The translations under genes and the position numbers were made by a program. Positions 1 through 64,000 of a DNA stretch of 64,000 nucleotides are shown here, piece after piece (positions within the stretch are counted from its first letter, which is position 1; every line of letters begins with the position of its first letter). The notes under the pieces are model-generated. The model was given only the letters and a program-made list of their open reading frames with translations, did no database searches and was not told the origin of the DNA. Location of the stretch: assembly GCA_049652385.1 (NCBI GenBank), contig JBASDX010000001.1, positions 28,698-92,697 of the forward strand. Reading direction: 5' to 3'. Source of the DNA: Bacteroidales bacterium (GTDB lineage: Bacteria > Bacteroidota > Bacteroidia > Bacteroidales > UBA932).

Positions 1-129
1 TGGTGTTGCCCCAAAATTCCTTCTATATTCACGCTCAGAAATCAGTTCGGCAATTTCTGTATAATGCAAGGCTCTTTTTTCTTCTTCTAAAACTTTAGCT
101 ATTGCTTCTTTCCAGGTTAGTTCTTTCAT
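1..129 (-). CDS. Partial CDS (first 43 codons, continues off the window): HARE-HTH / Mrr_N-like winged-helix protein
   Basis: ATG at 129-127. My own translation is MKELTWKEAIAKVLEEEKRALHYTEIAELISEREYRRNFGATP. The pattern (short helix, then xxYxEIxxxI) is typical of HARE-HTH N-termini of restriction-associated proteins. Same strand as the helicase gene and 42 nt downstream of its stop. Confidence 0.4.
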   Translation of the reverse strand, partial: MKELTWKEAIAKVLEEEKRALHYTEIAELISEREYRRNFGATP

Positions 130-171
130 GGTTTTTGAGTTTTATTACGATAAAATTTCGTCTTATACGTA

Positions 172-2700
172 TTAGTTATATTGATCCACAGGTTCATTGA
201 CAAATGTTTTTTCATAGTCACTTCTGCTGAGGACGGTGTCGTATAGTCCAACTTCTTCTCCTTCGTGTTTATTGATTCCAATATACTCCAAGCTGGCATC
301 TTCATATCTCTTGAATTTATAAACAGCGTCGTTCATCAGCGCCGAATTAAAAACATTTAGGCTAACAAGAAGCTCAAAATCTTTTACTGCCAGCCCTGTA
401 ACTTTTTTGAAAAGACCCGGCTCAAGCTGCGTGATAACATCTTTCAAGCTCCTTTCCCTAAAATCTGTTAGGTACATAAAAACCGGAACCCGGGTAGCGA
501 ACTTGATGAGTTTCTCTTGAATTTGTTTTCTCAAGCTCTTGTATTCCTTTTCTTCTTCTGTCAGTTCCTTTTTTTCTGCCTTAGAAAGCTTGCCGTCGTT
601 CGCTTCTTTCTTCGCTTTTTTAACGCTTTCTGATTTATTGATAATGGTTTCGATATCTTGATTCAAACTCCGAAATCCTTCAATATTCATTAAAGCATTC
701 ATGGCTTCTTCATTAGCCATCAAGCGGGCCAGTGTATTGTTGTCCACATTAACCAGCAAAGCACTTTCCCACCGCCTTGCCAGAAGCGTAGCGGTTGTGC
801 CACTCATGGCAATATCTAAAACTCCTGCAGCATCTATTTGTTTCATGGAACTTCCGTCATAAGCCAGTACGGGTAAGAAGTTGATGAAATCTGCCACATT
901 CTTTTCAGGATTAGCTTCATTAACATTCAGGCGACATGCATAATCAGCGATTTGTCGTAGAGCTCTATTAGGTGCAAAATCAAAGACATAGCACTCTTCT
1001 TTTAATATGTCCTCTTTGTTAGGTGATTTACTGTCTGGATTTTTGATGCCCCAAGGTGTTTGTACCCGGAATGCTGCTTGAAAATAAGTTTCTGGACTAG
1101 ATGAATTCCTCAACATAAAGATTCCTGTCCAAGGTTTTACGGAAACACCTGTAGTCAATTTGCCACAAGATAGGGTAATGGTTTTTGATTCCAATGGGTT
1201 GTCAGTCATGGCGTCTAGAACGGGTGGCAAAGCTTGTACGCCAATACCCGCTTGTGTTCCCGCTGCCACTACTACCGTAAAATCGTGGTAAAACCTATTT
1301 TGCCTTTGCCTTAATAAATTAGCCATCGCGTAGCAAGCTGCTACGGAAGGTAGAAACCAAAAAGTATGGTTCAAGACGTTCAGCAATGGGGCGTGAGAAA
1401 ACGGTAACGGAGGTTTTTTAGCTCCCATTTTTAAGTGGTCAACAGTGGTTTCACTAAAGGATCCGCGAATTAAATCCAACCATTTTTGGACTTCATCCTC
1501 ATATGTAAACCTTGCCTTGGAACGCTCACCTTCTGCTGCAAAAAATACGTTCAAATCAAAACCGTCAAATTCACCCATATCGGCTATCCGGCTGATGGAG
1601 TCCGGCAGTTGGTAAGTCATCATAACCATGCGAGGCAAAGGTGCATAAGGGTTTTCTCCTTTGCTTTCATCCCACTCTTCTTTTGCTTTTTGCTCGTCTG
1701 AATACGTCCAGTTAAAGATTTGTTCTTCAATAAATTCACCCGTTGCTATAGCACGAAAAGGCGTACCCGATAGATACAAATAGTGATTGGTGGTGATAGG
1801 GATTGTATCTACATCAAAGTAGTCCATGCCTTCACCCACCCCAAAGGCAATTTCTCTATTGCCTTCTGCTTCAAAAAGTTCTTTGGCATTGTCCCGCCAG
1901 GCGCCATAATGGTATTCGTCAAAAATCACACAATCCCAGTGGGTAGCGTGCACCCATTCGTTTTTTGTTTTGATGCCACCCGTACTTGTGTTTTTACCAA
2001 GATAATCTTGAAACGAGCCAAAACAAACAAATGGTTTATGCATATCGGCGTCTTCATAGCTCAATCCATTGCGCGAGATAAATTGCCATCCTTTAAAATC
2101 TACGTGGGTCAATAAATCTTCCTCCCAAGCGCTTTGTACGGCAGGTTTAAAGGTGAGTACCAAGACTTTTGTCCATCCCATTTTTTTTGCCAATTGATAG
2201 CTTGCAAAAGTTTTTCCAAAGCGCATCTTAGCATTCCAGAGAAAATGAGGCGTTTTCTCGGGGTTTTCTTTTGTATAGCTTTTGAAATACACCATAGTCT
2301 TTTTAACGGCATCTTCTTGCTCGGGTCGCATCTTGAACGAATGCGTTCGGTTGGTTTCCGTGCGTTCTCCCGTTTTGATTTCCCAAATGGCCCTGCGTAA
2401 ATCGTTCAGACCACATACAAACCATTCACCTTCTGGGTTTTGGAAACCTTGCTCACGCAATTGGCGATGCACATCATGGTCGCTGAAACAGCTACCATCG
2501 CGCTTCATGGCCGATTCTTCAAACACGATTTTATAAGGAATGGCTGCTGTGCCCAGTTGCTCTTTGATACGTGTTTGAGCGTCACGGTCTGTGTAGCCTA
2601 TCTTTAACCACCCTTTGTGCGTTGCTACACCTACTAGCTCATATGCATAGATGGTAGGTTTAGTAACGGGCCGAGCCGGGAAAAACTCTTTCTTACTCAT
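172..2700 (-). CDS. GIY-YIG (T5orf172-type) nuclease domain fused to an SF2 DEAD/DEAH (ResIII-like) helicase; putative restriction/translocase subunit
   Basis: 842-aa ORF. N-terminus TIYAYELV...WLKIGYT...R..E...EWF matches the GIY-YIG/T5orf172 pattern. Walker A is KMRFGKTF, motif II is VIFDEYH, and helicase C-terminal motifs follow. Sits next to a methyltransferase gene. Confidence 0.8.
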   Translation of the reverse strand: MSKKEFFPARPVTKPTIYAYELVGVATHKGWLKIGYTDRDAQTRIKEQLGTAAIPYKIVFEESAMKRDGSCFSDHDVHRQLREQGFQNPEGEWFVCGLNDLRRAIWEIKTGERTETNRTHSFKMRPEQEDAVKKTMVYFKSYTKENPEKTPHFLWNAKMRFGKTFASYQLAKKMGWTKVLVLTFKPAVQSAWEEDLLTHVDFKGWQFISRNGLSYEDADMHKPFVCFGSFQDYLGKNTSTGGIKTKNEWVHATHWDCVIFDEYHYGAWRDNAKELFEAEGNREIAFGVGEGMDYFDVDTIPITTNHYLYLSGTPFRAIATGEFIEEQIFNWTYSDEQKAKEEWDESKGENPYAPLPRMVMMTYQLPDSISRIADMGEFDGFDLNVFFAAEGERSKARFTYEDEVQKWLDLIRGSFSETTVDHLKMGAKKPPLPFSHAPLLNVLNHTFWFLPSVAACYAMANLLRQRQNRFYHDFTVVVAAGTQAGIGVQALPPVLDAMTDNPLESKTITLSCGKLTTGVSVKPWTGIFMLRNSSSPETYFQAAFRVQTPWGIKNPDSKSPNKEDILKEECYVFDFAPNRALRQIADYACRLNVNEANPEKNVADFINFLPVLAYDGSSMKQIDAAGVLDIAMSGTTATLLARRWESALLVNVDNNTLARLMANEEAMNALMNIEGFRSLNQDIETIINKSESVKKAKKEANDGKLSKAEKKELTEEEKEYKSLRKQIQEKLIKFATRVPVFMYLTDFRERSLKDVITQLEPGLFKKVTGLAVKDFELLVSLNVFNSALMNDAVYKFKRYEDASLEYIGINKHEGEEVGLYDTVLSRSDYEKTFVNEPVDQYN

Positions 2701-2797
2701 TTTCGTTCTTTTTATGCATTGGTTTGCTTATGTTTTTTTACCTGCAATAGATTTATTTTTTTTTAGTATTACCGTTGGCGGCAAGCATTTTCAAAGC

Positions 2798-2812
2798 GTG
2801 ACAATTTGTCAC
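2798..2812. promoter_or_regulatory. Perfect 15-bp palindrome GTGACAATTTGTCAC between the methyltransferase and helicase genes (candidate operator)
   Basis: Read directly: arms GTGACAA and TTGTCAC around a central T. Lies 98 nt upstream of the helicase start codon. Confidence 0.35.
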
Positions 2813-2934
2813 ACTTTCATTTTTTTTAATTTCGAGTCTTTGCTTTCTGTTAAAAACCATTTTTCCTGTTCGTCACTCCACAGAGTACGCACCTGCTTGT
2901 CCTCAAAGACTTGTATGGATTCTTTTTTACTCAT
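2809..2934 (-). pseudogene. 41-codon ORF; possible truncated remnant of a BRO-N/antirepressor-like gene
   Basis: My own translation is [41 protein letters not shown]. Its ATG overlaps the methyltransferase stop (GATGAGTAA). The N-terminal motif F-x-x-K-x-VR-x-x-W-x-D-E-x-E-K-W resembles N-termini of longer DNA-binding proteins seen in R-M loci; this is from memory, not searched. Confidence 0.25.
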
Positions 2935-4456
2935 CTGTGTCATCTTCCGTGTTTAAATCCATAGGACGAATCATACTTTCAATGAAATCTATTTCTTCTT
3001 GGGTTAAACCGTATTTTTTGTAAAGTTTTTCGTCTGTCCAAGGTTCAGAGAAATCTTGAGCAGGCACAAACTGATACACACCTCTTGCAGCATTTTGAGT
3101 GTTTTTCTTAAACAAAACTAAAAATCGAAAAAATTTAGTGTTAATATAACTAATTACATTCTTTGCAATTATTTCATTCGAATAAGGCCCTATAAGTAAA
3201 TAGGTTTCTGAGCAGACTGTCCACTTCTCTCCAAGAAAGGGTTGTCCCAAAACTCTATACGGGAATGATCCTCTCTCACCATATGCTTTGGCAATAAAAA
3301 CTTTGAATTCTTTTATCCATTCCGTATTTTGGATAATGGATCCCTTATCAATATACCCGTTGTTAGGATAAGAATATATTTTAACACTATTAGCAAATTT
3401 TTTATTTTTAGGTTTTACGGAACTAACTATACCAAAAGGTTTTCTCGAACTAATTTGTTTAAAAAATTGATCTTCCTTCTTTTGAGCTATTTTTCTTATT
3501 ATTGGTATGGACTCATTAAAACGAATAAAGCTATCAGTATTTTTTTCAAGCAAAGGTCTCTTAAGTCTGGATTCCTCTCCTTTTCTTATCGAGACGACCT
3601 CACAATCACCATAATAAGCCTTTTCCCATAGAAAATAACAAACGCCACCTGATATATCAACACCTGGAAAACACTCGGTTGAATCAAAATAATCAACTAG
3701 TTTTGAAATTCTTCTATCATTTAACATTTCCTCCCTGAATTCATCCAATCCTTTTCCTCCAGCGAACCAACGAGATGGGATAATCATTGAAAGATATTTA
3801 GGACTCATTTTTTTTGCCTGTTGAATAAATTTCTGATATATAGGTGTTGCGCTTGTACCCATACCTCCTCCATCACTCAGCTGATAAGGTGGATTGCCTA
3901 TAATGACATCAAACTTCATATTAAATATTTTTTCCGGGTTCTTTGTATGAATAAAGTTATAAGCATAAGTCTCTAACGCATCATCACGGTCGTATACGTC
4001 TTGGCTTGCACCGCAATAAGAACATTTTCCATCTTGCCAGGTATGTTGCATGCGCTTGTAATAGATATTGCCTTGTTCGTTATCAAAGGCTTCACAAACA
4101 GAGTATTTACCATTGGCTGTTTTAGAGCAATAGACACTTCTGCGCGAAAGAAAAGAGGTGAGTTCCGTAATGGCTATGCCATAGAGTTGCTTGCTGAAAA
4201 TATGGTTAATACGTTCTTGCTTGTCGGGTATTTTGGTTTCCAGGCCGTGCATGAGCCTCTTTGCCATCTCTCGCAAGAACACGCCCGTTTTACTTACAGG
4301 GTCCAGAAAGCGGGCGTTTGGATTACTCCACAACTCGGCAGGCAATAAATCCAGCATGTCGTTTACCAAATGGGGTGGCGTAAACACCTCGTCGTTGCTT
4401 AAGTTGGCAAGGCAGGTGAGCACATCGGGATTATAATTTGTTTGCATCATCACCAA
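2927..4456 (-). CDS. Eco57I-family N6-adenine DNA methyltransferase
   Basis: 509 aa. Motif X is [14 protein letters not shown], motif I-like is [12 protein letters not shown], and the catalytic motif IV is IIGNPPYQ. A long C-terminal region could be the target-recognition part. Confidence 0.85.
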
Positions 4457-5093
4457 GTTTTAAGAAGTGAATAAGCGGAAAGTCTTTTATGGGTTCGTCA
4501 ATAGAAGCGGCTTGTCCCTCGTCATTGAAGAGTGAAAATTGATGGGTTTTCTCTACCAAGAACTTAAATACATAATCTCTACGCTTCATCATAAAACCGT
4601 TGACAGCGCTCCATTCTGAAAAAACGATGGGCTCTTTAGTCACCGGATTCGTAAAATCCAGGGCATCGCCCCAAAGAATATTTCTGTTTAACAAGAAACG
4701 AATACTTCGTTTGCATTCCTCTTTACAATTTTCTTTAAACAAAGCGTGGTACCGCTCGTTAAAAATGGTAAATAGGCGCTCTCTGCATTCCCGGGCGTTG
4801 TCTTCTAATATTTCTACTCCATAAATGCTAGATATAGCTAGGACAGCATAACGCTCCCAGTCAAATTGGTTTTTACTGTATTGCCGGTCAACCACACTGA
4901 GTTTCCTTTTGAGTATTTCTGCAAGAAAGTTGCCGTTTCCACAAGCAGGCTCTAAGAAGCGAGAGTCTATGCGTTCCGTTTCATGTTTTACCAAATCAAG
5001 CATTGCATTTACTTCCCGCTCGTTAGTAAACACTTCTCCGTGGTCTGCAACCCTTTTTTTGGATTTTACTTGTTTGCTTGCTTGTTGTGTCAT
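4431..5093 (-). CDS. Methyltransferase-like protein with a SAM-binding half only (no NPPY catalytic motif)
   Basis: 220 aa. [17 protein letters not shown] (motif X-like), [12 protein letters not shown] (motif I), IYGVEI, ILWGDAL. The protein ends without any (D/N)PPY motif. Overlaps the next methyltransferase gene by 26 nt. Confidence 0.6.
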
Positions 5094-5099
5094 TTCGCT

Positions 5100-6929
5100 T
5101 TAATATTCACTAACATCCTCTTCCTCATTGATATAAATACCTTCCTCTTCGTTGCTTTTCTCACGAGCAATGGTTTTCCCCATGGCTTTTTCTATGCGTT
5201 GTAAAATACGCTCTTGCCTGTCTTTGAAAAAGCCATAAAAATCATCTTGATACAGAAAATCCGGATTGACTACATGAGTTTCTAATATTTCAATGAATTC
5301 ATCATCTGAAACATTTAATTTTTTCTTCAGACGATCCAGATATTTACTGGGTGCATCTCCGCTTACAAATCGATTAGTTCTACCCGACAAAGGTGTTTTA
5401 TTGATAATAGAGTCATAGGAACTTCGTGGAATAGCATTCTCCGCTTTTTCGCACCACGCAATAGGAAATATATGATGAATATCTATAGATTCTGAAAAAT
5501 AAGTGCTGAAATCAATTTTTGTCCCAGAGAGCCAGTCACGGGTGTTGTTATCTAATAAGACGGCATAGACTCCTTTGTACGCAGCACTGTTTCTTGTTCT
5601 TAGTGTAAGTAATCGAGACGGAACAAAGTTCGCGTCAAAAATAGTTTTTGGTTCGGGCCCGTTATTACTTATCCAATCTATAACCTGTACAATATCGAGG
5701 GCATATCTTGTTTCGTTGGCAGAACCATATAGTTCTCCAAAAACACCACACCAGAACCAACGCATAAGCTTATTCTTATTGCCGATATTGTCAATTTCAT
5801 TTCCTAATTGTGAAAGAATAGCTGCCATGGGAACCAGTTGAGTCGTGTAAGGAACGTCTCTTGAGTGAAATATGTGGTTTTCAACAAGTATTTTGGATGC
5901 TTTGATAAAACCTTCTGCTACCTGCTCTTTATATTTCAAATAATCGGGAAGTTCCAGATTTAACATTTCCTTTCTCTTTGCGCTTACCGCAGGGAGATTT
6001 TCTTTTTGACCGCTAAGCTCATGATAGATTCTACTCCTGTAGGTGGAGACAAGAGTGACAGCCTGAATAAAATCCGTTTCACTGGTTTTGTCCAATACTT
6101 TGTACGGTTTAAATTGTGTTTTGATATGTAACCAGTCTTCTTTTAAGTCAAATTCTTCAGAAGCAAAAGTGGCGGTAAGGAGCTCAAAGACGGTAAGTGA
6201 TACCCCACCGGTATTGACTTTTTCAAATACTTGACAAACAGCTTCTTTGGGGTTCTCCTTAGTCATTTGAATAACAGGCAGTGAATAATTGTTGAATCCT
6301 AGAATAATTTTTTTGTGAAACTCATTCCAGAATTTGATTTTTTCTTTATCATAATCCCAATACTCAAAAAAAGCAGGAAACCACGTGTCGTATTCATCTA
6401 CCATGCTTACAGGGTACATGAGACTTTCAAATTCCTTTTCTTGTGTTGTGAGATCTAATACAATATCACGCCCGATATTCTCGGTAATTATTTTATTCTC
6501 GTTGATGGAAAAGATGGCTTCCTCAAGATCGGTTCCGGGGTCAAGGGCTTTTTGCATATCAATATAATACCATCTCTTGATTTCATATCCTTTGGCATTT
6601 TTGGTTGTTACAACCTTGTTTGATATGATAGCCTGATATAGAGAGGTAAGACGTTGTTGTCCATCAAGGATTAGCAATTCAGGTTTGCTGGAATTTGTTA
6701 ATGGAGCACCTTCTACCATTTTTGTCTTGAAACGAACAGACTCATTTCCTGTTTCAAGTAACATCACGGCTCCAATAGGGAAGGATTTAGCAACACTTGC
6801 CAATATGCCTTTTATTCGATTGTCATCCCAGACCCATCCTCTCTGAAAATCTGGCAGTTGAATTTTCCCTATATGTATGTTTTTTAGAATTTCATAAAGA
6901 CTTGTCTTCTTTGAATCAAAAGTTTCCAT
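5100..6929 (-). CDS. GmrSD-type enzyme: DUF262 (ParB-like NTPase) N-domain + DUF1524 His-Me finger nuclease C-domain
   Basis: 609 aa. Contains LPDFQRGWVW and the LILDGQQRLTSL (DGQQR) motif, plus C-terminal IDIHHIFP...INKTPLSGRTN. Its stop is 6 nt from the next gene start. Confidence 0.85.
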   Translation of the reverse strand: METFDSKKTSLYEILKNIHIGKIQLPDFQRGWVWDDNRIKGILASVAKSFPIGAVMLLETGNESVRFKTKMVEGAPLTNSSKPELLILDGQQRLTSLYQAIISNKVVTTKNAKGYEIKRWYYIDMQKALDPGTDLEEAIFSINENKIITENIGRDIVLDLTTQEKEFESLMYPVSMVDEYDTWFPAFFEYWDYDKEKIKFWNEFHKKIILGFNNYSLPVIQMTKENPKEAVCQVFEKVNTGGVSLTVFELLTATFASEEFDLKEDWLHIKTQFKPYKVLDKTSETDFIQAVTLVSTYRSRIYHELSGQKENLPAVSAKRKEMLNLELPDYLKYKEQVAEGFIKASKILVENHIFHSRDVPYTTQLVPMAAILSQLGNEIDNIGNKNKLMRWFWCGVFGELYGSANETRYALDIVQVIDWISNNGPEPKTIFDANFVPSRLLTLRTRNSAAYKGVYAVLLDNNTRDWLSGTKIDFSTYFSESIDIHHIFPIAWCEKAENAIPRSSYDSIINKTPLSGRTNRFVSGDAPSKYLDRLKKKLNVSDDEFIEILETHVVNPDFLYQDDFYGFFKDRQERILQRIEKAMGKTIAREKSNEEEGIYINEEEDVSEY

Positions 6930-7221
6930 AATAGAATATTCGATAATTGATTTAAGTATTAGTTGTCCTTGAGCCGAAGCTGTTTATTTTCGGGTTTACT
7001 AGATATATTCAAATTTATGAAAAAACCCTCTGAGCACAAAAACCACTAATCCCCAAATAGTTTTATCAGAAGATATTTCTTGAAGGCTCAAGCGCGATGG
7101 AGTATCATTTAAATTTTGGCTTTTCAAAAAGCATGGAAGCACCGTCAAGTAGACACCCTAATATAATCAATACTATCAGCAACATAATAGACAGTTATTA
7201 ATAGGTTGGTAATTACGCCAC

Positions 7222-7260
7222 TTAAAATAAAAAAGCCCTACGTCAAAACATGACGTAGGC
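7222..7260 (-). terminator. Rho-independent terminator-like hairpin
   Basis: CCTACGTCA-aaaca-TGACGTAGG stem, followed on the minus strand by CTTTTTTATTTT. Confidence 0.5.
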
Positions 7261-7262
7261 AT

Positions 7263-7352
7263 ATTTATGCAACGCATAAAAGCGTTAAACGACAGTGACA
7301 CAGCAGCTTGTAAGAAATGGTCCTGCGGGGTACGACTTCTCATAATTAGCAG
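7263..7352. repeat. Intergenic repeat core, copy A (about 90 nt)
   Basis: ATTTATGCAACGCATAAAAGCGTTAAA...GGTCC...CATAATTAGCAG. 74 of 90 positions are identical to 10565-10654 in my hand alignment. Confidence 0.8.
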
Positions 7353-7400
7353 TAAATCAGCAAAATGAGCACTTTATGCGACGCATGAAAAGCTGTCGGT

Positions 7401-7450
7401 AACAAAAAAGCGGAAGCCTCTGCCCGTTCCCTTTGCTTCCGCGTTTTGTT
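7401..7450. repeat. Conserved hairpin AACAAAAAAGCGGAAGC-loop-GCTTCCGCGTTTTGTT, copy A
   Basis: Inverted repeat read directly. The same arms recur at 9793-9841 and, degenerate, at 12384-12435. Confidence 0.8.
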
Positions 7451-7491
7451 ATGGTAGCGCCTAATTAAAAAATTGATCAGACACTAAAGTT

Positions 7492-9468
7492 TTAAAGTAC
7501 AGGAATCCCTATTTCTTTCAAATACAGGAACGTAGGGTCGTAAAATGTAGACTGTCGGGTGAGGTCATTTTCGCTTCCTTTGGGTACGACTATTACCATT
7601 CCTTGGCGTGCCCTTGTTAGAAGAACACGGTAAGCATTTATTAAATAGCTTATTCTTTCTGGTTTTCGAATTCGTTGCCATTTGGTACCCACAAATGAGA
7701 ATGTTTCCCAACCAGTTTCTTCATATCTTAAATCCCCATCCCACGTAACGCATGCCCAATCAAGTTCCAAACCTTGGATTTGAAATTCTGTGGCTACGTC
7801 TTCAAGAAAATATGAAGAGCGGACATCATCTTTACCATTTAAAAACCAATGTACCGGATTTATTGGAGTCCTTACATCAATGGCATGTGGTTTCAATCTT
7901 TGGGCCTGAGAAGATACAATTAAGCCATATCGCTCACTGCCTCTAGCTTTTCTTTTCAACCAATCTTTAGCCTTAGATAAATCGCGTGTAATGACAATTG
8001 GGTAGTTGTCTTTTATTAATTCATACATCTCTTTTGCTTTTTCTTTTTCCATATCAAGCAAATACTTCACAAATGAAGAAAGGTTTTCAGCTCTAAATGA
8101 TCGCATTGATACGTTGAGATGTAAATCTACGTTTTGATAGACTTTGGTTATCTGTTGTAACTCTTTTACGGCTTCTTCTGCATCATATTCTGATTCAATC
8201 AGGTTGGGAGAAATATAAACGTTCCAGTGTGGGAATTCATTTTTGATTGCCTTCAACCATTCAGAAATCCCAGCCTCACCGGTATTAATTTCTTGTCCAC
8301 CACCTACTAGGCAAACAATTACAGCCCAATCTTCATGACGATTTAGACATGATATAAGAAACTCGGGTTCAGAGTAATCAAAATTGGGTTGATTCTTTTT
8401 TGACTTCATAAACTTAACAGTCTGTTCTTTATTCCATGCTCTTTGAGCTTCATCAAAAATGGCAACATGATCGTATGGTGGTTTTTGATCAACTAAGTAG
8501 GCGTCTCTGTAATGGTGTATATTTTGGATAAATGTTTTAACACTGGATTTTATTTGTCCTTTAGTAAGTCTCGTATCTGAATCTGCCTGGTTTTTTAGTC
8601 TATCTCTAGTTAATGCTTCTTGCAAAACAGCCACAAGTGGCCCGTTACCCGACAAATAAACACTCATTGTGTTACCGACTTCATCTTGTCGTGTTGTAGC
8701 GATTTTTAATCCAACTAATGTTTTTCCTGCACCAGGAACGCCTGTAACAAAACAAATGATTTTTGAGTGTTCCGATTTGGCCTTTTCTATGATATCAGAT
8801 ATGACTGAGGTAGTCTTTGTTAAGTTAATGGCGCCGGCATCAGACCTTGTGATATTAGCTACTGAATGGTTCTGATATAATGCTATTGCTGCTTCAACGA
8901 TTGTTGGAGTAGGAGAGTAACTACCATAAGCAAACTCTTCTGAATTAATTCTATTCTCATCAAAAAAGAAGGTTAAAGCATTATTAATAACCTCAATAAG
9001 ACCAGATTTGTTAATCTTTAAAGGTTCTAATAGGTTGTCATTATGGGGAGTAGTAATTAGATTGATATACGAATGAGAAGCATCCGTAGCCAGCAAAATA
9101 GGGACAATCAAGGCTTTGTGACTGGGTTCATGAAAATATTTAAGGTCCAATGCGTAATCATATACCTGTTCTATATCTGCTCTTAGATAATTTTTCTCTC
9201 CGACTTTGAATTCAATTAAAAAAACAACCCCTTCAATCAATAAAAGGACATCTACACGTTTACCCATACGCGGAATCGAAAACTCAAAAAAGATAGTTCC
9301 TTCATAGGAATTAAGAGCTTTTTTTAAGAACTCAATTTCATATTCCCAGGCACTGTTTTGTTTAAATAAGGTATCAAAGGTGTTGTTTCGTGTAATCTCT
9401 CCAATAATATCACTTGTGGTTTTTGAAAGAAAGGAAGATATGCTGTCTTTGTAATAATAATTACGCAT
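7492..9468 (-). CDS. PD-(D/E)xK nuclease-like N-domain + DUF2075 (Schlafen-like SF1) ATPase/helicase
   Basis: 658 aa. N-terminal VDVLLL...LIEFK fits a D...ExK motif. Walker A is GVPGAGKT, Walker B is IFDEAQRAW, and C-terminal LLTRARQGMVIVV is SF1 motif VI-like. Confidence 0.8.
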   Translation of the reverse strand: MRNYYYKDSISSFLSKTTSDIIGEITRNNTFDTLFKQNSAWEYEIEFLKKALNSYEGTIFFEFSIPRMGKRVDVLLLIEGVVFLIEFKVGEKNYLRADIEQVYDYALDLKYFHEPSHKALIVPILLATDASHSYINLITTPHNDNLLEPLKINKSGLIEVINNALTFFFDENRINSEEFAYGSYSPTPTIVEAAIALYQNHSVANITRSDAGAINLTKTTSVISDIIEKAKSEHSKIICFVTGVPGAGKTLVGLKIATTRQDEVGNTMSVYLSGNGPLVAVLQEALTRDRLKNQADSDTRLTKGQIKSSVKTFIQNIHHYRDAYLVDQKPPYDHVAIFDEAQRAWNKEQTVKFMKSKKNQPNFDYSEPEFLISCLNRHEDWAVIVCLVGGGQEINTGEAGISEWLKAIKNEFPHWNVYISPNLIESEYDAEEAVKELQQITKVYQNVDLHLNVSMRSFRAENLSSFVKYLLDMEKEKAKEMYELIKDNYPIVITRDLSKAKDWLKRKARGSERYGLIVSSQAQRLKPHAIDVRTPINPVHWFLNGKDDVRSSYFLEDVATEFQIQGLELDWACVTWDGDLRYEETGWETFSFVGTKWQRIRKPERISYLINAYRVLLTRARQGMVIVVPKGSENDLTRQSTFYDPTFLYLKEIGIPVL

Positions 9469-9792
9469 GAATTAATACTATTTATGATCAGATATTATTC
9501 TGATATTTTGCATATTTATTTCAAAGTTACGTCAAAACGTGGCGTTTTAATAAAGATGATTCGTGCTGTTTTGAAGTGTTTTGCATAGGGGCGGCTTTAA
9601 ACATAGATTTAAGGAAGTATAACAAAGATAAAATATTATTGTTGAGGTTCATAAGTACCACAAAAAACAAAAAATTGTTCTTTGAGAAGATACAGCTTTT
9701 TACAAAACACGGTCCCGCAGGTCGCAATTTTTTTTACTGGAAGTGTGTCAAGGAGATGAGCATTCTATGCGATGCATGGTAATGTTGCCTGT

Positions 9793-9841
9793 AACAAAAC
9801 GCGGAAGCCTCGATACGTTCCACTTGCTTCCGCGTTTTGTT
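9793..9841. repeat. Conserved hairpin AACAAAACGCGGAAGC-17 nt-GCTTCCGCGTTTTGTT, copy B (perfect 16-bp arms)
   Basis: Read directly. Located 38 nt downstream of the lipoprotein gene stop (minus strand). Confidence 0.85.
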
Positions 9842-9878
9842 ATTGCAACTCCTATAAAGTAAATAAAGATGATTTAGA

Positions 9879-10340
9879 TTATTTGGTAAATGTAATCCAC
9901 TCAGCGTCATCTTCGTCCTTCAGTCTGATTTTGAATGAATTGTCTGAAAGAACACGAATGTCTAAAGCTACGTCCAGCGGTATTTCTCCTATTGTTAATA
10001 AAGTAAGTGTATTACCATCTTTAGAGACGAAAAAATAGCAATCAATAAAAGCATCTAAATAACCGTCATCATATTCGTCAAAAACAACAGGAAGTCTTAA
10101 TTTGCCATGTACTAACACAGTTACAATATCAACAAAAGTTGCTTCTTTTGGCGGGTTGTACTTTTCAAGAAAAATGAGTTGAACATTTTCTTCTTCAACA
10201 TTTGCCTGGAATGTTCCATTTAATACACGTAAAACATCTATTTGAGCTTGCGTGAAATGTTCTGGACTCATAGCATCTTGCGGAACACAGGCAATCATCC
10301 ATAATGCTAGCCCGGTAAGGAATAAGATAGATTTTCTCAT
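9879..10340 (-). CDS. Hypothetical lipoprotein
   Basis: 153 aa. Signal peptide with a lipobox-like LWMIAC. No recognisable domain. Confidence 0.6.
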   Translation of the reverse strand: MRKSILFLTGLALWMIACVPQDAMSPEHFTQAQIDVLRVLNGTFQANVEEENVQLIFLEKYNPPKEATFVDIVTVLVHGKLRLPVVFDEYDDGYLDAFIDCYFFVSKDGNTLTLLTIGEIPLDVALDIRVLSDNSFKIRLKDEDDAEWITFTK

Positions 10341-10441
10341 AATTACAATTTTAAGGTTAAAGAATAATTGTTTTCTACAAAGAAAACCGCTCTCTACGTC
10401 AAATCATGTCGTTCTCTTCAGAAGGAATCCATTTTTGTAAA

Positions 10442-10540
10442 ACAAGGTGGTAAGTAATAAATTTGTTGCTGAAAGCTGTAAATGCCAGGTAATCTGCCAA
10501 ATGTGCATGTGTTGGAGTTATGTATTACTTACCACCTTGT
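10442..10540. repeat. Perfect 18-bp inverted repeat (ACAAGGTGGTAAGTAATA / TATTACTTACCACCTTGT) with a 63-nt spacer, followed by a T-run
   Basis: Read directly. GCAGTTTTTT follows the right arm. Confidence 0.8.
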
Positions 10541-10564
10541 GCAGTTTTTTAATGAAAACGGCCT

Positions 10565-10654
10565 ATTTATGCAACGCATAAAAGCGTTAAATGGCGGTAA
10601 TACAGCAGTTTGTGAGAAACGGTCCCCAAGGGGATGACTTTTCATAATTGGCAG
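10565..10654. repeat. Intergenic repeat core, copy C
   Basis: Aligns with 7263-7352 (74/90 identical by hand). Confidence 0.8.
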
Positions 10655-10701
10655 AGAGCCAAGAAGATAAGCGAATTACGCAACGCATAAAAGTTGTTCG
10701 C

Positions 10702-11394
10702 CTATAGCAAATACTCCAGAATATCACTGATGCAATCCAGCTCCAGAAAGCGCTCGCTTTGTGAGGTATAGGGGATTTCTTCGTGGGCCCAGGTGACATG
10801 GTGAGGGATGTGGGCGGCGTAGGCGCCGAGTTCCAGGACGGGTACGATGTCCGATCGCATGGAGTTGCCAATCATCAGAAAGTTGTCTGCCGGGCAATCC
10901 AGGTGGTGCAGCAGTTTGGTGTACTCGGTACGGGTCTTGTCGCTCATGATTTCAATGTGGTGGAAATACCGCTCCAGTCCGGATTTTCTTAACTTCCGTT
11001 CCTGATCCAGCAGGTCGCCTTTGGTGGCTACGACCAGACGGTAGCGTCCGTTCAGCCGTTCCAGGGTTTCAACAACACCCGGTAACAGTTCAATGGGTTT
11101 TTGCAACATGTCCCTGCCCATATTCAGGATATCTTGTACCCGTGCAGCTGGCAAAGTGTTGTCAGAGATGCGGATGGCTGTATCTATCATGCTCAACACA
11201 AACGCTTTCACGCCGTATCCGTACCATTCCAGATCTTCTACGATTGTTTTATCCAGCTCTTTTTGTACTTCTTCTACCGGCATGTAGGCACTCAGCATGG
11301 CACACAATTTTTTGCTTGACTCACGGAAAAACAGCTCGTTCACCCATAAGGTATCGTCTGCATCGAACGCTATGGTTTTGATCTTTTCTTTCAT
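10702..11394 (-). CDS. HAD-superfamily hydrolase
   Basis: 230 aa. Has motif I FDADDTLW, a later ATKGD, and IGNSMRSD (motif IV region). Confidence 0.8.
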   Translation of the reverse strand: MKEKIKTIAFDADDTLWVNELFFRESSKKLCAMLSAYMPVEEVQKELDKTIVEDLEWYGYGVKAFVLSMIDTAIRISDNTLPAARVQDILNMGRDMLQKPIELLPGVVETLERLNGRYRLVVATKGDLLDQERKLRKSGLERYFHHIEIMSDKTRTEYTKLLHHLDCPADNFLMIGNSMRSDIVPVLELGAYAAHIPHHVTWAHEEIPYTSQSERFLELDCISDILEYLL

Positions 11395-11514
11395 TTGGCT
11401 GCAAAGATAGGAAGATCATATGCCATAAAACAAAAAAGAATTTTAAAATTTGTAAAAATGTACATATATTTGTACAATTATATGTGCAAACAATTTGGTT
11501 AAGTAGGAGTGAAT

Positions 11515-11769
11515 ATGTTAACAACAACACTATCAGACTTCAGAAAAGATATGAAGTCATATTTTGATAAAGTAACAATGAATAGTGACACCTTGATTAT
11601 CAACAGAGGTAAGGATACAGGTGTGGTAATCATCTCTTTGGAAGAATATAATGCTTTACAAGCAACTCAGCATGAATTGTCATCAAAGCTTAATGAGCAG
11701 AGGTTAGACGCAGCCATAGAAAAATTGAGGAGTGGAAAATCGTTTTCAAAAGAAATTAACACCGAATGA
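11515..11769 (+). CDS. yefM: Phd/YefM-family antitoxin
   Basis: MLTTTLSDFRKDMKSYFDKV...VIISLEEYNALQ. Its stop overlaps the toxin start (ATGA). Confidence 0.85.
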   Translation: MLTTTLSDFRKDMKSYFDKVTMNSDTLIINRGKDTGVVIISLEEYNALQATQHELSSKLNEQRLDAAIEKLRSGKSFSKEINTE

Positions 11770-12023
11770 GATATATTTTTGTTGACGAGTCGTGGGAAGA
11801 CTATTTGTATTGGCAAGAGACAGACAAAAAAATCTTGGAAAAGATTAACAAGCTTTTAAAAGATATTGCTAGAAATCCGTATAATGGAATTGGGAAACCG
11901 GAGCCATTAAAGTTTAAATATCAAGGTTTTTGGTCTAGAAGAATTTCGCGTGAACATAGGCTTATCTATCAAGTGAAAGATAACGACATACTTATAGCTA
12001 AGTGTAGATTTCATTATGATTGA
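11766..12023 (+). CDS. yoeB: YoeB/Txe-family toxin (ribosome-dependent mRNA interferase)
   Basis: 85 aa. ESWEDYLYWQETDKKILEKINKLLKD...GKPEPLK...GFWSRRISREHRLIY...CRFHY is very close to the E. coli YoeB pattern. Confidence 0.9.
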   Translation: MRYIFVDESWEDYLYWQETDKKILEKINKLLKDIARNPYNGIGKPEPLKFKYQGFWSRRISREHRLIYQVKDNDILIAKCRFHYD

Positions 12024-12071
12024 GACAGCCGGCCGCTCTGTCGATAGCAGCAAGCCGGGCTTCTTGTTCCC

Positions 12072-12290
12072 AGGTAGTGAGTAGTGTAAAAACGCCAAAC
12101 GCCGCAACGTTGTGTATATCTGCGCGTTAGCGCTCCGTTTAAAAAATGGTCACTCACTACCCAGCCAAGAAAATACCGAAAACTGGCCTTTTTGCTTCTA
12201 GGTAGTGAGTTCAACAAAACAGGAAAAGAGGGTAAGCGATTGAATGCCAGGATAGTAGGAGGGCAAACGAAAAAACGCTACTCACTACCC
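12072..12290. repeat. Two inverted-repeat units with AGGTAGTGAGT / ACTCACTACCC arms
   Basis: Arms lie at 12072-12082(+), 12152-12162(-), 12200-12210(+) and 12280-12290(-). A degenerate fifth copy lies at 12469-12478. Confidence 0.75.
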
Positions 12291-12383
12291 AGCCAACTAC
12301 CATGACGTTGCGGGCATATAACAGGACGCTTTTGCTAGCTACGTCATTGCAGGCAGTCAACCTGCAAAACGTAGCCGGAATTG

Positions 12384-12435
12384 CAACAAACGAGCGGAAG
12401 CCTCGGCAAAACTCCCCGGATTCTGCGCTTTGTTG
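12384..12435. repeat. Degenerate copy D of the AACAAA..GCGGAAGC hairpin family
   Basis: CAACAAACGAGCGGAAGCCTCGG...TTCTGCGCTTTGTTG. Confidence 0.5.
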
Positions 12436-12482
12436 CAGAAACGGCAATGACACAAGGTGCAGAGTACTAGGTAATGAGCGGT

Positions 12483-12538
12483 GTGCCAGCTTGATGCTGG
12501 CACATTAACATAAGTCTTGGCACGCCATTGGGCGTGCC
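12483..12538. other. Two adjacent GC-rich 8-bp hairpins (GTGCCAGC-ttgat-GCTGGCAC and GGCACGCC-attg-GGCGTGCC)
   Basis: Read directly. No flanking gene explains them. Confidence 0.6.
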
Positions 12539-12904
12539 GCCCTGCCTACAAAAAATACTTTTTTGTGTCAGTTACTTTGTTTGAGCTTCTGCGAAAAGCT
12601 CTGTAGTACGAAGCAGTGTTAGCGATTGCGTAAAAGAAAGCCAACAAAAAAAAAGAACCAAAGGAAAACAAAGGTAAGCACTTCACAGAGCGCCGTAGTA
12701 GAAGTGAAACGTGACAGCGAGGCGGACTGTAGCGGCTAAGGAAAACATTGGCTCCCGAAAAGGAGGGGAACCACCGTCAGGTGGGGAGGATTTTCCGTGC
12801 CGATACAGCCGGCTGCCCCATTACGTGCGAGGAAAGGAACCACGGATTTCTGTTGTTTTTCGTAATTTAGGGGCTGCAAACGAAAAAACCTAACGAATAC
12901 ATAT

Positions 12905-13450
12905 ATGAAACCATTCTCTGAATTGATAAAGCGGCGCCAGAGTACGCGCGCTTACATTGACAAACCCATTGAGGAAGAAAAGATTCTGCAATGCCTGGAG
13001 GCGGCTCGGTTGGCGCCCTCGGCGTATAACCAGCAGCCCTGGAACTTTGTGGTGGTAGATGAGCCGGACCTAAAAAACCGGGTAGCGGCGTGTACGGCCG
13101 GACTGGGAATGAATTTTTTTGCTTCGCAGGCACCGGTACTGGTAGTAGTGGTGCTGGATAAAGAGCATGTGATGTCCTCGCTCGGCGGATTGGTGAAAGA
13201 CAAGAATTTCTGCGATTACGACGTGGGTATGGCCGTCAATCAGTTTTGTCTGCAAGCGGCCGAGCTGGACCTGGACACGTGCATCATGGGCTGGTTTAAG
13301 GAAGAGAAAATCAAGAAGTTGTTGCAGGTGGACAAAAGAAGGCGCATAGCCCTGATGGTGGCCCTGGGGTATTCAGAGGCCCGCATCCGGGAGAAGAAAC
13401 GCAAGCCGCTGGAGGAAATGAGCAGCCGGAACGCATATAGAAAACCATAA
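12905..13450 (+). CDS. Nitroreductase-family protein
   Basis: 181 aa. RRQSTRAY...LEAARLAPSAYNQQPWNFVVV. Confidence 0.85.
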   Translation: MKPFSELIKRRQSTRAYIDKPIEEEKILQCLEAARLAPSAYNQQPWNFVVVDEPDLKNRVAACTAGLGMNFFASQAPVLVVVVLDKEHVMSSLGGLVKDKNFCDYDVGMAVNQFCLQAAELDLDTCIMGWFKEEKIKKLLQVDKRRRIALMVALGYSEARIREKKRKPLEEMSSRNAYRKP

Positions 13451-13452
13451 GA

Positions 13453-14019
13453 ATGAACATGAAACCACGCGAATACTATTTAAATCTATTGCACACGCAC
13501 ATCAAAAACCCCAAGATGATTGCACACTCGTTGGCAGCCGAAGCCGTTATGAAGGCACTGGCTCGCAAGTTTGGGGAAGACGAAGAGCTGTGGGGTCTGG
13601 CCGGGCTGTTGCACGATATAGATGTGGAATGGACCCAGGCAGATCCGCTGCGTCACGGTCCGGAAGGCGCCGCCTTTTTGCAGGAACATGGTATACCGGC
13701 CGAGGTGGCCGAGGCCGTCCGCTTACATAACGAACATGCGGCGGGCGGAGAGAAGCGCAGCACACGGCTGCACCACGCCCTGGCTGCCGGAGAAACCATC
13801 ACCGGGCTGATTTTTGCTGTGGCGCTGGTGTATCCGGACAAAAAGATATCGAGCGTAAAGCCCAAATCGGTCACCAAACGGATGAAAGAGAAGCTGTTTG
13901 CCGCCTCGGTCAGCAGGGAAAACATCCTTGAGTGTGAAGATATTGGCATACCGCTGCCGGAGTTCGCACAGCTGGCTCTGGAGGCATTGGCTCCCATAGA
14001 GGAGCAATTGGGCTTTTAA
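13453..14019 (+). CDS. HD-domain metal-dependent phosphohydrolase
   Basis: 188 aa. Has H...LLHDID plus later H residues (RLHNEH). Confidence 0.7.
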   Translation: MNMKPREYYLNLLHTHIKNPKMIAHSLAAEAVMKALARKFGEDEELWGLAGLLHDIDVEWTQADPLRHGPEGAAFLQEHGIPAEVAEAVRLHNEHAAGGEKRSTRLHHALAAGETITGLIFAVALVYPDKKISSVKPKSVTKRMKEKLFAASVSRENILECEDIGIPLPEFAQLALEALAPIEEQLGF

Positions 14020-14078
14020 CAAACATTTGTTTTTTTGGTTTACAAAAATGTATATTTGTGAATAATTGTAAACCAAAA

Positions 14079-15134
14079 ATGAAAATAATGAAGGAGATAT
14101 TTAGTAAACGGCTCAAAAGTGCCAGAAATATGGCTGCCCTTTCTCAAGGCAAGTTGGTTGAGAAAATGGGTAATATTGTGTCCAAAAACGCTATATCTAA
14201 GTATGAAAGAGGCCAAATGATGGCAAATAGTAATGTACTACTTGCTCTGTCAGAAGCATTGAATGTTAAACTCGATTATTTTTTCCGCCCATTTACAGTA
14301 GAAATAAAAAAAATCGAATTTCGTAAAAAGAAACGGCTTGCAACTAAGGACTCAAAAGTCATTATGCAAATTGCAACCGACTTTGTAGAACGGTATATTG
14401 AAATAGAACAATTTTTAAACATTACTTCCTCATTTGTCAGTCCGATTCAAGATATGGCTATTTCCACTATACAGGATGTTGAAGAAGCAGCTTTGCAGGT
14501 TCGTTCCAAATGGAAGCTGGGAATAAATACATTACCAAATGTAATAGATCTTTTAGAGGATAAAGAGATAAAAGTGATTGAAGTAGAAGCACCTGACAGT
14601 TTTGATGGATTTTCAGGCTGGGGTGATGGCAGAATTCCGATTATTGTCATCAATAAGAATTATAATGCAGAACGCAAGCGTTTAACTGCTCTGCATGAGT
14701 TAGGACACTTAATTTTGAATATCAATGAGGCAATTGAAAGTAAGGAAAAAGAAAAAATATGCTTTCAGTTTGCAGGTGCTATGTTAATGCCGGAACCAAC
14801 CTTTCGCCAGGAAATTGGAGATAATCGTTCTCATTTTTTCTTGTCCGAATTAATTTCTGTGAAGGAAACCTATGGTATTTCCATTCAAGCAATCATGGCA
14901 AGGGCAAAAAATCTGGGAATTATAACCGAATCTCACTATACTTCATTCTGCAAAAAAATAAGCAATAACCGCTCTGAAAAAAACTTAGGAACATATAAAG
15001 GGGCTGAACAATCTTTCCGTTTTAAGCAATTGATCTATAGGGCGGCGGCCGAAGAAATTATTTCGCTAAGTAAAGCCGCCAATTTGTCAAACCAGAAATT
15101 GGCGGAATTTCGCAAAGAGTTTGTAACCCTATGA
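14079..15134 (+). CDS. XRE-family HTH fused to an ImmA/IrrE (DUF955) zinc metallopeptidase domain
   Basis: N-terminal HTH is LSQGKLVEKMGNIVSKNAISKYERG. The HEXXH motif is LHELGHLIL. A TATATTTG -7-like box lies at 14051-14058. The first ATG after it was chosen as the start. Confidence 0.8.
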   Translation: MKIMKEIFSKRLKSARNMAALSQGKLVEKMGNIVSKNAISKYERGQMMANSNVLLALSEALNVKLDYFFRPFTVEIKKIEFRKKKRLATKDSKVIMQIATDFVERYIEIEQFLNITSSFVSPIQDMAISTIQDVEEAALQVRSKWKLGINTLPNVIDLLEDKEIKVIEVEAPDSFDGFSGWGDGRIPIIVINKNYNAERKRLTALHELGHLILNINEAIESKEKEKICFQFAGAMLMPEPTFRQEIGDNRSHFFLSELISVKETYGISIQAIMARAKNLGIITESHYTSFCKKISNNRSEKNLGTYKGAEQSFRFKQLIYRAAAEEIISLSKAANLSNQKLAEFRKEFVTL

Positions 15135-15646
15135 TAATAATTGTCAATGATGCTAACATTTTAATAGATCTGGTAGAGTTAAAGATATTACATTGGTTCT
15201 TTCAACTTGAATTTGAGTTTCATACAACAAATCTTATACTTGAAGAACTCTTTGTAGAACAAAAAGAAGCTTTATTTCCTTATATTGAAACAGGCAGTTT
15301 AATTGTTGACGATATTACAGAAGAAGATCTCATTGAAATATTGAAGATCAGGGATACTAAACCCAGCTTATCAGAACAGGATTGTTCAACATTTTATAAG
15401 GCACAACAATATTCAGCAATTATTATCACAAGTGATAATACCTTGAGAAAATTTGCACAGAAGCACAAAATTGAAGTTCATGGACATCTTTGGGTACTTG
15501 ATAATTTGGTAAATAATAAAATCTTAATGGGTATAACAGCCGCTGAGAAGTTGAAAGAACTATGTAATGTGATAAACCCAATGCTGGATCTACCTAACGG
15601 AGAATGTCTAAAGCGAATTCATTTATGGAGTAAGAATAACCCTTGA
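15131..15646 (+). CDS. PIN-like domain protein (putative toxin/RNase partner of the ImmA protein)
   Basis: 171 aa. IIIVNDANILIDL (N-terminal Asp), LILEEL, ITSDNTL acidic positions. Its start overlaps the upstream stop (ATGA). Confidence 0.6.
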   Translation: MIIIVNDANILIDLVELKILHWFFQLEFEFHTTNLILEELFVEQKEALFPYIETGSLIVDDITEEDLIEILKIRDTKPSLSEQDCSTFYKAQQYSAIIITSDNTLRKFAQKHKIEVHGHLWVLDNLVNNKILMGITAAEKLKELCNVINPMLDLPNGECLKRIHLWSKNNP

Positions 15647-15678
15647 ATTGCTTCTTATTGTTTAAGGACATCAAGGAT

Positions 15679-15990
15679 TTATATCCTCGGCTTCAGTATA
15701 ATCCGCATAATCAGAGATACCAGGTAGATGAATCCGCCGTAAATGGCGGGTATAAAGGCAACCTTAATACCCGAGGCTATAAGTGCCATAGAAACGTCTC
15801 CGGCCTTGTGTATGGCATCTCCGGCCTGAGCAAATCCTAAAAGTGTTGACAAAACTCCTACTATAAGCGCAATATTTCCTATCTCACGCACCCAGGCAGG
15901 GGCCTTCCATACGGCAATAAACAAAAAGACCAGGATTATGGTCAGCAGGCCCATAAAAAGAGGACCACCTTCAATGAAAAAACGTAACAT
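15679..15990 (-). CDS. Small MotA/TolQ/ExbB proton-channel family membrane protein
   Basis: 103 aa with three hydrophobic segments and a C-terminal ALIASGIKVAFIPAIYGG pattern typical of the family. Confidence 0.6.
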   Translation of the reverse strand: MLRFFIEGGPLFMGLLTIILVFLFIAVWKAPAWVREIGNIALIVGVLSTLLGFAQAGDAIHKAGDVSMALIASGIKVAFIPAIYGGFIYLVSLIMRIILKPRI

Positions 15991-16142
15991 ACTATTATTG
16001 TTTTAATTAGTTACTACAAAAGTATACTACGCTATCTTCACAGCAAAGGTTGAATCCGTCTGCTAAGGTGTCATAACCGTTTCTTAACGGTTTGGCTTAT
16101 TATCGAGTCGGGAACTTCACAGGGAAATGCCTATTTTTGAAT

Positions 16143-16838
16143 ATGAAAAAATATTTCAGCCTGGTATATTGGTTTGGAGTAGTGCTGGTGATGAGCCTGG
16201 TATTTACCAGTATAGTCAATGGGTACTCCAAAGCTTTATTGCTGGCCATCATGTTTCTGCCCGGGGCGTTGCTGGCCAAATACCTTATGAAAGACTTGTC
16301 CTTCGAAAACAATCGCAAAGGTATATTGCACAGCCTCTGCCTGGCCGTTTCCACGTTGCTTACAGAATACCTTTGTATCATCTTTACCAGCTGGTACCTG
16401 CTAAAACTTTATCCCGGCACCTTGCCCGGTCTCATTTTCAATCCCATCCTTATCTGGCTGCTGCTGGCTGTATTTGTTATCCTGGAGCACCTCTTGCAAC
16501 ATTACCTGGTGAAAACCGTACAGCCTGATGAATATATCACTTTTACCTCGGATCGTAAAAAAGTCACATTAAAGATAGATTCCATTCTGCTGGTGGAATC
16601 ATGTGATGCCGAGGTGTGGATACGTACCGACAGCCAAACGGACTACCGTACCAAGATGAAAATCTCACAATGGGAATCGGTCCTGGACGATAGGTTTATC
16701 AGGGTTCATCGCTCCTACCTGATCAATACAAGCCACATTACACACTCCACCGCCAACCAGGTGATAGTAGGGGCTTATACCATAGAAATCTCCAGAAAAT
16801 ATAAGGACGATTTCAGGAAGTGGTCACTTAGTTCGTAG
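16143..16838 (+). CDS. Membrane-anchored LytTR DNA-binding domain protein
   Basis: N-terminal TM helices. C-terminal ...FIRVHRSYLIN... is the LytTR signature. Confidence 0.75.
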   Translation: MKKYFSLVYWFGVVLVMSLVFTSIVNGYSKALLLAIMFLPGALLAKYLMKDLSFENNRKGILHSLCLAVSTLLTEYLCIIFTSWYLLKLYPGTLPGLIFNPILIWLLLAVFVILEHLLQHYLVKTVQPDEYITFTSDRKKVTLKIDSILLVESCDAEVWIRTDSQTDYRTKMKISQWESVLDDRFIRVHRSYLINTSHITHSTANQVIVGAYTIEISRKYKDDFRKWSLSS

Positions 16839-16910
16839 CAGGATTTTATCTCAACCCATCATATAATAACCAAAAAGACTATATTTGCATATTATATGAT
16901 GAGTTAAGGT

Positions 16911-17228
16911 ATGGCAAAAAGGACAATGGGGACAAAACTTCCTCGAAAACTGGAGCAGAAGATGCAGACAGTGGGAGAACAAATCAAACTGGCTCGTCTG
17001 CGAAGAAATTTAAGTATAGCACAAGTTGCCGAGCGTGCCACCTGTTCGCCACTTACAGTAGCACGTATAGAAAAAGGAACCTCTACGGTAGCCATCGGTA
17101 TCTATTTGCGCGTACTCTACGCACTGCAATTGGATGATGATATTCTGTGGCTTGCCAAAGAAGACAAACTGGGCAGGGCTTTACAAGATTTAAGTATGGT
17201 TGTTCGCCAGCGTGCTTCTAAAAAGTAA
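16911..17228 (+). CDS. hipB: XRE-family HTH antitoxin (HipB-like)
   Basis: LRRNLSIAQVAERATCSPLTVARIEKG. Lies directly upstream of hipA. Confidence 0.8.
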   Translation: MAKRTMGTKLPRKLEQKMQTVGEQIKLARLRRNLSIAQVAERATCSPLTVARIEKGTSTVAIGIYLRVLYALQLDDDILWLAKEDKLGRALQDLSMVVRQRASKK

Positions 17229-17233
17229 TTGCG

Positions 17234-18496
17234 ATGAAAAAAACATTAGTATATGCTGATTTTGATTGGCTTAAGGAAATAACGCTTGTGGGGGAACTCA
17301 GCTATCAATCCATTCGTGGTTCTGATAGTTATGGGTTTACGTTTGATGACGAATGGCTTATAAAATACGGAAGCTTGTTTCTAAGTGCGGATCTGAATAA
17401 CTACCCGGGACTGCAATATACCCAACCCGGAAAAGATATATTTGGATGCTTTTCTGACGTACTTCCTGATCGTTGGGGAAGGACGTTGTTGAACCGTAGA
17501 GAACAGATTTTGGCTGCGGAAGAAAACCGTCCCGCCCGCCGGCTTTCCTCTTATGATTATCTTATAGGCATTGATGATTTTTCCAGAATGGGTGGATTTC
17601 GATTTAAAGAACAAGTTGAGCATGATTTTATAAACAAGAACAGTCGGTTTACCATCCCTCCCATTGCAAGCATAAGGTCGTTATTTCAGGCCAGTCAAGA
17701 GATTGAAAGAAGTGAGGAAAGCAGCCAATTGCCTGACAAGAAATGGCTTACACAATTGATTCAACCCGGAACTTCCCTGGGAGGAGCTCGCCCTAAAGCA
17801 AGTGTAATAGATGAAAACAAGCGTTTATATATGGCAAAATTTCCATCGCGCAAAGATGATTACGACTGTGGTTTATGGGAGCATTTTTGCCACCTGCTTG
17901 CCCAAAAAGCAGGTATACATACCGCACAATCACAAGTGCTTTCTCTTAGTGAGAAATACCACACATTTTTGTCACGAAGGTTTGACAGAACAGATAGCGG
18001 AAAACGCATCCATTTTGCCTCTGCCCTCACTGCATTAGGTTTCTCGGATGGAGACAGTGCTTCTTCCGGACACGGTTATCCGGATATTGTAGACTTCATA
18101 GTACAAAACTGCACCGATGTAGAAACCAACCTCCAGGAACTTTTCCGCCGTGTGGCTTTCAATATTTGTATAGCCAATTCCGATGATCATTTTCGCAACC
18201 ACGGTTTTATCCTTACCGCCAGGGGATGGACCCTTTCTCCTGCCTACGACATGAATCCCAGTCTAAACAAGTACCAAAGTCTGCTTATTTCCAAATCTTC
18301 CAATAAAGCGGACTTATCAATTTTATTGAATGCATCTGAAGATTATATGCTTTATAAAACAACGGCTGAACAAATAATATCTCAGGTAGTAACCGTTGTA
18401 AAAAACTGGCAACCACTGGCAACCCGGTTAGGTATTACAAAACGGGAAATGGACACCTTTGGAGAGGTATTTAAAAAACGCACCAATGTTTTGTAG
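17234..18496 (+). CDS. hipA: HipA-family serine/threonine kinase toxin
   Basis: 420 aa. SLGGARPKA and NSDDHFRNHGF catalytic-loop motifs. Confidence 0.9.
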   Translation: MKKTLVYADFDWLKEITLVGELSYQSIRGSDSYGFTFDDEWLIKYGSLFLSADLNNYPGLQYTQPGKDIFGCFSDVLPDRWGRTLLNRREQILAAEENRPARRLSSYDYLIGIDDFSRMGGFRFKEQVEHDFINKNSRFTIPPIASIRSLFQASQEIERSEESSQLPDKKWLTQLIQPGTSLGGARPKASVIDENKRLYMAKFPSRKDDYDCGLWEHFCHLLAQKAGIHTAQSQVLSLSEKYHTFLSRRFDRTDSGKRIHFASALTALGFSDGDSASSGHGYPDIVDFIVQNCTDVETNLQELFRRVAFNICIANSDDHFRNHGFILTARGWTLSPAYDMNPSLNKYQSLLISKSSNKADLSILLNASEDYMLYKTTAEQIISQVVTVVKNWQPLATRLGITKREMDTFGEVFKKRTNVL

Positions 18497-18504
18497 CAGA
18501 AAGC

Positions 18505-18539
18505 CGTTCTATTTCTTCAGCTTGACCACCAGCAGGCAG
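18505..18539. repeat. Roughly 33-35-bp copy of the 3' end of the cupin gene (matches 21883-21915)
   Basis: CGTT(C)TATTTCTTCAGCTTGACCACCA(G/A)CAGGC(A/G)G occurs at both places, in direct orientation. Confidence 0.75.
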
Positions 18540-18673
18540 TAGCACTTATAGAAAAAGGAATGCCTACGGTAGCTATAGGTATCTACTTGCGCGTACTCTA
18601 CGCACTGCAATTGGATGATGATATTCTGTGGCTTGCCACAGAAGACAAACCGGGCAAAATTTTGCAAGATTTA
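18537..18673 (+). pseudogene. hipB 3' fragment (duplicate of 17056-17192)
   Basis: About 123 of 137 positions are identical by hand alignment. The region encodes ...AIGIYLRVLYALQLDDDILWLA... as in HipB. There is no 5' half and no downstream hipA. Confidence 0.8.
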
Positions 18674-18749
18674 CGTATTACAAAAAAATATCCGAGAACC
18701 TGGATGTACCAAAGCTCCCGGATATGTCATGAGGCAATAGCCATCCGGA

Positions 18750-21700
18750 TTATTTTAGACTCTTCAATTTCTTCGCATCCTTCCAACTGCCTTTTATAAA
18801 TACCGGCGGAGCCAGGGGTTCGAATTTTTCTGCCATAGCAGGTGCGGCAGAAGGTTTTGTAAGGTTGGGAGCATCAAATGTGGCAAACTCTTCAAAAGTA
18901 GCCTCCCTGTTCTCGGACAAACGTATAATGCGCTTGTATATAGCAAATCTTGAGGGCGCATTGTAACCGCCGACATTAAGGTGCATAATGCTGTTGTGCG
19001 TGGGTCTCCAGGCTCCGGAAGCATACGTCAAGGCACCCTCATAGATACCTACAACATCCTGATAGCGCGTATCGCTTAACATGACCGACCATTGTATCTC
19101 GGCCGGATTGGACGTAACATCTACGTTCCCTCCCCAACCCAGAACATCTCTTTTGTAAATGAAATCGTTCTTATCACTCGCAGAAATGGTCCCTGAATAA
19201 GCGTATTCATCCAACAGTTTCCCAAAACCGTGTCCTCCGCTTTCATGCCTGATCAGCTTGGCAAATTCCGCTTCTGAGAACCCCGAGATTGTCGAGTAAC
19301 CAATGGCAGCGTTGTCTTCGTACATATAGCATGTACCCGAATAATTGGGGGAGTTGACCACAACGCTGACCAGGGTTTTTGCCAGGTCAACACCGGGAAC
19401 TTTCTGTGCATAAGTGAATACTGCCACATCATCTCCGCCCACTTTTGTTCCGGCACCAAAATAGGTGCTAAAAGCCGTTTCTGAATTGTCCGTAATCTCG
19501 CGGTTTTTAGACACGGCAGCCACGGAATACACGTCAAAACGATTTCGCAAAGAGGTATAAGGCTCTTCACTAAAGAACGCTTCTACCGCCTGATTGATTC
19601 TGGTATCAAAAGAACCATCGGCATGGTCCTTATCTGTAAATGCATCGCCGGTAAATATAAGTGTTATGCCACTTCCGGCCGTATGTGTCTGGATTGTCCT
19701 GACTGCCCCGTCTGCCGAATAATCTGTGGAAGCATAATAACTTACACTTCCTGAACCTTCGCCCAGTTTATCTGCAATAAAAGCTTCCAGATCATCCCTA
19801 TTTTGTGAGAAAGATAAAGTAGAAAATACAATGTTGCCGATTTTGTCAACAACGTGGACGGATGGTGAACCACCCTGAGTCATCATGGAATAATAGGCAT
19901 CATGGTACTTGGGAGTCACGTATATGGTTCTCCATGGCATACCTAATTGATCAGCAACCTCCTTCAGTATCTGATCTGTCATGCCCATCTGATCATAAAG
20001 TTGATCAGAACTTGAATAGCCAATAACATCAAGACCTTTGGATTTATACTGATTGTAGAGTGAAATTAATGTAGGATGAAACGCTGTAGCATAAGGACAC
20101 CAGGATTGCCATGAATACAATACCGTGTATTGGTTTGCTGTGTATTCCTCTCCCAGATTAATGCGGTTTCCTTCCACATCATTGAACGTAAAGTCAGGTG
20201 CCGGGAAATAGGTAAGAGTGGAAAGATCAAAATTATTATAGGCTGTAATTGTCCCCCAGAATTTATCCCAGATATTGGGATTGTTAAGAATAGAAATGGG
20301 TATAATGCCCGAAAATTCGTTGGCAGCCAGGCGGAATATTTCAAGATTATTCAACGTTCCCAGTTCGTCGGGCAGTGAGCCGGAGAAAGAATTATCGTTG
20401 AGTCCAACCTGAATAAGATTCATCTGCCCCAGTTCTTTTGGCAAAGGTCCAGAAAAATTATTACTGTTCAACCATAAACCTGTAAGCTTACTTAACCCGG
20501 CAATTTTAGGTGACAGCTCCCCGGAAAGGTTGTTGACACCTAGATTCAGGTAAGACAATTCAGGAAGGGAATACAATTCTTCCGGAATTTCTCCGCTCAG
20601 TTCATTTCCATACAGATTCAAAATTTCTAATTCCTTCAGGTTTCCTATTTCAGCGGGAATACTTCCGCTTATGCCGTAGTTGTATCCCAGAAAAAGATAG
20701 GTAAGTTTCACCAAATCCCCGATTTCAGCAGGTAACGTGCCGGAAAGGTTGTTTTCATGCAGCTCCAGTCGGATAACATCCCCGTTTCCATCCGTCGTTA
20801 CCCCATACCACTCTCCAAGCGGTTTGTCAGAGCCCCAGTTGTCTTTTTTATTCCATTGAAAGCCATTCAATGCGTTGTACAGCGCCATCAATGCAGACCT
20901 TTGACCGGCTATCAGGTCCCGGGTTAGTTGGGTGATGGTGATAAAACTTTCTTTACCGGCCCCTGTCACTTTGATTTGACCTACCCTGCCTTCGTTGCTC
21001 TCGTTTTCTGCAATTTGCAATACAATGTTGTAATCTTCCAGTCCTTTTGTGCGGGGGTTGGTAATGGAAATCCAATCCTGCGCACCCTCCATGACACTAC
21101 ATGTATATTCAGTATTGGTAGAAACAGGTACTTTCAACTCTCCGCCTTCACTGTCTACCTCAAATTCTTTCTGACTCATAATCAATTCATCTTTCTGACT
21201 TTGAGTAATTGTAACAGTAGCAGATTGGCCTTCATAAGCAATGGTAACGGTCCCTGTTCTTGCATCGTACGTTTGGTTCTTTGCAGCCTGCAAAATAATT
21301 GTATAATTGGACAACGCTTTTGTCTTACTAACTGACAGCCAGGATTTAGCACCTTCAGAAACGGTGCAGGTATAAGTCACATTAGCTTTAATAGGTATGG
21401 AGATATTACCACCGTCTTTACCAACGGAGAACGTAGTACCGGTGAGCTGAAAACCTTTCTTTGCAGTTTGTTTAACGGTAAGTGTTTGTTTTTTATCACC
21501 TGCCATAATAGTGATGGTGGCAGTTCTGTCGTCGTAACTCGTATTCTCTTCCACAGATACCTCCAGGGTAATGTTTTCACCGGCATTGCCGAAAGCAGGC
21601 GAAGCAGACACCCAGGATGCGGAAGGTGTGGCAGTCCAGTCAGCTTCCGGACTGAATACAAAGTTGAAAGAAGCAGCAGCGGTTTCTACTGTATAAGACA

Positions 21701-21791
21701 TTCCCGTTTTGGGATTATCTTGTTTGTTACAGGAAGCCATAGAGATACACACCACAAAAAGTAGTGTAAGCAGTGAGGGTAAGCGGTTCAT
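18750..21791 (-). CDS. Lipoprotein with 3 BACON repeats + plant-type LRR region + thioredoxin-like domain + M64 (IgA-peptidase-like) domain
   Basis: 1013 aa. Lipobox is ISMASC. Three repeats of about 90 aa end in ...T(V/I)T(I/V)xQ. LRR units follow the pattern NxLSGxLPxEIGxLxxL. Also contains SWQSWCPYA. The C-terminal motif reads RHESGGHGFGKLLDEY. Confidence 0.75.
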   Translation of the reverse strand: MNRLPSLLTLLFVVCISMASCNKQDNPKTGMSYTVETAAASFNFVFSPEADWTATPSASWVSASPAFGNAGENITLEVSVEENTSYDDRTATITIMAGDKKQTLTVKQTAKKGFQLTGTTFSVGKDGGNISIPIKANVTYTCTVSEGAKSWLSVSKTKALSNYTIILQAAKNQTYDARTGTVTIAYEGQSATVTITQSQKDELIMSQKEFEVDSEGGELKVPVSTNTEYTCSVMEGAQDWISITNPRTKGLEDYNIVLQIAENESNEGRVGQIKVTGAGKESFITITQLTRDLIAGQRSALMALYNALNGFQWNKKDNWGSDKPLGEWYGVTTDGNGDVIRLELHENNLSGTLPAEIGDLVKLTYLFLGYNYGISGSIPAEIGNLKELEILNLYGNELSGEIPEELYSLPELSYLNLGVNNLSGELSPKIAGLSKLTGLWLNSNNFSGPLPKELGQMNLIQVGLNDNSFSGSLPDELGTLNNLEIFRLAANEFSGIIPISILNNPNIWDKFWGTITAYNNFDLSTLTYFPAPDFTFNDVEGNRINLGEEYTANQYTVLYSWQSWCPYATAFHPTLISLYNQYKSKGLDVIGYSSSDQLYDQMGMTDQILKEVADQLGMPWRTIYVTPKYHDAYYSMMTQGGSPSVHVVDKIGNIVFSTLSFSQNRDDLEAFIADKLGEGSGSVSYYASTDYSADGAVRTIQTHTAGSGITLIFTGDAFTDKDHADGSFDTRINQAVEAFFSEEPYTSLRNRFDVYSVAAVSKNREITDNSETAFSTYFGAGTKVGGDDVAVFTYAQKVPGVDLAKTLVSVVVNSPNYSGTCYMYEDNAAIGYSTISGFSEAEFAKLIRHESGGHGFGKLLDEYAYSGTISASDKNDFIYKRDVLGWGGNVDVTSNPAEIQWSVMLSDTRYQDVVGIYEGALTYASGAWRPTHNSIMHLNVGGYNAPSRFAIYKRIIRLSENREATFEEFATFDAPNLTKPSAAPAMAEKFEPLAPPVFIKGSWKDAKKLKSLK

Positions 21792-21884
21792 GGTTTACAG
21801 ATTTGATTAAATGAATCTGCAAATATGGGATTTATTCTAAACCGTTGTCATCAGAGGGGTAAAAAATGTCACTTTTCAATCGCG

Positions 21885-22199
21885 TTATTTCTTCAGCTTG
21901 ACCACCAACAGGCGGAACCGCTCGCTGTCCTTGTTGAAGGGGCGGTGGGGGATATTTTTGGGGCTGTCAATGAGCATGTCCGGACCTACTTTTTGGATTT
22001 CATCTCCTATTTCAATGAAACCTTCGCCTTCCAGGATGTAGAAGAATACGTCAATGGGGGTGGTATGAAGTTTTAATCCTTCGCCTTTTCCAAGAGAAAT
22101 GTGGACTACTTGTACGGCGTCTGAATTGAAAATGATGCGGGCGTCTACGCCGTGCGGATTTTTGGATGTTTCAAAATCTTTGTAAGAGGTGATTTTCAT
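21885..22199 (-). CDS. Cupin-domain protein
   Basis: 104 aa. HTTPIDVFFYILEGEG...P..PH pattern. Confidence 0.65.
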   Translation of the reverse strand: MKITSYKDFETSKNPHGVDARIIFNSDAVQVVHISLGKGEGLKLHTTPIDVFFYILEGEGFIEIGDEIQKVGPDMLIDSPKNIPHRPFNKDSERFRLLVVKLKK

Positions 22200-22371
22200 A
22201 AGGCATGTAATGCTAAAGGGTAAATACTATAAGGTAGTATAGCAAATAACGTGCAGGGAACACTTATTTATGTGTATACTGAAAAAATGGCAGGTATATC
22301 ATTAATTATGGAGATAGTTGTAATATTATAAAAAATTACTTAAATTTGTAAAAGTTCAAAAAGCCATTCTT

Positions 22372-22998
22372 ATGGGGGTACCTGATAAGAGATATTTATA
22401 CGTTGTTCTGTATGGTGCATTCATAGCACAACTTGCGGGTGTACTTCTTTTGTGTAGACCTACAACACATATTTTTTTATTGGCGCTTTTATACCTGATT
22501 AATGCACAGGTCGTGTTTTTTACCTGGGGTATGAATAAAACAAACCTGCCGGGTAAAAAGCAGCGTAGGGAAGAAAATGAAAAAATGGAGAAGAAATCTG
22601 TATCAAAGCCGATTAAAAAAACATGTAGAGATGTTAAGATCTTTTTCTACATGGGGTTGGTAATGATTATAGTAGCCATTAGTCTTCTCATTTTTAACAA
22701 CAACTTGCAAGGTTATGTGATACAATTTACGGCATTGGGACTTAGTACGCTGCTGGCTATCCAGTGGAACAACAATGCCAAGTTGTACCGCCTGACAAAT
22801 AAAAAAATGGTTTTGGCGTTTCTTATCACAGTAATTATGCTGATGGCAATGGCTGTATGGTTTATACTTATACCGCCTTTTACATGGGATACACGCTTTA
22901 AGGTACTGGCATGGTTATGTTTTGTGAGCTCAGCGGTATTGCTGACGAATTATTACTATGCCATGCGTTTGATAAAAATGTTCTCTGTTCCCGTATAA
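22372..22998 (+). CDS. Hypothetical multi-pass membrane protein
   Basis: 208 aa. Several hydrophobic helices separated by a Lys/Glu-rich loop. Confidence 0.45.
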   Translation: MGVPDKRYLYVVLYGAFIAQLAGVLLLCRPTTHIFLLALLYLINAQVVFFTWGMNKTNLPGKKQRREENEKMEKKSVSKPIKKTCRDVKIFFYMGLVMIIVAISLLIFNNNLQGYVIQFTALGLSTLLAIQWNNNAKLYRLTNKKMVLAFLITVIMLMAMAVWFILIPPFTWDTRFKVLAWLCFVSSAVLLTNYYYAMRLIKMFSVPV

Positions 22999-23063
22999 AT
23001 ACTTAGTTATTATTAAACTTTTGGCAAAGACTGAAGTCAAACTTTCAGTCTTTTTTTTATTTT

Positions 23064-24167
23064 TTGCATATGTTAAAACGAGTCCGATGGATCATAGTAT
23101 CCCTTGTCTTCATCTTGTTGGGGGGTATTCTTTATTTTATAACTGCCGGAAGAAAAGCAAACCCGCAAGGATTGGCCGGATTACCGGGTCCCGGGAGTCA
23201 GGGTGAACGTGTCTTGCATGTACATGTGGAAGTGTTGGATACGCATCCCATGACCGATTATACCATTACAACGGGTGATATTTTGCCGGCAGAAGAAGTG
23301 AATCTGACTTTTGAGATTTCCGGGAAAGTAGTGGAGATTTGCTTTAACGAAGGTGAATTTGTAAAGAAAGGAACGGTATTGGCCCGCATAAATGATGCAC
23401 CGTTGCAGGCGCAGCTCAAAAAGCTGGAATCGCAGGTAAAACTGGCACAAGACCGGGTCTATCGCCAGCAGGCGTTGCTGGAAAAAGACGCTGTGAGCCG
23501 GGAAGCCTTTGAGTCTGTACAAACCGATTACAACAAATTGATGGCAGATATAGAATTGGTAAAAGCACAACTGGCACAAACGGAACTGCGGGCCCCTTTT
23601 GACGGGGTTATTGGGTTACGCCGCTTGAGCGAGGGTGCTTATGCCTCGCCGGGTAGCACCATAGCCACGTTATCAGATATTGGTACGTTGAAGATTGAAT
23701 TTTCCGTACCGGAAATGTACGCTACCGATATCAAAAAAGGAACGCCCATTGAATTTGTGTTGACCGACAATCAGGGAAAGGAAAGGACGTGCCGGGCTAA
23801 CGTATATGCTGCCGAGGCGGGTATTCACCGGGACACACGCACTTTGACCGTACGGGCTTTGTACAGCAACGTGAGCCAATTATTGATTCCGGGAAGGTAT
23901 GTATCCGTGAAAATCTTGAAATCACAAATAGACCGGGCCGTCTCGGTTCCTTCAGAAGCCATCATTCCGGAAATGGGAGACAACCTTGTATTCGTGTATC
24001 GTAACGGAAAGGCTTACTCCATAAGTATGGAGGCAGGCTTGCGTACGGAAAGCCGGGTACAGGCCCTGAGCGGTGTAGAAGCCGGAGATACGCTCATTGT
24101 ATCGGGCGTGATGCAATTGCGCAACGGGCTGGATGTCGTGATTGATAAGTATGTGAACCGGCCATGA
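23064..24167 (+). CDS. RND efflux periplasmic adaptor (MFP/HlyD family)
   Basis: 367 aa. N-terminal TM, coiled-coil hairpin segment and barrel motifs. Its stop overlaps the RND pump start. Confidence 0.9.
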   Translation: MHMLKRVRWIIVSLVFILLGGILYFITAGRKANPQGLAGLPGPGSQGERVLHVHVEVLDTHPMTDYTITTGDILPAEEVNLTFEISGKVVEICFNEGEFVKKGTVLARINDAPLQAQLKKLESQVKLAQDRVYRQQALLEKDAVSREAFESVQTDYNKLMADIELVKAQLAQTELRAPFDGVIGLRRLSEGAYASPGSTIATLSDIGTLKIEFSVPEMYATDIKKGTPIEFVLTDNQGKERTCRANVYAAEAGIHRDTRTLTVRALYSNVSQLLIPGRYVSVKILKSQIDRAVSVPSEAIIPEMGDNLVFVYRNGKAYSISMEAGLRTESRVQALSGVEAGDTLIVSGVMQLRNGLDVVIDKYVNRP

Positions 24168-27100
24168 ACGTTTCTGAATTAAGTATAAAAAGGCCGGTGC
24201 TGGCCACGGTAGTGGTTCTGGTCATTACCCTGTTTGGTCTTATTGGATACACGTTTTTAGGGACGCGTGAATTTCCCAGTGTGGACCAGCCCATTATTAC
24301 GGTCAGTACCAGTTATCCGGGAGCCAATGCAGACGTTATCATGAACCAGATTACGGAGCCATTGGAGCAAAACATAAACGGTATTCCCGGTATTCGTTCC
24401 CTAAGCAGCGTGAGCAGCCAGGGGATGTCGCGTATAACGGTAGAGTTTGAATTGAGTGTAGATTTGGAAACGGCTGCCAACGACGTCAGGGACAAAGTAT
24501 CGCGGGCCCAACGTTTCCTGCCCAGGGATTGTGATCCGCCTACCGTGTCTAAAGCCGATGCGGATGCGCAGCCCATCATGCAGATAAGCGTGCGCAGCGA
24601 CAAGCGTTCTTTAATGGAAGTCAGTGAGATAGCAGACCTTACGGTCAAAGAACAATTGCAGACCATCCAGGACGTGAGTGGTGTAAGCATATGGGGAGAG
24701 AAACGGTATTCCATGCGTTTGTGGCTGGATCCGGTGCGTATGGCCGGCTACGGTATTACGCCGCTGGATGTCAAAAACGCTGTGGACAGGGAAAACGTAG
24801 AATTGCCTTCGGGGCGGATAGAAGGAGATAAAATTGAATTATCCATTCGCACATTGGGGCTTATGACAACGCCCTATGAGTTCAACAACCTGATTATTAA
24901 AGAGAGTAAAGGCAATATTGTCCGTTTTCAGGATGTAGGCTGGGCTGAATTGGGGCCGGAAGATACGCGCAGTGCCTTCCGCAAAGACGGGGTGCCGATG
25001 GTGGTGGTGGTCATTATCCCGCAGCCGGGGGCCAACCATATCATGATAGCGGACGAGGCCATCAGCCGTATTGAGCAGATGCAAAAAGACTTGCCTGAGG
25101 ATGTGTCGGTAGAAGTACTGATGGACAATACCCGGTTTATCAGGGCTTCCATAAAAGAAGTACGTAATACCATTTACATTGCCTTCTTGCTGGTGGTATT
25201 TATCATTTATGTCTTTTTGCGCGATTGGAGGGTAACCCTGGTACCGGTAGTCGTGATTCCCGTTTCTTTGGTAGGGGCTTTTTTCATCATGTACCTGGCC
25301 GGATTCTCCATCAACGTGCTTTCCATGCTGGCAGTAGTGCTATCGGTGGGGCTGGTGGTGGACGATGCCATTGTGGTGACGGAAAATATTTACGTACGTA
25401 TTGAGCGCGGTATAACGCCCATCAAAGCCGGTATAGAGGGGTCCAAAGAAATTTTCTTTGCTGTGGTGTCTACCACCATTACGCTGGTAGCCGTTTTTTT
25501 GCCCATTGTTTTTATGGAAGGGATGACGGGCCGGTTGTTCCGGGAATTTAGCATTGTCATTGCCGGAGCGGTATCTATTTCTTCTTTGGTAGCCCTTACG
25601 TTTACTCCCATGCTGGCTACAAAAATACTGCGCAAAAGAGATAAACAGGGCTGGTTATATATGAAAACGGAACCGTTTTTCAACGGCATGATTACGGGTT
25701 ATACGCGCTGGTTAAGTGTATTTATGAAACGAAAATGGCTGGCTATTCCCATAGTTGTACTTCTGCTGGCTGCCATAGGGTGGTATTGGAAAGTGCTTCC
25801 TTCTGAATTATCGCCACTGGAAGACCGCTCTCAATTTTCCATCAACGTCCGCGGTCAGGAGGGGAGTACGTTTGAATACGTACGTGATATCACCGATGAT
25901 ATAGCCCGGTTGGCCGATTCTGTAGTATACGAAAAAAGAGCGCTTACTTCACGTTCCGGCACCGGAAACGGTTTTGTGAGCATTATGCTGCCCGATATCG
26001 ACCAAAGGGAGCGCAGCCAGATGGAAATTGCCGAGGCGGTCACCCGACAGGTGACCCGCGAAACACGTGCCCGCGTATTTGTGCAGCAAGCTTCGACCTT
26101 TGGCGGCCGGCGAGGAGGCATGCCCGTGCAGTATGTGCTGCAGGCTCCCAATATTGAAAAATTACGGGAAGTGCTGCCTGTTTTTATGGAAGAAGTAGAC
26201 AAGAGTCCGGTCCTGCGTATGTCGGACGTAAACCTCAAGTTTACCAAACCGGAACTGCGAATTGTCATTGACAGGGATAAAGCCGGTATCATGGGTGTGA
26301 GTACGCGAACCATTGCGCAAACCCTGCAATACGCCTTAAGCGGACAACGCATGGGCTATTTTTATATGAACGGAAAGCAATACCAGATTCTAGGCGAAAT
26401 CAACAGGCGCCAACGCAACATGCCGGCCCATTTGGAGTCTATTTTTGTTCGCAACGACAAAGGGCAAATGATCCAGATGGAAAACTTGGTAGAGCTGGTG
26501 GAAGACGTTGCTCCGCCACAATTGTACCGGTACAACCGGTTTGTGTCGGCAACGGTTACATCCGGTCTTAACCGGGGCTACACCATAGGAGACGGGCTGG
26601 CAGAAATGGACCGTATTGCAGATCTGGTGCTGGATGAGACCTTTCGGACGGCATTGTCCGGAGAGTCTAAAGAGTTCAGGGAAAGTGCATCGAGCCTGAT
26701 TTTTGCCATGGTCCTGGCCCTGGTTTTGATTTTTCTGGTACTCTCGGCACAGTTTGAAAGTTTTAAAGACCCGTTGATTGTAATGTTTACTGTACCGCTC
26801 GCCTTGGCCGGAGGGTTGGCTTTGATGCGTTGGACCGGACAGACCATGAATATCTTCAGCCAGATTGGGTTAATCATGCTCATAGGATTGGTGGCCAAGA
26901 ACGGTATATTGATAGTGGAATTTGCCAACCAGAAACAGGCTGCCGGGCAACCGAAAATGGAGGCCATCGTAGCGGCTGCCTCGCAACGGTTGCGTCCCGT
27001 GTTGATGACCAGCATTTCTACCATATTGGGACTCATCCCGTTGGTGTTTGCTACGGGAGAAGGTGCCCACGGACGGGTGGCTATGGGTATAGCCGTAACG

Positions 27101-35918: not shown

Positions 35919-38432
35919 TTCGCGTGCCCCGTCTATTACGTATTGCACCCTCTTAATATCTTTGCCTTCTGACCGCTCCAACAAGGCCAGGTGGTCAGCC
36001 AGAGGAGATTGCAACTGACGGAACATAGGTAACATTTTGTGAGCAAGTGTGGTTATTTGCACAAAATTTTCCGCTCGTATGCTTTCTTCCATAACAGCAA
36101 GGCTTTCTGCAGTAGTTGTATAGAAGACATGCAGTACCTGAGAAACAGATTCCAGGTCTGCATCCAGCATACGTCCCATTTCCCGGAGGGAAAACACTTC
36201 ATACGGTACTGCGGTAACATAGGTGTCCAGGATATCTTTCAGCTGTCCCATTAAAAAAGGTTTGGACAAATGTGCTGCAAATCCTTTTTCCATGTAATAA
36301 TGAGTGGGATGCATACCTTCTGCCGTAACGGCAATTACAGGAATATTTTGTTTGGTACGGATGGTTTCCAAAAGAGAAAAACCGTCTTCCCGGGGCATGC
36401 GGATATCGGTCAATACAATATCTACACGCAACGTATTGAGTTTTTCCAATGCCTGTTTTGTTCCCTCTGCCGTTGTTGATAAATGGCCCAACAGGCGCAG
36501 CATTTCCTGAGTAAGGATACGTTGCGAAGCATCGTCATCTACCACAAGCACCCTTAAGGGACCTGTTTTTCCGATGGCAGCCGTTTCTGCGGCGGGCATC
36601 ATGGACTCCCGGATGGCTGCATCTTCCGGGACAGAAACATCATCGGGTATGTGTGCCGGCTTGACGGGAAGGGTTACGCTAAAGGTGCTTCCTCCTTCTT
36701 CGTTGCCAGTGAGCGTAATACTTCCTTTTAATAATTCTACGGTACGTTTTACGATAGACAACCCTAATCCCATTCCTTCTTTTTCCGGTTGCGGTACGTT
36801 GCTCAGCTGGGTAAATTCTTCAAAAATGGCTGACCGGGCTTCCGGAGAAATGCCGATACCGGTATCGTATATAGAGAAAAACAACTCCTTGTCGTCTGCT
36901 GCAGCGTATACATCCACGCGTCCTTTTTCTGTAAATTTTACGGCATTGGAGAGTAAGTTCATGATGATCTGCCGTAAACGCAAAGGGTCTGTCTTTCCGT
37001 AATAATCCTGTGGAATGTCTGTTTTCAGATTCAGGGAGAGCCCTTTTTGACCAGCTACCGGTACAAATACTGCCAGGGCTTCTTCAAAAAATCGTTTTAT
37101 GGGTACAGGTACCGGATTCAGCTGTATTTTCTCGGATTCCAGCCGGTAATATTCCAGCAGATTGGCGAGTAGTTCCATAACATGTTCCGCGGAATGCATC
37201 ATAGGGGTCACATAATCACCTTGCTTTTCCGCGTTGTTCTTTTCCGGCCCCTGGCGCATAAGATCCAAATAGCCTACAATGGAGCTCAGCGGTGCCTTGA
37301 TATCGTGTGTTACGGTCAAAAGCAATTTCTCACGGCTGTTCATAAGGTTTTCGGCCCGGTTTCTGGCTACTTCCAGGTCTTTACGGTATTTACGGCTTTT
37401 GTTGACATCTGCAAAAATGAGGAGCGTAAACAAAAAGATTATAAAGAGAGCTGTGGCACCTAATATAGACAGAGAGGTTCCCGCCTGTTCCAGTGATGCT
37501 CTTCTTGTTTCCAGAGCCCCTGCCGTTGACTGGAACCATTCTTTATTCAGCTCGTCCAGCAGTTTGTTGATTTCCAGATTTAGAGCCCTGTCTGTATCAA
37601 TCAGCTGTTCCAGCCGCATACCTATGATTCTAAGTTGCGTTTGACGTTCCGTTTCTACATAATCCAATACTTCCAGTACGGCTCTTACTACTGTGTCGCG
37701 CCGAGCTGTCGTATAGTGCGTAGTATCCGGTACCGGAGAAATCATACGTACCAGCGAATCTGTGACCGTACGTCTGATTTGTTTAAATTCTGTAATGCTG
37801 TCTTGTAAACGTTGTGGAACGAAGGCTTGTCCCAGCCGTTCAAAAAAGGTGAGTTTGGGGCGTTGTATGGCCGTAACGATAGTATCGTATATGACTTCTT
37901 GCCGGATTACTACCGGGGGAGAGGGGCGGGATGTGACTTCTGTAAGTATCGGTGTCCGGGGTACAGGAGGAAGCGGCGGCAAAGCTCTGTCCACTTTTTG
38001 AACTACCGTTTCTTGCTTGCTGCGTCGAGTCAGTTCTTGCTGCTGACGTGCGATATCCAGAATATTGGTATCCCTGCAAAGCAGCAGGCTGTCGATTTCC
38101 CGGATGATTCTTTTTTGTCGTTTCACGGGAGTGCTCCTCTGGAGTGAATCCAGCAAAGTGTCTACTTTGTGAAGTGCGGAGCGGTATAGGTTGTAGTTAT
38201 CCTCTTTCGGGTCCTGGATAAAACGTGTTCCCAGCCATTCAGCTTCGTACAATAAAGAGATGGTGTTGCTTATGAGCAGGCTGCGCTCCAGGATTTCCTC
38301 ACGACGGTCCTCACTTTGAAACAAAAAGGGATATACGTGTTTGTAAACATACCATCCCGATCCCAGAGCCAGGGCCAGGAGCAAGATGTAACTGAAAACG
38401 ATTTTCAGTTTAAAGCGTGCATCTTGTTTCAT
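35883..38432 (-). CDS. Hybrid sensor histidine kinase (HisKA-HATPase-receiver-HPt-like)
   Basis: 849 aa. Two TM segments flank a long helical region. The H-box is THDIKAPLSS, followed by an ATPase domain. The receiver is RVLVVDDD...TDIRMP. Confidence 0.9.
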   Translation of the reverse strand: MKQDARFKLKIVFSYILLLALALGSGWYVYKHVYPFLFQSEDRREEILERSLLISNTISLLYEAEWLGTRFIQDPKEDNYNLYRSALHKVDTLLDSLQRSTPVKRQKRIIREIDSLLLCRDTNILDIARQQQELTRRSKQETVVQKVDRALPPLPPVPRTPILTEVTSRPSPPVVIRQEVIYDTIVTAIQRPKLTFFERLGQAFVPQRLQDSITEFKQIRRTVTDSLVRMISPVPDTTHYTTARRDTVVRAVLEVLDYVETERQTQLRIIGMRLEQLIDTDRALNLEINKLLDELNKEWFQSTAGALETRRASLEQAGTSLSILGATALFIIFLFTLLIFADVNKSRKYRKDLEVARNRAENLMNSREKLLLTVTHDIKAPLSSIVGYLDLMRQGPEKNNAEKQGDYVTPMMHSAEHVMELLANLLEYYRLESEKIQLNPVPVPIKRFFEEALAVFVPVAGQKGLSLNLKTDIPQDYYGKTDPLRLRQIIMNLLSNAVKFTEKGRVDVYAAADDKELFFSIYDTGIGISPEARSAIFEEFTQLSNVPQPEKEGMGLGLSIVKRTVELLKGSITLTGNEEGGSTFSVTLPVKPAHIPDDVSVPEDAAIRESMMPAAETAAIGKTGPLRVLVVDDDASQRILTQEMLRLLGHLSTTAEGTKQALEKLNTLRVDIVLTDIRMPREDGFSLLETIRTKQNIPVIAVTAEGMHPTHYYMEKGFAAHLSKPFLMGQLKDILDTYVTAVPYEVFSLREMGRMLDADLESVSQVLHVFYTTTAESLAVMEESIRAENFVQITTLAHKMLPMFRQLQSPLADHLALLERSEGKDIKRVQYVIDGARELLHIIELHFIV

Positions 38433-38473
38433 AAGACGAAGTTAAAAAGAAATCCCGGCCGCACAAACAGGTC

Positions 38474-38536
38474 AAATTGGGGAATTTTTCCCCAATTTAA
38501 CACTAACATTCCCCACGTTGCCCATGTTTTTCCCCA
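38474..38536. promoter_or_regulatory. TTCCCCA repeat array: 25-bp palindrome AAATTGGGGAA-ttt-TTCCCCAATTT plus two more TTCCCCA copies, phased at 21 bp
   Basis: TTCCCCA starts at 38488, 38509 and 38530. An inverted copy lies at 38478-38484. The array is 42-100 bp upstream of the kinase start. Confidence 0.5.
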
Positions 38537-38734
38537 TTTTTAAAGAGCGGTTATCTGATACTGATTTGGCAAAATGGCAGATACGGTTGATTAACAGGAA
38601 TTTGAAAAAACACCTTGTCGTTTTTTGTTAATGTAAAGAATTTGTGGAATGGTATTTGGGTTAAATAATATACGAAAGGCTGTAGTGAGCGCGGAAAATT
38701 TTTCATGCAAACAAAAGATAGGTCACGCGCCACA

Positions 38735-38772
38735 AAATAAAATGAGGACGAAAAAAAGCGTCCTCATTTTAT
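38735..38772. terminator. Bidirectional hairpin terminator downstream of cysS
   Basis: AAAATGAGGACG-aaaaaaag-CGTCCTCATTTT. Confidence 0.65.
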
Positions 38773-38787
38773 ATATAAGTCCAACCC

Positions 38788-40257
38788 TTACATTTCCCAT
38801 TCCGTTCCGTCCGGCGTATCTTTAATTTGAATGCCCAGGTCAGCAAGTTTATTTCTGATGAAATCTGAAGTAGTCCAATCTTTTTGTGTTCTTGCCCGGG
38901 TGCGGAAATCCAGTACCATCTCTACCAGTTCCTCAACAACAGGCATTTGGTTTTGATCCTTCTCCTGCTCCAGGCCCAAAATGTTGTTGACCACGCGTTG
39001 GTACAAACGTTCGGCCGTTTTTTTGTCAATTGGAGCAATGGGTTTTCCCGTTTGTGCCGAGGTGTGGATCCATGTTACCATTTCAAAAAGTGCAGCCAGG
39101 GCTACGGGTGTGTTTAAGTCGTCACAAAGGGCTTTGTAAATTCGTTCTTCCAGGTTATGCATCAAGGGAGAAGGTGCTGCTTGCGGGTCAGTAGGTAGTT
39201 TTTGCAACTGATCATACCCTCTGAAGAGCCTCTTAAGTCCCGCTCCTGCAGCTACCAGAGCCTGATTGCTGAAATCAAGCGGACCCCTGTAGTGGGCTTG
39301 CAGGATGAAGAAACGGACAGTCATGGGGTGAAAAGCCCGGGAAAGAAGCGGATGACTGCCGCTGAAAACTTCTTCCAGCGTGATAAAATTTCCCAAAGAC
39401 TTGCCCATTTTTTGACCGTTTATGGTAATCAGGTTGTTGTGCATCCAATACCGGATGCTGTCTTTACCACGTGTTACGGTATTCTGGGCCAATTCACATT
39501 CATGGTGAGGAAAGAGCAGATCCATGCCACCGCCATGGATATCAAATACCTGCCCCAGGTATTTGGAACTCATGACGGAACATTCCAGGTGCCAGCCCGG
39601 AAAACCTTCGCCCCAAGGTGAGGGCCAACGCATAATGTGCTCGGGAGCTGCTTTTTTCCATAGGGCAAAATCGTAAGGTGAACGTTTGTCTTCACCGCCT
39701 TCCAGAGCTCTGGTTTGTACGTGCAAATCTTCTAAAATCCTTCCGGAGAGTATACCGTAGTTGTGCTTTTTACTGTATGCATCAATATCAAAATAAACAG
39801 AACCGTTGACTTCATAGGCCATGCCTGCATCCAGGATTTGCTGCACCATGGCAATCTGTTCTGTTATATGGCCGGAAGCTCTGGGCTCGATAGATGGCGG
39901 AAGGGTATTGAGCTGTTCCATGGCCTTGTGATACCGGATGGTGTAATGTTGTACAATTTCCATGGGCTCCAATTGTTCCAGGCGGGCTTTTTTGGCAATC
40001 TTATCTTCTCCTTCATCAGCGTCGCTTTCCATATGCCCTACATCAGTGATGTTACGTACGTAACGGACTTTGTAGCCCAGGTCTTTCAAAAGCCTTACAA
40101 AAACATCGTATACCACACCGGGTCGTGCATGCCCCAGATGCGGATCTCCGTACACGGTGGGACCGCAAACGTACAGTCCCACGTGTCCGGGCACCAGTGG
40201 TTCAAATTTTTCTTTTTTTCTTGTAAGTGTGTTATAAATAAAGATTTCGTGCGGCAT
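38788..40257 (-). CDS. cysS: Cysteine--tRNA ligase
   Basis: 489 aa. The HIGH motif is PHLGHARP and the KMSKS motif is QKMGKSLGN. Confidence 0.95.
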
Positions 40258-40310
40258 AGTGTGTTGTTTGTGAAACTACAAATGTAGTGATTTTTATTCG
40301 GACCTTTTTA

Positions 40311-40643
40311 TCAGTCCGGGGTTGCCTCTTTGAGTGTTTGTGCCAAAATTTCCTGAAAATGTTTAGTTTGCCCGTCCTTTTCGTACACACTCGTACGGAT
40401 TCGTCCGGTGACGTAAAGACGGGTTCCCTTTTTTACTTTGTCAAAAGGAAGGATGTCTTTTCCCTCCCAGGCAACAACTTTGTGCCATGTGGTTTCTTCT
40501 TTTAGTGCACCATCGGCCAGGCGGATGATTTCACCGGTAGCCAGGCTGAAATTCATGACTTTTCTTCCTTCTTCCGATTGTCCAATTCTGGGATCTGCAC
40601 CTACTCGTCCCAGCAATTCTACTTTGTTAATTGATAATTCCAT
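40311..40643 (-). CDS. ssb: Short single-stranded DNA-binding protein (OB fold only)
   Basis: 110 aa. NKVELLGRVGADPR...TTWHKVVAW...G..LYV.GRIRT. Has no Gly/Pro-rich linker and no acidic C-terminal tip. Confidence 0.7.
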   Translation of the reverse strand: MELSINKVELLGRVGADPRIGQSEEGRKVMNFSLATGEIIRLADGALKEETTWHKVVAWEGKDILPFDKVKKGTRLYVTGRIRTSVYEKDGQTKHFQEILAQTLKEATPD

Positions 40644-40739
40644 ACATACAGGTATTTAAATGTTTGTGATTCAAACGTAACCCGTTTATATGAGAATAAT
40701 CGGACAAAATGGATAAAAAGCTGTAAAGCGTCTTTTCTG

Positions 40740-42821
40740 TTATTTTAAATACTTGTCCAGAAAATCAAAAAACACCCGGTTCCAAAGCATGTTGTTCTGG
40801 GGTTTCAGTATCCAGTGGTTTTCATCGGGGAATAACAGCATTTTAGCCGGGACACCGTTGAGCCTGGCAGCATTGAAGGCGGCCATCGCCTGGTCAACCG
40901 GCACGCGGTAATCCAGTTCTCCATGGGTAATGAGAATGGGTCTGTCCCAGTTTTGCACGCCTTTGTGTGGAGAAAGTGCATAATGCCGTAGGGCTACCGG
41001 ATTCGTGTCCCAGGGAGCTCCTCCGTTATCCCAGTGCGGAAACCAGACTTCTTCAGTAGTCATGTACATGTGCTCCTGGTTAAAGATACCGGCATGAGCA
41101 ATGAAGGCGGCAAACCGTTCTTTATGATATCCGGCAAGCTGGAAGATGGAATAACCTCCATAACTGGCACCTACAGCGCCAATACGGTTACCGTCCACGA
41201 ACGGTTCACGTTTCATGTGGTCTACGGCGCTCAGGTAATCCTGCATGTTTTGTCCCGGGTAATCTCCACTGATTTGTTCCGTCCATTCTTTTCCAAACGC
41301 AGTAGTACCTCTGCGGTTGGGCAGGAGGACAATATAACCGTTGGCAGCAATCAATTGATGGCACCAGCGGTAAGACCAGCTTTGGGAGAGAGTAGATTGA
41401 GGCCCTCCTGTACAGAACAGGATGACCGGATATTTTTCTTTGGGGTTGAAATGCGGCGGATAGACAACCCAGGTAAGCATTTTTTTATGATCTGTTGTAG
41501 TAACCCAACGTTCTTCCACACGACCCAAAGTCAGTGCATCCAAAAGGTGTTTGTTTTCATGGGACAATTGCGTGTAGGCTCCTGTCACAGGGTTTATGGA
41601 AACCACTTCTGTTGGCATGGACAGCGATACATAAGTCCCAATGAGTTGTTCCTCTCCGGATGGGCCCGGTGTTACCTGAACGGGTCCGCAATCGTACAAA
41701 CCGTTAGTGATTTGTCTGATTTTTCCGGTTGTCAGATCAAGCGCAAATACATGTCGCACACCTTCTGACAAAGAAATAAAGTACAGCCCTTTGCCATCCG
41801 GCATCCAGGCAGCCTGGTCCACATTGTAACGGAAACGGGCTGTCAAGTCTTTGATGGAACCGTCTTTGAAGCTATAAAGCATCAATCGGCTTTTATCGGC
41901 TTCGTAGCCGTCACGCTCCATGCTGTTCCATACCAGATAGGTACCACAGGGAGAAAAGACGGGAGCTGTATCGTATCCCATCATACCTTCGCTCAGGTTG
42001 ACCTCTTCATCTGTTTCCAGGTTGCGCAGGTAAATATCAGTATTGGTAGATACTGCATAAGCGGCACCTGTCAATTTACGGCAAGAGTAAGCAACGCTTT
42101 TGCCGTCAGGACTCCAGCTCAGCTCTTCCATACCTCCAAAAGGCAACGTGGGCAATTCATAAGGCAATCCTTCCAGCAGGTCTTTTTCTTGACTTACGGA
42201 CGTACCGTCAAAAGAGGCGACGAACGTATGGGGGATTTCTTCTACAAAACCATCCCAGTGGCGGTACATTAAATCGTCAATGATACGCCCCGTAGCCTTA
42301 TCCAACGAAGGGTCAAGGTCCGTCGGACGTGTTCCGGCCGGCACATACGATATGTATAGGATTTTATCTTTGGCGGGGGAGAGACTGAAACCGGCCAAAG
42401 CGCGTTCCGTTCCTTTTATTTGTTTTCTTCCCGCTCCGTCGGCCCGCATAGTCCATAATTTCCCTTGATTTAAAAATAAGATGTGGTCGTTATCCAGCCA
42501 GCGGGCATTTGATTCGTTTTCCGGTGTAAAGGTAATTTGGCGGCTATGGCTGCCGTCAATATCCATGACAAAGAGTTCTCTGTTGCTCTTGTTTTGTGCT
42601 ACGGAAATATAACTCACGCCGTAGACTATTTTTTTTCCGTCCGGAGAAACCTGCGGATCCGATACACGTCCAAAGCTGTTGAGGACGGATGCGTTCAATA
42701 AGTCGTCTTCCGGAATGGCGGTACTTTTTCCTATTAAAGGAGTTTGTGATTTGCTCCCGTTACAACCGTTTAAGGCAAGGGAGCCGGCAATGACCATAAG
42801 TAAAAAAAGTTTTCTGTTCAT
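40740..42821 (-). CDS. S9-family serine peptidase (beta-propeller + alpha/beta hydrolase)
   Basis: 693 aa with a lipoprotein signal. The nucleophile elbow is GASYGGY. Confidence 0.85.
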   Translation of the reverse strand: MNRKLFLLMVIAGSLALNGCNGSKSQTPLIGKSTAIPEDDLLNASVLNSFGRVSDPQVSPDGKKIVYGVSYISVAQNKSNRELFVMDIDGSHSRQITFTPENESNARWLDNDHILFLNQGKLWTMRADGAGRKQIKGTERALAGFSLSPAKDKILYISYVPAGTRPTDLDPSLDKATGRIIDDLMYRHWDGFVEEIPHTFVASFDGTSVSQEKDLLEGLPYELPTLPFGGMEELSWSPDGKSVAYSCRKLTGAAYAVSTNTDIYLRNLETDEEVNLSEGMMGYDTAPVFSPCGTYLVWNSMERDGYEADKSRLMLYSFKDGSIKDLTARFRYNVDQAAWMPDGKGLYFISLSEGVRHVFALDLTTGKIRQITNGLYDCGPVQVTPGPSGEEQLIGTYVSLSMPTEVVSINPVTGAYTQLSHENKHLLDALTLGRVEERWVTTTDHKKMLTWVVYPPHFNPKEKYPVILFCTGGPQSTLSQSWSYRWCHQLIAANGYIVLLPNRRGTTAFGKEWTEQISGDYPGQNMQDYLSAVDHMKREPFVDGNRIGAVGASYGGYSIFQLAGYHKERFAAFIAHAGIFNQEHMYMTTEEVWFPHWDNGGAPWDTNPVALRHYALSPHKGVQNWDRPILITHGELDYRVPVDQAMAAFNAARLNGVPAKMLLFPDENHWILKPQNNMLWNRVFFDFLDKYLK

Positions 42822-42892
42822 AACATGGGTTTTTAGGTCTTCAAAATTAACGAATTGTTTGTAAGTTTGGGAAATCTTTAAAGAAATACATA

Positions 42893-43804
42893 ATGAAACG
42901 TTTATTGAGCAGTATATTAATCTGTGTGTCGCTTACGTTACAAGCCCAACATATAACATTGGTGTTCAACCCGGCAGAAGGAGCTGAATATCCGATATCT
43001 TTAACAGTAAATCAATACACCACATTGCGTGTTCCCATGATGGGAGATATGACAACACAGACCGACCAGGAATTTAAAGCCGTGCTTACGCTGGATGAAA
43101 AAACAGAACAAGGGTATTTAATGGACGTTCGTCTGACACACCTCTACATTCGTTCCTCTGCCCAAGGCCAGTCACAGGAGTACGATTCAGAAGGAGAAGA
43201 TGTGAAAAGCCAGGCCATCAAATCTGTCATGGCACAATCTTTCAAAGTGGTAGCGTCTTCTTTGGGAGAAGTGGTGGAAGTCTTGCCGTTGCCGGAAGAT
43301 TTTTTCCATACGGCAGATAGTATTCTGGCCACCCAGTATGCACGTAGAAAGCGGAATGCCACATTGGATGAAATCAAAGCCATTTTAAACAGTCAGACTA
43401 TTAAAAGTATAGTACAGGCAGGGTTGACTAAGTTTCCCGACAAGACTTTGGCTGTACCATCCGTTTGGACAGAAGATGATAAAAACGAAGAAATGGGGGT
43501 ACTGGTCACAACCCAACTACGGTTAACGGCTGTAGAGGAGGGCAAAGCGTATTTAACGGCACAGGCAGTAGTCATGCCTGATCCCAATGCCAAAAAGAAA
43601 GATGCTCCGCAGCGCATGGAGAATATTACCGGAAACGGACAAGCTGCTACTACAGTAGATATTGATAGCGGGTGGGTGATAGTGAGTGAAGGAACACAGA
43701 ATCTGAAGGGAGATTTGGTAGTAGAGCAGGGCGGAATGGTTCAAACCATAGACCTGGCTATGGAGATAAAGACTACGGTGGTTGCTACTGAAAGTAAACC
43801 GTAA
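42893..43804 (+). CDS. Hypothetical secreted protein
   Basis: 303 aa. Signal peptide ends LQAQ. No recognisable motif. Confidence 0.5.
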   Translation: MKRLLSSILICVSLTLQAQHITLVFNPAEGAEYPISLTVNQYTTLRVPMMGDMTTQTDQEFKAVLTLDEKTEQGYLMDVRLTHLYIRSSAQGQSQEYDSEGEDVKSQAIKSVMAQSFKVVASSLGEVVEVLPLPEDFFHTADSILATQYARRKRNATLDEIKAILNSQTIKSIVQAGLTKFPDKTLAVPSVWTEDDKNEEMGVLVTTQLRLTAVEEGKAYLTAQAVVMPDPNAKKKDAPQRMENITGNGQAATTVDIDSGWVIVSEGTQNLKGDLVVEQGGMVQTIDLAMEIKTTVVATESKP

Positions 43805-44303
43805 TTATTAAGTCTGTATCATTGGTGTACATACCTGACGCTTGGTTGGCATTAACCTGTAAAGTTGCTCCTACAGTCACTGTAATTTTTCCGTCGTTTC
43901 CCAGTTGTCCGCTGCCGGGATGAACTCCAAAGCCACTGACAGTCATGGTGTGGTTTTGGGGACTCTTAAGGGTGATGGAGGCTGGCAGGTTACTAATGGA
44001 AAAAGACTGACCGGCGCCTCCGATTATTTCAAATCGGGCTGCGCTAAAAACGGTGCCAAATACACTCACATTGCCGGTGGTACTGCGATTTCCACTGGTA
44101 TTAATGATTACGGAACCGCTTCCCTGAGGGATTATATTCCCAAAAAACAAATCGGTTAATTTTGTTACTTCTGTAATTTCTACTAAAGTAATAGAAGCAT
44201 CCCCTGAAGTTCCGCCCGAAGTTTGACCTTGCGCCAGAGCAACAGTAAAAGAAGAAAAACCCGTTAAAAAGGCAATAGCAAGAAAAATTTTTAAAGTCTT
44301 CAT
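43785..44303 (-). CDS. Orphan DUF4402/SCPU-like secreted subunit
   Basis: The start was set at MKTLKIFLAIAFL. Contains LFFGNI and the C-terminus GMYTNDTDLIITVYFQ. Confidence 0.55.
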   Translation of the reverse strand: MKTLKIFLAIAFLTGFSSFTVALAQGQTSGGTSGDASITLVEITEVTKLTDLFFGNIIPQGSGSVIINTSGNRSTTGNVSVFGTVFSAARFEIIGGAGQSFSISNLPASITLKSPQNHTMTVSGFGVHPGSGQLGNDGKITVTVGATLQVNANQASGMYTNDTDLIITVYFQ

Positions 44304-44497
44304 AGCGAATGGTTTTTCTTTAACAATCACAAAATTATCTATTTTAGTACAAAAACCAAACCAGGTTCTACATACACCCTTTATTGCTCAGCAAAATGGG
44401 GTTATTTCGTAATATGAAATAAATTTTTTTACTTTGTTGCTTGCAAAGTTTTTAAAATTTTGCATTTGAACTACATTTATTAACTAATTATTTAATT

Positions 44498-44743
44498 ATG
44501 GCAGTTAACATTGAAGAAAAAGTTAAGCAGATTATCGTGGATAAACTGGGTGCGGACGAAAGCGAAGTAACCCCCGAAGCTAACTTTACAAACGATTTAG
44601 GTGCGGATTCTTTGGATACCGTAGAATTGATTATGGAATTTGAAGAAGCTTTCGGCATCAACATCCCGGACGAAGCCGCTGAGAAAATTTCCACAGTAGG
44701 CGACGCCATCAAGTACATTGAAGATAACGTTAAAGCCGAATAA
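44498..44743 (+). CDS. acpP: Acyl carrier protein
   Basis: 81 aa with the [13 protein letters not shown] phosphopantetheine site. Confidence 0.95.
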
Positions 44744-44758
44744 TTAACCAAAACCAAC

Positions 44759-46012
44759 ATGAAACTGAAACGGGTGGTCATTACCGGAATAGGCACCATA
44801 AATCCTTTGGGGCATAACGTGCCGGAATATTTTGACAGCCTGATAGCCGGTACATCCGGCGCCGGTTTGATTACCCGTTTTGATACTCAGAAATTTAAAA
44901 CACGTTTTGCCTGCGAAATCAAAGATTACGACCCGGAGAAATTCGGAATCGATAAAAAAGAAGCCCGCAGGAATGACTTGTTTGCACAATACGCTTTTAT
45001 TGCGGCCGACGAAGCCATCCGCGACAGCGGTTTGGATTTGGAGGCCATTGATAAAGACAGAGTTGGGGTAATAGTAGGATCGGGCATTGGCGGTGTGGAA
45101 ACCTTGATGAAAGAACTCCGTCAGTTTTACGCCGGAGGCATGGAACCCCGGTTTAGCCCTTTTCTGGTTCCCATGATGATTCCCGATATCGCATCGGGTC
45201 TTTTATCCATGAAATACGGCTTTCAAGGCCCCAACTACGCCACCGTATCTGCTTGCTCCACATCTAACCACGCCATGAGCGACGCTTTTACGCTCATCCG
45301 CCTGGGAAAAGCAGACATTGTGGTTACGGGAGGGTCAGAGGCTCCCATCCACGAGGCCGGTATAGGCGGATTTAATGCGGCCAGAGCCATTTCCACCAAC
45401 AACGAAGAGTACCTGACAGCCTCACGTCCGTTTGATAAAACGCGTGATGGTTTTGTTATGGGAGAAGGGGCCGGTGTTTTGATTTTTGAAGAGTATGAAC
45501 ATGCCAGGCGCCGGGGTGCTAAAATATATGCCGAGTTGGGTGGTTGCGGCATGACGGCCGATGCCTACCATATTACGGCTCCCCATCCCGATGGTAAAGG
45601 AGCACGCAGGGTTATGGAATTGGCCATTGAAGAAGCGGGTTTGAAACCTGCCGACGTGGATTATATCAACCTGCACGGAACTGCCACGCCTCTTGGGGAT
45701 GTGGTGGAAGCCAGGGCCATCAATACGCTTTTTGGAGACCATGCTTATAAGATGCACTTGAGTTCCACCAAATCGATGGCCGGCCATGCTTTGGGGGCTA
45801 CGGGAGCTCTGGAAATCCTGGCTTGTATTTGTGCCATGGAGCGTGGTATGGTGCCGCCTACCATAAACTTCAAAGAAGAAGATCCCGACATAGATTACAA
45901 ACTGAATTTCACGTTCAACCAGGCTCAGGAAAGAGAAGTACGTGTGGCCATTTCCAACACATTTGGGTTTGGAGGCCATAATTCCAGCTTGTTGATAAAA
46001 AAACCGGAATAA
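44759..46012 (+). CDS. fabF: Beta-ketoacyl-ACP synthase II
   Basis: 417 aa. The active-site Cys is in VSACSTSNHA. Also has HGTATPLGD and the C-terminal GFGGHN. Confidence 0.95.
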   Translation: MKLKRVVITGIGTINPLGHNVPEYFDSLIAGTSGAGLITRFDTQKFKTRFACEIKDYDPEKFGIDKKEARRNDLFAQYAFIAADEAIRDSGLDLEAIDKDRVGVIVGSGIGGVETLMKELRQFYAGGMEPRFSPFLVPMMIPDIASGLLSMKYGFQGPNYATVSACSTSNHAMSDAFTLIRLGKADIVVTGGSEAPIHEAGIGGFNAARAISTNNEEYLTASRPFDKTRDGFVMGEGAGVLIFEEYEHARRRGAKIYAELGGCGMTADAYHITAPHPDGKGARRVMELAIEEAGLKPADVDYINLHGTATPLGDVVEARAINTLFGDHAYKMHLSSTKSMAGHALGATGALEILACICAMERGMVPPTINFKEEDPDIDYKLNFTFNQAQEREVRVAISNTFGFGGHNSSLLIKKPE

Positions 46013-46755
46013 TGACTTTCTTCCGGCTTACGGATAAAAATCTTACAGACAGAATATTAAGAAAAGAAATACGTAAAACCTTTGGTTTTTGGCCAAAGAA
46101 GTTGGCGTATTATAAAACAGCCCTCACACATCGATCTGCCGCATCGCATGATTGCGAATCTAACGAACGTCTGGAGTTTTTGGGTGATGCTGTTTTAGGC
46201 ATGGTGGTAGGAGAAGCTGTTTACAACAGGTACTCCCATGCAGATGAAGGTTATTTGACACAAATGCGCTCCAAACTCGTAAGTCGTGATTCGTTGAACA
46301 GGATTGCTGTCAGCGCCGGCATACACGAGTGGCTTCTTGTAAAAGGGAAAGACGTCAACTCCCGCAACCTGGCCGGTAATATGTACGAAGCGTTGGCAGG
46401 CGCCATTTTCTTGGACATCGGTTTTAGAAAAAGTAAAAAGGTTTTGCTCAACCATTTGCTTTCGCATGTGGATTGGCAAGCATTGGAATGTACGGAAACA
46501 GATTTCAAATCCCGATTGGTAGAACGTTATCAGAAAAAAGGAAAAACACTTTCTTTCCACGTACAGATGCTCCCACAAAAACCGGGAAAGCAAGTATCTT
46601 TTCAAGCTCAAGTAGTTACGGATAGCAGTGTTTTGGGAACGGGCACAGGGTGTTCAAAAAAGGACGCTGAACAAGAAGCCTCCAGACAAGCCTGGATGAG
46701 TGAATGTAACAGAGTTGTTGTGACCTCGGAGGGATTCGAACCCTCGACCCAATGA
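46012..46755 (+). CDS. rnc: Ribonuclease III
   Basis: Has the ERLEFLGDAVL signature and a C-terminal dsRBD. The last codons run antisense into tRNA-Lys. Confidence 0.9.
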   Translation: MTFFRLTDKNLTDRILRKEIRKTFGFWPKKLAYYKTALTHRSAASHDCESNERLEFLGDAVLGMVVGEAVYNRYSHADEGYLTQMRSKLVSRDSLNRIAVSAGIHEWLLVKGKDVNSRNLAGNMYEALAGAIFLDIGFRKSKKVLLNHLLSHVDWQALECTETDFKSRLVERYQKKGKTLSFHVQMLPQKPGKQVSFQAQVVTDSSVLGTGTGCSKKDAEQEASRQAWMSECNRVVVTSEGFEPSTQ

Positions 46756-46793
46756 TTAAGAGTCATTTGCTCTACCACCTGAGCTACGAAGTC
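46721..46793 (-). tRNA. tRNA-Lys (anticodon CUU)
   Basis: Hand-folded cloverleaf: acceptor GACTTCG/CGAGGTC, D arm GCTC..GAGC, anticodon stem AATGA/TCATT with loop CTCTTAA, and T arm GAGGG-TTCGAAT-CCCTC. 73 nt; no encoded CCA. Confidence 0.9.
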
Positions 46794-46822
46794 AAAAGAG
46801 GTTGCAAAGGTACAAATCTTTC

Positions 46823-48160
46823 TTATTGCTGCAATACGGCGTACGTAATCCGGATATACGGAGGCCTGTCGGACAGGTTTCCATTTAGCAGCGTATTGCG
46901 GTATGTGAAGTTGTCCACTTCATATACTTCTCCCTGATTGGTACTGTAGGAAAACGTAGGTAAGATCCAAAGGTTGTCCTTTTCTGTAAAAGTATGCTTT
47001 TTGAGCAGTTCCTGAATGTAAGAAGTAATTTCAAAGGTGTATTCCCAATGGGTCCTGTTCATGGTACCGCCGTGATTTTCCTGGTTAATTTCACGCAACG
47101 GTCTGTAGTATATCAAAGTGTCGTTATCCGACAAAGTACAGGGAAATAATTGAGTTGGAGCATTGTTTGCCGCATGGTAGTCACCATCTGCCGGAATGGC
47201 TACCGGCATGATAAGCTGCGCTCTGGATACGAGCAGCTGTCCGGTTTGTACAGGCGGTGTCTGTTGGGCACCCCAGGCTTTGATTTGTGCTGATAAAGCT
47301 GCCGCGTCCAGGCAGGGTTTTACGCCGGCCAGACCTTCATAATACAAAGTAGAGGCCGGTTCTTTTGTTGCCAGGTGGGATGATTCGTGCGTAGATATAT
47401 TATAATAGGTATTGTAAATATTGAAGAAATAAGTAAGCAGGCTGTCGCCGCCTTCCGATTTGTAATTAATATATACATTCGCCTCTTCAATGTCCAGGTA
47501 ATTAATCCTGCCTCCGGGTACGGTCCCTTTATAAGGTTCCGTGGCAAAGTAAAGTCCTTTAAACCGCTTGGCGAATTCATCCGGGTTGACCCGTTCTGCA
47601 GAATCTGCCTGCAGCAATTCGTAGGCAAAAGATTCTTTGAACTCCAGGTACAGCGTGTCGCCTCCCATATAGATATAGCCCGGCTTGTTTACGGGAACCG
47701 GGTCTATAAAATCTTCCGAGAAAGAATTGTGGTAAATGCTTAAATGGTCCAGATCTTTTACCAGTTTGTACACGTATACGTTTTGCGGTATGTACCTTTC
47801 TTGTGTCTGGAAAATGGTAAAACCGCTCAAGGGAATGTGTACGTACATTTTCTTAACCTCAGGGTCTTTACCGTATGTTGTTTGGTAAGAGTAGGGGGCT
47901 ATCTGGATAACAGAAGCACTTGTTGTTGTTCCAAAAAACGGTGTGTTCAGCGACCCGAACTCTATATACGGGGGTGAAGACATGTTCAGGCTGTCTGCAA
48001 CGGCCGTAAACATAGGCGCTTCAAAATCTGCCGTATAAATATGGATGATTTGGTTGACGGGTAACAAATCCGATCCCATACGGTTATCTACCGTGATACA
48101 GGAGGTGATATGTATAAAGAAAAAAGCAGCCGGAATAAAGCTGCGGAGTCTTAACTTCAT
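46823..48160 (-). CDS. DUF4270-family lipoprotein
   Basis: 445 aa. Lipobox is HITSC. Sits in the usual Bacteroidota position next to the short glycogen-synthase-like gene. Confidence 0.6.
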   Translation of the reverse strand: MKLRLRSFIPAAFFFIHITSCITVDNRMGSDLLPVNQIIHIYTADFEAPMFTAVADSLNMSSPPYIEFGSLNTPFFGTTTSASVIQIAPYSYQTTYGKDPEVKKMYVHIPLSGFTIFQTQERYIPQNVYVYKLVKDLDHLSIYHNSFSEDFIDPVPVNKPGYIYMGGDTLYLEFKESFAYELLQADSAERVNPDEFAKRFKGLYFATEPYKGTVPGGRINYLDIEEANVYINYKSEGGDSLLTYFFNIYNTYYNISTHESSHLATKEPASTLYYEGLAGVKPCLDAAALSAQIKAWGAQQTPPVQTGQLLVSRAQLIMPVAIPADGDYHAANNAPTQLFPCTLSDNDTLIYYRPLREINQENHGGTMNRTHWEYTFEITSYIQELLKKHTFTEKDNLWILPTFSYSTNQGEVYEVDNFTYRNTLLNGNLSDRPPYIRITYAVLQQ

Positions 48161-48984
48161 TTGATACCTGATATTTGGTCGTAAAAGTTGTTGTAATCAG
48201 AAAGGTATGTGCTGTCCGGTTCCAGCGGATTGACATAGGGCAGAACGGGTATGTCCCTCTCTTTGACGTATGCCTCCAGTTCCGTATCTATCTGAGGTGC
48301 GGCCATGATTATGCCGTCTGCATATTGGACGGCTGTTTTGGCTACGTGAAGTGCTGTGGGATTATCCAGCCATTCCATATCTTTTGTCTTTAAACCGGGT
48401 GCCATGGCTTTGGTACGCATAGCTGCGTTGAAAGATTCCTTAGAGAGGTCGTTGTACAGCGATACAACAACACGTGTATGACTGAAAAGCGGGTCGTCGC
48501 GGTACACTTTTTTGAGGTACATGGGAAGCAAATGGCTGAGCCAGCCGTGGCAATGTACCAAAGTGGGCTTCCAGCGCAGTTTTTTAACCGTTTCCAATAC
48601 TCCCCGGGCAAAGAATATGCTTCTTTCATCGTTGTCTTCAAAGAAAACTTCCTCTTCATTACGGTACAGGAGTCTTCTCTGGAAGTAATCTTCATTGTCG
48701 ATAAAATAAACCTGCATGCGGGCAGCTGAAATGGAAGCTACTTTAATAATAAGGGGACGGTCTATTTCATTTATGATGAGATTCATTCCTGAAAGACGGA
48801 TGACTTCATGAAGCTGGTTGCGACGTTCGTTGATACAGCCGTATTTAGGCATAAACAAACGTATTTCCCCACCTGTTTCTTGAATAGCCTGCGGCAGATG
48901 ACGGCCAATGTACGACATATCCGTCTGTGGCAGGAACGGGAAGATTTCTGAACTCACATAAAGGATTTTTTTAATTTTGGCCAT
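48157..48984 (-). CDS. Short glycogen/starch synthase-like glycosyltransferase (GT5 N-domain type)
   Basis: The start was set at MAKIKKILYVSSEIFPF, a typical GlgA N-terminus. Confidence 0.7.
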   Translation of the reverse strand: MAKIKKILYVSSEIFPFLPQTDMSYIGRHLPQAIQETGGEIRLFMPKYGCINERRNQLHEVIRLSGMNLIINEIDRPLIIKVASISAARMQVYFIDNEDYFQRRLLYRNEEEVFFEDNDERSIFFARGVLETVKKLRWKPTLVHCHGWLSHLLPMYLKKVYRDDPLFSHTRVVVSLYNDLSKESFNAAMRTKAMAPGLKTKDMEWLDNPTALHVAKTAVQYADGIIMAAPQIDTELEAYVKERDIPVLPYVNPLEPDSTYLSDYNNFYDQISGIK

Positions 48985-49058
48985 AATCTTTTTTCCTGTT
49001 AAAGCATACAAAGATAACAAAAATCTTATTCTTTTCCTTATCTTTGAAATCCTTCATT

Positions 49059-49949
49059 ATGTTACAGCAAGATAAAAGTATTATCAATCAGCAACTTGTG
49101 CAGTCTTACTTATCTTCTGTCATAAGTATTGCGCTGGTGTTGCTTCTGATTGGAATTACCGGTCTTCTGGCCATCCATGCACGTACGGTTACTGATTATT
49201 TCAAAGAACACCTGGGCGTCACCGTCATCTTGGAGCAGCAGACCAAAGATGCTGATTCTACGTTGTTGGTCAAACAATTACTGGCTGTACCATATGCCCG
49301 GAAAGCCGTGCGCGATGCCTATTTTATAGCGCGGGACAGGGGGGCTATTGAAATGGAGGAGCTTTTGGGGGCAGGATTTCTGGATGTTTTTGAATACAAT
49401 CCCTTACCGGCTTCTGTAGAATTGAAACTGCGGGCAGCTTACGTTCACAACGACAGCATAGCATGTTTGGAACAAAGTCTATTGAGGCTTCCTTTTGTGG
49501 AAGAAGTCACGTACCAGGCCCCCGTTGTTTCTTTAATCAACAGGAATCTAAAGAATCTGGGCTGGATATTGGGTTCCGTAACGTTGGTGTTGCTGATCAT
49601 ATCGTTTGCCTTGATACACAACACCATCAGACTTTCAGTGTATGCCCGTCGTTTTACCATTTATACCATGCGGTTGGTAGGCGCAACCAAAAGGTTTATA
49701 AGAAGACCGTTTATGGTGCAAGCCGCGATACAGGGGTTTTTGTCTGCTCTATTGGCTATTTTGCTGCTTATGGGGGGGCTGTATGCATTGCAACGTGAAT
49801 TTCCGGATATTTTGATGTTCATTTCCAGGGAAGTATTTTTGGTCGTTTTGGGCGTCATGATGGTAACGGGGATTGTGTTGTGCCGGTTATCTACTTTTTT
49901 TGTTGTAAACCGGGTGGTAAAATTGAAATCTTCTGCCTTTTATTATTAA
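49059..49949 (+). CDS. ftsX: FtsX-like cell-division permease
   Basis: One N-terminal TM, a periplasmic loop and three C-terminal TM segments. A TATCTTTG box lies at 49039-49046. Confidence 0.75.
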   Translation: MLQQDKSIINQQLVQSYLSSVISIALVLLLIGITGLLAIHARTVTDYFKEHLGVTVILEQQTKDADSTLLVKQLLAVPYARKAVRDAYFIARDRGAIEMEELLGAGFLDVFEYNPLPASVELKLRAAYVHNDSIACLEQSLLRLPFVEEVTYQAPVVSLINRNLKNLGWILGSVTLVLLIISFALIHNTIRLSVYARRFTIYTMRLVGATKRFIRRPFMVQAAIQGFLSALLAILLLMGGLYALQREFPDILMFISREVFLVVLGVMMVTGIVLCRLSTFFVVNRVVKLKSSAFYY

Positions 49950-50230
49950 TGATTATGAAGAAACACAAGATGCATAAAAAAGAAACGGAAGAAAAATTGG
50001 CACTGCCAAAAAGAAACGTATGGATGCTGGCAGCTGCTCTGGCCGTTATAGTAGTGGGATTTGTTTTGATGGCCGGAGGAGGCTCCAAAGACCCTGAAAT
50101 ATTTACCGGCCAGGCACTTTTTAATTTTAGGAGGATGGTAGTGGCGCCTATACTCGTGTGCGGAGGTTTTGTATATGGGGTTGTCGCCATTATGCGTATA
50201 AAGAAAAAGAAGGACGATGAACGCGCTTGA
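49949..50230 (+). CDS. DUF3098-like small membrane protein
   Basis: About 93 aa with two TM helices. The start overlaps the ftsX stop (TAATG). Confidence 0.55.
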   Translation: MIMKKHKMHKKETEEKLALPKRNVWMLAAALAVIVVGFVLMAGGGSKDPEIFTGQALFNFRRMVVAPILVCGGFVYGVVAIMRIKKKKDDERA

Positions 50231-51020
50231 AGCCTTTCTTTTAGGTCTTGTACAGGGATTAACAGAATTTTTGCCGGTCAGCAGCAGCGGTCATCTGCTT
50301 ATTGGCAAAGTGTTGTTTGGGATTGAGTTGGAGAATGCCTCTTTTGAAATTATTGTACATATAGCAACGGCTCTGAGCATTGTGGTAGTCTTTGGAAAAC
50401 AGATATGGGAGATGGTGGCGGATACGGTGCGTTTTCGGAAAACAGAGGCCTCGGCGCTTACCTGGCGTATTTTGCTTTCTGCCTTGCCGGTTCTTGTGGT
50501 AGGATTGTTTTTCAAAGATAAGGTAGAGATTTTTTTCACGGCAAAAGGGGCAAAGGTGGTAGGCTGGATGTTGCTGCTGACGGCTTGTTTGCTGGGTTTG
50601 TCCCAATGGCTTTCCGTACGAAGGCAACAAACAGGCAAGACACACCCCATCCGCTTTATAGATGCGTTTGTCATTGGCATGGCTCAGGCTTGTGCCGTCA
50701 TGCCGGGTCTTTCCCGTTCCGGAGCCACCATTGCCACCGGTTTGATATTGGGGGTTGAGAAAGACAAGGTAGCTCCCTTTTCTTTTTTAATGGTATTGAT
50801 ACCCATTTTGGGACAAGCTTTTTTAGGGATAGCAGGCGGAGAGTTCACACCTGCTGCAACAGGGCTTTCCGTGACAGCTATGGCCGTTGGTTTTGTAACG
50901 GCCTTTGCGTCGGGGTGGCTGGCTTGCCGATTTATGCTGGCTCTGATTCGTAAAAGGAAACTTACCTGGTTTGCCGTATATTGTTTTGTGGTCGGTCTGG
51001 TTGCTGTGTTGTTCCTTTGA
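50217..51020 (+). CDS. uppP: Undecaprenyl-diphosphate phosphatase
   Basis: LVQGLTEFLPVSSSGHL and PGLSRSGATI motifs. Confidence 0.95.
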   Translation: MNALEAFLLGLVQGLTEFLPVSSSGHLLIGKVLFGIELENASFEIIVHIATALSIVVVFGKQIWEMVADTVRFRKTEASALTWRILLSALPVLVVGLFFKDKVEIFFTAKGAKVVGWMLLLTACLLGLSQWLSVRRQQTGKTHPIRFIDAFVIGMAQACAVMPGLSRSGATIATGLILGVEKDKVAPFSFLMVLIPILGQAFLGIAGGEFTPAATGLSVTAMAVGFVTAFASGWLACRFMLALIRKRKLTWFAVYCFVVGLVAVLFL

Positions 51021-51022
51021 TT

Positions 51023-51808
51023 ATGGAAAAAACAGGAAATTATTATTTTGTTGCCGACGTGCACCTGGGCTTGAAAGTAGGTGATCCCGCTGAAAGGGAA
51101 AAGCGTTTTGTGGCTTTTTTGGAAAGATTGGAAAAAGGTACACGGGGTTTGTTCCTGCTGGGAGATATTTTTGATTTTTGGTATGAATACAAATACGTAA
51201 TCCCGAGAGGTTTTACACGCGTATTGGGGGCTTTGGCCCGGGTAACGGACAGGGGCATTCCCGTTCACTTTTTCCCGGGAAATCACGATTTGTGGACGTT
51301 CGGATACCTGGAAGAGGAATTGGGCATACAGGTGCACAGGGACGCTTTGTTCGTCCGGCTGGGTGGAAAAAATTTTCTGTTGGGACACGGTCACAGAATG
51401 GGGAAATACCCTTTCAGAAGCCGGATGTTGCACAATATGTTTCACAACCGTTTCTTGCAGAGGCTTTTCAGCATGCTGCACCCCCGTCTGGCTTATGCAT
51501 TGGCGGAGAGATGGTCTGTATGTAACCGGAATAACGGAGCTTCAAGGCACGTTTTTAAAGGTGTGGAAGAGGCTACGTACCGGTTTGCAACAACTTATGA
51601 AAAATCCATAGATTATTGCATAACGGGTCATTTGCATACCGCTGCGCGGCTGTCTTTGCCGGCAGGAGGAGAATGGATTGTTTTGGAAGACTGGCTTTCA
51701 ACGGACGACAACCCGGGTGCCGTAAGGGGAGATATTGGGGTCTTTGGGGGGACCGAACAAGGAAAAGTAGAGGTAGTAAAAGCGTCCGTCATGGTACATC
51801 AGGACTAA
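51023..51808 (+). CDS. lpxH: UDP-2,3-diacylglucosamine diphosphatase
   Basis: Calcineurin-like motifs: FVADVHLG, LLGDIFDFWYEY, GNHD, GHGH. Confidence 0.85.
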   Translation: MEKTGNYYFVADVHLGLKVGDPAEREKRFVAFLERLEKGTRGLFLLGDIFDFWYEYKYVIPRGFTRVLGALARVTDRGIPVHFFPGNHDLWTFGYLEEELGIQVHRDALFVRLGGKNFLLGHGHRMGKYPFRSRMLHNMFHNRFLQRLFSMLHPRLAYALAERWSVCNRNNGASRHVFKGVEEATYRFATTYEKSIDYCITGHLHTAARLSLPAGGEWIVLEDWLSTDDNPGAVRGDIGVFGGTEQGKVEVVKASVMVHQD

Positions 51809-52444
51809 TTCTTCCAACAGTTTGTCTTCGCCGTATTTATCGTAAGGTTTCTTCATATCGGCACCAAAGATGCGTGCCACTCCCTGCCAGAAAGAGGCCG
51901 TAAGGCCGCCTCGGTAACTTTTTACTACCGCAAAAGAAGTCATGCCTATTTCCCGATCAATGAGCCGCAGCAGCATACGACCCTGGGAAAACGTGAGTTT
52001 ACGCAAAGGCGCTTCAAACTCGGCAAAGAGTTCCCGCTCCGTTTTAGCCAGGAACTGCTCTTTTTCGCGCGCAGTAAACTTTCGGGAAGCCAGGATGCTG
52101 TCGGCTTTGTCCAGCCGGACACGGGCTTGCAGAGCGTACGGATAGGCTTTTGCAAAATTATGGACAACCAGATAAAATTCCCTCCACTCCCTGTCCTTTT
52201 TTCTCTTGTCCCGGGAGAAAATATGTAAAGGGGGGATAGAAGACACAAATAAAGTATCTCCGTCTTCTATGACATAACCCATGACATAGCCCTGCAGCCC
52301 TTTTTCCGGATTGTCTTTTTGCTGCTGACGGACTGTTTCTAAAGGCCCGGTAACAGAGGCCGGCTTACGCACGTCTTGAGCCGTTAGCGAAAGTGCAGAC
52401 AGAAATAATAAGAAAAGAGGCAGGTAGAGCCGATGCATTTTCAT
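51698..52444 (-). CDS. DUF4294-like secreted protein
   Basis: The start was set at MKMHRLYLPLFLLFLSALSLTAQ. Has a basic, KR-rich central region. Confidence 0.55.
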   Translation of the reverse strand: MKMHRLYLPLFLLFLSALSLTAQDVRKPASVTGPLETVRQQQKDNPEKGLQGYVMGYVIEDGDTLFVSSIPPLHIFSRDKRKKDREWREFYLVVHNFAKAYPYALQARVRLDKADSILASRKFTAREKEQFLAKTERELFAEFEAPLRKLTFSQGRMLLRLIDREIGMTSFAVVKSYRGGLTASFWQGVARIFGADMKKPYDKYGEDKLLEELVLMYHDGRFYYLYFSLFGPPKDPNISPYGTRVVVR

Positions 52445-52496
52445 GGTAACTTTTAACAAAAGTAACAAAATAGGCATTATTATATATATTTACAGA

Positions 52497-53555
52497 ATGA
52501 AACTGATTTTACTGATAGGCTTGCTGACACAAGCTTTTTTGACAGACTCTCTGGACAGGAGGGTGGAACAATTGCACGATGTAATTATATCTATAGACAC
52601 GCATAACGATTTTGCCGTCAATAATGCTTTTCCCGGCATGGAAAGGACGGTGGCTCAAGGTCAGGTTTCTTTTGAACTGATGAAAAAAGGGCGTCTGGAC
52701 GGGGCCTTTTTTGCTGCTTATCAGGCACAGGGGCCTTGTACGAAAGAGGCCCACGAACACGCAAAAATTTATGCCGATAGTATGTTGTTGGCTTTGCACC
52801 GGTATGCGGCGGAACACGAGGACCTGGGTGCAGTAGCATATACGGCAGACGATGTGAAAGCCCTGAAAAGACAAGGGAAGGCTGCCATATTGCTGTCTAT
52901 AGAAAATGCGTACTGCCTGGGAGAGGATATTTCCCTGGTGAAACATTATTACGATCTGGGTGTCCGGATGATCGGCCTTACCCATAACGGAGATAATTGT
53001 ATAGCAGATGCTGCTACGGATACAACCCGGACCCACGGCGGGCTATCACCTTTTGGACGGGATGTCATCAAAGAAATGAACCGATTGGGGATCATTGTGG
53101 ATGTATCACATGCCTCGCGCGAGTCTTGCCTGCAAGTAGTGGAATGGAGCAAAACGCCTGTCATGGCCAGCCATTCCGGGGTATATGCCTTAAAGCCCAT
53201 TCCCAGGAATCTGACAGACAAAGAAATCATAGCCATTGCTGAAAAAGGCGGTCTGATACAAGTATCTATAGGAAGGTATTTCTTGTCCACGCTCCCAAAA
53301 GCAGAGGTAGGTATTTCCCACTTGATGGAGCATATCAATTATGTAGTTGATCTTGTGGGTATAGACCATGTGGGAATTGGCAGCGATTTTGACGGTGGCG
53401 GAGGTATAGTGGGTGTGGAAGATATGGGTAAGATGAAAGCTATTACCCGGGCTTTACTGGAAGAGGGATATACTTCTGAAGAAATTGGGAAATTATGGGG
53501 GGACAATGTTTTGCGCGTGATGGAGGCGGCTCGTACATACGCGGAAAGTTTTTAA
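52497..53555 (+). CDS. Membrane dipeptidase (M19 family)
   Basis: IDTHND and LTHNGDN motifs. Has a signal peptide. Confidence 0.85.
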   Translation: MKLILLIGLLTQAFLTDSLDRRVEQLHDVIISIDTHNDFAVNNAFPGMERTVAQGQVSFELMKKGRLDGAFFAAYQAQGPCTKEAHEHAKIYADSMLLALHRYAAEHEDLGAVAYTADDVKALKRQGKAAILLSIENAYCLGEDISLVKHYYDLGVRMIGLTHNGDNCIADAATDTTRTHGGLSPFGRDVIKEMNRLGIIVDVSHASRESCLQVVEWSKTPVMASHSGVYALKPIPRNLTDKEIIAIAEKGGLIQVSIGRYFLSTLPKAEVGISHLMEHINYVVDLVGIDHVGIGSDFDGGGGIVGVEDMGKMKAITRALLEEGYTSEEIGKLWGDNVLRVMEAARTYAESF

Positions 53556-53584
53556 CAATTTCCCCATTCTTTTGTTCGTAAATT

Positions 53585-53615
53585 TTTGTAAATCAGAAAT
53601 TAAGTTCTATCTTTG
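53585..53615 (+). promoter_or_regulatory. Bacteroidota-type promoter (TTTG-N19-TATCTTTG) ahead of rplP
   Basis: TTTG lies at 53585-53588 and TATCTTTG at 53608-53615. This matches the TTTG/TAnnTTTG consensus and spacing. Confidence 0.5.
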
Positions 53616-53743
53616 CAACCCGCAATTTTAGGGAAAGTGTGCCTTAACAATTTGCGGATCAAGGGGTTGCGTTTGTAGCCCCGGGTAAAAATGCACCGAA
53701 GCAACAATACATATTTACGTTACGTTAAACGTTAGGAAAAACA

Positions 53744-54163
53744 ATGTTACAACCTAAAAAAACCAAATTCAGAAGGCAACAGAAAGGCCGCATGAAAGGT
53801 ATGGCCCAAAGGGGAAACCAACTTGCTTTTGGGTCATTCGGAATCAAGGCTACGGAATCTTGCTGGCTGACCGGACGTCAGATAGAAGCTGCACGTCAGG
53901 CAGTTACACGTTACATGAAACGTGAGGGACAGCTTTGGATTCGTGTATTCCCTGACAAGCCTTATACAAAAAAACCTGCTGAAGTACGTATGGGTAAAGG
54001 GAAAGGTTCTCCGGAAGGATTTGTCTGTCCCGTGACACCCGGCAGACTTTTGCTGGAGGTAGAAGGTGTTCCCTATGAAGTAGCCAAGGAAGCCCTTAGA
54101 CTGGGTGCCCAGAAACTGCCTATTGTTACCAAGTTTGTGGTACGTAGAGATTATGAAGAATAA
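53744..54163 (+). CDS. rplP: 50S ribosomal protein L16
   Basis: [19 protein letters not shown]... Confidence 0.97.
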
Positions 54164-54175
54164 AGTTTAACAACA

Positions 54176-54376
54176 ATGAAAGCACCTGAAATACGCGAGT
54201 TATCTGAAAAAGATTTAATAGATCGTATTGAGGCGGAAAAAGCCAACTTGCTTCGTCTTAAAATGAATCACGCCATCTCTCCTATAGATGACTTATCACA
54301 AATTAAGAAAGCACGCCGCACCATCGCACGGATGCTTACGATTTTAAGTACCGAAAAAAATGGAAAGAAATCTTAG
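54176..54376 (+). CDS. rpmC: 50S ribosomal protein L29
   Basis: Size, operon position and the ELR..S...L motif. Confidence 0.9.
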
Positions 54377-54614
54377 AAAAGAAAGAATAGGACTGGTGGT
54401 CAGCAACAAAATGGATAAATCCATTGTGGTTGCTGTGAGAAGAAAAGTAAAACACCCCATATACGGCAAGTACGTAAACAAAACCACCAAGTTTGTAGCT
54501 CACGACGAGAACAACGAGTGCAGCGAAGGGGATACAGTACGCATTATGGAAACACGGCCTTTGAGCAAAACCAAATGCTGGCGTTTAGTAGAAATTATTG
54601 AAAAAGTTAAGTAG
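54360..54614 (+). CDS. rpsQ: 30S ribosomal protein S17
   Basis: [19 protein letters not shown]... Confidence 0.95.
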
Positions 54615-54616
54615 CC

Positions 54617-54985
54617 ATGATACAGCAAGAATCACGTTTACTGGTGGCTGACAACAGCGGTGCAAAGGAGGTTCTTTGTATTCGTGTTTTAGGCGGCACA
54701 AGACGTCGCTATGCCCGTATTGGCGATACTATCGTAGTAAGTGTCAAGAGTGCGGTCCCCGGTGGGGGAGATGCCAAAAAAGGTACTATTTCCAAAGCTG
54801 TGGTGGTAAGAACCAAAAAAGAAATCCGTCGTCCCGACGGTTCGTATATACGCTTTGATGACAACGCCTGTGTATTGCTGAATAATGCCGGCGAGTTGCG
54901 CGGTACGCGCATCTTTGGACCTGTTGCCCGCGAACTCAGGAGTAATTATATGAAAATTGTATCACTTGCCCCCGAGGTATTATAA
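54617..54985 (+). CDS. rplN: 50S ribosomal protein L14
   Basis: [18 protein letters not shown]... Confidence 0.97.
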
Positions 54986-54997
54986 GAATTGTATGGT

Positions 54998-55321
54998 ATG
55001 AGCACAAAATTGCACATTAAGAAAGGAGATACGGTATACGTAAATACCGGGGAGGACAAAGGAAAGACCGGCAGGGTGCTGGAAGTACGGCCGGCCAAAC
55101 AAAGAGCTATTGTGGAAGGAGTGAATCTGATTAAAAAACACACTAAGCCTTCTGCAAAATATCCCCAGGGCGGCATTATAGAAAAAGAGGCCCCCGTCCA
55201 TATTTCCAATTTACAGGTAGTAGATCCTGTAAAAGGTGGTCCAACACGCATAGGACGCCGTTTGAACGATAAGGGAAAACTGGTACGTTATGCAAAAAAA
55301 TCGGGAGAGGAGATTAAATAA
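54998..55321 (+). CDS. rplX: 50S ribosomal protein L24
   Basis: [15 protein letters not shown]... Confidence 0.95.
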
Positions 55322-55926
55322 TGGCAAAAGCAGAAAAAAAAGAACAGGCAACACCCGTGGTACCTAAAGGGTATATGCCGTCCCTGCACAAGAAATACAG
55401 AGAAGAGATCGTTCCCAAACTGATGAAGGAATTTGGGTACAAATCCGTCATGCAGGTTCCCCGGTTGGATAAGATTGTGCTGAACGAAGGCGTGGGAGCT
55501 GCCGTCGCAGATAAGAAACTGATTGAGATAGCGCAACAGGAATTGTCTTTGATAGCCGGACAAAAAGCCGTACAAACGGTATCCAGCAAAGACGTTTCCA
55601 ATTTTAAACTGCGTAGAGGCATGCCTATTGGCGTAAAAGTGACGTTGCGCGGTGCCAGGATGTATGAGTTTTTAGATCGTTTGATTGCCATTGCTTTGCC
55701 CCGCATCAGGGACTTCAACGGCATTGCTGAAAAATTTGACGGTCGCGGAAATTATACGTTGGGAATAAAGGAACAAATCATTTTCCCGGAAATTGACATA
55801 GACAAAATTTCCAGAATCATGGGTGTGGAAGTAACGTTTGTCACGAACACCAATGATGATAAGGAAGCTTATGCTTTGCTGAGGGAATTTGGATTACCGT
55901 TTAAGAACATAAAAAAAGTACAATAG
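55321..55926 (+). CDS. rplE: 50S ribosomal protein L5
   Basis: Operon position and the conserved [14 protein letters not shown]-type motif. Confidence 0.95.
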
Positions 55927-56196
55927 ATGGCAAAGGAATCAATGAAAGCCCGCGAAGTTAAGCGTGCCCGCATGGTAGCCAAATATGCAGAGAAGAGGCA
56001 AGCCTTGAAAGAGGCAGGTGACTGGACAGGTCTGGCAAAATTGCCCAGAAACTCCAGCCCTGTACGCATGCATAACCGTTGCTCCATTACAGGCAGGCCC
56101 AAAGGGTATATGCGTAAGTTTGGCCTTTCCCGTATTCAGTTCAGGGAAATGGCAAGCAAAGGCTTGATACCCGGGGTGCGTAAAGCAAGCTGGTAA
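55927..56196 (+). CDS. rpsN: 30S ribosomal protein S14
   Basis: [13 protein letters not shown]...[16 protein letters not shown]. Confidence 0.95.
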
Positions 56197-56286
56197 TTTA
56201 CGTCCGGTCGGAAGACCGGCAATACATATTTTTTATTGGATATCGGGCAATTTATTGTCGAAAACAAATTTTTAAAAACTTTTATC

Positions 56287-56682
56287 ATGACTGATCCAAT
56301 AGCAGATTATCTGACAAGGATTCGTAATGCGGTACAAGCTGGACATAAAGTCGTAGAAATTCCCGCATCGAGGGTAAAAACGGAACTCACTCGTATTTTA
56401 CATGAAAAGGGTTATATTCTCAGTTATAAGGTAGAAGAAGGAAAACCCTCAAACACCATCAAAATCGCTCTTAAGTATCATCCCGGTACAAAACAACCGG
56501 CCATAAAGAAACTCGTAAGGGTTTCTTCTCCGGGGTTGCGTCGTTATGCAAAGGCAGACGCCTTACCTCGTGTGTTGAACGGATTGGGGATAGCCATTAT
56601 TTCCACATCCAGAGGCATCATCACCGATAAGGAAGCCAAAACGCTGAACGTAGGGGGTGAAGTAATGTGTTACGTATATTAA
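56287..56682 (+). CDS. rpsH: 30S ribosomal protein S8
   Basis: [15 protein letters not shown]... Confidence 0.95.
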
Positions 56683-56695
56683 TTAATAGAACAAT

Positions 56696-57256
56696 ATGTC
56701 ACGAATAGGAAAACTCCCTGTAAACCTGCCAAAAGGTGTGAGTGTAGACATAGACCCGCACAATTTGGTCACGGTGAAAGGCCCTCTGGGGACACTTGTG
56801 CAAAAAGTGGATCCCGATATAAAAATAAAAGCAGAGGGAACCGAGCTCACGTTTGAACGCCCCACAGACCAGCCCAGGCACAGATCCATGCATGGATTGT
56901 ACCGTACGTTGATCAACAACATGGTGGTTGGCGTTTCTGAAGGATATACCATCCAGCAGGAATTGGTGGGCGTAGGATACCGTTTGGAAGTGAAAGGACA
57001 ACTTTTGGAATTCAGCCTGGGATATTCCCATGAAATCCATTTTATGCTTCCCGATGAAGTAAAGGCTTCTGTAGAAGTTGCACGTAGAGGGGCTAACCCC
57101 ATACTCACGTTGACGAGTCATGATAAACAACTGCTGGGAACAGTAGCTGCCAAAATCCGCTCGCTGCGCAAACCTGAACCTTACAAAGGCAAGGGTATTA
57201 AATTTGTAGGTGAACAAATCCGCCGTAAAGCCGGTAAATCGGCCGGTGCCAAATAG
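56696..57256 (+). CDS. rplF: 50S ribosomal protein L6
   Basis: [15 protein letters not shown]... Confidence 0.95.
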
Positions 57257-57270
57257 TAGGAGGTAGTATT

Positions 57271-57633
57271 ATGGCGTTATCAAAACAAGCAAGAAGACAA
57301 AGAATAAGATACCGCATACGCAAGCGGATATCGGGCACTCCTGAACGTCCCAGAATGGCGGTATATAGGAGCAACAAACAGATTTACGTGCAATTTATTG
57401 ACGATATCAAAGGAATAACTCTGGCACAGGCATCCTCAAAAGATGCGTTGTTGGCAGAAGACATAAAAGGAAAAACTCCCATCGAAGCAGCCGCTCTGGT
57501 AGGCAAACTGGCTGCAGAACGTGCTTTGGAAAAAGGAATAACGGCCGTTTCTTTTGACAGGGGAGGGTATCTTTTTCACGGAAGAGTAAAAAGTTTAGCT
57601 GATGCTGCCAGAGAAGGCGGTCTTAAATTCTAA
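57271..57633 (+). CDS. rplR: 50S ribosomal protein L18
   Basis: [16 protein letters not shown]...[13 protein letters not shown]. Confidence 0.95.
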
Positions 57634-57640
57634 GAAGGAT

Positions 57641-58159
57641 ATGGTTAACATTAAAGCAAAAAGAGTTAAAGCTGCAGACCTTGATCTGAAAGACCGTCTT
57701 GTAGCTATCAAGCGAGTCACCAAAGTAACAAAAGGCGGTCGTAATTTTAGTTTTACCGCTGTAGTTGTGGTAGGCGATGAAAAAGGAGTGGTTGGATACG
57801 GTCTGGGTAAAGCAGGTGAAGTTACATCTGCCATATCCAAGGGAATTGAAGAAGCGAAGAAAAATTTGTACCGTGTTTCCATCATAGGTGAAACCATTCC
57901 TCATGAAATAATAGGAAAATTCGGAGGAGCACGCGTATTCATGAAGCCTGCGGCACCCGGAACGGGAGTAATTGCCGGAGGAGCCATGAGGGCTGTATTT
58001 GAATCTGTTGGTATTAACGACGTATTGGCCAAATCCCAGGGATCGTCCAACCCGCATAACCTGGTAAAAGCAACGGTACACGCATTGCTGGACATGCGCG
58101 ATGCTTACGAGGTAGCCGGAGTACGTGGTATTGCCATGGATAAAGTATTTAACGGATAG
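57641..58159 (+). CDS. rpsE: 30S ribosomal protein S5
   Basis: [26 protein letters not shown]. Confidence 0.95.
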
Positions 58160-58170
58160 GAGAATAAGCT

Positions 58171-58353
58171 ATGGAAATTTGGAGAATCAAACAGATAAAG
58201 AGCAGTAATTCTGCCACTAAACGTCAGATTGCCACCCTGGAAGCTTTAGGACTCCGTAGAATCAATCATTTTGTAGAAAAAGAAGCTACTCCGGTCATCA
58301 GGGGCATGGTAGAAAAAGTACGCCACCTGGTTACGGTTGAAGAAGTAAAGTAA
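58171..58353 (+). CDS. rpmD: 50S ribosomal protein L30
   Basis: 60 aa. [10 protein letters not shown]...[10 protein letters not shown]. Confidence 0.9.
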
Positions 58354-58366
58354 AGGAGGACACTAT

Positions 58367-58816
58367 ATGAATTTATCTAATTTAAAACCTGCAAAAGGGT
58401 CTGTGAACAAAAGAAAACGCATTGGACGGGGCGAAGGCTCCGGACGCGGCGGACAGTCCACACGTGGACACAAAGGAGCACAGTCCAGGTCCGGATATGC
58501 CCGCAAAATGGGCTTTGAAGGAGGACAGATGCCCTTGCAGCGCAGAGTTCCCAAGTTTGGATTCAAAAACAGGAGCAGGGTTGTTTACAAAGCCATAAAC
58601 CTCTCTACTTTACAAGCTCTTCATGAGAAGACAGGTATTTCCGATTTTGACCTGAATGTATTTATTGACCAAGGTCTTGTTTCTAAGAATGATTTGGTCA
58701 AGATTCTGGGAAATGGAGACCTGCACGCTAAATTGAACGTAACTGCACATGGTTTTTCCAGGAAAGCGAAAGAAGCTATTGAGGCCAGGGAAGGGAAGGC
58801 AGAAATTATGGAATAA
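58367..58816 (+). CDS. rplO: 50S ribosomal protein L15
   Basis: RIGRGEGSGRGGQSTRGHKG. Confidence 0.95.
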   Translation: MNLSNLKPAKGSVNKRKRIGRGEGSGRGGQSTRGHKGAQSRSGYARKMGFEGGQMPLQRRVPKFGFKNRSRVVYKAINLSTLQALHEKTGISDFDLNVFIDQGLVSKNDLVKILGNGDLHAKLNVTAHGFSRKAKEAIEAREGKAEIME

Positions 58817-58835
58817 CCCAGAACAAGCCTGAAAA

Positions 58836-60155
58836 ATGAAGAAACTGATAGAAACCATAAAAAACATTTTCAAAATTGAAGAACTGCGTAATCGTATTGT
58901 TTACACGGTTTTGCTTCTTTTGATATACAGGTTGGGCAGTTTTGTGGTACTTCCCGGCATAGATCCTATGCAATTGACCAATCTGAAAGCCCAAACGGCG
59001 GGCGGTCTGATTGGACTGCTGAACATGTTTTCCGGTGGAGCTTTTGGTAACGCATCTATTTTTGCACTAGGTGTGATGCCCTATATTTCCGCTTCTATTG
59101 TCATCCAGCTTTTAGGGATTATGATTCCATATTTTCAGAGGATGCAGCGGGAAGGAGAAAGCGGACAACGTAAAATCAACCAATGGACACGTTATCTGAC
59201 CATCCTTATTCTGGCGCTCCAGGGACCTGCTTACCTTACGAACCTGCATGCCCAGCTTCCCGAATCGGCTTTCCTGCTGAGCGGTTTTTCGTTTAACATT
59301 TTTGCCACGATAGTACTTATCGGAGGTACCATGTTTATTATGTGGCTGGGTGAAAGAATCACCGACCGTGGGTTGGGTAATGGTATTTCCCTGATTATTA
59401 TGGTGGGCATTGTGGCACGACTGCCGTTTGCTTTTACGGCCGAGGTAGGTGCCCGTTTGGGGCAGACTGCCGGAGGCTTACTGATGCTGGTTGTGGAATT
59501 GATAGTATTATTTTTTATCTTTATTGCTTCCATTGCCCTTGTGCAAGGTGTTCGAAAAGTACCGGTACAGTACGCAAAACGTATTGTAGGCAACAAGCAG
59601 TATGGAGGAGTACGGCAATATATTCCCTTGAAAATCAACGCTGCCGGTGTTATGCCCATTATTTTTGCACAAGCCTTGATGCTCTTTCCCATGATTTTTG
59701 CCAGCTTTGACGCCACGCGGGGATTTGCAGCGGTTATGAGCAACATGCAGGGCTTTTGGTACAACTTTGTGTTTTTCATATTGGTGGTTGCCTTTACGTA
59801 TTTTTATACGGCTGTTACCGTGAATCCCACCAATATGGCTGAGGATATGAAAAAGAACGGCGGCTTTATTCCCGGTGTTAAACCCGGTAAAAAAACAGCC
59901 GAATACCTTGATACCGTAATGTCCCGCATTACGCTGCCGGGCTCCATATTTTTGGGACTCGTTGCCATTATGCCGGTTTTTGCGCGTATGATGGGTGTGG
60001 ATACGCAATTTGCTCAGTTCTATGGAGGAACGTCTCTGCTGATTTTGGTGGGTGTTATCCTGGACACATTGCAGCAAATTGAAAGCCATCTTCTGATGCG
60101 TCATTACGATGGGCTGATGAAGACAGGAAGGCTGACAGGCCGTTCCAACAGGTAA
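58836..60155 (+). CDS. secY: Preprotein translocase subunit SecY
   Basis: 439 aa with 10 TM segments. Contains LGVMPYISASIV. Confidence 0.97.
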   Translation: MKKLIETIKNIFKIEELRNRIVYTVLLLLIYRLGSFVVLPGIDPMQLTNLKAQTAGGLIGLLNMFSGGAFGNASIFALGVMPYISASIVIQLLGIMIPYFQRMQREGESGQRKINQWTRYLTILILALQGPAYLTNLHAQLPESAFLLSGFSFNIFATIVLIGGTMFIMWLGERITDRGLGNGISLIIMVGIVARLPFAFTAEVGARLGQTAGGLLMLVVELIVLFFIFIASIALVQGVRKVPVQYAKRIVGNKQYGGVRQYIPLKINAAGVMPIIFAQALMLFPMIFASFDATRGFAAVMSNMQGFWYNFVFFILVVAFTYFYTAVTVNPTNMAEDMKKNGGFIPGVKPGKKTAEYLDTVMSRITLPGSIFLGLVAIMPVFARMMGVDTQFAQFYGGTSLLILVGVILDTLQQIESHLLMRHYDGLMKTGRLTGRSNR

Positions 60156-60173
60156 AAAAGAATAGTTCTTTGT

Positions 60174-60956
60174 TTGATGAATTATATTAAAACCGAAGAA
60201 GAAATAGCGCTTTTGCGCGAGAACGGGATTCTGGTTTCCAAAACTCTGGCAGAAGTTGGCCGCCATATAGCTCCGGGTGTGACGACAAAGGAGCTGGATG
60301 CACTGGCGGAAACGTACATAAGAGACCACGGAGCCGTGCCTGCCTTCCTCGGTTATAATGGTTTTCCCCATTCCTTATGTATCTCCGTCAACGCTGTGGT
60401 GGTGCACGGAATTCCGAGTGATTACAGGTTGCAGGAGGGAGATATCGTTTCCATCGATTGCGGAACAAAGTATAAGGGTTTTTTTGGAGACTCGGCTTAC
60501 ACATTTGCCGTAGGCCAGGTGTCCAAAGCGGCTGAACTCCTTATGCAGACGACCCGTCAATCACTTTTTGAAGGTATTGGGAAAGCTTTTGCCGGTAACC
60601 GCGTTGGCGATATCGGCGCTGCTGTTCAAACTTACGTAGAGGGATACGGGTATTCCGTGGTAAGAGAAATGGTCGGGCACGGAATAGGAAGCAGGCTGCA
60701 TGAAAAGCCTGATGTTCCCAATTACGGCCGGCCGGGTCAGGGGAAACAGCTGGCAGAGGGGATGGTTCTGTGTATTGAACCTATGATTAATGAGGGAGGA
60801 AGAGGTGTTTATCTGGAACGCGACGGATGGACCCTGAGAACAGCAGATAACAGGAATTCGGCGCATTACGAGCTCATGGTTGTAATACGTAAAGACAAGG
60901 CTGAAATTCTGTCCACGTTTGCCTTCATTGAAAGGCCTGATGATATAAATATTTGA
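60174..60956 (+). CDS. map: Type I methionine aminopeptidase
   Basis: VVHGIP, DIVSIDCG, GHGIG and CIEPM metal-ligand motifs. Confidence 0.95.
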   Translation: MMNYIKTEEEIALLRENGILVSKTLAEVGRHIAPGVTTKELDALAETYIRDHGAVPAFLGYNGFPHSLCISVNAVVVHGIPSDYRLQEGDIVSIDCGTKYKGFFGDSAYTFAVGQVSKAAELLMQTTRQSLFEGIGKAFAGNRVGDIGAAVQTYVEGYGYSVVREMVGHGIGSRLHEKPDVPNYGRPGQGKQLAEGMVLCIEPMINEGGRGVYLERDGWTLRTADNRNSAHYELMVVIRKDKAEILSTFAFIERPDDINI

Positions 60957-60982
60957 TAACATGAAGATTAAAGATTGACAAC

Positions 60983-61201
60983 ATGCCCAAACAACCTGCC
61001 ATAGAAAAAGAAGGTGTCATTATTGAAGCATTGTCCAACGCCATGTTCCGTGTGGAATTGGATAACGGACATGTGATTATTGCACATATTTCCGGGAAAA
61101 TGAGGATGCATTACATCCGGATATTGCCGGGTGACAGGGTACGGGTAGAAATGTCTCCCTATGATCTTACCAAAGGTCGCATAACCTTTAGGTATAAGTA
61201 A
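60983..61201 (+). CDS. infA: Translation initiation factor IF-1
   Basis: 72 aa. [20 protein letters not shown]. Confidence 0.97.
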
Positions 61202-61222
61202 TACGATTTAAAGATTACAGCA

Positions 61223-61339
61223 ATGAAAGTAAAAGCATCCGTAAAAAAGCGCAGCGAAGATTGTAAAATCGTAAGACGCAAGGGGCGTCTCTATGTTATT
61301 TGCAAAAAGAACCCCAAGTTCAAAATGCGCCAGGGATAG
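61223..61339 (+). CDS. rpmJ: 50S ribosomal protein L36
   Basis: My own translation is [38 protein letters not shown] (38 aa, below the ORF-track cutoff). Confidence 0.9.
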
Positions 61340-61373
61340 GTTTAAGTAAAATCAAAAAAAAGGAATATACATT

Positions 61374-61751
61374 ATGGCACGAATAGCCGGAGTTGACTTA
61401 CCAAACAACAAGCGCGGAGAAATAGGGTTAACCTATATCTACGGGATAGGCCGCAGCTCTGCCAATGCTATCCTTTCCAAAGCCGGGGTTGACCCCGATA
61501 TTAAGGTAAAGGACTGGAATGATGATCAGATTGCAGCTATCCGCTCGCTCATTGCAGCAGAATACAAAATTGAAGGTGAACTGCGTTCATCGGTACAAAT
61601 GAACATCAAAAGATTGATGGACATAGGTTGCTACAGAGGCATACGCCATCGTATAGGATTGCCTGTACGCGGTCAGACTACAAAAAATAACGCCCGTACC
61701 CGTAAAGGACGTAAGAAAACGGTAGCCAACAAGAAGAAAGCAACCAAATAA
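61374..61751 (+). CDS. rpsM: 30S ribosomal protein S13
   Basis: [14 protein letters not shown]... Confidence 0.97.
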
Positions 61752-61762
61752 CGAGTAAGATT

Positions 61763-62155
61763 ATGGCAAAAAAAACGAGTACTTCCAATAAGAAGAAAGT
61801 GGTCAAGGTGGATACCCACGGTCAGGCACATATTTCTTCTACATTTAACAATGTGATAGTTACCCTTACCAATAGCGAAGGACAGGTTATCAGCTGGTCT
61901 TCTGCAGGAAAGATGGGTTTTCGCGGTTCTAAAAAGAATACGCCGTATGCAGCTCAAACGGCTGCGGCCGATTGTGCAAAAGTCGCATACGATATGGGAT
62001 TACGTAAAGTGAAAGCGTATGTGAAAGGTCCGGGTTCCGGACGTGAGTCTGCCATTCGCACCATTCACGGAGCCGGTATTGAAGTTACGGAAATAATTGA
62101 TGTTACCCCGCTTCCTCATAACGGGTGCCGTCCCAAGGCACGTCGCAGGGTATAA
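61763..62155 (+). CDS. rpsK: 30S ribosomal protein S11
   Basis: [16 protein letters not shown]...SWSSAG. Confidence 0.97.
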
Positions 62156-62180
62156 TGGCTGATTATTAAAATTAAGAACG

Positions 62181-62786
62181 ATGGCAAGATATATAGGTCC
62201 AAAGACAAAGATAGCGCGTAAATTTGGTGAACCCATTTACGGACCCAATAAGTATTTTGAAAGAAAGAACTATCCTCCCGGACAACACGGGATGATGAAA
62301 AGACGGAGAAAAACTTCCGAATACGGCATTCAGCTTAAGGAAAAACAAAAAGTCAAGTATACGTACGGACTTCTGGAACGCCAGTTCCACAATTTGTTTA
62401 AAAAAGCCAACTCCATGAAAGGACGTACAGGTGAGAACCTGTTGCTATTATTGGAAAGCCGGTTAGATAATATTGTTTTCAGAATGGGAATAGCTCCTTC
62501 CAGGCAAGCTGCCCGTCAGTTGGTCACGCACCGTCACATTACGGTTGACGGTAAGATTTGCAATATCCCCTCGGCTTTGGTTCGTCCCGGCTCATTGGTA
62601 GCTGTAAGGGAACGCTCCAAGAACCTTGAAGTCATTCAGGAAAACATTTCGCGCAGCGTCAGCAAATATCCTTGGATAGAATGGGACGTCGCTTCTGTGT
62701 CGGGGAAATTTTTGAATTATCCGGACAGGACAGAAATACCTGAACCTATCAATGAACAATTAATTGTGGAGTTGTACTCCAAATAA
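62181..62786 (+). CDS. rpsD: 30S ribosomal protein S4
   Basis: [16 protein letters not shown]... Confidence 0.97.
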
Positions 62787-62802
62787 TTTTTAAATTTTTA
62801 CA

Positions 62803-63825
62803 ATGGCCATTTTAGCATTTCAAAAGCCCGATAAAGTAATTATGCTGGAATCTACCGATACGTTCGGCCGTTTTGAGTTTCGCCCGTTGGAACCCGGATA
62901 CGCCACGACTATCGGTAACGCACTCCGCAGGATACTATTGTCCTCCTTGGAAGGATATGCTCTGACGTACGTCAGGATAGACGGTGTTGAACATGAATTT
63001 GCAACCATTCCCGGTGTCATAGAGAATGTGGTGGATATCATTCTTAACCTCAAACAGGTAAGGTTTAAGAGGATGATTGAAGATTTTGAAGAAGAAACCA
63101 TTACTGTTACGGTCAAAGGAAAAGAAACCTTTACGGCAGAAGATATTTCCGGACAACTGAATTATTTTAAAATATTGAATCCTGAACTTGTCATCTGCCA
63201 CATGGAGCCTTCTGTTACCCTTACCATGGAATTCCACATAGGAAAGGGTCGTGGTTATGTGCCTGCAGAAGAAAACAGGATAGAAAACGCACCTTTTGGG
63301 TTAATTGCCATGGATGCCATTTATACACCCATAAAGAACGTAAATTACCTGATGGAATATTTCCGCGTGGAACAAAAGACCGACTATGAGAAATTGATCC
63401 TGGAAGTGACGACTGACGGATCTATCCATCCTAAAGATGCTTTGAAAGAAGCAGCAAAAATTTTGATACATCACTTTTTGCTGTTTTCAGATGAGCGTAT
63501 CAGTCTGGAATTGCCGGAAGAAGAGAAAGGTGTAGAACTGGACGAAGAATCTTTGCGTATGCGTCAGTTGTTGTTGACTAAACTTTCAGAAGTGGAGATT
63601 TCCGTAAGGGCACTCAACTGTCTGAAAGCTGCAGATATAGAAACGTTTGCAGATTTAGTTTCTATACCCAGGCACGAATTGATGAAATTCCGCAATTTTG
63701 GGAAAAAGTCATTGTCAGAAATTGATTTACTCATGGAAAACATGAATCTTTCTTTTGGGATTGACGTCACCAAGTATAACATTGAAAAGAAAGTAAAGAA
63801 GTATGAGACACAGAAAGAAAGTTAA
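62803..63825 (+). CDS. rpoA: DNA-directed RNA polymerase subunit alpha
   Basis: 340 aa. [11 protein letters not shown] and a C-terminal domain with SVRALNCLK. Confidence 0.97.
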
Positions 63826-64000
63826 TTTACTGGGAAGGAAAGCCGGACATCGCAAGGCTATGATGGCCAATATGTCTTCGTCCCTTATCAAACATAAACG
63901 AATAGAGACAACAGTGCCTAAAGCCAAGGCATTACGTGTATATGTGGAACCTTTGATTACGAAATCGAAGAACGATACAACGCATTCGCGAAGAACGGTT
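63803..64000 (+). CDS. rplQ: 50S ribosomal protein L17 (partial, runs off the window)
   Basis: My own translation is [45 protein letters not shown]... The start overlaps the rpoA 3' end by 23 nt. Confidence 0.9.

Follow-up and report, generated by a model that had tools for sequence, protein, structure and literature searches.

A conserved three-gene operon, a probable ATP-dependent restriction-modification system, among independent modules of a Bacteroidales defence island

The beginning of the window (the whole stretch of 64,000 nucleotides that was analysed) is probably part of a defence island of independent modules in the same orientation, in which a trio of genes, MT220, MT509 and HEL842, constitutes an ATP-dependent three-gene restriction-modification system; a probability of about 0.7 is assigned to this reading. 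The sequence comparisons show the domain content, the intactness of the catalytic motifs, the conservation of the operon, the variability of target recognition in MT509 and that the neighbouring genes are independent modules. The features of positions 1 to 9468 are the following.

1 to 129, minus strand: 5' end of the HARE-HTH gene, the first 43 codons of 269 (Pfam HARE-HTH E=7e-7 on the fragment)
172 to 2700, minus strand: HEL842, an 842-aa T5orf172/GIY-YIG nuclease and SF2 helicase (Pfam T5orf172 and ResIII)
2809 to 2934, minus strand: 41-aa ORF, a Bro-N remnant (58% identity to the N-terminus of the Bro-N protein of locus L004)
2927 to 4456, minus strand: MT509, a 509-aa Eco57I-type adenine methyltransferase (Pfam Eco57I E=2e-39; NPPY present)
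3808 to 3815, minus strand: A8 tract within MT509 (A7 allele in other samples of the same species)
4431 to 5093, minus strand: MT220, a 220-aa half-methyltransferase lacking NPPY (weak Pfam MmeI_Mtase)
5100 to 6929, minus strand: GmrSD-type gene, 609 aa (Pfam GmrSD_N E=4e-31)
7010 to 7017, minus strand: candidate promoter, Bacteroidetes-type -7 motif TAAATTTG (pattern scan of intergenic regions)
7237 to 7259, minus strand: terminator-like hairpin 3' of PDC-S41 (hairpin scan)
7492 to 9468, minus strand: PDC-S41 gene, a Schlafen-group-3/DUF2075 helicase (PADLOC PDC-S41 E=3e-288; Pfam SLFN-g3_helicase E=5e-82)

Gene calls reproduce the minus-strand gene string as it was first described, and the 6 nt from the GmrSD stop to the MT220 start and the 42 nt from the helicase stop to the HARE-HTH ATG agree with measurement. 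The domain calls (GmrSD-type, NPPY-less methyltransferase-like, Eco57I-type, GIY-YIG/T5orf172-helicase and HARE-HTH) are likewise correct, and as a named defence system the gene set is absent from PADLOC, NCBIfam and the literature that was searched, as the original prediction had supposed. Some finer details of that prediction required correction. The 26-nt overlap of MT220 and MT509 is obtained with a TTG start at 4456, but is reduced to 20 or 17 nt with the ATG at 4450 or 4447 of public gene calls, either of which is the likely start of MT509. An ATG overlapping the MT509 stop does exist, but it begins the 41-aa remnant and not the helicase, the ATG of which lies 226 nt downstream of the MT509 stop. 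The segment is also AT-rich as claimed, with a GC content of 0.37-0.42 in positions 1-11,000 as compared to about 0.42-0.50 over most of the remainder, although the difference is modest.

The genes that travel together were sought in a comparison set of 80 loci from other species, in which the only co-occurring genes are MT220, MT509 and HEL842. Among the 58 loci whose sequence reaches far enough (over 2.4 kb beyond the helicase on its upstream side), both MT220 and MT509 are present in 55, two have MT509 followed by the contig end, and one has neither. Adjacency on the same strand in the order MT220-MT509-HEL842 is found in the window (172-5093), in the 55 foreign loci and on the M. chelonae plasmid pMchErm55, and in most loci the genes overlap or sit less than 20 nt apart. 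The trio occurs in at least 593 species representatives from many bacterial phyla and at least one archaeon; on pMchErm55 its members are named by PGAP as 'type III restriction endonuclease subunit M', 'Eco57I ... methylase' and 'GIY-YIG nuclease family protein'. Cultured carriers include Pontibacter harenae XAAS-A31, Flagellimonas crocea DH64 and Christiangramia sabulilitoris HSMS-1. No match was obtained in complete genomes of E. coli, and the few matches in phage records are to fecal phage or prophage contigs only. The trio alone is a conserved unit, and PDC-S41, GmrSD and HARE-HTH are independent modules beside it.

The original prediction had joined the five genes into one integrated composite multi-type restriction machine, and had named the lack of a conserved block in other genomes as its refutation. 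No such block was found across the 80 loci, and the five-gene unit is therefore unsupported; as an explanation it is now considered very improbable. It draws on the common strand, the 6-nt and 42-nt spacings, the block being fixed in all contigs of this species, and locus L051, where a HARE-HTH nuclease gene also follows directly after the helicase. Transcription signals speak for it as well. A scan of the minus strand from 6929 to 130 gave no terminator-like hairpin at any gene junction, the sole hairpin being a weak 5-pair stem inside MT509 (4284-4300), and the hairpin at 7237-7259 stands between the GmrSD/trio string and PDC-S41, the gene upstream of it. The candidate promoter of the gene string is the sole Bacteroidetes-type -7 motif, TAAATTTG, ~88 nt ahead of the GmrSD ATG, and the pattern scan detected no such motif in the MT509-HEL842 and HEL842-HARE gaps. 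Since no hairpin occurs at the junctions and the lone -7 motif precedes GmrSD, co-transcription of the gene string in this genome is plausible, and GmrSD, which only 6 nt and no terminator separate from MT220, may be coupled to the trio at the level of expression. Against a functional five-gene unit, however, only 3 of the 80 loci have a GmrSD-like gene next to the trio, at 22-29% identity and on its opposite side; a HARE-HTH gene does so in one (L051), with a different nuclease domain; and no flanking gene family recurs around the trio besides the trio genes themselves. Moreover, HARE-HTH homologues occur without the trio, and GmrSD-like proteins work as single genes. The locus is better described as two or three independent systems lying side by side in a typical defence island. 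Neither a tRNA nor an Rfam element was found at the island border, and no island-free allele was found in the same species, the whole island being present in all contigs recovered.

The neighbouring modules resemble families of their own. The GmrSD gene encodes a DUF262 domain with the DGQQR motif (PF03235 E=4e-31; its translation has LILDGQQRLTSL) and a C-terminal HNH-like motif DIHHIFP, for which the GmrSD_C (E=0.013) and HNH_4 (E=0.002) matches are both below the Pfam cut-offs; PADLOC matches it to PDC-M55C and HEC-05. It shares the DUF262 domain with DGQQR, the C-terminal HNH-like motif and the single-gene organization with the Type IV systems GmrSD, BrxU and HEC-05/06, from which it differs in that only its N-terminal domain reaches the Pfam threshold, the C-terminal domain being divergent. 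Proteins of this kind form an established Type IV family of single genes, which often adjoin methylation-based systems in the same orientation or are embedded in them (bioRxiv 10.1101/2024.01.29.577857). The gene is an independent module, a GmrSD-like Type IV (modification-dependent) enzyme predicted to act on modified DNA, and it is possibly co-transcribed with the trio here. The HARE-HTH protein, 269 aa at full length (L001:12572-13381), matches HARE-HTH with E=4e-14 and, weakly, GIY_YIG_2 at its C-terminus (E=0.015). Its family is of ~266 aa with homologues in unrelated contexts, and the gene is an independent single-gene module encoding a HARE-HTH/GIY-YIG-like nuclease. The PDC-S41 gene, which lies in the same island outside the coordinates of the original prediction, is a single-gene candidate defence system, and its match is full length (residues 1-657 to model positions 1-652 of 657).

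The MT509-HEL842 junction is an insertion hotspot, at which DUF1016/YhcG, RhuM, Fic, Bro-N, PDDEXK_3, IS and toxin-antitoxin genes are found; Type I operons embed the same kinds of passenger gene (PMC9881135). At this junction in the window, the 41-aa ORF is 58% identical to the N-terminus of an intact 204-aa Bro-N protein at the same junction of L004 (Pfam Bro-N E=7e-11). It was accordingly rejected as a real small gene and is considered the remnant of a Bro-N family gene.

HEL842 comprises a T5orf172 domain (Pfam, residues 26-105), an SF2 helicase motor with GKT and DEYH (ResIII, residues 122-278) and a conserved C-terminal domain after the motor. In 30 diverse sequences GKT (162-164, with the Walker A lysine K163), DEYH (261-264) and SGTP (311-314) are invariant, as are the T5orf172 residues Y18, R44 and E92. 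The protein is 70-86% identical among Bacteroidota, Proteobacteria, Patescibacteria (CPR), Cyanobacteria, Actinobacteria and one archaeon, and it matches positions 152-802 of the PADLOC model PDLC03626 'REase_MTase_IIG' with E=9e-29. HEL842 is predicted to be the restriction/translocase subunit of the trio. To our knowledge, not all T5orf172 domains are proven nucleases.

MT509 is a gamma-class N6-adenine methyltransferase of the Eco57I family, as evident from its hits to Pfam Eco57I and N6_Mtase and to the PADLOC models MTase_II (E=8e-59) and PDLC03626 (positions 863-1359, E=9e-51). It consists of a divergent N-half with a Cys4 cluster, an NPPY half, a target-recognition region and a conserved C-terminal helix. 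NPPY (188-191) is invariant, and the conservation profile is high over residues 1-280 and 460-500 and variable at about 281-460. Conservation of HEL842 together with this variable region is a pattern typical of restriction-modification systems. In the N-half the canonical SAM-binding residues are altered (K for G in motif I, A for E in motif II), and MT509 may therefore be inactive on its own. An A7 tract in L105 frameshifts MT509; A8 is present in L106, L103 and L104 of the same species. These frameshifts, which come from metagenome assemblies, could be homopolymer errors. On the contigs that carry a frameshifted allele, the gene call of the helicase still spans all 842 aa, and a full-length helicase beside a frameshifted MT509 fits methyltransferase-dependent targeting.

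MT220 possesses the canonical motifs X (HGEVFT), I, II (YGVEI) and III (GDAL), lacks motif IV (NPPY), and ends in a beta-rich extension specific to its family. Its match to Pfam MmeI_Mtase is below threshold (26 bits to a cut-off of 27). The absence of motif IV, and homology to the N-terminal half of full-length Eco57I-type methyltransferases, might suggest a truncated and functionless pseudogene fragment left by rearrangement. This is extremely improbable, and is ruled out by conservation: an intact ORF of ~220 aa occurs at every one of the 55 informative loci, thousands of homologues share at least 80% identity, the 470 family clusters at E<1e-30 are nearly all of 210-240 aa, and 38 columns, including motifs X, I and III, are invariant over 28 diverse sequences. 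The AlphaFold2 model built on a diverse alignment is also confident (pLDDT 88), a shallow alignment (30 sequences, at least 80% identity) having given an unusable model of pLDDT 51. Foldseek of the former returned partial, weak matches to the N-halves of gamma-class methyltransferases only (best E=6e-3). Furthermore, a 248-aa MT220 homologue (37% identity, E=4e-40) precedes a distantly related fused enzyme of E. faecium. MT220 thus appears to be a conserved third subunit of the trio. Its most likely function is to bind SAM and either to complete or regulate the methyltransferase or to link it with the motor.

A tentative and rather doubtful extension of this assignment is that the adenine methyltransferase is naturally split, MT220 being its sole canonical SAM-binding half (motifs X, I, II and III) and MT509 supplying NPPY and target recognition, with the NPPY half of MT509 sitting behind a degenerate, zinc-ribbon-bearing pseudo-half in which motifs I and II carry the substitutions given above. 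Solo full-length methyltransferases without a helicase, in which an MT220-like half is joined directly to an MT509-like catalytic half, are consistent with it, as is the retention of MT220 beside the fused E. faecium enzyme. If so, methylation, and possibly licensing of the T5orf172-helicase, would require the assembly of two polypeptides. Such a regulatory architecture would be new among ATP-dependent restriction-modification systems, and conserved in both bacteria and archaea.

In the preferred reading of the trio as an ATP-dependent restriction-modification system, MT509 would read a specific sequence through its variable target-recognition region, and its NPPY site would N6-methylate adenine and so mark host DNA. 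MT220, with its canonical SAM-binding half-fold, would be an obligatory non-catalytic partner. HEL842 is predicted to dock on the methyltransferase complex, to translocate or loop DNA at unmethylated sites by its SF2 ATPase, and to cut by its N-terminal T5orf172 (GIY-YIG-type) nuclease, a mode of action that may be compared with those of the Type I, Type III and Type ISP enzymes. That the proteins form a complex, that cleavage depends on ATP and what MT220 does are inferred from the features described. Loss of MT509 could be tolerated, because restriction would require MT509 for targeting.

In an unlikely alternative, the trio is not active in restriction: the methyltransferase would be epigenetic or an orphan, and the helicase-nuclease a relic or put to another use, which is what was concluded for DnmA-YeeB-YeeC of B. 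subtilis. The nearest studied analogue, dnmA-yeeB-yeeC of B. subtilis, conferred neither plasmid restriction nor phage protection (PMC9973331); the helicase-less solo methyltransferases mentioned above also point this way, as does L044, which retains the helicase only. However, very strong purifying selection acts on the helicase-nuclease, none of whose catalytic motifs varies between phyla, and target recognition shows the diversification seen in active restriction-modification systems. The operon is moreover horizontally spread, on plasmids and in defence islands, with typical restriction-modification passengers. In Vibrio crassostreae, according to work as cited in PMC9973331, deletion of dnmA or yeeB homologues raised the sensitivity to some phage subclades.

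The five-gene 'composite' should not be annotated as a system. The trio is a widespread family of very high sequence conservation, which current tools would divide among Type II, Type IIG or Type III labels; the annotation of restriction-modification and of defence would gain if it were recognised as a single operon. In many methylomes an m6A motif is to be expected from it, one for each variant of the target-recognition region, and it raises the question of what a conserved, catalytically dead, SAM-binding half-methyltransferase does in a restriction enzyme that depends on ATP.

The PDB, searched by sequence and by profile with the three trio proteins and the fused E. faecium protein, gave nothing significant; the trio has no solved structure there and no experimental study in the searched literature, which names no system with this gene set and touches only in general terms on restriction-modification relatives, themselves uncharacterised, that have helicase and GIY-YIG components. 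BREX, DISARM, MADS, MANTIS/Gao_RL and Hma were rejected, since their hallmark genes are missing: PglZ/BrxC, DrmA/B, mad genes, DUF499/DUF1156 and Hma proteins gave no PADLOC or NCBIfam hits, and only weak methyltransferase-domain similarity to MAD2 (E=2e-4) and PglX (E=2e-3) was seen.

Type III (Mod/Res) systems also have a separate specificity-bearing methyltransferase and a separate ResIII-type SF2 helicase-nuclease, and MT220 homologues carry the PGAP label 'type III restriction endonuclease subunit M'. However, Mod is of the beta class, whereas MT509 is of the gamma class (motif order X, I ... IV) with no N6_N4_Mtase hit, and the nuclease of Res is a C-terminal PD-(D/E)xK domain, whereas the only nuclease-like domain of HEL842 is the N-terminal T5orf172.

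The nearest relatives of the trio are the Type ISP enzymes, DnmA-YeeB-YeeC and the fused 'Type IIG' proteins. Type ISP enzymes (LlaGI, LlaBIII) follow the same logic of a nuclease, an SF2 translocase, a gamma-class adenine methyltransferase and a target-recognition region, and restrict in an ATP-dependent manner via translocation and collision (PMC3553950); related enzymes with helicase subunits and GIY-YIG nucleases are mentioned in the same source. They are, however, single polypeptides with an Mrr-type PD-(D/E)xK nuclease and have no half-methyltransferase partner, whereas the trio is split and its nuclease is T5orf172. The LlaGI and LlaBIII chains in the PDB gave no sequence match at E<=10, and MT220 matches the N-half of the LlaGI methyltransferase only partially in fold.

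DnmA(YeeA)-YeeB-YeeC, proposed as a Type I-like system (PMC2731913, PMC9973331), likewise has three genes and includes a gamma-class adenine methyltransferase with its own target-recognition region, an SF2 helicase and T5orf172. There, the methyltransferase is long, of MmeI type and without a nuclease domain, whereas MT509 is a short Eco57I-type protein of 509 aa, and the only MmeI_Mtase hit, below threshold, is that of MT220; the helicase and T5orf172 domains, fused in HEL842, belong to two proteins there; and the Yee cluster is without a half-methyltransferase gene.

The REBASE-derived PADLOC model PDLC03626 (1359 positions) is matched by the trio in both its helicase and its methyltransferase parts, on two polypeptides. 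Type IIG, by definition, combines restriction and modification in one polypeptide, which does not apply here: the genes are separate, 226 nt apart, and a gene remnant lies in the gap. For neither the split nor the fused 'Type IIG' form was an experimental characterisation found. The fused protein of an E. faecium plasmid (WP_002305071.1, 1446 aa) is 36% identical to HEL842 over 689 aligned positions. By direct homology, the fused proteins and the trio have in common a T5orf172-like N-terminus, the SF2 motor, the C-terminal domain and an Eco57I-type methyltransferase with a target-recognition region, and in E. faecium also the small MT220-like half-methyltransferase gene in front. The difference lies in the arrangement, the motor and methyltransferase being one polypeptide there, whereas here half-methyltransferase, methyltransferase and motor follow one another as separate genes.

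Six genes and one gene remnant, all on the minus strand, lie within positions 1-9468 of the window:

7492-9468, minus strand: PDC-S41 gene, 658 aa, candidate single-gene defence; full-length match to the PADLOC PDC-S41 model (E=3e-288)
5100-6929, minus strand: GmrSD, 609 aa; Pfam GmrSD_N (E=4e-31)
4431-5093, minus strand: MT220, 220 aa, half-methyltransferase; weak Pfam MmeI_Mtase match
2927-4456, minus strand: MT509, 509 aa, adenine methyltransferase; Pfam Eco57I (E=2e-39)
2809-2934, minus strand: 41-aa ORF, Bro-N gene remnant
172-2700, minus strand: HEL842, 842 aa, helicase; Pfam T5orf172 and ResIII
1-129, minus strand: start of the HARE-HTH gene, a 43-codon fragment of a gene continuing past the window edge; Pfam HARE-HTH

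The original prediction treated the genes from GmrSD to the HARE-HTH gene as one composite five-gene defence operon, and its domain calls for the five proteins are all borne out by Pfam. The junction spacings of 6 nt (GmrSD to MT220) and 42 nt (HEL842 to the HARE-HTH gene) are correct, but the descriptions of the two other junctions need correcting. The 26-nt overlap of MT220 and MT509 holds if MT509 starts at a TTG; public gene calls use ATGs, giving 20 or 17 nt. The ATG overlapping the MT509 stop is that of the 41-aa ORF and not of the helicase, which starts 226 nt past this stop. The GC content of the island is indeed lower (0.37-0.42 vs ∼0.42-0.50 over most of the remaining window), though the drop is modest.

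Scanning a single genome for each species gave at least 593 relatives of HEL842. From other species, 80 loci were fetched with flanks of up to 10 kb and searched by tblastn with all window proteins; in 58 of them the sequence upstream of the helicase exceeds 2.4 kb. Homologues of both MT220 and MT509 are present, with order and strand kept, in 55 of these 58; two show MT509 followed by the contig end, and the last (L044) has neither methyltransferase gene, only a Bro-N gene and the helicase being kept. The trio genes (MT220, MT509 and HEL842) overlap or lie <20 nt apart in most loci. GmrSD-like genes were found in 3/80 loci, at 22-29% identity and downstream of the trio instead of upstream, and a HARE-HTH gene in one (L051), fused to a PD-(D/E)xK-like domain and carrying no GIY-YIG domain. 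Clustering of the flanking ORFs of the fetched loci revealed no further recurrent partner. The block is not conserved across loci, an outcome which the original prediction had itself counted against it, and the five-gene composite system is therefore not borne out. The locus is a defence island: it carries, in tandem, a GmrSD Type IV gene, a predicted ATP-dependent restriction-modification-like operon of three genes and a nuclease of the HARE-HTH/GIY-YIG kind.

The HARE-HTH protein of L051 (9286-10023, a Gammaproteobacteria MAG) directly follows the trio helicase, so that a HARE-HTH nuclease occupies this place in 2/81 loci, the window's included; this may reflect chance within defence islands or a weak association. 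The complete HARE-HTH protein, recovered from same-species contigs, has 269 aa (HARE-HTH E=4e-14) and a GIY-YIG-like C-terminus (IGIYML...IYVGQA...REH; weak GIY_YIG_2 match, E=0.015). Its homologues form a family of ∼266 aa in varied contexts, with neighbours such as an integrase plus a Fic gene, or a Cas2-like gene plus AbiE, or with only TPR genes around; at L087:6001-12801, the homologue lies directly upstream of a DUF499-DUF3780-DUF1156 cluster, whose genes are those of the MANTIS/Gao_RL type of system, related to BREX. The GmrSD protein carries a DGQQR motif and an HNH-like DIHHIFP motif, gives weak C-terminal domain matches in profile searches, and is also matched by the PADLOC PDC-M55C and HEC-05 models. 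GmrSD-like proteins (BrxU, HEC-05/06) are single-gene, modification-dependent defences, and their genes often lie inside BREX, Hma and Type I systems or share the orientation of these (bioRxiv 10.1101/2024.01.29.577857).

The exact HEL842 protein is present on 23 read contigs, one a Bacteroidales MAG. On same-species contigs, the HARE-HTH gene is followed by housekeeping genes, an acetyltransferase and a GH92 glycosidase; on the other side of the island are a 153-aa ORF, a gene for a HAD hydrolase and the YefM/YoeB pair, and the same island was recovered on every same-species contig retrieved via the HAD gene. PDC-S41 is set apart from the other genes of the string by a terminator-like hairpin (7237-7259). 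Upstream of GmrSD, at a distance of ∼88 nt, is a Bacteroidetes-type -7 motif, which the internal gaps of the string lack. These signals make it plausible that GmrSD, the trio and the HARE-HTH gene share one transcript in this genome, which would mean co-regulated adjacent modules and not a single machine. The YefM/Phd-YoeB toxin-antitoxin pair (11509-12023, plus strand) stands at the island border. A 133-nt intergenic repeat in two copies (7258-7390 and 10560-10692, 77% identity) and a 59-nt intergenic element with a hairpin (AAAACGCGGAAGC...GCTTCCGCGTTTTGTT) in three (7405-7463, 9796-9854 and 12389-12447) are found on either side of the PDC-S41 gene and close to the HAD gene and the YefM/YoeB pair. 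They may represent REP/MITE-like elements, or else terminator modules situated where cassettes meet.

The junctions of the trio receive passenger genes. The MT509-HEL842 junction is an insertion hotspot, with DUF1016/YhcG in eight loci, Bro-N in four, and RhuM, Fic, an IS and a toxin-antitoxin pair as further inserts, and PDDEXK_3 genes occupy the MT220/MT509 gap in four loci; the same kinds of passenger are known inside Type I operons (PMC9881135). The 41-aa ORF is 58% identical to the N-terminus of an intact 204-aa Bro-N gene at the same junction in L004, and is the leftover of such a gene. Orphan T5orf172-helicase copies, lacking the two methyltransferase genes, are seen at L044:7211-10589, where only the Bro-N gene precedes, and in L099 (C. 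crudilactis plasmid pCRULAC2), where the helicase adjoins aph resistance genes and a Tn3 transposase.

The trio is extremely widespread and conserved, and its cultured carriers include Pontibacter harenae XAAS-A31, Flagellimonas crocea DH64, Christiangramia sabulilitoris HSMS-1 and Parapedobacter soli. HEL842 is 70-86% identical in Bacteroidota, Ignavibacteriota, Spirochaetota, Myxococcota, Cyanobacteria, Proteobacteria, Actinobacteria, Patescibacteria and one Woesearchaeota MAG. Across 30 diverse sequences, the motor residues GKT (162-164), DEYH (261-264), SGTP (311-314) and QxxR (541-545) and the T5orf172 residues Y18, K33, G35, T37, R44 and E92 are invariant, and the C-terminal stretch 600-810 is as conserved as the motor. 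Full-length homologues also occur on the human-fecal phage/prophage contigs PV036449.1 (64%) and MT835565.1 (57%), and the system may also be carried by phages. Conservation of MT509 is high at 1-280 and in the last ∼40 residues and variable at ∼281-460, the pattern expected of a target-recognition region diversifying in specificity. At L030:6953-9996 (Polaribacter), MT220 and the helicase have between them two MT509-like genes in tandem (52-54% identity to the query), which suggests that specificity modules are duplicated or exchanged.

We regard the obligatory half-methyltransferase subunit as the trio's most interesting feature. MT220 is a real, conserved gene: it has thousands of homologues at ≥80% identity, falls into 470 clusters at E<1e-30, nearly all of 210-240 aa, and retains 38 invariant columns across 28 diverse sequences. 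Its motifs, assigned by the standard gamma-class order of M.TaqI, compare as follows with residues conserved in the MT509 family:

Motif X: canonical in MT220 (HGEVFT); retained in the MT509 N-half (DEVFTPP)
Motif I: canonical in MT220; Lys in place of the first Gly in the MT509 N-half
Motif II: canonical in MT220 (YGVEI); Ala in place of the acidic residue in the MT509 N-half (YGIAITE)
Motif III: canonical in MT220 (GDAL); a Cys4 cluster in that region of the MT509 N-half
Motif IV: replaced in MT220 by a beta-rich C-terminal extension; NPPY present in MT509, past the N-half

In five full-length solo methyltransferases (P0301, P0333, P0350, P0366 and P0371), an MT220-like N-half (41-62% identity) is fused directly to an MT509-like NPPY half and target-recognition region; one domain can therefore be built from a half of the MT220 type and a catalytic half of the MT509 type. 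No helicase lies near either of the two whose context was checked. The AF2 model of MT220 from a diverse alignment is confident (pLDDT 88, pTM 0.84), and Foldseek aligns only 105-140 of its columns to the N-halves of CamA, BsaXI, BrxX and LlaGI (query-normalised TM-score 0.3-0.39, best E=6e-3). This partial match indicates that MT220, as modelled, is a half-fold with a novel appendage, and its role would be that of a SAM-binding partner, a completing subunit or an adaptor.

MT509 is frameshifted in other same-species samples, on contigs where the helicase gene is called at its full 842 aa. A change from A8 to A7 at 3808-3815 splits it into 213 and 293 aa, on a contig seen in at least three samples; in a second allele, a 1-nt deletion near ∼3030, toward the 3' end, leaves 480 aa. 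Phase variation, methyltransferase decay and homopolymer assembly error are all possible. If the frameshifts are real, methyltransferase loss is tolerated, which is expected where the methyltransferase supplies restriction targeting, as it does in systems of Type I, III and ISP.

Judged by its sequence, the trio is a predicted ATP-dependent restriction-modification-like operon. MANTIS/Gao_RL, BREX, DISARM, MADS and Hma were ruled out as its identity, their hallmark genes being missing; sequence and profile searches of the PDB gave no entry matching MT220, MT509, HEL842 or the E. faecium fused protein described below, and no experimental study of the trio was found in the literature searched. 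The split trio also occurs on the M. chelonae plasmid pMchErm55 (helicase 44% identical), where PGAP names its products 'type III restriction endonuclease subunit M', 'Eco57I ... methylase' and 'GIY-YIG nuclease family protein'. Fused versions exist, since the REBASE-derived PADLOC model PDLC03626 ('REase_MTase_IIG', 1359 positions) covers both HEL842 (152-802) and MT509 (863-1359). One example, a protein of 1446 aa encoded on a conjugative plasmid of E. faecium, combines a T5orf172-like N-terminus with ResIII and Eco57I domains and shares 36% identity with HEL842 across 689 aligned positions; before its gene, and overlapping it, lies a 248-aa 'N-6 DNA methylase', an MT220 homologue (37% identity, E=4e-40).

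Morgan et al. (2009) remarked that large single polypeptides combining nuclease, helicase, methyltransferase and target-recognition parts 'have received little attention', and reported MmeI homologues that have a helicase (YeeB) and a GIY-YIG protein (YeeC) as flanking neighbours (PMC2731913); a comparable comment on GIY-YIG variants has been made for Type ISP enzymes (PMC3553950). No restriction was observed for B. subtilis DnmA-YeeB-YeeC (PMC9973331), and its Vibrio homologues affect phage sensitivity (cited in PMC9973331). The trio is akin to the fused 'Type IIG' enzymes, to Type ISP and to DnmA-YeeBC.

Follow-up and report, generated by a model that had tools for sequence, protein, structure and literature searches.

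The half-methyltransferase M1 of a DrdVI-type restriction-modification system: an obligate partner that probably supplies AdoMet binding

The locus described here raises the question of what half a DNA methyltransferase does beside a complete one. It lies in a 64,000-nt stretch of a Bacteroidales genome (GCA_049652385.1 JBASDX010000001.1:28698-92697; hereafter the window). Four genes are arranged head to tail on the minus strand, encoding a GmrSD_N/DUF262 protein, M1, M2 and R. M1 (4431..5093, 220 aa) is a stand-alone, predicted AdoMet-binding half of a gamma-class N6-adenine methyltransferase. M2 (2927..4450, 507 aa) is an Eco57I-family gamma methyltransferase with NPPY and a C-terminal target-recognition region (TRD). 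The two genes overlap by 20 nt (4431..4450, minus strand): the M1 stop codon is TAA at 4433-4431 and the M2 start codon is ATG at 4450-4448. R (172..2700, 842 aa) is the restriction subunit, with an N-terminal GIY-YIG-like T5orf172 nuclease domain (Pfam, residues 26-105) and an SF2 helicase/translocase domain (ResIII, residues 122-278). A PADLOC type IIG model (PDLC03626) spans R and M2 together.

Two further elements surround this core. The intergenic gap between M2 and R (2701..2926, minus strand, 226 nt) contains a frameshifted remnant of a Bro-N-type gene; in a tblastx comparison it matches the Bro-N gene of a related locus, L005, at 10737-10970. Intact Bro-N, KilA-N or RhuM genes lie between M2 and R in some related loci. 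The GmrSD_N/DUF262 gene (5100..6929, minus strand, 609 aa; Pfam PF03235, E 4e-31) ends 6 nt upstream of M1. Most related loci do not have it at this position; it represents type IV-like defence in its own right and lies outside the constant core of the system. A DUF262 gene also turns up close to the system on a Sphingopyxis plasmid and in L005.

M1 carries motif X (ten residues containing GEVFT), motif I (twelve residues containing EPACGNG; ten in a shorter rendering), motif II (YGVEILED) and motif III (NILWGDAL), followed by a conserved beta-hairpin and a tail. A (D/N)PPY motif IV was sought in the 220-aa ORF and is absent; catalytically competent gamma-class enzymes are recognised by (D/N/S)PP(Y/F/W) after strand beta-4, and M1 does not have it. 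The Pfam match is correspondingly partial, covering positions 18-119 of the 259 in the MmeI_Mtase profile (E 6e-6, just under the gathering score). M2 matches PF07669 (E 2e-39) and contains IIGNPPY. The first-pass description of a half-methyltransferase with SAM motifs and no NPPY upstream of a complete methyltransferase is confirmed. The downstream protein, given there as 509 aa, is 507 aa long; comparison of 11-residue stretches with homologues places the start at ATG 4450 and not TTG 4456. M1 and M2 had also been held not to be one gene split by a frameshift. This stands, since each has its own motif X and motif I region, and the two are paralogues over only about 79 aa (35% identity).

The identity of the system is clear from a translated search of plasmids, which matched pDrdVI of Deinococcus wulumuqiensis NEB 479. 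The window M1 is 45% identical to M1.DrdVI over 201 aa (E 9e-54), M2 is 48% identical to M2.DrdVI over 522 aa, and R is 57% identical to the DrdVI helicase protein over 846 aa. It is firmly established that the three window genes are orthologous to M1.DrdVI, M2.DrdVI and DrdVI, and that the 220-aa ORF is the M1 subunit of a DrdVI-type restriction-modification (RM) system. The same three genes occur in the same order in both. M2.DrdVI has the motif I sequence DPCTKSG and a motif II, FGIGI, without the acid, which is the same variant type as in the window M2. The target-recognition parts differ, so the window system presumably has a recognition sequence different from that of DrdVI. The window locus differs further in its Bro-N remnant between M2 and R and in the GmrSD gene directly upstream.

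The architecture has already been named by the REBASE authors, as M1/M2.DrdVI and M1/M2.MaeIV; the literature on the family comes from Fomenkov et al., Anton et al. and Fomenkov et al. (PMC6430315, PMC4996451, PMC10113651). M1 and M2 of DrdVI were cloned together by NEB in E. coli ER2796 as M1-2.DrdVI, which produces 6mA at GCAGCC; REBASE labels DrdVI type IIG (PMC6430315). DrdVI is described as a translocase fused to a REase, with a GIY-YIG domain (PMC4996451). M1/M2.MaeIV from Methanococcus aeolicus is assigned to a 'split methylase' family with the site GCACY (PMC10113651). In both cloned cases M1 and M2 were used together, and one adenine is methylated in a short asymmetric site (PMC6430315, PMC10113651). 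Full-text literature searches returned no paper that separates the roles of M1 and M2, and a phylogenomic study of GIY-YIG nucleases does not describe the architecture (PMC1564403).

The two proteins have complementary motifs. In a census of 76 M1/M2 pairs, M1 has EPACGxG in 76/76, YG[IV][DE] in 75/76 and NxxxG[DN] in 76/76. The predicted AdoMet-binding residues of motif I (GxG), motif II (acid) and motif III (D) are therefore kept in the window M1 and in 75-76 of the 76 homologues. In the M2 partners, motif I reads DPxxK[ST]G in 75 of the 76 and never has GxG; the acid of motif II is replaced by Ala, Ser, Cys or Gly in 73; and a Cys-rich insert occupies the position of motif III. The window M2 is typical, with an 18-residue motif stretch besides IIGNPPY, the variant motif I DPVSKTG, a motif II (YGIAI) without the acid, and the Cys-rich insert. 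The unusual motif I of the large enzyme, seen in the first-pass annotation as a lack of GxG, is thus an invariant, family-wide trait, with the characteristic Lys in 75 of the 76. It is shared by M2.DrdVI and by a fused enzyme from lactococci.

M1 and M2 are also linked genomically. One genome per species was scanned with the large methyltransferase as query, which gave 80 loci spanning Bacteroidota, Proteobacteria, Firmicutes, Actinobacteria, Cyanobacteria, Planctomycetes, Spirochaetes, Saccharibacteria, Bathyarchaeia and Woesearchaeota. A recurrent cassette of small gene, Eco57I methyltransferase and T5orf172-helicase was evident in the first three loci viewed. Whether the small gene always accompanies this methyltransferase family had been put forward as a check; M1 lies directly upstream of M2 in 75 of the 76 loci with room for it. 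In the lone exception (L074), M2 is without its first ~75 residues and the helicase (R) gene is absent. The order M1-M2-R on one strand holds in the window and in related loci and plasmids wherever the flanks are long enough. Plasmids of Lactococcus, Enterococcus and Leuconostoc carry an M1-like gene followed by one protein of 1461-1474 aa in which DUF4145, helicase and Eco57I methyltransferase are fused; on the Lactococcus and Leuconostoc plasmids R and M2 are thus one chain and M1 is still its own gene, so M1 stays separate. On a Corynebacterium plasmid, M1 and M2 are kept and R has been displaced by Tn3, which looks like a recent loss. Another candidate for a locus with M1 and M2 but no R (L072) was dropped as uninformative, since a gene for an ABC/SMC-like ATPase is inserted there and the contig ends.

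A region-restricted search gave only 350 proteins of at least 275 aa with an M1-type N-half. One of these, P0272 (743 aa; L093:6001-8232), connects a complete M1 to a complete Lys-type M2 through a 6-aa linker without a change of frame. This fusion is present on 18 contigs from several samples, with an intact T5orf172-helicase (R) gene after it. The natural fusion of two proteins is classical evidence for a joint complex. A second, rare group consists of single-chain methyltransferases of 480-580 aa, in which an M1-type N-half is joined directly to an M2-type NPPY/TRD half. Their N-halves are 45-72% identical to M1 proteins, FSEW hairpin included, and this hairpin lies upstream of their NPPY. 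These N-halves nest at several places among the M1 proteins in a tree; that of P0230, for one, pairs with M1 from locus L025 (support 99/83). In the three contexts examined, the single-chain relatives are solitary or in a phage-like element, and M1 and R are absent nearby. An intact Lys-type M2 without M1 was not seen among the loci examined.

These findings strongly suggest that M1 and M2 act together as a complex, given the natural fusion, the near-obligate linkage and the cloning of the pair as a unit by NEB. The sequences are best read as making M1 an obligate subunit and the probable source of AdoMet binding. [quoted passage not shown] M1 and M2 would form a 1:1 complex. M1 would provide the canonical AdoMet binding that the N-half of M2 has apparently lost, and M2 would contribute the catalytic NPPY half and DNA recognition. 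The variant N-half of M2, co-evolving with M1 and R, would serve mainly as an adaptor to the motor-nuclease, and R would translocate from unmethylated sites and then cut. The reading that M1 supplies AdoMet and the M2 N-half couples to R draws on the complementary motifs, on the orphan enzymes, in which the M1-type half is retained and the Lys-type half is gone, and on the lack of an intact Lys-type M2 without M1. The first-pass suggestion that the small protein supplies or senses SAM persists as the best reading. M1 was also considered as the methyltransferase for the second strand. This was rejected, given that M1 lacks a catalytic motif and that neither of the published sites, for DrdVI and MaeIV, offers an adenine on its complementary strand.

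Three observations count against a supply of AdoMet by M1. First, an AlphaFold model of M2 alone (pLDDT 87.4, pTM 0.85) shows the whole canonical gamma methyltransferase fold, in which M2's own N-half occupies its normal position. In Foldseek it matches CamA over its full length (E 5e-18), on which it superposes, and it also matches LlaBIII. M2 modelled as a complete methyltransferase leaves no obvious vacant site for the half-fold of M1. Second, motif X (DEVFTPP) is invariant in the N-half of M2, and the motif I D-P and the invariant Lys are kept as well, which suggests a retained function; this half also evolves no faster than M1. Active M.TaqI likewise does not have the first Gly of motif I; the missing Gly alone does not prove that M2 has lost AdoMet binding, and its N-half may still bind AdoMet. 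Third, M1 and the catalytic half of M2 do not co-vary.

The co-variation was analysed with pairwise distance matrices, which form two blocks. The first comprises M1, the M2 N-half and both parts of R (nuclease and helicase), whose distances intercorrelate (r 0.62-0.74); for M1 the values are 0.73 with the M2 N-half, 0.74 with the R helicase and 0.64 with the R nuclease. The second consists of the catalytic C-half of M2 and the TRD, which are correlated with one another (r 0.37) but not with the first block (r ~0). A sliding window places the breakpoint at about M2 residue 180, exactly at one ten-residue stretch, and the exchangeable part of M2 runs from NPPY onward. This looks like a conserved chassis with an exchangeable catalytic and recognition cassette. 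An intimate interface between M1 and the catalytic half of M2 is not favoured, as M1 divergence does not track that half; M2's own N-half is equally uncoupled from it. The pattern also makes it unlikely, at the level of sequence, that M1 is a specificity partner, a role offered in the first-pass annotation that is not upheld: M1 carries no TRD, and its divergence follows that of the M2 N-half and of the helicase-nuclease, not that of the catalytic/TRD part of M2.

The motif and co-variation patterns can be combined in a joint reading, which is tentative and which we regard as rather unlikely in its full form. The chassis would comprise M1, the variant M2 N-half and the GIY-YIG translocase, and the free cassette would run from NPPY to the end of M2. 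The methyl-transferring Rossmann fold would be assembled between two polypeptides, with the AdoMet half of M1 serving the catalytic half of M2. The Lys-type half of M2 would be a pseudo-domain that couples to the motor, and the engagement of M1 versus this pseudo-half could decide between methylation and restriction.

The strongest rival places M1 outside the catalytic pocket, as an accessory or regulatory subunit. M2 would then bind AdoMet and methylate alone; M1 would be an AdoMet sensor, or an adaptor pairing with the M2 N-half and/or R, and would license or tune restriction, a role comparable to the allosteric one that AdoMet plays as a cofactor of type I, III and IIG enzymes. This rival agrees with the correlation of M1 with the M2 N-half and both parts of R and not with the catalytic half or TRD, with the modelling of M2 as a complete methyltransferase, and with the invariant motif X, D-P and Lys that suggest a retained function in the M2 N-half. 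It is also favoured by the solitary single-chain forms without R, which imply that a K-type N-half with a separate M1 occurs only in systems that have R now or had it recently. However, in 73-76 of the 76 pairs the motif II acid and motif III are gone from M2, and M1 has kept them; the orphan derivatives retain the M1-type half and not the K-type half; and the one plasmid on which Tn3 displaced R has kept M1 and M2, although this loss may be recent. On balance we consider an accessory M1 plausible but less likely, and supply of AdoMet binding by M1 is preferred.

The overlap between M1 and M2 bears on a different alternative, in which programmed ribosomal frameshifting joins the two and the real product is a fusion. 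The M1 stop and the M2 start overlap by 4-26 nt in 69 of the 78 distinct loci, mostly in one relative frame. The conserved overlap would suit frameshifting, and P0272 shows that a fused product is tolerated. But the overlap length is variable, no conserved slippery heptamer was found in the overlaps (any slippery-type heptamer occurs in only 13/69), every M2 begins at an ATG of its own and is conserved at the N-terminus, and nine loci have a spacer instead, of 168-1307 nt in eight of them. The variable overlap and the lack of a conserved slippery site point to coupling by overlap and not to programmed frameshifting, which we hold to be highly improbable. From its sequence, the 20-nt overlap in the window is consistent with translational coupling, and co-expression of M1 with M2 is firmly established.

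M1 is conserved as a protein in its own right. A word-indexed search scored at least 8000 homologues, of which the best 120 are all 214-236 aa in length and 80-93% identical. An exhaustive search gave 3549 matches among 50%-identity representatives, of which 470 lie below 1e-30; the length of almost all matches is 200-240 aa. Alignments are conserved end to end, with F158, W161 and R171 at 90% or above. The C-terminal elements PIxFSEW, KRRDY and a terminal P-x-x-H-[FY]-L are conserved as well. The last ~70 aa had been described as an unrelated tail; they are in fact conserved in the family, and their hairpin recurs in the single-chain relatives upstream of NPPY. FSEW was considered as a degenerate motif IV and rejected, as these relatives carry both FSEW and NPPY. 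The median dN/dS of M1 is ~0.10 among close relatives (dN 0.11-0.2, with dS mostly saturated). The N-half of M2 has the same value, and the TRD is far less constrained (0.31).

The AlphaFold model of M1 is confident and compact (pLDDT 90.8, pTM 0.87). It has strands beta-1 to beta-3 of the Rossmann half, the hairpin at 157-175 and ordered residues at 200-212, with low confidence around 181-200. Foldseek matches it to the N-terminal part of CamA, BsaXI, MmeI, LlaGI and BrxX; the E-values are modest, as is expected for only half a domain. Sequence searches of the PDB with M1, M2 and the lactococcal fused enzyme gave a single weak motif I match, to a type I HsdM. It is firmly established that M1 is a functional gene under strong purifying selection. 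The least probable alternative, that the ORF is a functionless decayed or truncated second methyltransferase, perhaps kept only to aid M2 expression through its translation, draws on the loss of motif IV and everything beyond and on the deletion chimeras of the operon in metagenomes (P0275-P0277, P0281, P0346), but it is effectively refuted by the uniform length and full-length conservation in thousands of homologues, the dN/dS of ~0.1, the invariant AdoMet-contact motifs, the confident fold and the spread over bacterial and archaeal phyla.

DrdVI-type RM systems are very widespread, occurring in Bacteroidota, Proteobacteria, Firmicutes, Actinobacteria, Cyanobacteria, CPR bacteria and archaea and on dairy Lactococcus plasmids. 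In the open literature the family appears only in passing, in three methylome papers. New here are the complementary-motif pattern, the M1-M2 fusion, the solitary relatives with an M1-type N-half and the chassis/cassette mosaic. Whether M1 is required, so that both genes would have to be expressed together, matters for cloning these methyltransferases to get past restriction barriers and for matching motifs to genes in methylomes. Annotation pipelines label M1 'N-6 DNA methylase' or 'hypothetical', and defence-system finders mostly report only a type II methyltransferase at such loci. Should M1 indeed supply AdoMet binding in trans, the pair would be a methyltransferase that nature has divided into two chains, each with a half-site that complements the other. 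Such an enzyme would interest those who engineer split enzymes or study the balance between methylation and restriction.

The system resembles several known ones. The type ISP enzymes LlaGI and LlaBIII likewise have an ATP-dependent SF2 translocase, a nuclease, a gamma-class adenine methyltransferase and a TRD, and they have an asymmetric site with single-strand methylation. In the lactococcal relatives of the DrdVI family, R and M2 are fused in one chain; by sequence, this fused enzyme matches nothing in the PDB, not even LlaGI or LlaBIII. Type ISP is defined by a single polypeptide with Mrr, helicase, methyltransferase and TRD, and has no reported M1-like partner. In contrast, the window system consists of three separate proteins; its nuclease is of the GIY-YIG/T5orf172 and not the Mrr type, R is separate from M2, and there is an extra half-methyltransferase. 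A strict type IIG enzyme has nuclease and methyltransferase in one chain, whereas R and M2 in the window are separate ORFs with a 226-nt gap.

The DnmA-YeeB-YeeC system of Bacillus subtilis and Vibrio consists of an MmeI-like methyltransferase, a helicase and a T5orf172 protein (PMC9973331). It is similar in having a gamma-class methyltransferase with a separate SF2 helicase and T5orf172 nuclease domain. It differs in that helicase and T5orf172 are two proteins, the methyltransferase is large and MmeI-like, and no half-methyltransferase is described.

Two-protein methyltransferases are known elsewhere: in METTL3-METTL14, DNMT3A-DNMT3L and the split M.AquI, the partner is a degenerate paralogue or a fragment. 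As may be the case in the window system, methylation there depends on a paralogous partner with an incomplete active site. Those partners do not bind AdoMet or are true fragments. M1 is unlike them: it has kept the AdoMet motifs and is missing the catalytic half, and its large partner M2 still looks like a complete fold.

The methyltransferase M2 appears not to be inherited as a unit. In loci L001-L086, residues ~180-507 (window 2927-3911), which run from the NPPY motif to the end of the protein, have evolved independently of the half-methyltransferase M1, the N-terminal half of M2, and the nuclease-helicase R. The distance-matrix correlation of this segment with these three parts is about 0, against 0.6-0.74 among the parts themselves, which points to frequent exchange of the catalytic half together with the target recognition domain (TRD). 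These sequence comparisons imply that the two form an often-swapped cassette, with [10 protein letters not shown], a conserved segment, as the probable site of recombination. The M2-R junction is also variable. M2 and R are separated by 226 nt (window 2701-2926, minus strand), in which a Bro-N-type gene survives as a frameshifted remnant ([27 protein letters not shown]...). Intact Bro-N, KilA-N or RhuM genes occupy this position in related loci; the junction is thus an insertion hot spot within the operon.

M1 and M2 also occur in other arrangements. Plasmid pCRULAC2 of Corynebacterium crudilactis carries a natural M1+M2 pair without R (L100:3000-5278); a Tn3 transposase gene occupies the position of R and directly abuts the 3' end of M2. 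The M1 of this plasmid is wrongly named 'S-layer homology domain-containing protein' in RefSeq. On 18 metagenomic contigs, M1 and a complete M2 are naturally fused in frame (743 aa, linker SGGCRK, L093:6001-8232; also L094 and L095), and the next gene encodes a 1004-aa T5orf172-helicase. The fusion is a ready-made single chain for predicting the structure of the M1-M2 complex.

In the window, a minus-strand gene for a GmrSD_N/DUF262 protein (5100-6929) ends 6 nt ahead of the M1 start. DUF262/GmrSD genes are also found near the restriction-modification system in L005 and on a Sphingopyxis plasmid (L099), which suggests a loose recurrent pairing of a modification-dependent enzyme with the DrdVI-type family. 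Also on the minus strand, window 7492-9468 encodes a 658-aa Schlafen-group-3 helicase/DUF2075 protein whose end-to-end match to PDC-S41, a candidate defence family in PADLOC, has an E-value of 3e-288; the surrounding region is a defence island. Two small overlapping plus-strand ORFs of 86 and 85 aa (window 11509-12023) look, as judged from sequence, like a candidate YefM/YoeB-type antitoxin-toxin pair.

On dairy and food plasmids of lactic acid bacteria, namely Lactococcus cremoris pUC047G (L089:1970-7049) and Leuconostoc carnosum pKLC4 (L092:6004-11122), an M1-like gene is followed by one for a 1461-1474-aa DUF4145-helicase-Eco57I single chain. No published characterisation of this enzyme was found in the literature, and it had no sequence match among PDB chains, including LlaGI and LlaBIII. 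Its motif I is likewise of the Lys type (INSKTGLY).

Follow-up and report, generated by a model that had tools for sequence, protein, structure and literature searches.

What is the non-coding sequence that recurs between the first genes of a phage-defence hotspot in this Bacteroidales genome, and how did it come to be there more than once? In the 64,000-nt stretch of DNA analyzed here (the window), three diverged copies of one block (A, 7238-7463; B, 9527-9854; C, 10394-10697) separate these genes. Copies A and C are 77% identical over 139 nt, and A and B 79% over 100 nt. The block comprises a hairpin (hairpin iv), a palindromic core of ~130 bp and another hairpin (hairpin i). A preliminary description had divided it into four parts, with two mini-palindromes (ii and iii) in or beside the core, and had offered shared terminators, 3′-UTR RNAs, a REP/MITE-like element or cassette-shuffling recombination sites as explanations. 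All four parts are present where it had placed them. Most likely, they differ in nature and do not form one functional unit.

Copies of the block and their gene neighborhood

The genes concerned all lie on the minus strand: a HAD-family hydrolase (10702..11394; Pfam Hydrolase/HAD_2), a conserved anchor with homologs of ~60% identity across Bacteroidota; a gene for a 153-aa protein without a Pfam match (9879..10340), previously called a lipoprotein; and a DUF2075/Schlafen group 3 helicase (7492..9468; Pfam SLFN-g3_helicase, E 5e-82). The array reads core-i-gene-iv-core-i-gene-iv-core, with genes in one orientation. All block copies likewise share one orientation, and the DNA contigs contain no joints. 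Very little unique DNA lies between repeat units and ORFs: 54 nt upstream and 25 nt downstream of the 153-aa gene, and 59/29 nt in the other case. This scantiness looks cassette-like and counts against a duplicated HAD flank, the origin considered below.

HAD and a GNAT acetyltransferase (185 aa) bracket a defence-gene hotspot, read on both sides in the window and in the related locus L143, and on the HAD side only in L142. The cargo in the window consists of the 153-aa gene, DUF2075, GmrSD, a three-gene restriction-modification system and a HARE-HTH gene. HAD adjoins different cargo in L142 (AbiE, the 153-aa gene, DUF2075 and DISARM-like genes), L143 (three genes without known function, then Vsr-Dcm and HpaII) and L144; its identity to the window HAD is 85% in L143 and 88% in L144.

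The block had been said to mark every cassette boundary, which overstates its distribution. It is missing from the GmrSD/methyltransferase/helicase/HARE-HTH block, the HipBA pair and the HTH-ImmA/PIN pair, and no fourth copy occurs in the remaining 50 kb of the window or the 10 kb beyond its start. With a model derived from the copies, no extra core came up in the window plus these 10 kb, nor at the DUF2075 loci of other species. At 80% likeness, the DNA runs contain only one more core copy (E) and one more hairpin-iv copy (F), on contigs of equal depth, so the core is a low-copy family (~4-5 per genome); it has no Rfam, plasmid or phage match.

Other palindromic families are interspersed in the same genome at ~5-19 copies, joined in varying orders. 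An inverted-repeat unit (10442..10540; 21-nt arms, 57-nt spacer, 95% complementary) lies between core C and hairpin i of copy C. Its family numbers ~6-10 copies, the unit itself has no second copy at ≥80% in the DNA runs, and its L142 ortholog (~3660-3770) carries uncompensated arm changes. By eye, its arms look like those of the units at 12064-12290. A degenerate G element (7111..7150) is 70% identical to 12743-12782 of the full copy at 12724-12812; G elements number ~19, and the order of block then G element recurs in L142 (3466-3527). The sequence after the toxin–antitoxin (TA) pair, formerly taken for a degenerate block copy, is only a relative of hairpin iv (unit D, 12385..12447; 63% identical, z −0.7) and not the composite block. 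With a summed depth of 208 against 42 for a single copy, unit D seems to be part of a different repeat family with ~5 copies per genome.

Hairpins iv and i at the borders of transcription units

We compared the hairpins with RNA from metatranscriptome runs X1, X2 and X5, which consists of unstranded assembled contigs without mapped 5′ or 3′ ends. Hairpin iv follows DUF2075 in copy A (7401..7451, minus strand; a GC-rich stem then TTTTTTGTT) and the 153-aa gene in copy B (9792..9842, minus strand; a perfect, 100% complementary 17-bp stem then TTTTGTT). The two have 17-nt arms and are 81% identical over 59 nt, with folding stronger in B (−27.7 kcal/mol, z −5.2) than in A (z −1.8). A GC-rich stem followed by a T-run is also the form of Bacteroidota intrinsic terminators, and RNA contigs end within the hairpin both in A (7424 in X1, 7422 in X2) and in B (9830 in X2). 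In X5, the 153-aa mRNA is covered 55x and DUF2075 0. The sequence shows an intrinsic terminator after each of these two genes, and the RNA ends are consistent with it. The proposal of shared terminators holds for hairpin iv but not for the other parts, and the strong stem recurs in A and B but not in unit D.

Hairpin i shares the motif TTTGACGTA, found on the minus strand at 7239-7247, 9528-9536 and 10395-10403; it has four matches in 64 kb against 0.57 expected, a number reached in 0/100 shuffles. The motif recurs at all three sites, as had been noted, but a perfect hairpin exists in copy A only (7237..7259, minus strand; 9-bp stem then a T-run, −14.9 kcal/mol, z −5.3); copies B (9527..9545) and C (10394..10412), also on the minus strand, have one mismatch each and fold no better than shuffles. 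The Bacteroidota primary-sigma promoter consists of a −33 TTTG and a −7 TAnnTTTG. Hairpin i has the same order of elements, with −7-like boxes TATTTTAA (7222-7229) in A, TAAATATG (9511-9518) in B and TTTCTTTG (10378-10385) in C. In C, the box lies 14 nt after the TTTG at 10400-10403, the spacing in 9/10 hairpin-i sites compared; the exception is the L142 copy upstream of DUF2075 (3 nt). Two features differ from the Bacteroides promoter: the TTTG is ~5 nt nearer the −7 box than in the published spacing, and it sits within a conserved palindrome, which the consensus does not call for.

RNA contigs start just downstream of hairpin i, ~6-15 nt after the −7 box. Downstream of copy C they begin at 10363 (X5, 55.9x) and 10350 (X1), and the 153-aa gene is represented in X5 by a monocistronic contig (9895-10363). 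At copy A, an 11.5-kb X1 contig over GmrSD and the genes beyond ends at 7216. Hairpin i of copy C is the promoter of the 153-aa gene, and that of copy A is the promoter region of the GmrSD/restriction-modification block. Copy B forms the upstream boundary of the DUF2075 unit: homology to DUF2075 loci of other species begins there (window 9548 for L155/L156, 9568 for L160) and stops at the DUF2075 stop codon, and the units at those loci are without hairpin iv and core. Hairpin i is kept upstream of DUF2075 at the unrelated loci L155 and L160.

Between these signals, core A is silent. The region 7217-7423 has zero RNA coverage in X1, with flanks at 21x and 67x, and the DNA runs assemble straight across it. 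Core C alone is transcribed, forming the tail end of the HAD mRNA (X1 contig 10505-11386). The core thus acts, if at all, as DNA and not as RNA, contrary to the idea of a 3′-UTR RNA spanning the whole block.

The core and its relation to HAD

Core A (7263..7393, minus strand; 108.6 bits) carries palindrome ii at 7264-7280 and palindrome iii at 7373-7390. Core C (10565..10695, minus strand; 104 bits with a sequence-only model) carries them at 10566-10582 and 10675-10692, and begins ~5 nt past the HAD stop codon. A core of 90 nt had been described at these two sites; it is present, but the alignment is longer (7258-7396 against 10560-10697; 139 nt, 77% identical, E 1e-24). The fragment seen at 9709-9726 does recur, but as part of a full-length diverged copy, core B (9658..9785, minus strand; 88.9 bits with the model from copies), with a retained palindrome iii (9764-9780) and a decayed palindrome ii. 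The recurrence of the part iii mini-palindromes is borne out by an enrichment of TATGCNNNGCATA, with seven matches at ≤1 mismatch against 1.7 expected, five of them inside the blocks.

The core is a ~125-130-bp element of imperfect dyad symmetry, bounded by two near-identical palindromes, ATGCGTCGCAT and ATGCGTTGCAT, which can pair like terminal inverted repeats (TIRs). In A, C, E, L143 and L144, the distance between these 11-bp palindromes is 105-109 bp. A and C agree in 26/26 nt of the end palindromes, against 77% overall; E keeps both ends and the spacing around a diverged interior; and between L143 and L144 a symmetric pair of changes leaves an internal palindrome intact (ACAATATATTGT vs ACAAGATCTTGT). 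Together, these three features indicate selection acting on the DNA sites, which fits a protein-binding or recombination site and which passive duplication leaves unexplained. The substitutions are not codon-like: a hand count on the alignment gave 8 at the first, 6 at the second and 5 at the third codon position. The left halves of A and C are 65% identical and the right halves 84%, which hints at possible recombination inside the element. The difference between the halves and the ~5-nt-short TTTG spacing also count against the reading preferred here, as does the unstranded, assembled nature of all the RNA evidence.

That reading comes from the relatives. In L143 and L144, the alignment continues past the HAD stop through the core (window 10565-11396, ~80% identical), the orthologs of core C (L143 1253-1382; L144 2887-3017) lie directly after HAD, and hairpin i comes 9 nt after the core. 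L142, L143 and L144 have in common hairpin i, the promoter and a ~150-nt leader ahead of different cargo genes. In three other lineages, the HAD stop codon is immediately followed by the core, which we therefore regard as the native HAD 3′ flank. L142 also has an ortholog of core B (4432-4560), and its closest copy to core A (3294-3424) shares 81% identity with A across the 219-nt block.

At a probability of about one half, we propose that the block is the native intergenic region downstream of HAD, reiterated as genes were inserted, and neither an RNA gene nor a classical integron site. The native region would consist of the ~130-bp dyad-symmetric DNA element followed by a promoter-proximal hairpin, and the end of the HAD-GNAT hotspot nearest HAD would carry three copies of it. 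In this reading, hairpin iv acts as a Rho-independent terminator of bidirectional type that ends the upstream gene, and hairpin i forms part of the downstream gene's own promoter, travelling with that gene across genomes. The copies may have arisen by segmental duplication or by homologous (Campbell-like) recombination at the insertion of gene units. Duplication is favored over transposition because A/B homology takes in hairpin iv and 12 nt past it, because A/C homology extends ~5 nt beyond both palindromes, and because the linker preceding palindrome iii in A resembles the sequence right after the HAD stop. Remnants of one gene's duplicated 3′ flank, the outcome that the preliminary description had set against its own proposal, are close to what the relatives show.

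Rival readings and known systems

The end palindromes invite the possible, if unlikely, reading that they or the whole core are a site-specific recombination site, either attC-like or an att site restored at the two edges of each insertion, by which units would have been captured next to HAD into an integron-like array, the recombinase being encoded elsewhere or having arrived with the cargo. Clusters of attC sites without an integrase are known as CALINs. Like attC repeats (e.g., the 123-126-bp repeats of Vibrio cholerae), the core is an imperfect palindrome of similar size, with pairing, conserved ends and a variable center, and follows accessory genes that succeed one another on one strand, defence and TA genes among them, with scant unique spacer. 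The array would also be the outcome of serial Campbell-type insertions; the core halves are mosaic, and L142 and the window differ by blocks whose junctions fall on the outer border of palindrome ii (window ~10560-10567), within the HAD-side core (model position ~85) and on the DUF2075 stop codon. However, Pfam detects no integrase or other recombinase among the larger window ORFs scanned, and the genes called in the 10 kb preceding the window include none. The canonical R″ RYYYAAC and R′ GTTRRRY boxes are not both present, palindrome iii having GTC/GAC instead of AAC/GTT. The genes bring promoters and terminators of their own, the copies number only three, all in one orientation and without joints, the 7-kb L143 cargo has no internal core copies, and DUF2075 units elsewhere are without hairpin iv and core. 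Complete integrons are moreover rare in Bacteroidetes (PMC9024848). Cassette shuffling, suggested earlier, is possible in that strain cargo differs near the elements, but it lacks a nearby recombinase and the canonical attC boxes. Selection on the palindromes could instead reflect binding: palindromes ii and iii, the internal palindromes and hairpin i would be operators for dimeric DNA-binding protein(s), and the shared region would co-regulate or silence acquired defence genes, e.g., by looping between sites ~ten helical turns apart. The constant palindrome spacing, the symmetric double substitution and the untranscribed state of core A, which suits a DNA-level role, accord with this, as does hairpin i, which falls across the −20 to −40 region at five different genes or operons and has been retained before DUF2075 in three species. 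We find this doubtful: no candidate regulator accompanies the element from locus to locus, a terminator precedes cores A and B, which are 130-300 bp away from the next start codon, palindrome ii of copy B has decayed with the gene still present, and hairpin i shows poor conservation of its left half-site.

It is improbable that the core is a non-autonomous transposon (a MITE or an IS200/IS605-type palindrome-associated element) inserted independently behind each of HAD, the 153-aa gene and DUF2075, and also at site E. Its ~130-bp length, its TIR-like ends of ~20 nt, the lack of a core after the HAD of L150 (83% identical) and the mosaic neighbor families accord with the REP/MITE-like option. 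Correia, ERIC and RUP MITEs (of Neisseria, enterobacteria and pneumococci) are likewise intergenic, ~100-150 bp long with terminal inverted repeats, carry or abut promoter or terminator signals, and join in rearrangements. Here, by contrast, no core copy shows a target-site duplication, copies number only ~4-5 at 80% likeness, no transposase is nearby, the duplicated unit passes the inverted repeats to include hairpin iv, and the position is orthologous in several species; the flank of copy E resembles the last HAD codons (by eye, in a 30-nt loose end), which suggests a segmental copy. The BIMEs built from enterobacterial REP units are also extragenic, lie at gene 3′ ends and combine several short palindromic unit types in varying orders, some units acting as terminators or mRNA ends; the neighbor families here are likewise joined in different orders at other loci. 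The core differs in being low-copy, confined to one hotspot in the examined sequence, longer than REPs, unrelated in sequence and without a known RAYT transposase gene. Finally, the block is very improbably a structured RNA, whether a 3′-UTR stabilizer or a small RNA released by processing of the upstream mRNA. Core C is transcribed with HAD, folding beats shuffles in C (plus strand, z −3.9) and L144 (z −3.8), and the core has a few compensatory pairs. Against this stand the zero coverage of core A in X1, the efficient terminator ahead of cores A and B, the stability of copy A, no greater than that of shuffles on either strand (z −0.5 and −0.7), and the lack of an Rfam match for the block.

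The locus fits a wider pattern of core-gene-flanked defence hotspots, in that HAD and GNAT enclose unrelated defence genes both in the window and in L143, with the HAD side alone read in L142. Here, part of the conserved flank is itself reiterated inside the cargo, which hotspot descriptions are not known to feature. We suggest that the copies now serve mainly as transcriptional punctuation, through which each acquired gene would be autonomously expressed, and that they may supply homology for further rearrangement of the hotspot.

Repeat modules beside the HAD gene

The source organism is represented by a Bacteroidales metagenome-assembled genome and is frequent in anaerobic digesters and biogas reactors. 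According to Pfam, the minus-strand genes are those for a T5orf172 and ResIII helicase protein (172-2700), an Eco57I-type methyltransferase (2927-4456), a half methyltransferase (4431-5093), GmrSD (5100-6929), a DUF2075/Schlafen-type helicase (7492-9468) and a HAD hydrolase (10702-11394), together with a gene for a 153-aa protein that lacks a Pfam match (9879-10340, minus strand). A Phd/YoeB toxin-antitoxin (TA) pair (11509-12023) and a nitroreductase gene (12905-13450) lie on the plus strand. Public contigs encoding identical HAD or nitroreductase proteins were 99.4-100% identical to the window and colinear with it, and same-species population variation at the modules described here was rejected on the basis of these contigs. 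At another site a HipA gene lies between direct repeats at 17056-17197 and 18537-18678 (142 nt, 89% identical), and one public contig lacks 17198-18536, exactly the interval between them, indicating that HipA is gained or lost via recombination of a segment of the HipB gene with its partial copy.

The intergenic repeats named in the preliminary description do exist, with corrected extents: module A occupies 7238-7463, module B 9527-9854 and module C 10394-10697. Read on the plus strand, their parts follow a common order of hairpin i, a core with palindromes ii and iii at its ends, and hairpin iv. A and C share 77% identity across 139 nt (E 1e-24), and A and B 79% across 100 nt (E 6e-17); C is devoid of hairpin iv, its core being followed directly by the HAD stop codon (10702). 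In B and C, 110-150 nt of extra DNA separates the core from hairpin i. The unique DNA around the ORFs is small (54/25 nt and 59/29 nt), a cassette-like tightness. Neither BLAST nor a sequence-only model derived from seven copies detected a further module in the 64-kb window or in the 10 kb past its start. The module thus stands only at the three boundaries nearest HAD, and the view that it marks every cassette boundary was too wide. BLAST against plasmids and phages gave no match.

Copy number was estimated from contig depth in public DNA runs, in which contigs of this organism have depths of 42 and 15. At 80% likeness, there was one more copy of the core (E), carried by a contig of 44.9 kb at equal depth, with both end palindromes and their spacing kept and the interior diverged, and one more copy of hairpin iv (F); for B and C no further copies appeared. 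A scan of a collection of genome contigs with TTTATGCRACGCATRAAA returned at least 117 matches, of which all those checked were chance, several falling in the htpG coding motif NEFMRRMKEM, and a scan with AGCACTTTATGCGACGCAT of a metagenome contig collection, which appears to lack samples of this organism, returned 7 unrelated soil contigs. As far as could be seen, the core family is low-copy and tied to the hotspot. In this it differs from REP/BIME elements, the many-copy palindromic extragenic mosaics, which the neighbouring G-element and inverted-repeat families resemble.

Both families occur in the 880 bp that follow the TA pair, a gap composed of genome-wide repeats: by depth, the G element (12724-12812) has ~19 copies per genome, an inverted-repeat unit (12064-12160) ~6-10 and a hairpin-iv-like unit, D (12385-12447), ~5, and the three are joined in different orders at other loci. 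The G element is a nested-hairpin repeat of ~90 nt, CTGTATCGGCA...TGCCGATACAG around CCACC-GTCA-GGTGG and CTCCC-GAAA-GGAG. It is without an Rfam match, many assemblies have contig breaks there, and it occurs also at 7111-7150 and in two related loci (L142, 3466-3527 and 6756-6806; L150, ~2070-2160). The ORF-free stretch 12064-12566 formed a separate 503-nt contig in the metatranscriptome run X1, with a depth of 158 versus 18-51 on the adjoining genes, reflecting either high expression or the summed signal of repeat copies.

Terminator and predicted promoter hairpins

Hairpin iv has a GC-rich stem with an A-run ahead and a T-run behind. In copy A the stem is followed by TTTTTTGTT, and in copy B a perfect 17-bp stem is followed by TTTTGTT (-27.7 kcal/mol, z -5.2). 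A simple terminator scan had missed both, as their loops exceed 8 nt. RNA contigs terminate inside these hairpins, at 7424 in X1 and at 7422 and 9830 in a second metatranscriptome run, X2, these being contig ends rather than mapped 3' ends. In a third run, X5, the 153-aa gene stood by itself at 55.9x, with DUF2075 at depth zero and no read-through. Since the marks of intrinsic termination, namely a GC-rich stem-loop, a U-run and RNA ends at the site, are found together here, we read hairpin iv as an intrinsic terminator. Shared terminators had been among the roles first suggested for the repeats; for hairpin iv, the fold and the RNA contig ends bear this out, and the terminator role applies to this part only.

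A probable promoter role, which had been missed, emerged for hairpin i. Ten hairpin-i sites were compared. In nine of them (those of modules A, B and C; two of three L142 sites; and those of L143, L144, L155 and L160, the last two being DUF2075 loci of other species), exactly 14 nt separate a TTTGACGT-like motif from the TAnnTTTG-like box that follows it. The exception is the L142 hairpin i upstream of DUF2075, where the box comes 3 nt after the motif. The boxes TATTTTAA, TAAATATG, TTTCTTTG, TATTATTG and TAACTATG keep a constant 14 nt from the TTTG. This spacing is shorter than that published for the primary sigma factor of Bacteroidota. RNA contigs start at 7216 (A) and 10363/10350 (C), 6-15 nt past the box, although these are the starts of assembled contigs and not mapped 5' ends. 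The right half-site of hairpin i is well conserved, the left one less so. Two other species have DUF2075 in unrelated surroundings, and there homology to the window begins at hairpin i (9548, 9568) and stops at the stop codon (7492, 7489). From the box spacing, the RNA starts and these limits of homology, we therefore conclude that hairpin i is an element of the downstream gene's predicted promoter and moves with the gene.

Two features of the DUF2075 loci may be recorded here. Upstream of the orthologue on another digester contig (L160, ~870-1000), a unit of ~22 nt (GGTCGCTGCGCTCTGCAAGTCA) is repeated about five times in tandem. In another Bacteroidales species, ~600 nt downstream of the orthologue, a phage-integrase SAM-like domain is present as a 70-aa fragment (L156, 3138-3350; L159, 3141-3353), and the DUF2075 gene may there be part of a decayed integrative element.

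The core and the HAD-GNAT hotspot

Related loci place the core next to HAD. In L143 and L144, where HAD is 85% (different species) and 88% identical, alignment to the window runs past the HAD stop codon through the whole core at ~80%, and hairpin i follows 9 nt after the core. This continuity indicates that the core and hairpin i are the ancestral downstream flank of HAD in the group. The G element takes the place of the core in L150 (HAD 83%), and in more distant relatives (HAD 64%) a CAT gene comes directly after HAD.

The cargo beyond this flank differs. L143 carries three genes without known function, Vsr-Dcm and HpaII, then a gene for a 185-aa acetyltransferase (GNAT), and the cargo of the window also ends at an acetyltransferase gene of that kind, just past the window start. 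In L142 (HAD 95%), the HAD-side core is cut down to model positions 4-85 and overlapped by an oppositely oriented AbiE pair, after which come a complete A-like module (81% identity with A across 219 nt), the 153-aa gene as in the window, module B and DUF2075 (92% identical). At 1384-1464 of this locus, AbiEii, on the opposite strand, ends within the truncated core, from which the sequence of its final codons and its stop codon derives. Farther on (L142/L164, 7348-16716), SNF2/NOV_C, DUF1156 and a 973-aa gene, a DISARM-like set, stand where the window has GmrSD and restriction-modification genes. Strains differ by blocks with ends at or near repeat parts. The differing cargo between HAD and the acetyltransferase gene across lineages identifies the interval as a defence-gene hotspot.

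The core, ~130 bp long, is best conserved at its ends, where palindrome iii has the sequence ATGCGTCGCAT and palindrome ii ATGCGTTGCAT, both inside TTTYATGC...GCATAAA; the end palindromes of A and C are identical over 26 nt. The ends, of ~20 nt, are able to pair with each other, giving an overall dyad symmetry with which the reverse-strand self-matches of the model agree. An internal 12-nt palindrome (L143, ~1334-1345; L144, ~2969-2980) is ACAATATATTGT in one of the two species and ACAAGATCTTGT in the second, and this symmetric double substitution, by keeping the palindrome, argues for selection on DNA symmetry. The core thus shows signs of DNA-level constraint.

Core A had no RNA in X1 despite flanks at 21x and 67x; the DNA runs assemble across it without a break, so the gap does not stem from assembly. 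Copy C alone is transcribed, forming the tail of the HAD mRNA. At gathering score, Rfam gave only a tRNA (46721-46793), and the best weak matches within 6900-13000 have E values of at least 1.5; that the core is a structured RNA is very improbable. A coding role as a small ORF (MQRIKALN...) was rejected, the frame ending differently between copies and substitutions being spread 8/6/5 over codon positions. Also discarded were a dif/Xer-like site, on the grounds of wrong half-site polarity; a tyrosine-recombinase core site formed by a 5-6-5 palindrome (AACGC-TTTTAT-GCGTT), which L143 and L144 do not retain; and an invertible promoter, as all eight copies have one orientation and the contigs, in which rare variants could be missed, contain no strand-switch joints.

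Origin and meaning of the modules

We favour, with a probability of about 0.5, an origin in which the HAD flank would have been reiterated segmentally as gene units were inserted, so that terminator, core and promoter now punctuate a row of autonomously expressed genes. Several species have an orthologous core at HAD; the duplication reaches beyond the palindromes, taking in hairpin iv and 12 nt more in A/B and ~5 nt on either side in A/C; the flanks of A, C, L143 and L144 show no target duplication; and, by eye and weakly, the flank of copy E, a 30-nt loose end, resembles the last HAD codons. The preliminary description had held that its reading would fall if the copies were remnants of one duplicated gene's 3' UTR with no independent conservation. 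The core comes close to that case, being best seen as the reiterated native flank of the anchor gene, with the signs of DNA-level constraint in addition.

The conserved ends, the cassette-like tightness and the unequal similarity of A and C in the two core halves (65% left, 84% right) speak against a purely passive origin and keep three rival explanations alive. The first of them, a recombination site, is unlikely. As in attC, the core is an imperfect palindrome of ~130 nt, within 55-150 nt, whose iii pairs with ii and which follows co-oriented ORFs (three genes, all minus), and palindrome ii, read from the alignment, matches the attC boxes as ATGCAAC/GTTGCAT with one mismatch each; however, palindrome iii departs from R'' (RYYYAAC) and R' (GTTRRRY), having GTC/GAC where AAC/GTT is required. 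Moreover, a scan of the window's larger ORFs and of the genes called in the 10 kb past its start found no recombinase domain, the L143 cargo is without internal core copies, DUF2075 units elsewhere lack the core, and the cassettes have their own promoter boxes and RNA starts, whereas integron cassettes are mostly promoterless. It is unlikely that the ~130-bp core is the attachment site of an undescribed integron-like cassette-capture system of Bacteroidales, which would combine non-canonical sites, cassettes expressed from their own promoter hairpin and closed by their own terminator, a recombinase encoded elsewhere and defence genes stacked singly beside a housekeeping gene. That the palindromes serve as operators is rather improbable. 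The small size and the mutually pairing terminal inverted repeats of ~20 nt would suit an independent MITE, but no direct repeat flanks A, C, L143 or L144, and the copies do not share precise ends, homology of A and B taking in hairpin iv and a further 12 nt. At 80% likeness, contigs of the same-depth DNA runs showed only A, B, C and E, plus hairpin-iv copy F. We regard a MITE as quite improbable.

These analyses show how acquired defence genes are packaged in an uncultured digester Bacteroidales bacterium, each with its own predicted promoter hairpin and a terminator closing it, with copies of the anchor-gene flank standing between the first units. Bacteroidota is a phylum with few classical integrons. 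If the palindromes are recombination or protein-binding sites, they would provide a testable handle on gene gain and loss in Bacteroidota defence hotspots. If they are not, the module would represent ordinary transcriptional punctuation together with duplication scars, and the main value would lie in a well-delimited hotspot, from HAD to GNAT, and in a promoter-linked palindrome common to several defence genes.
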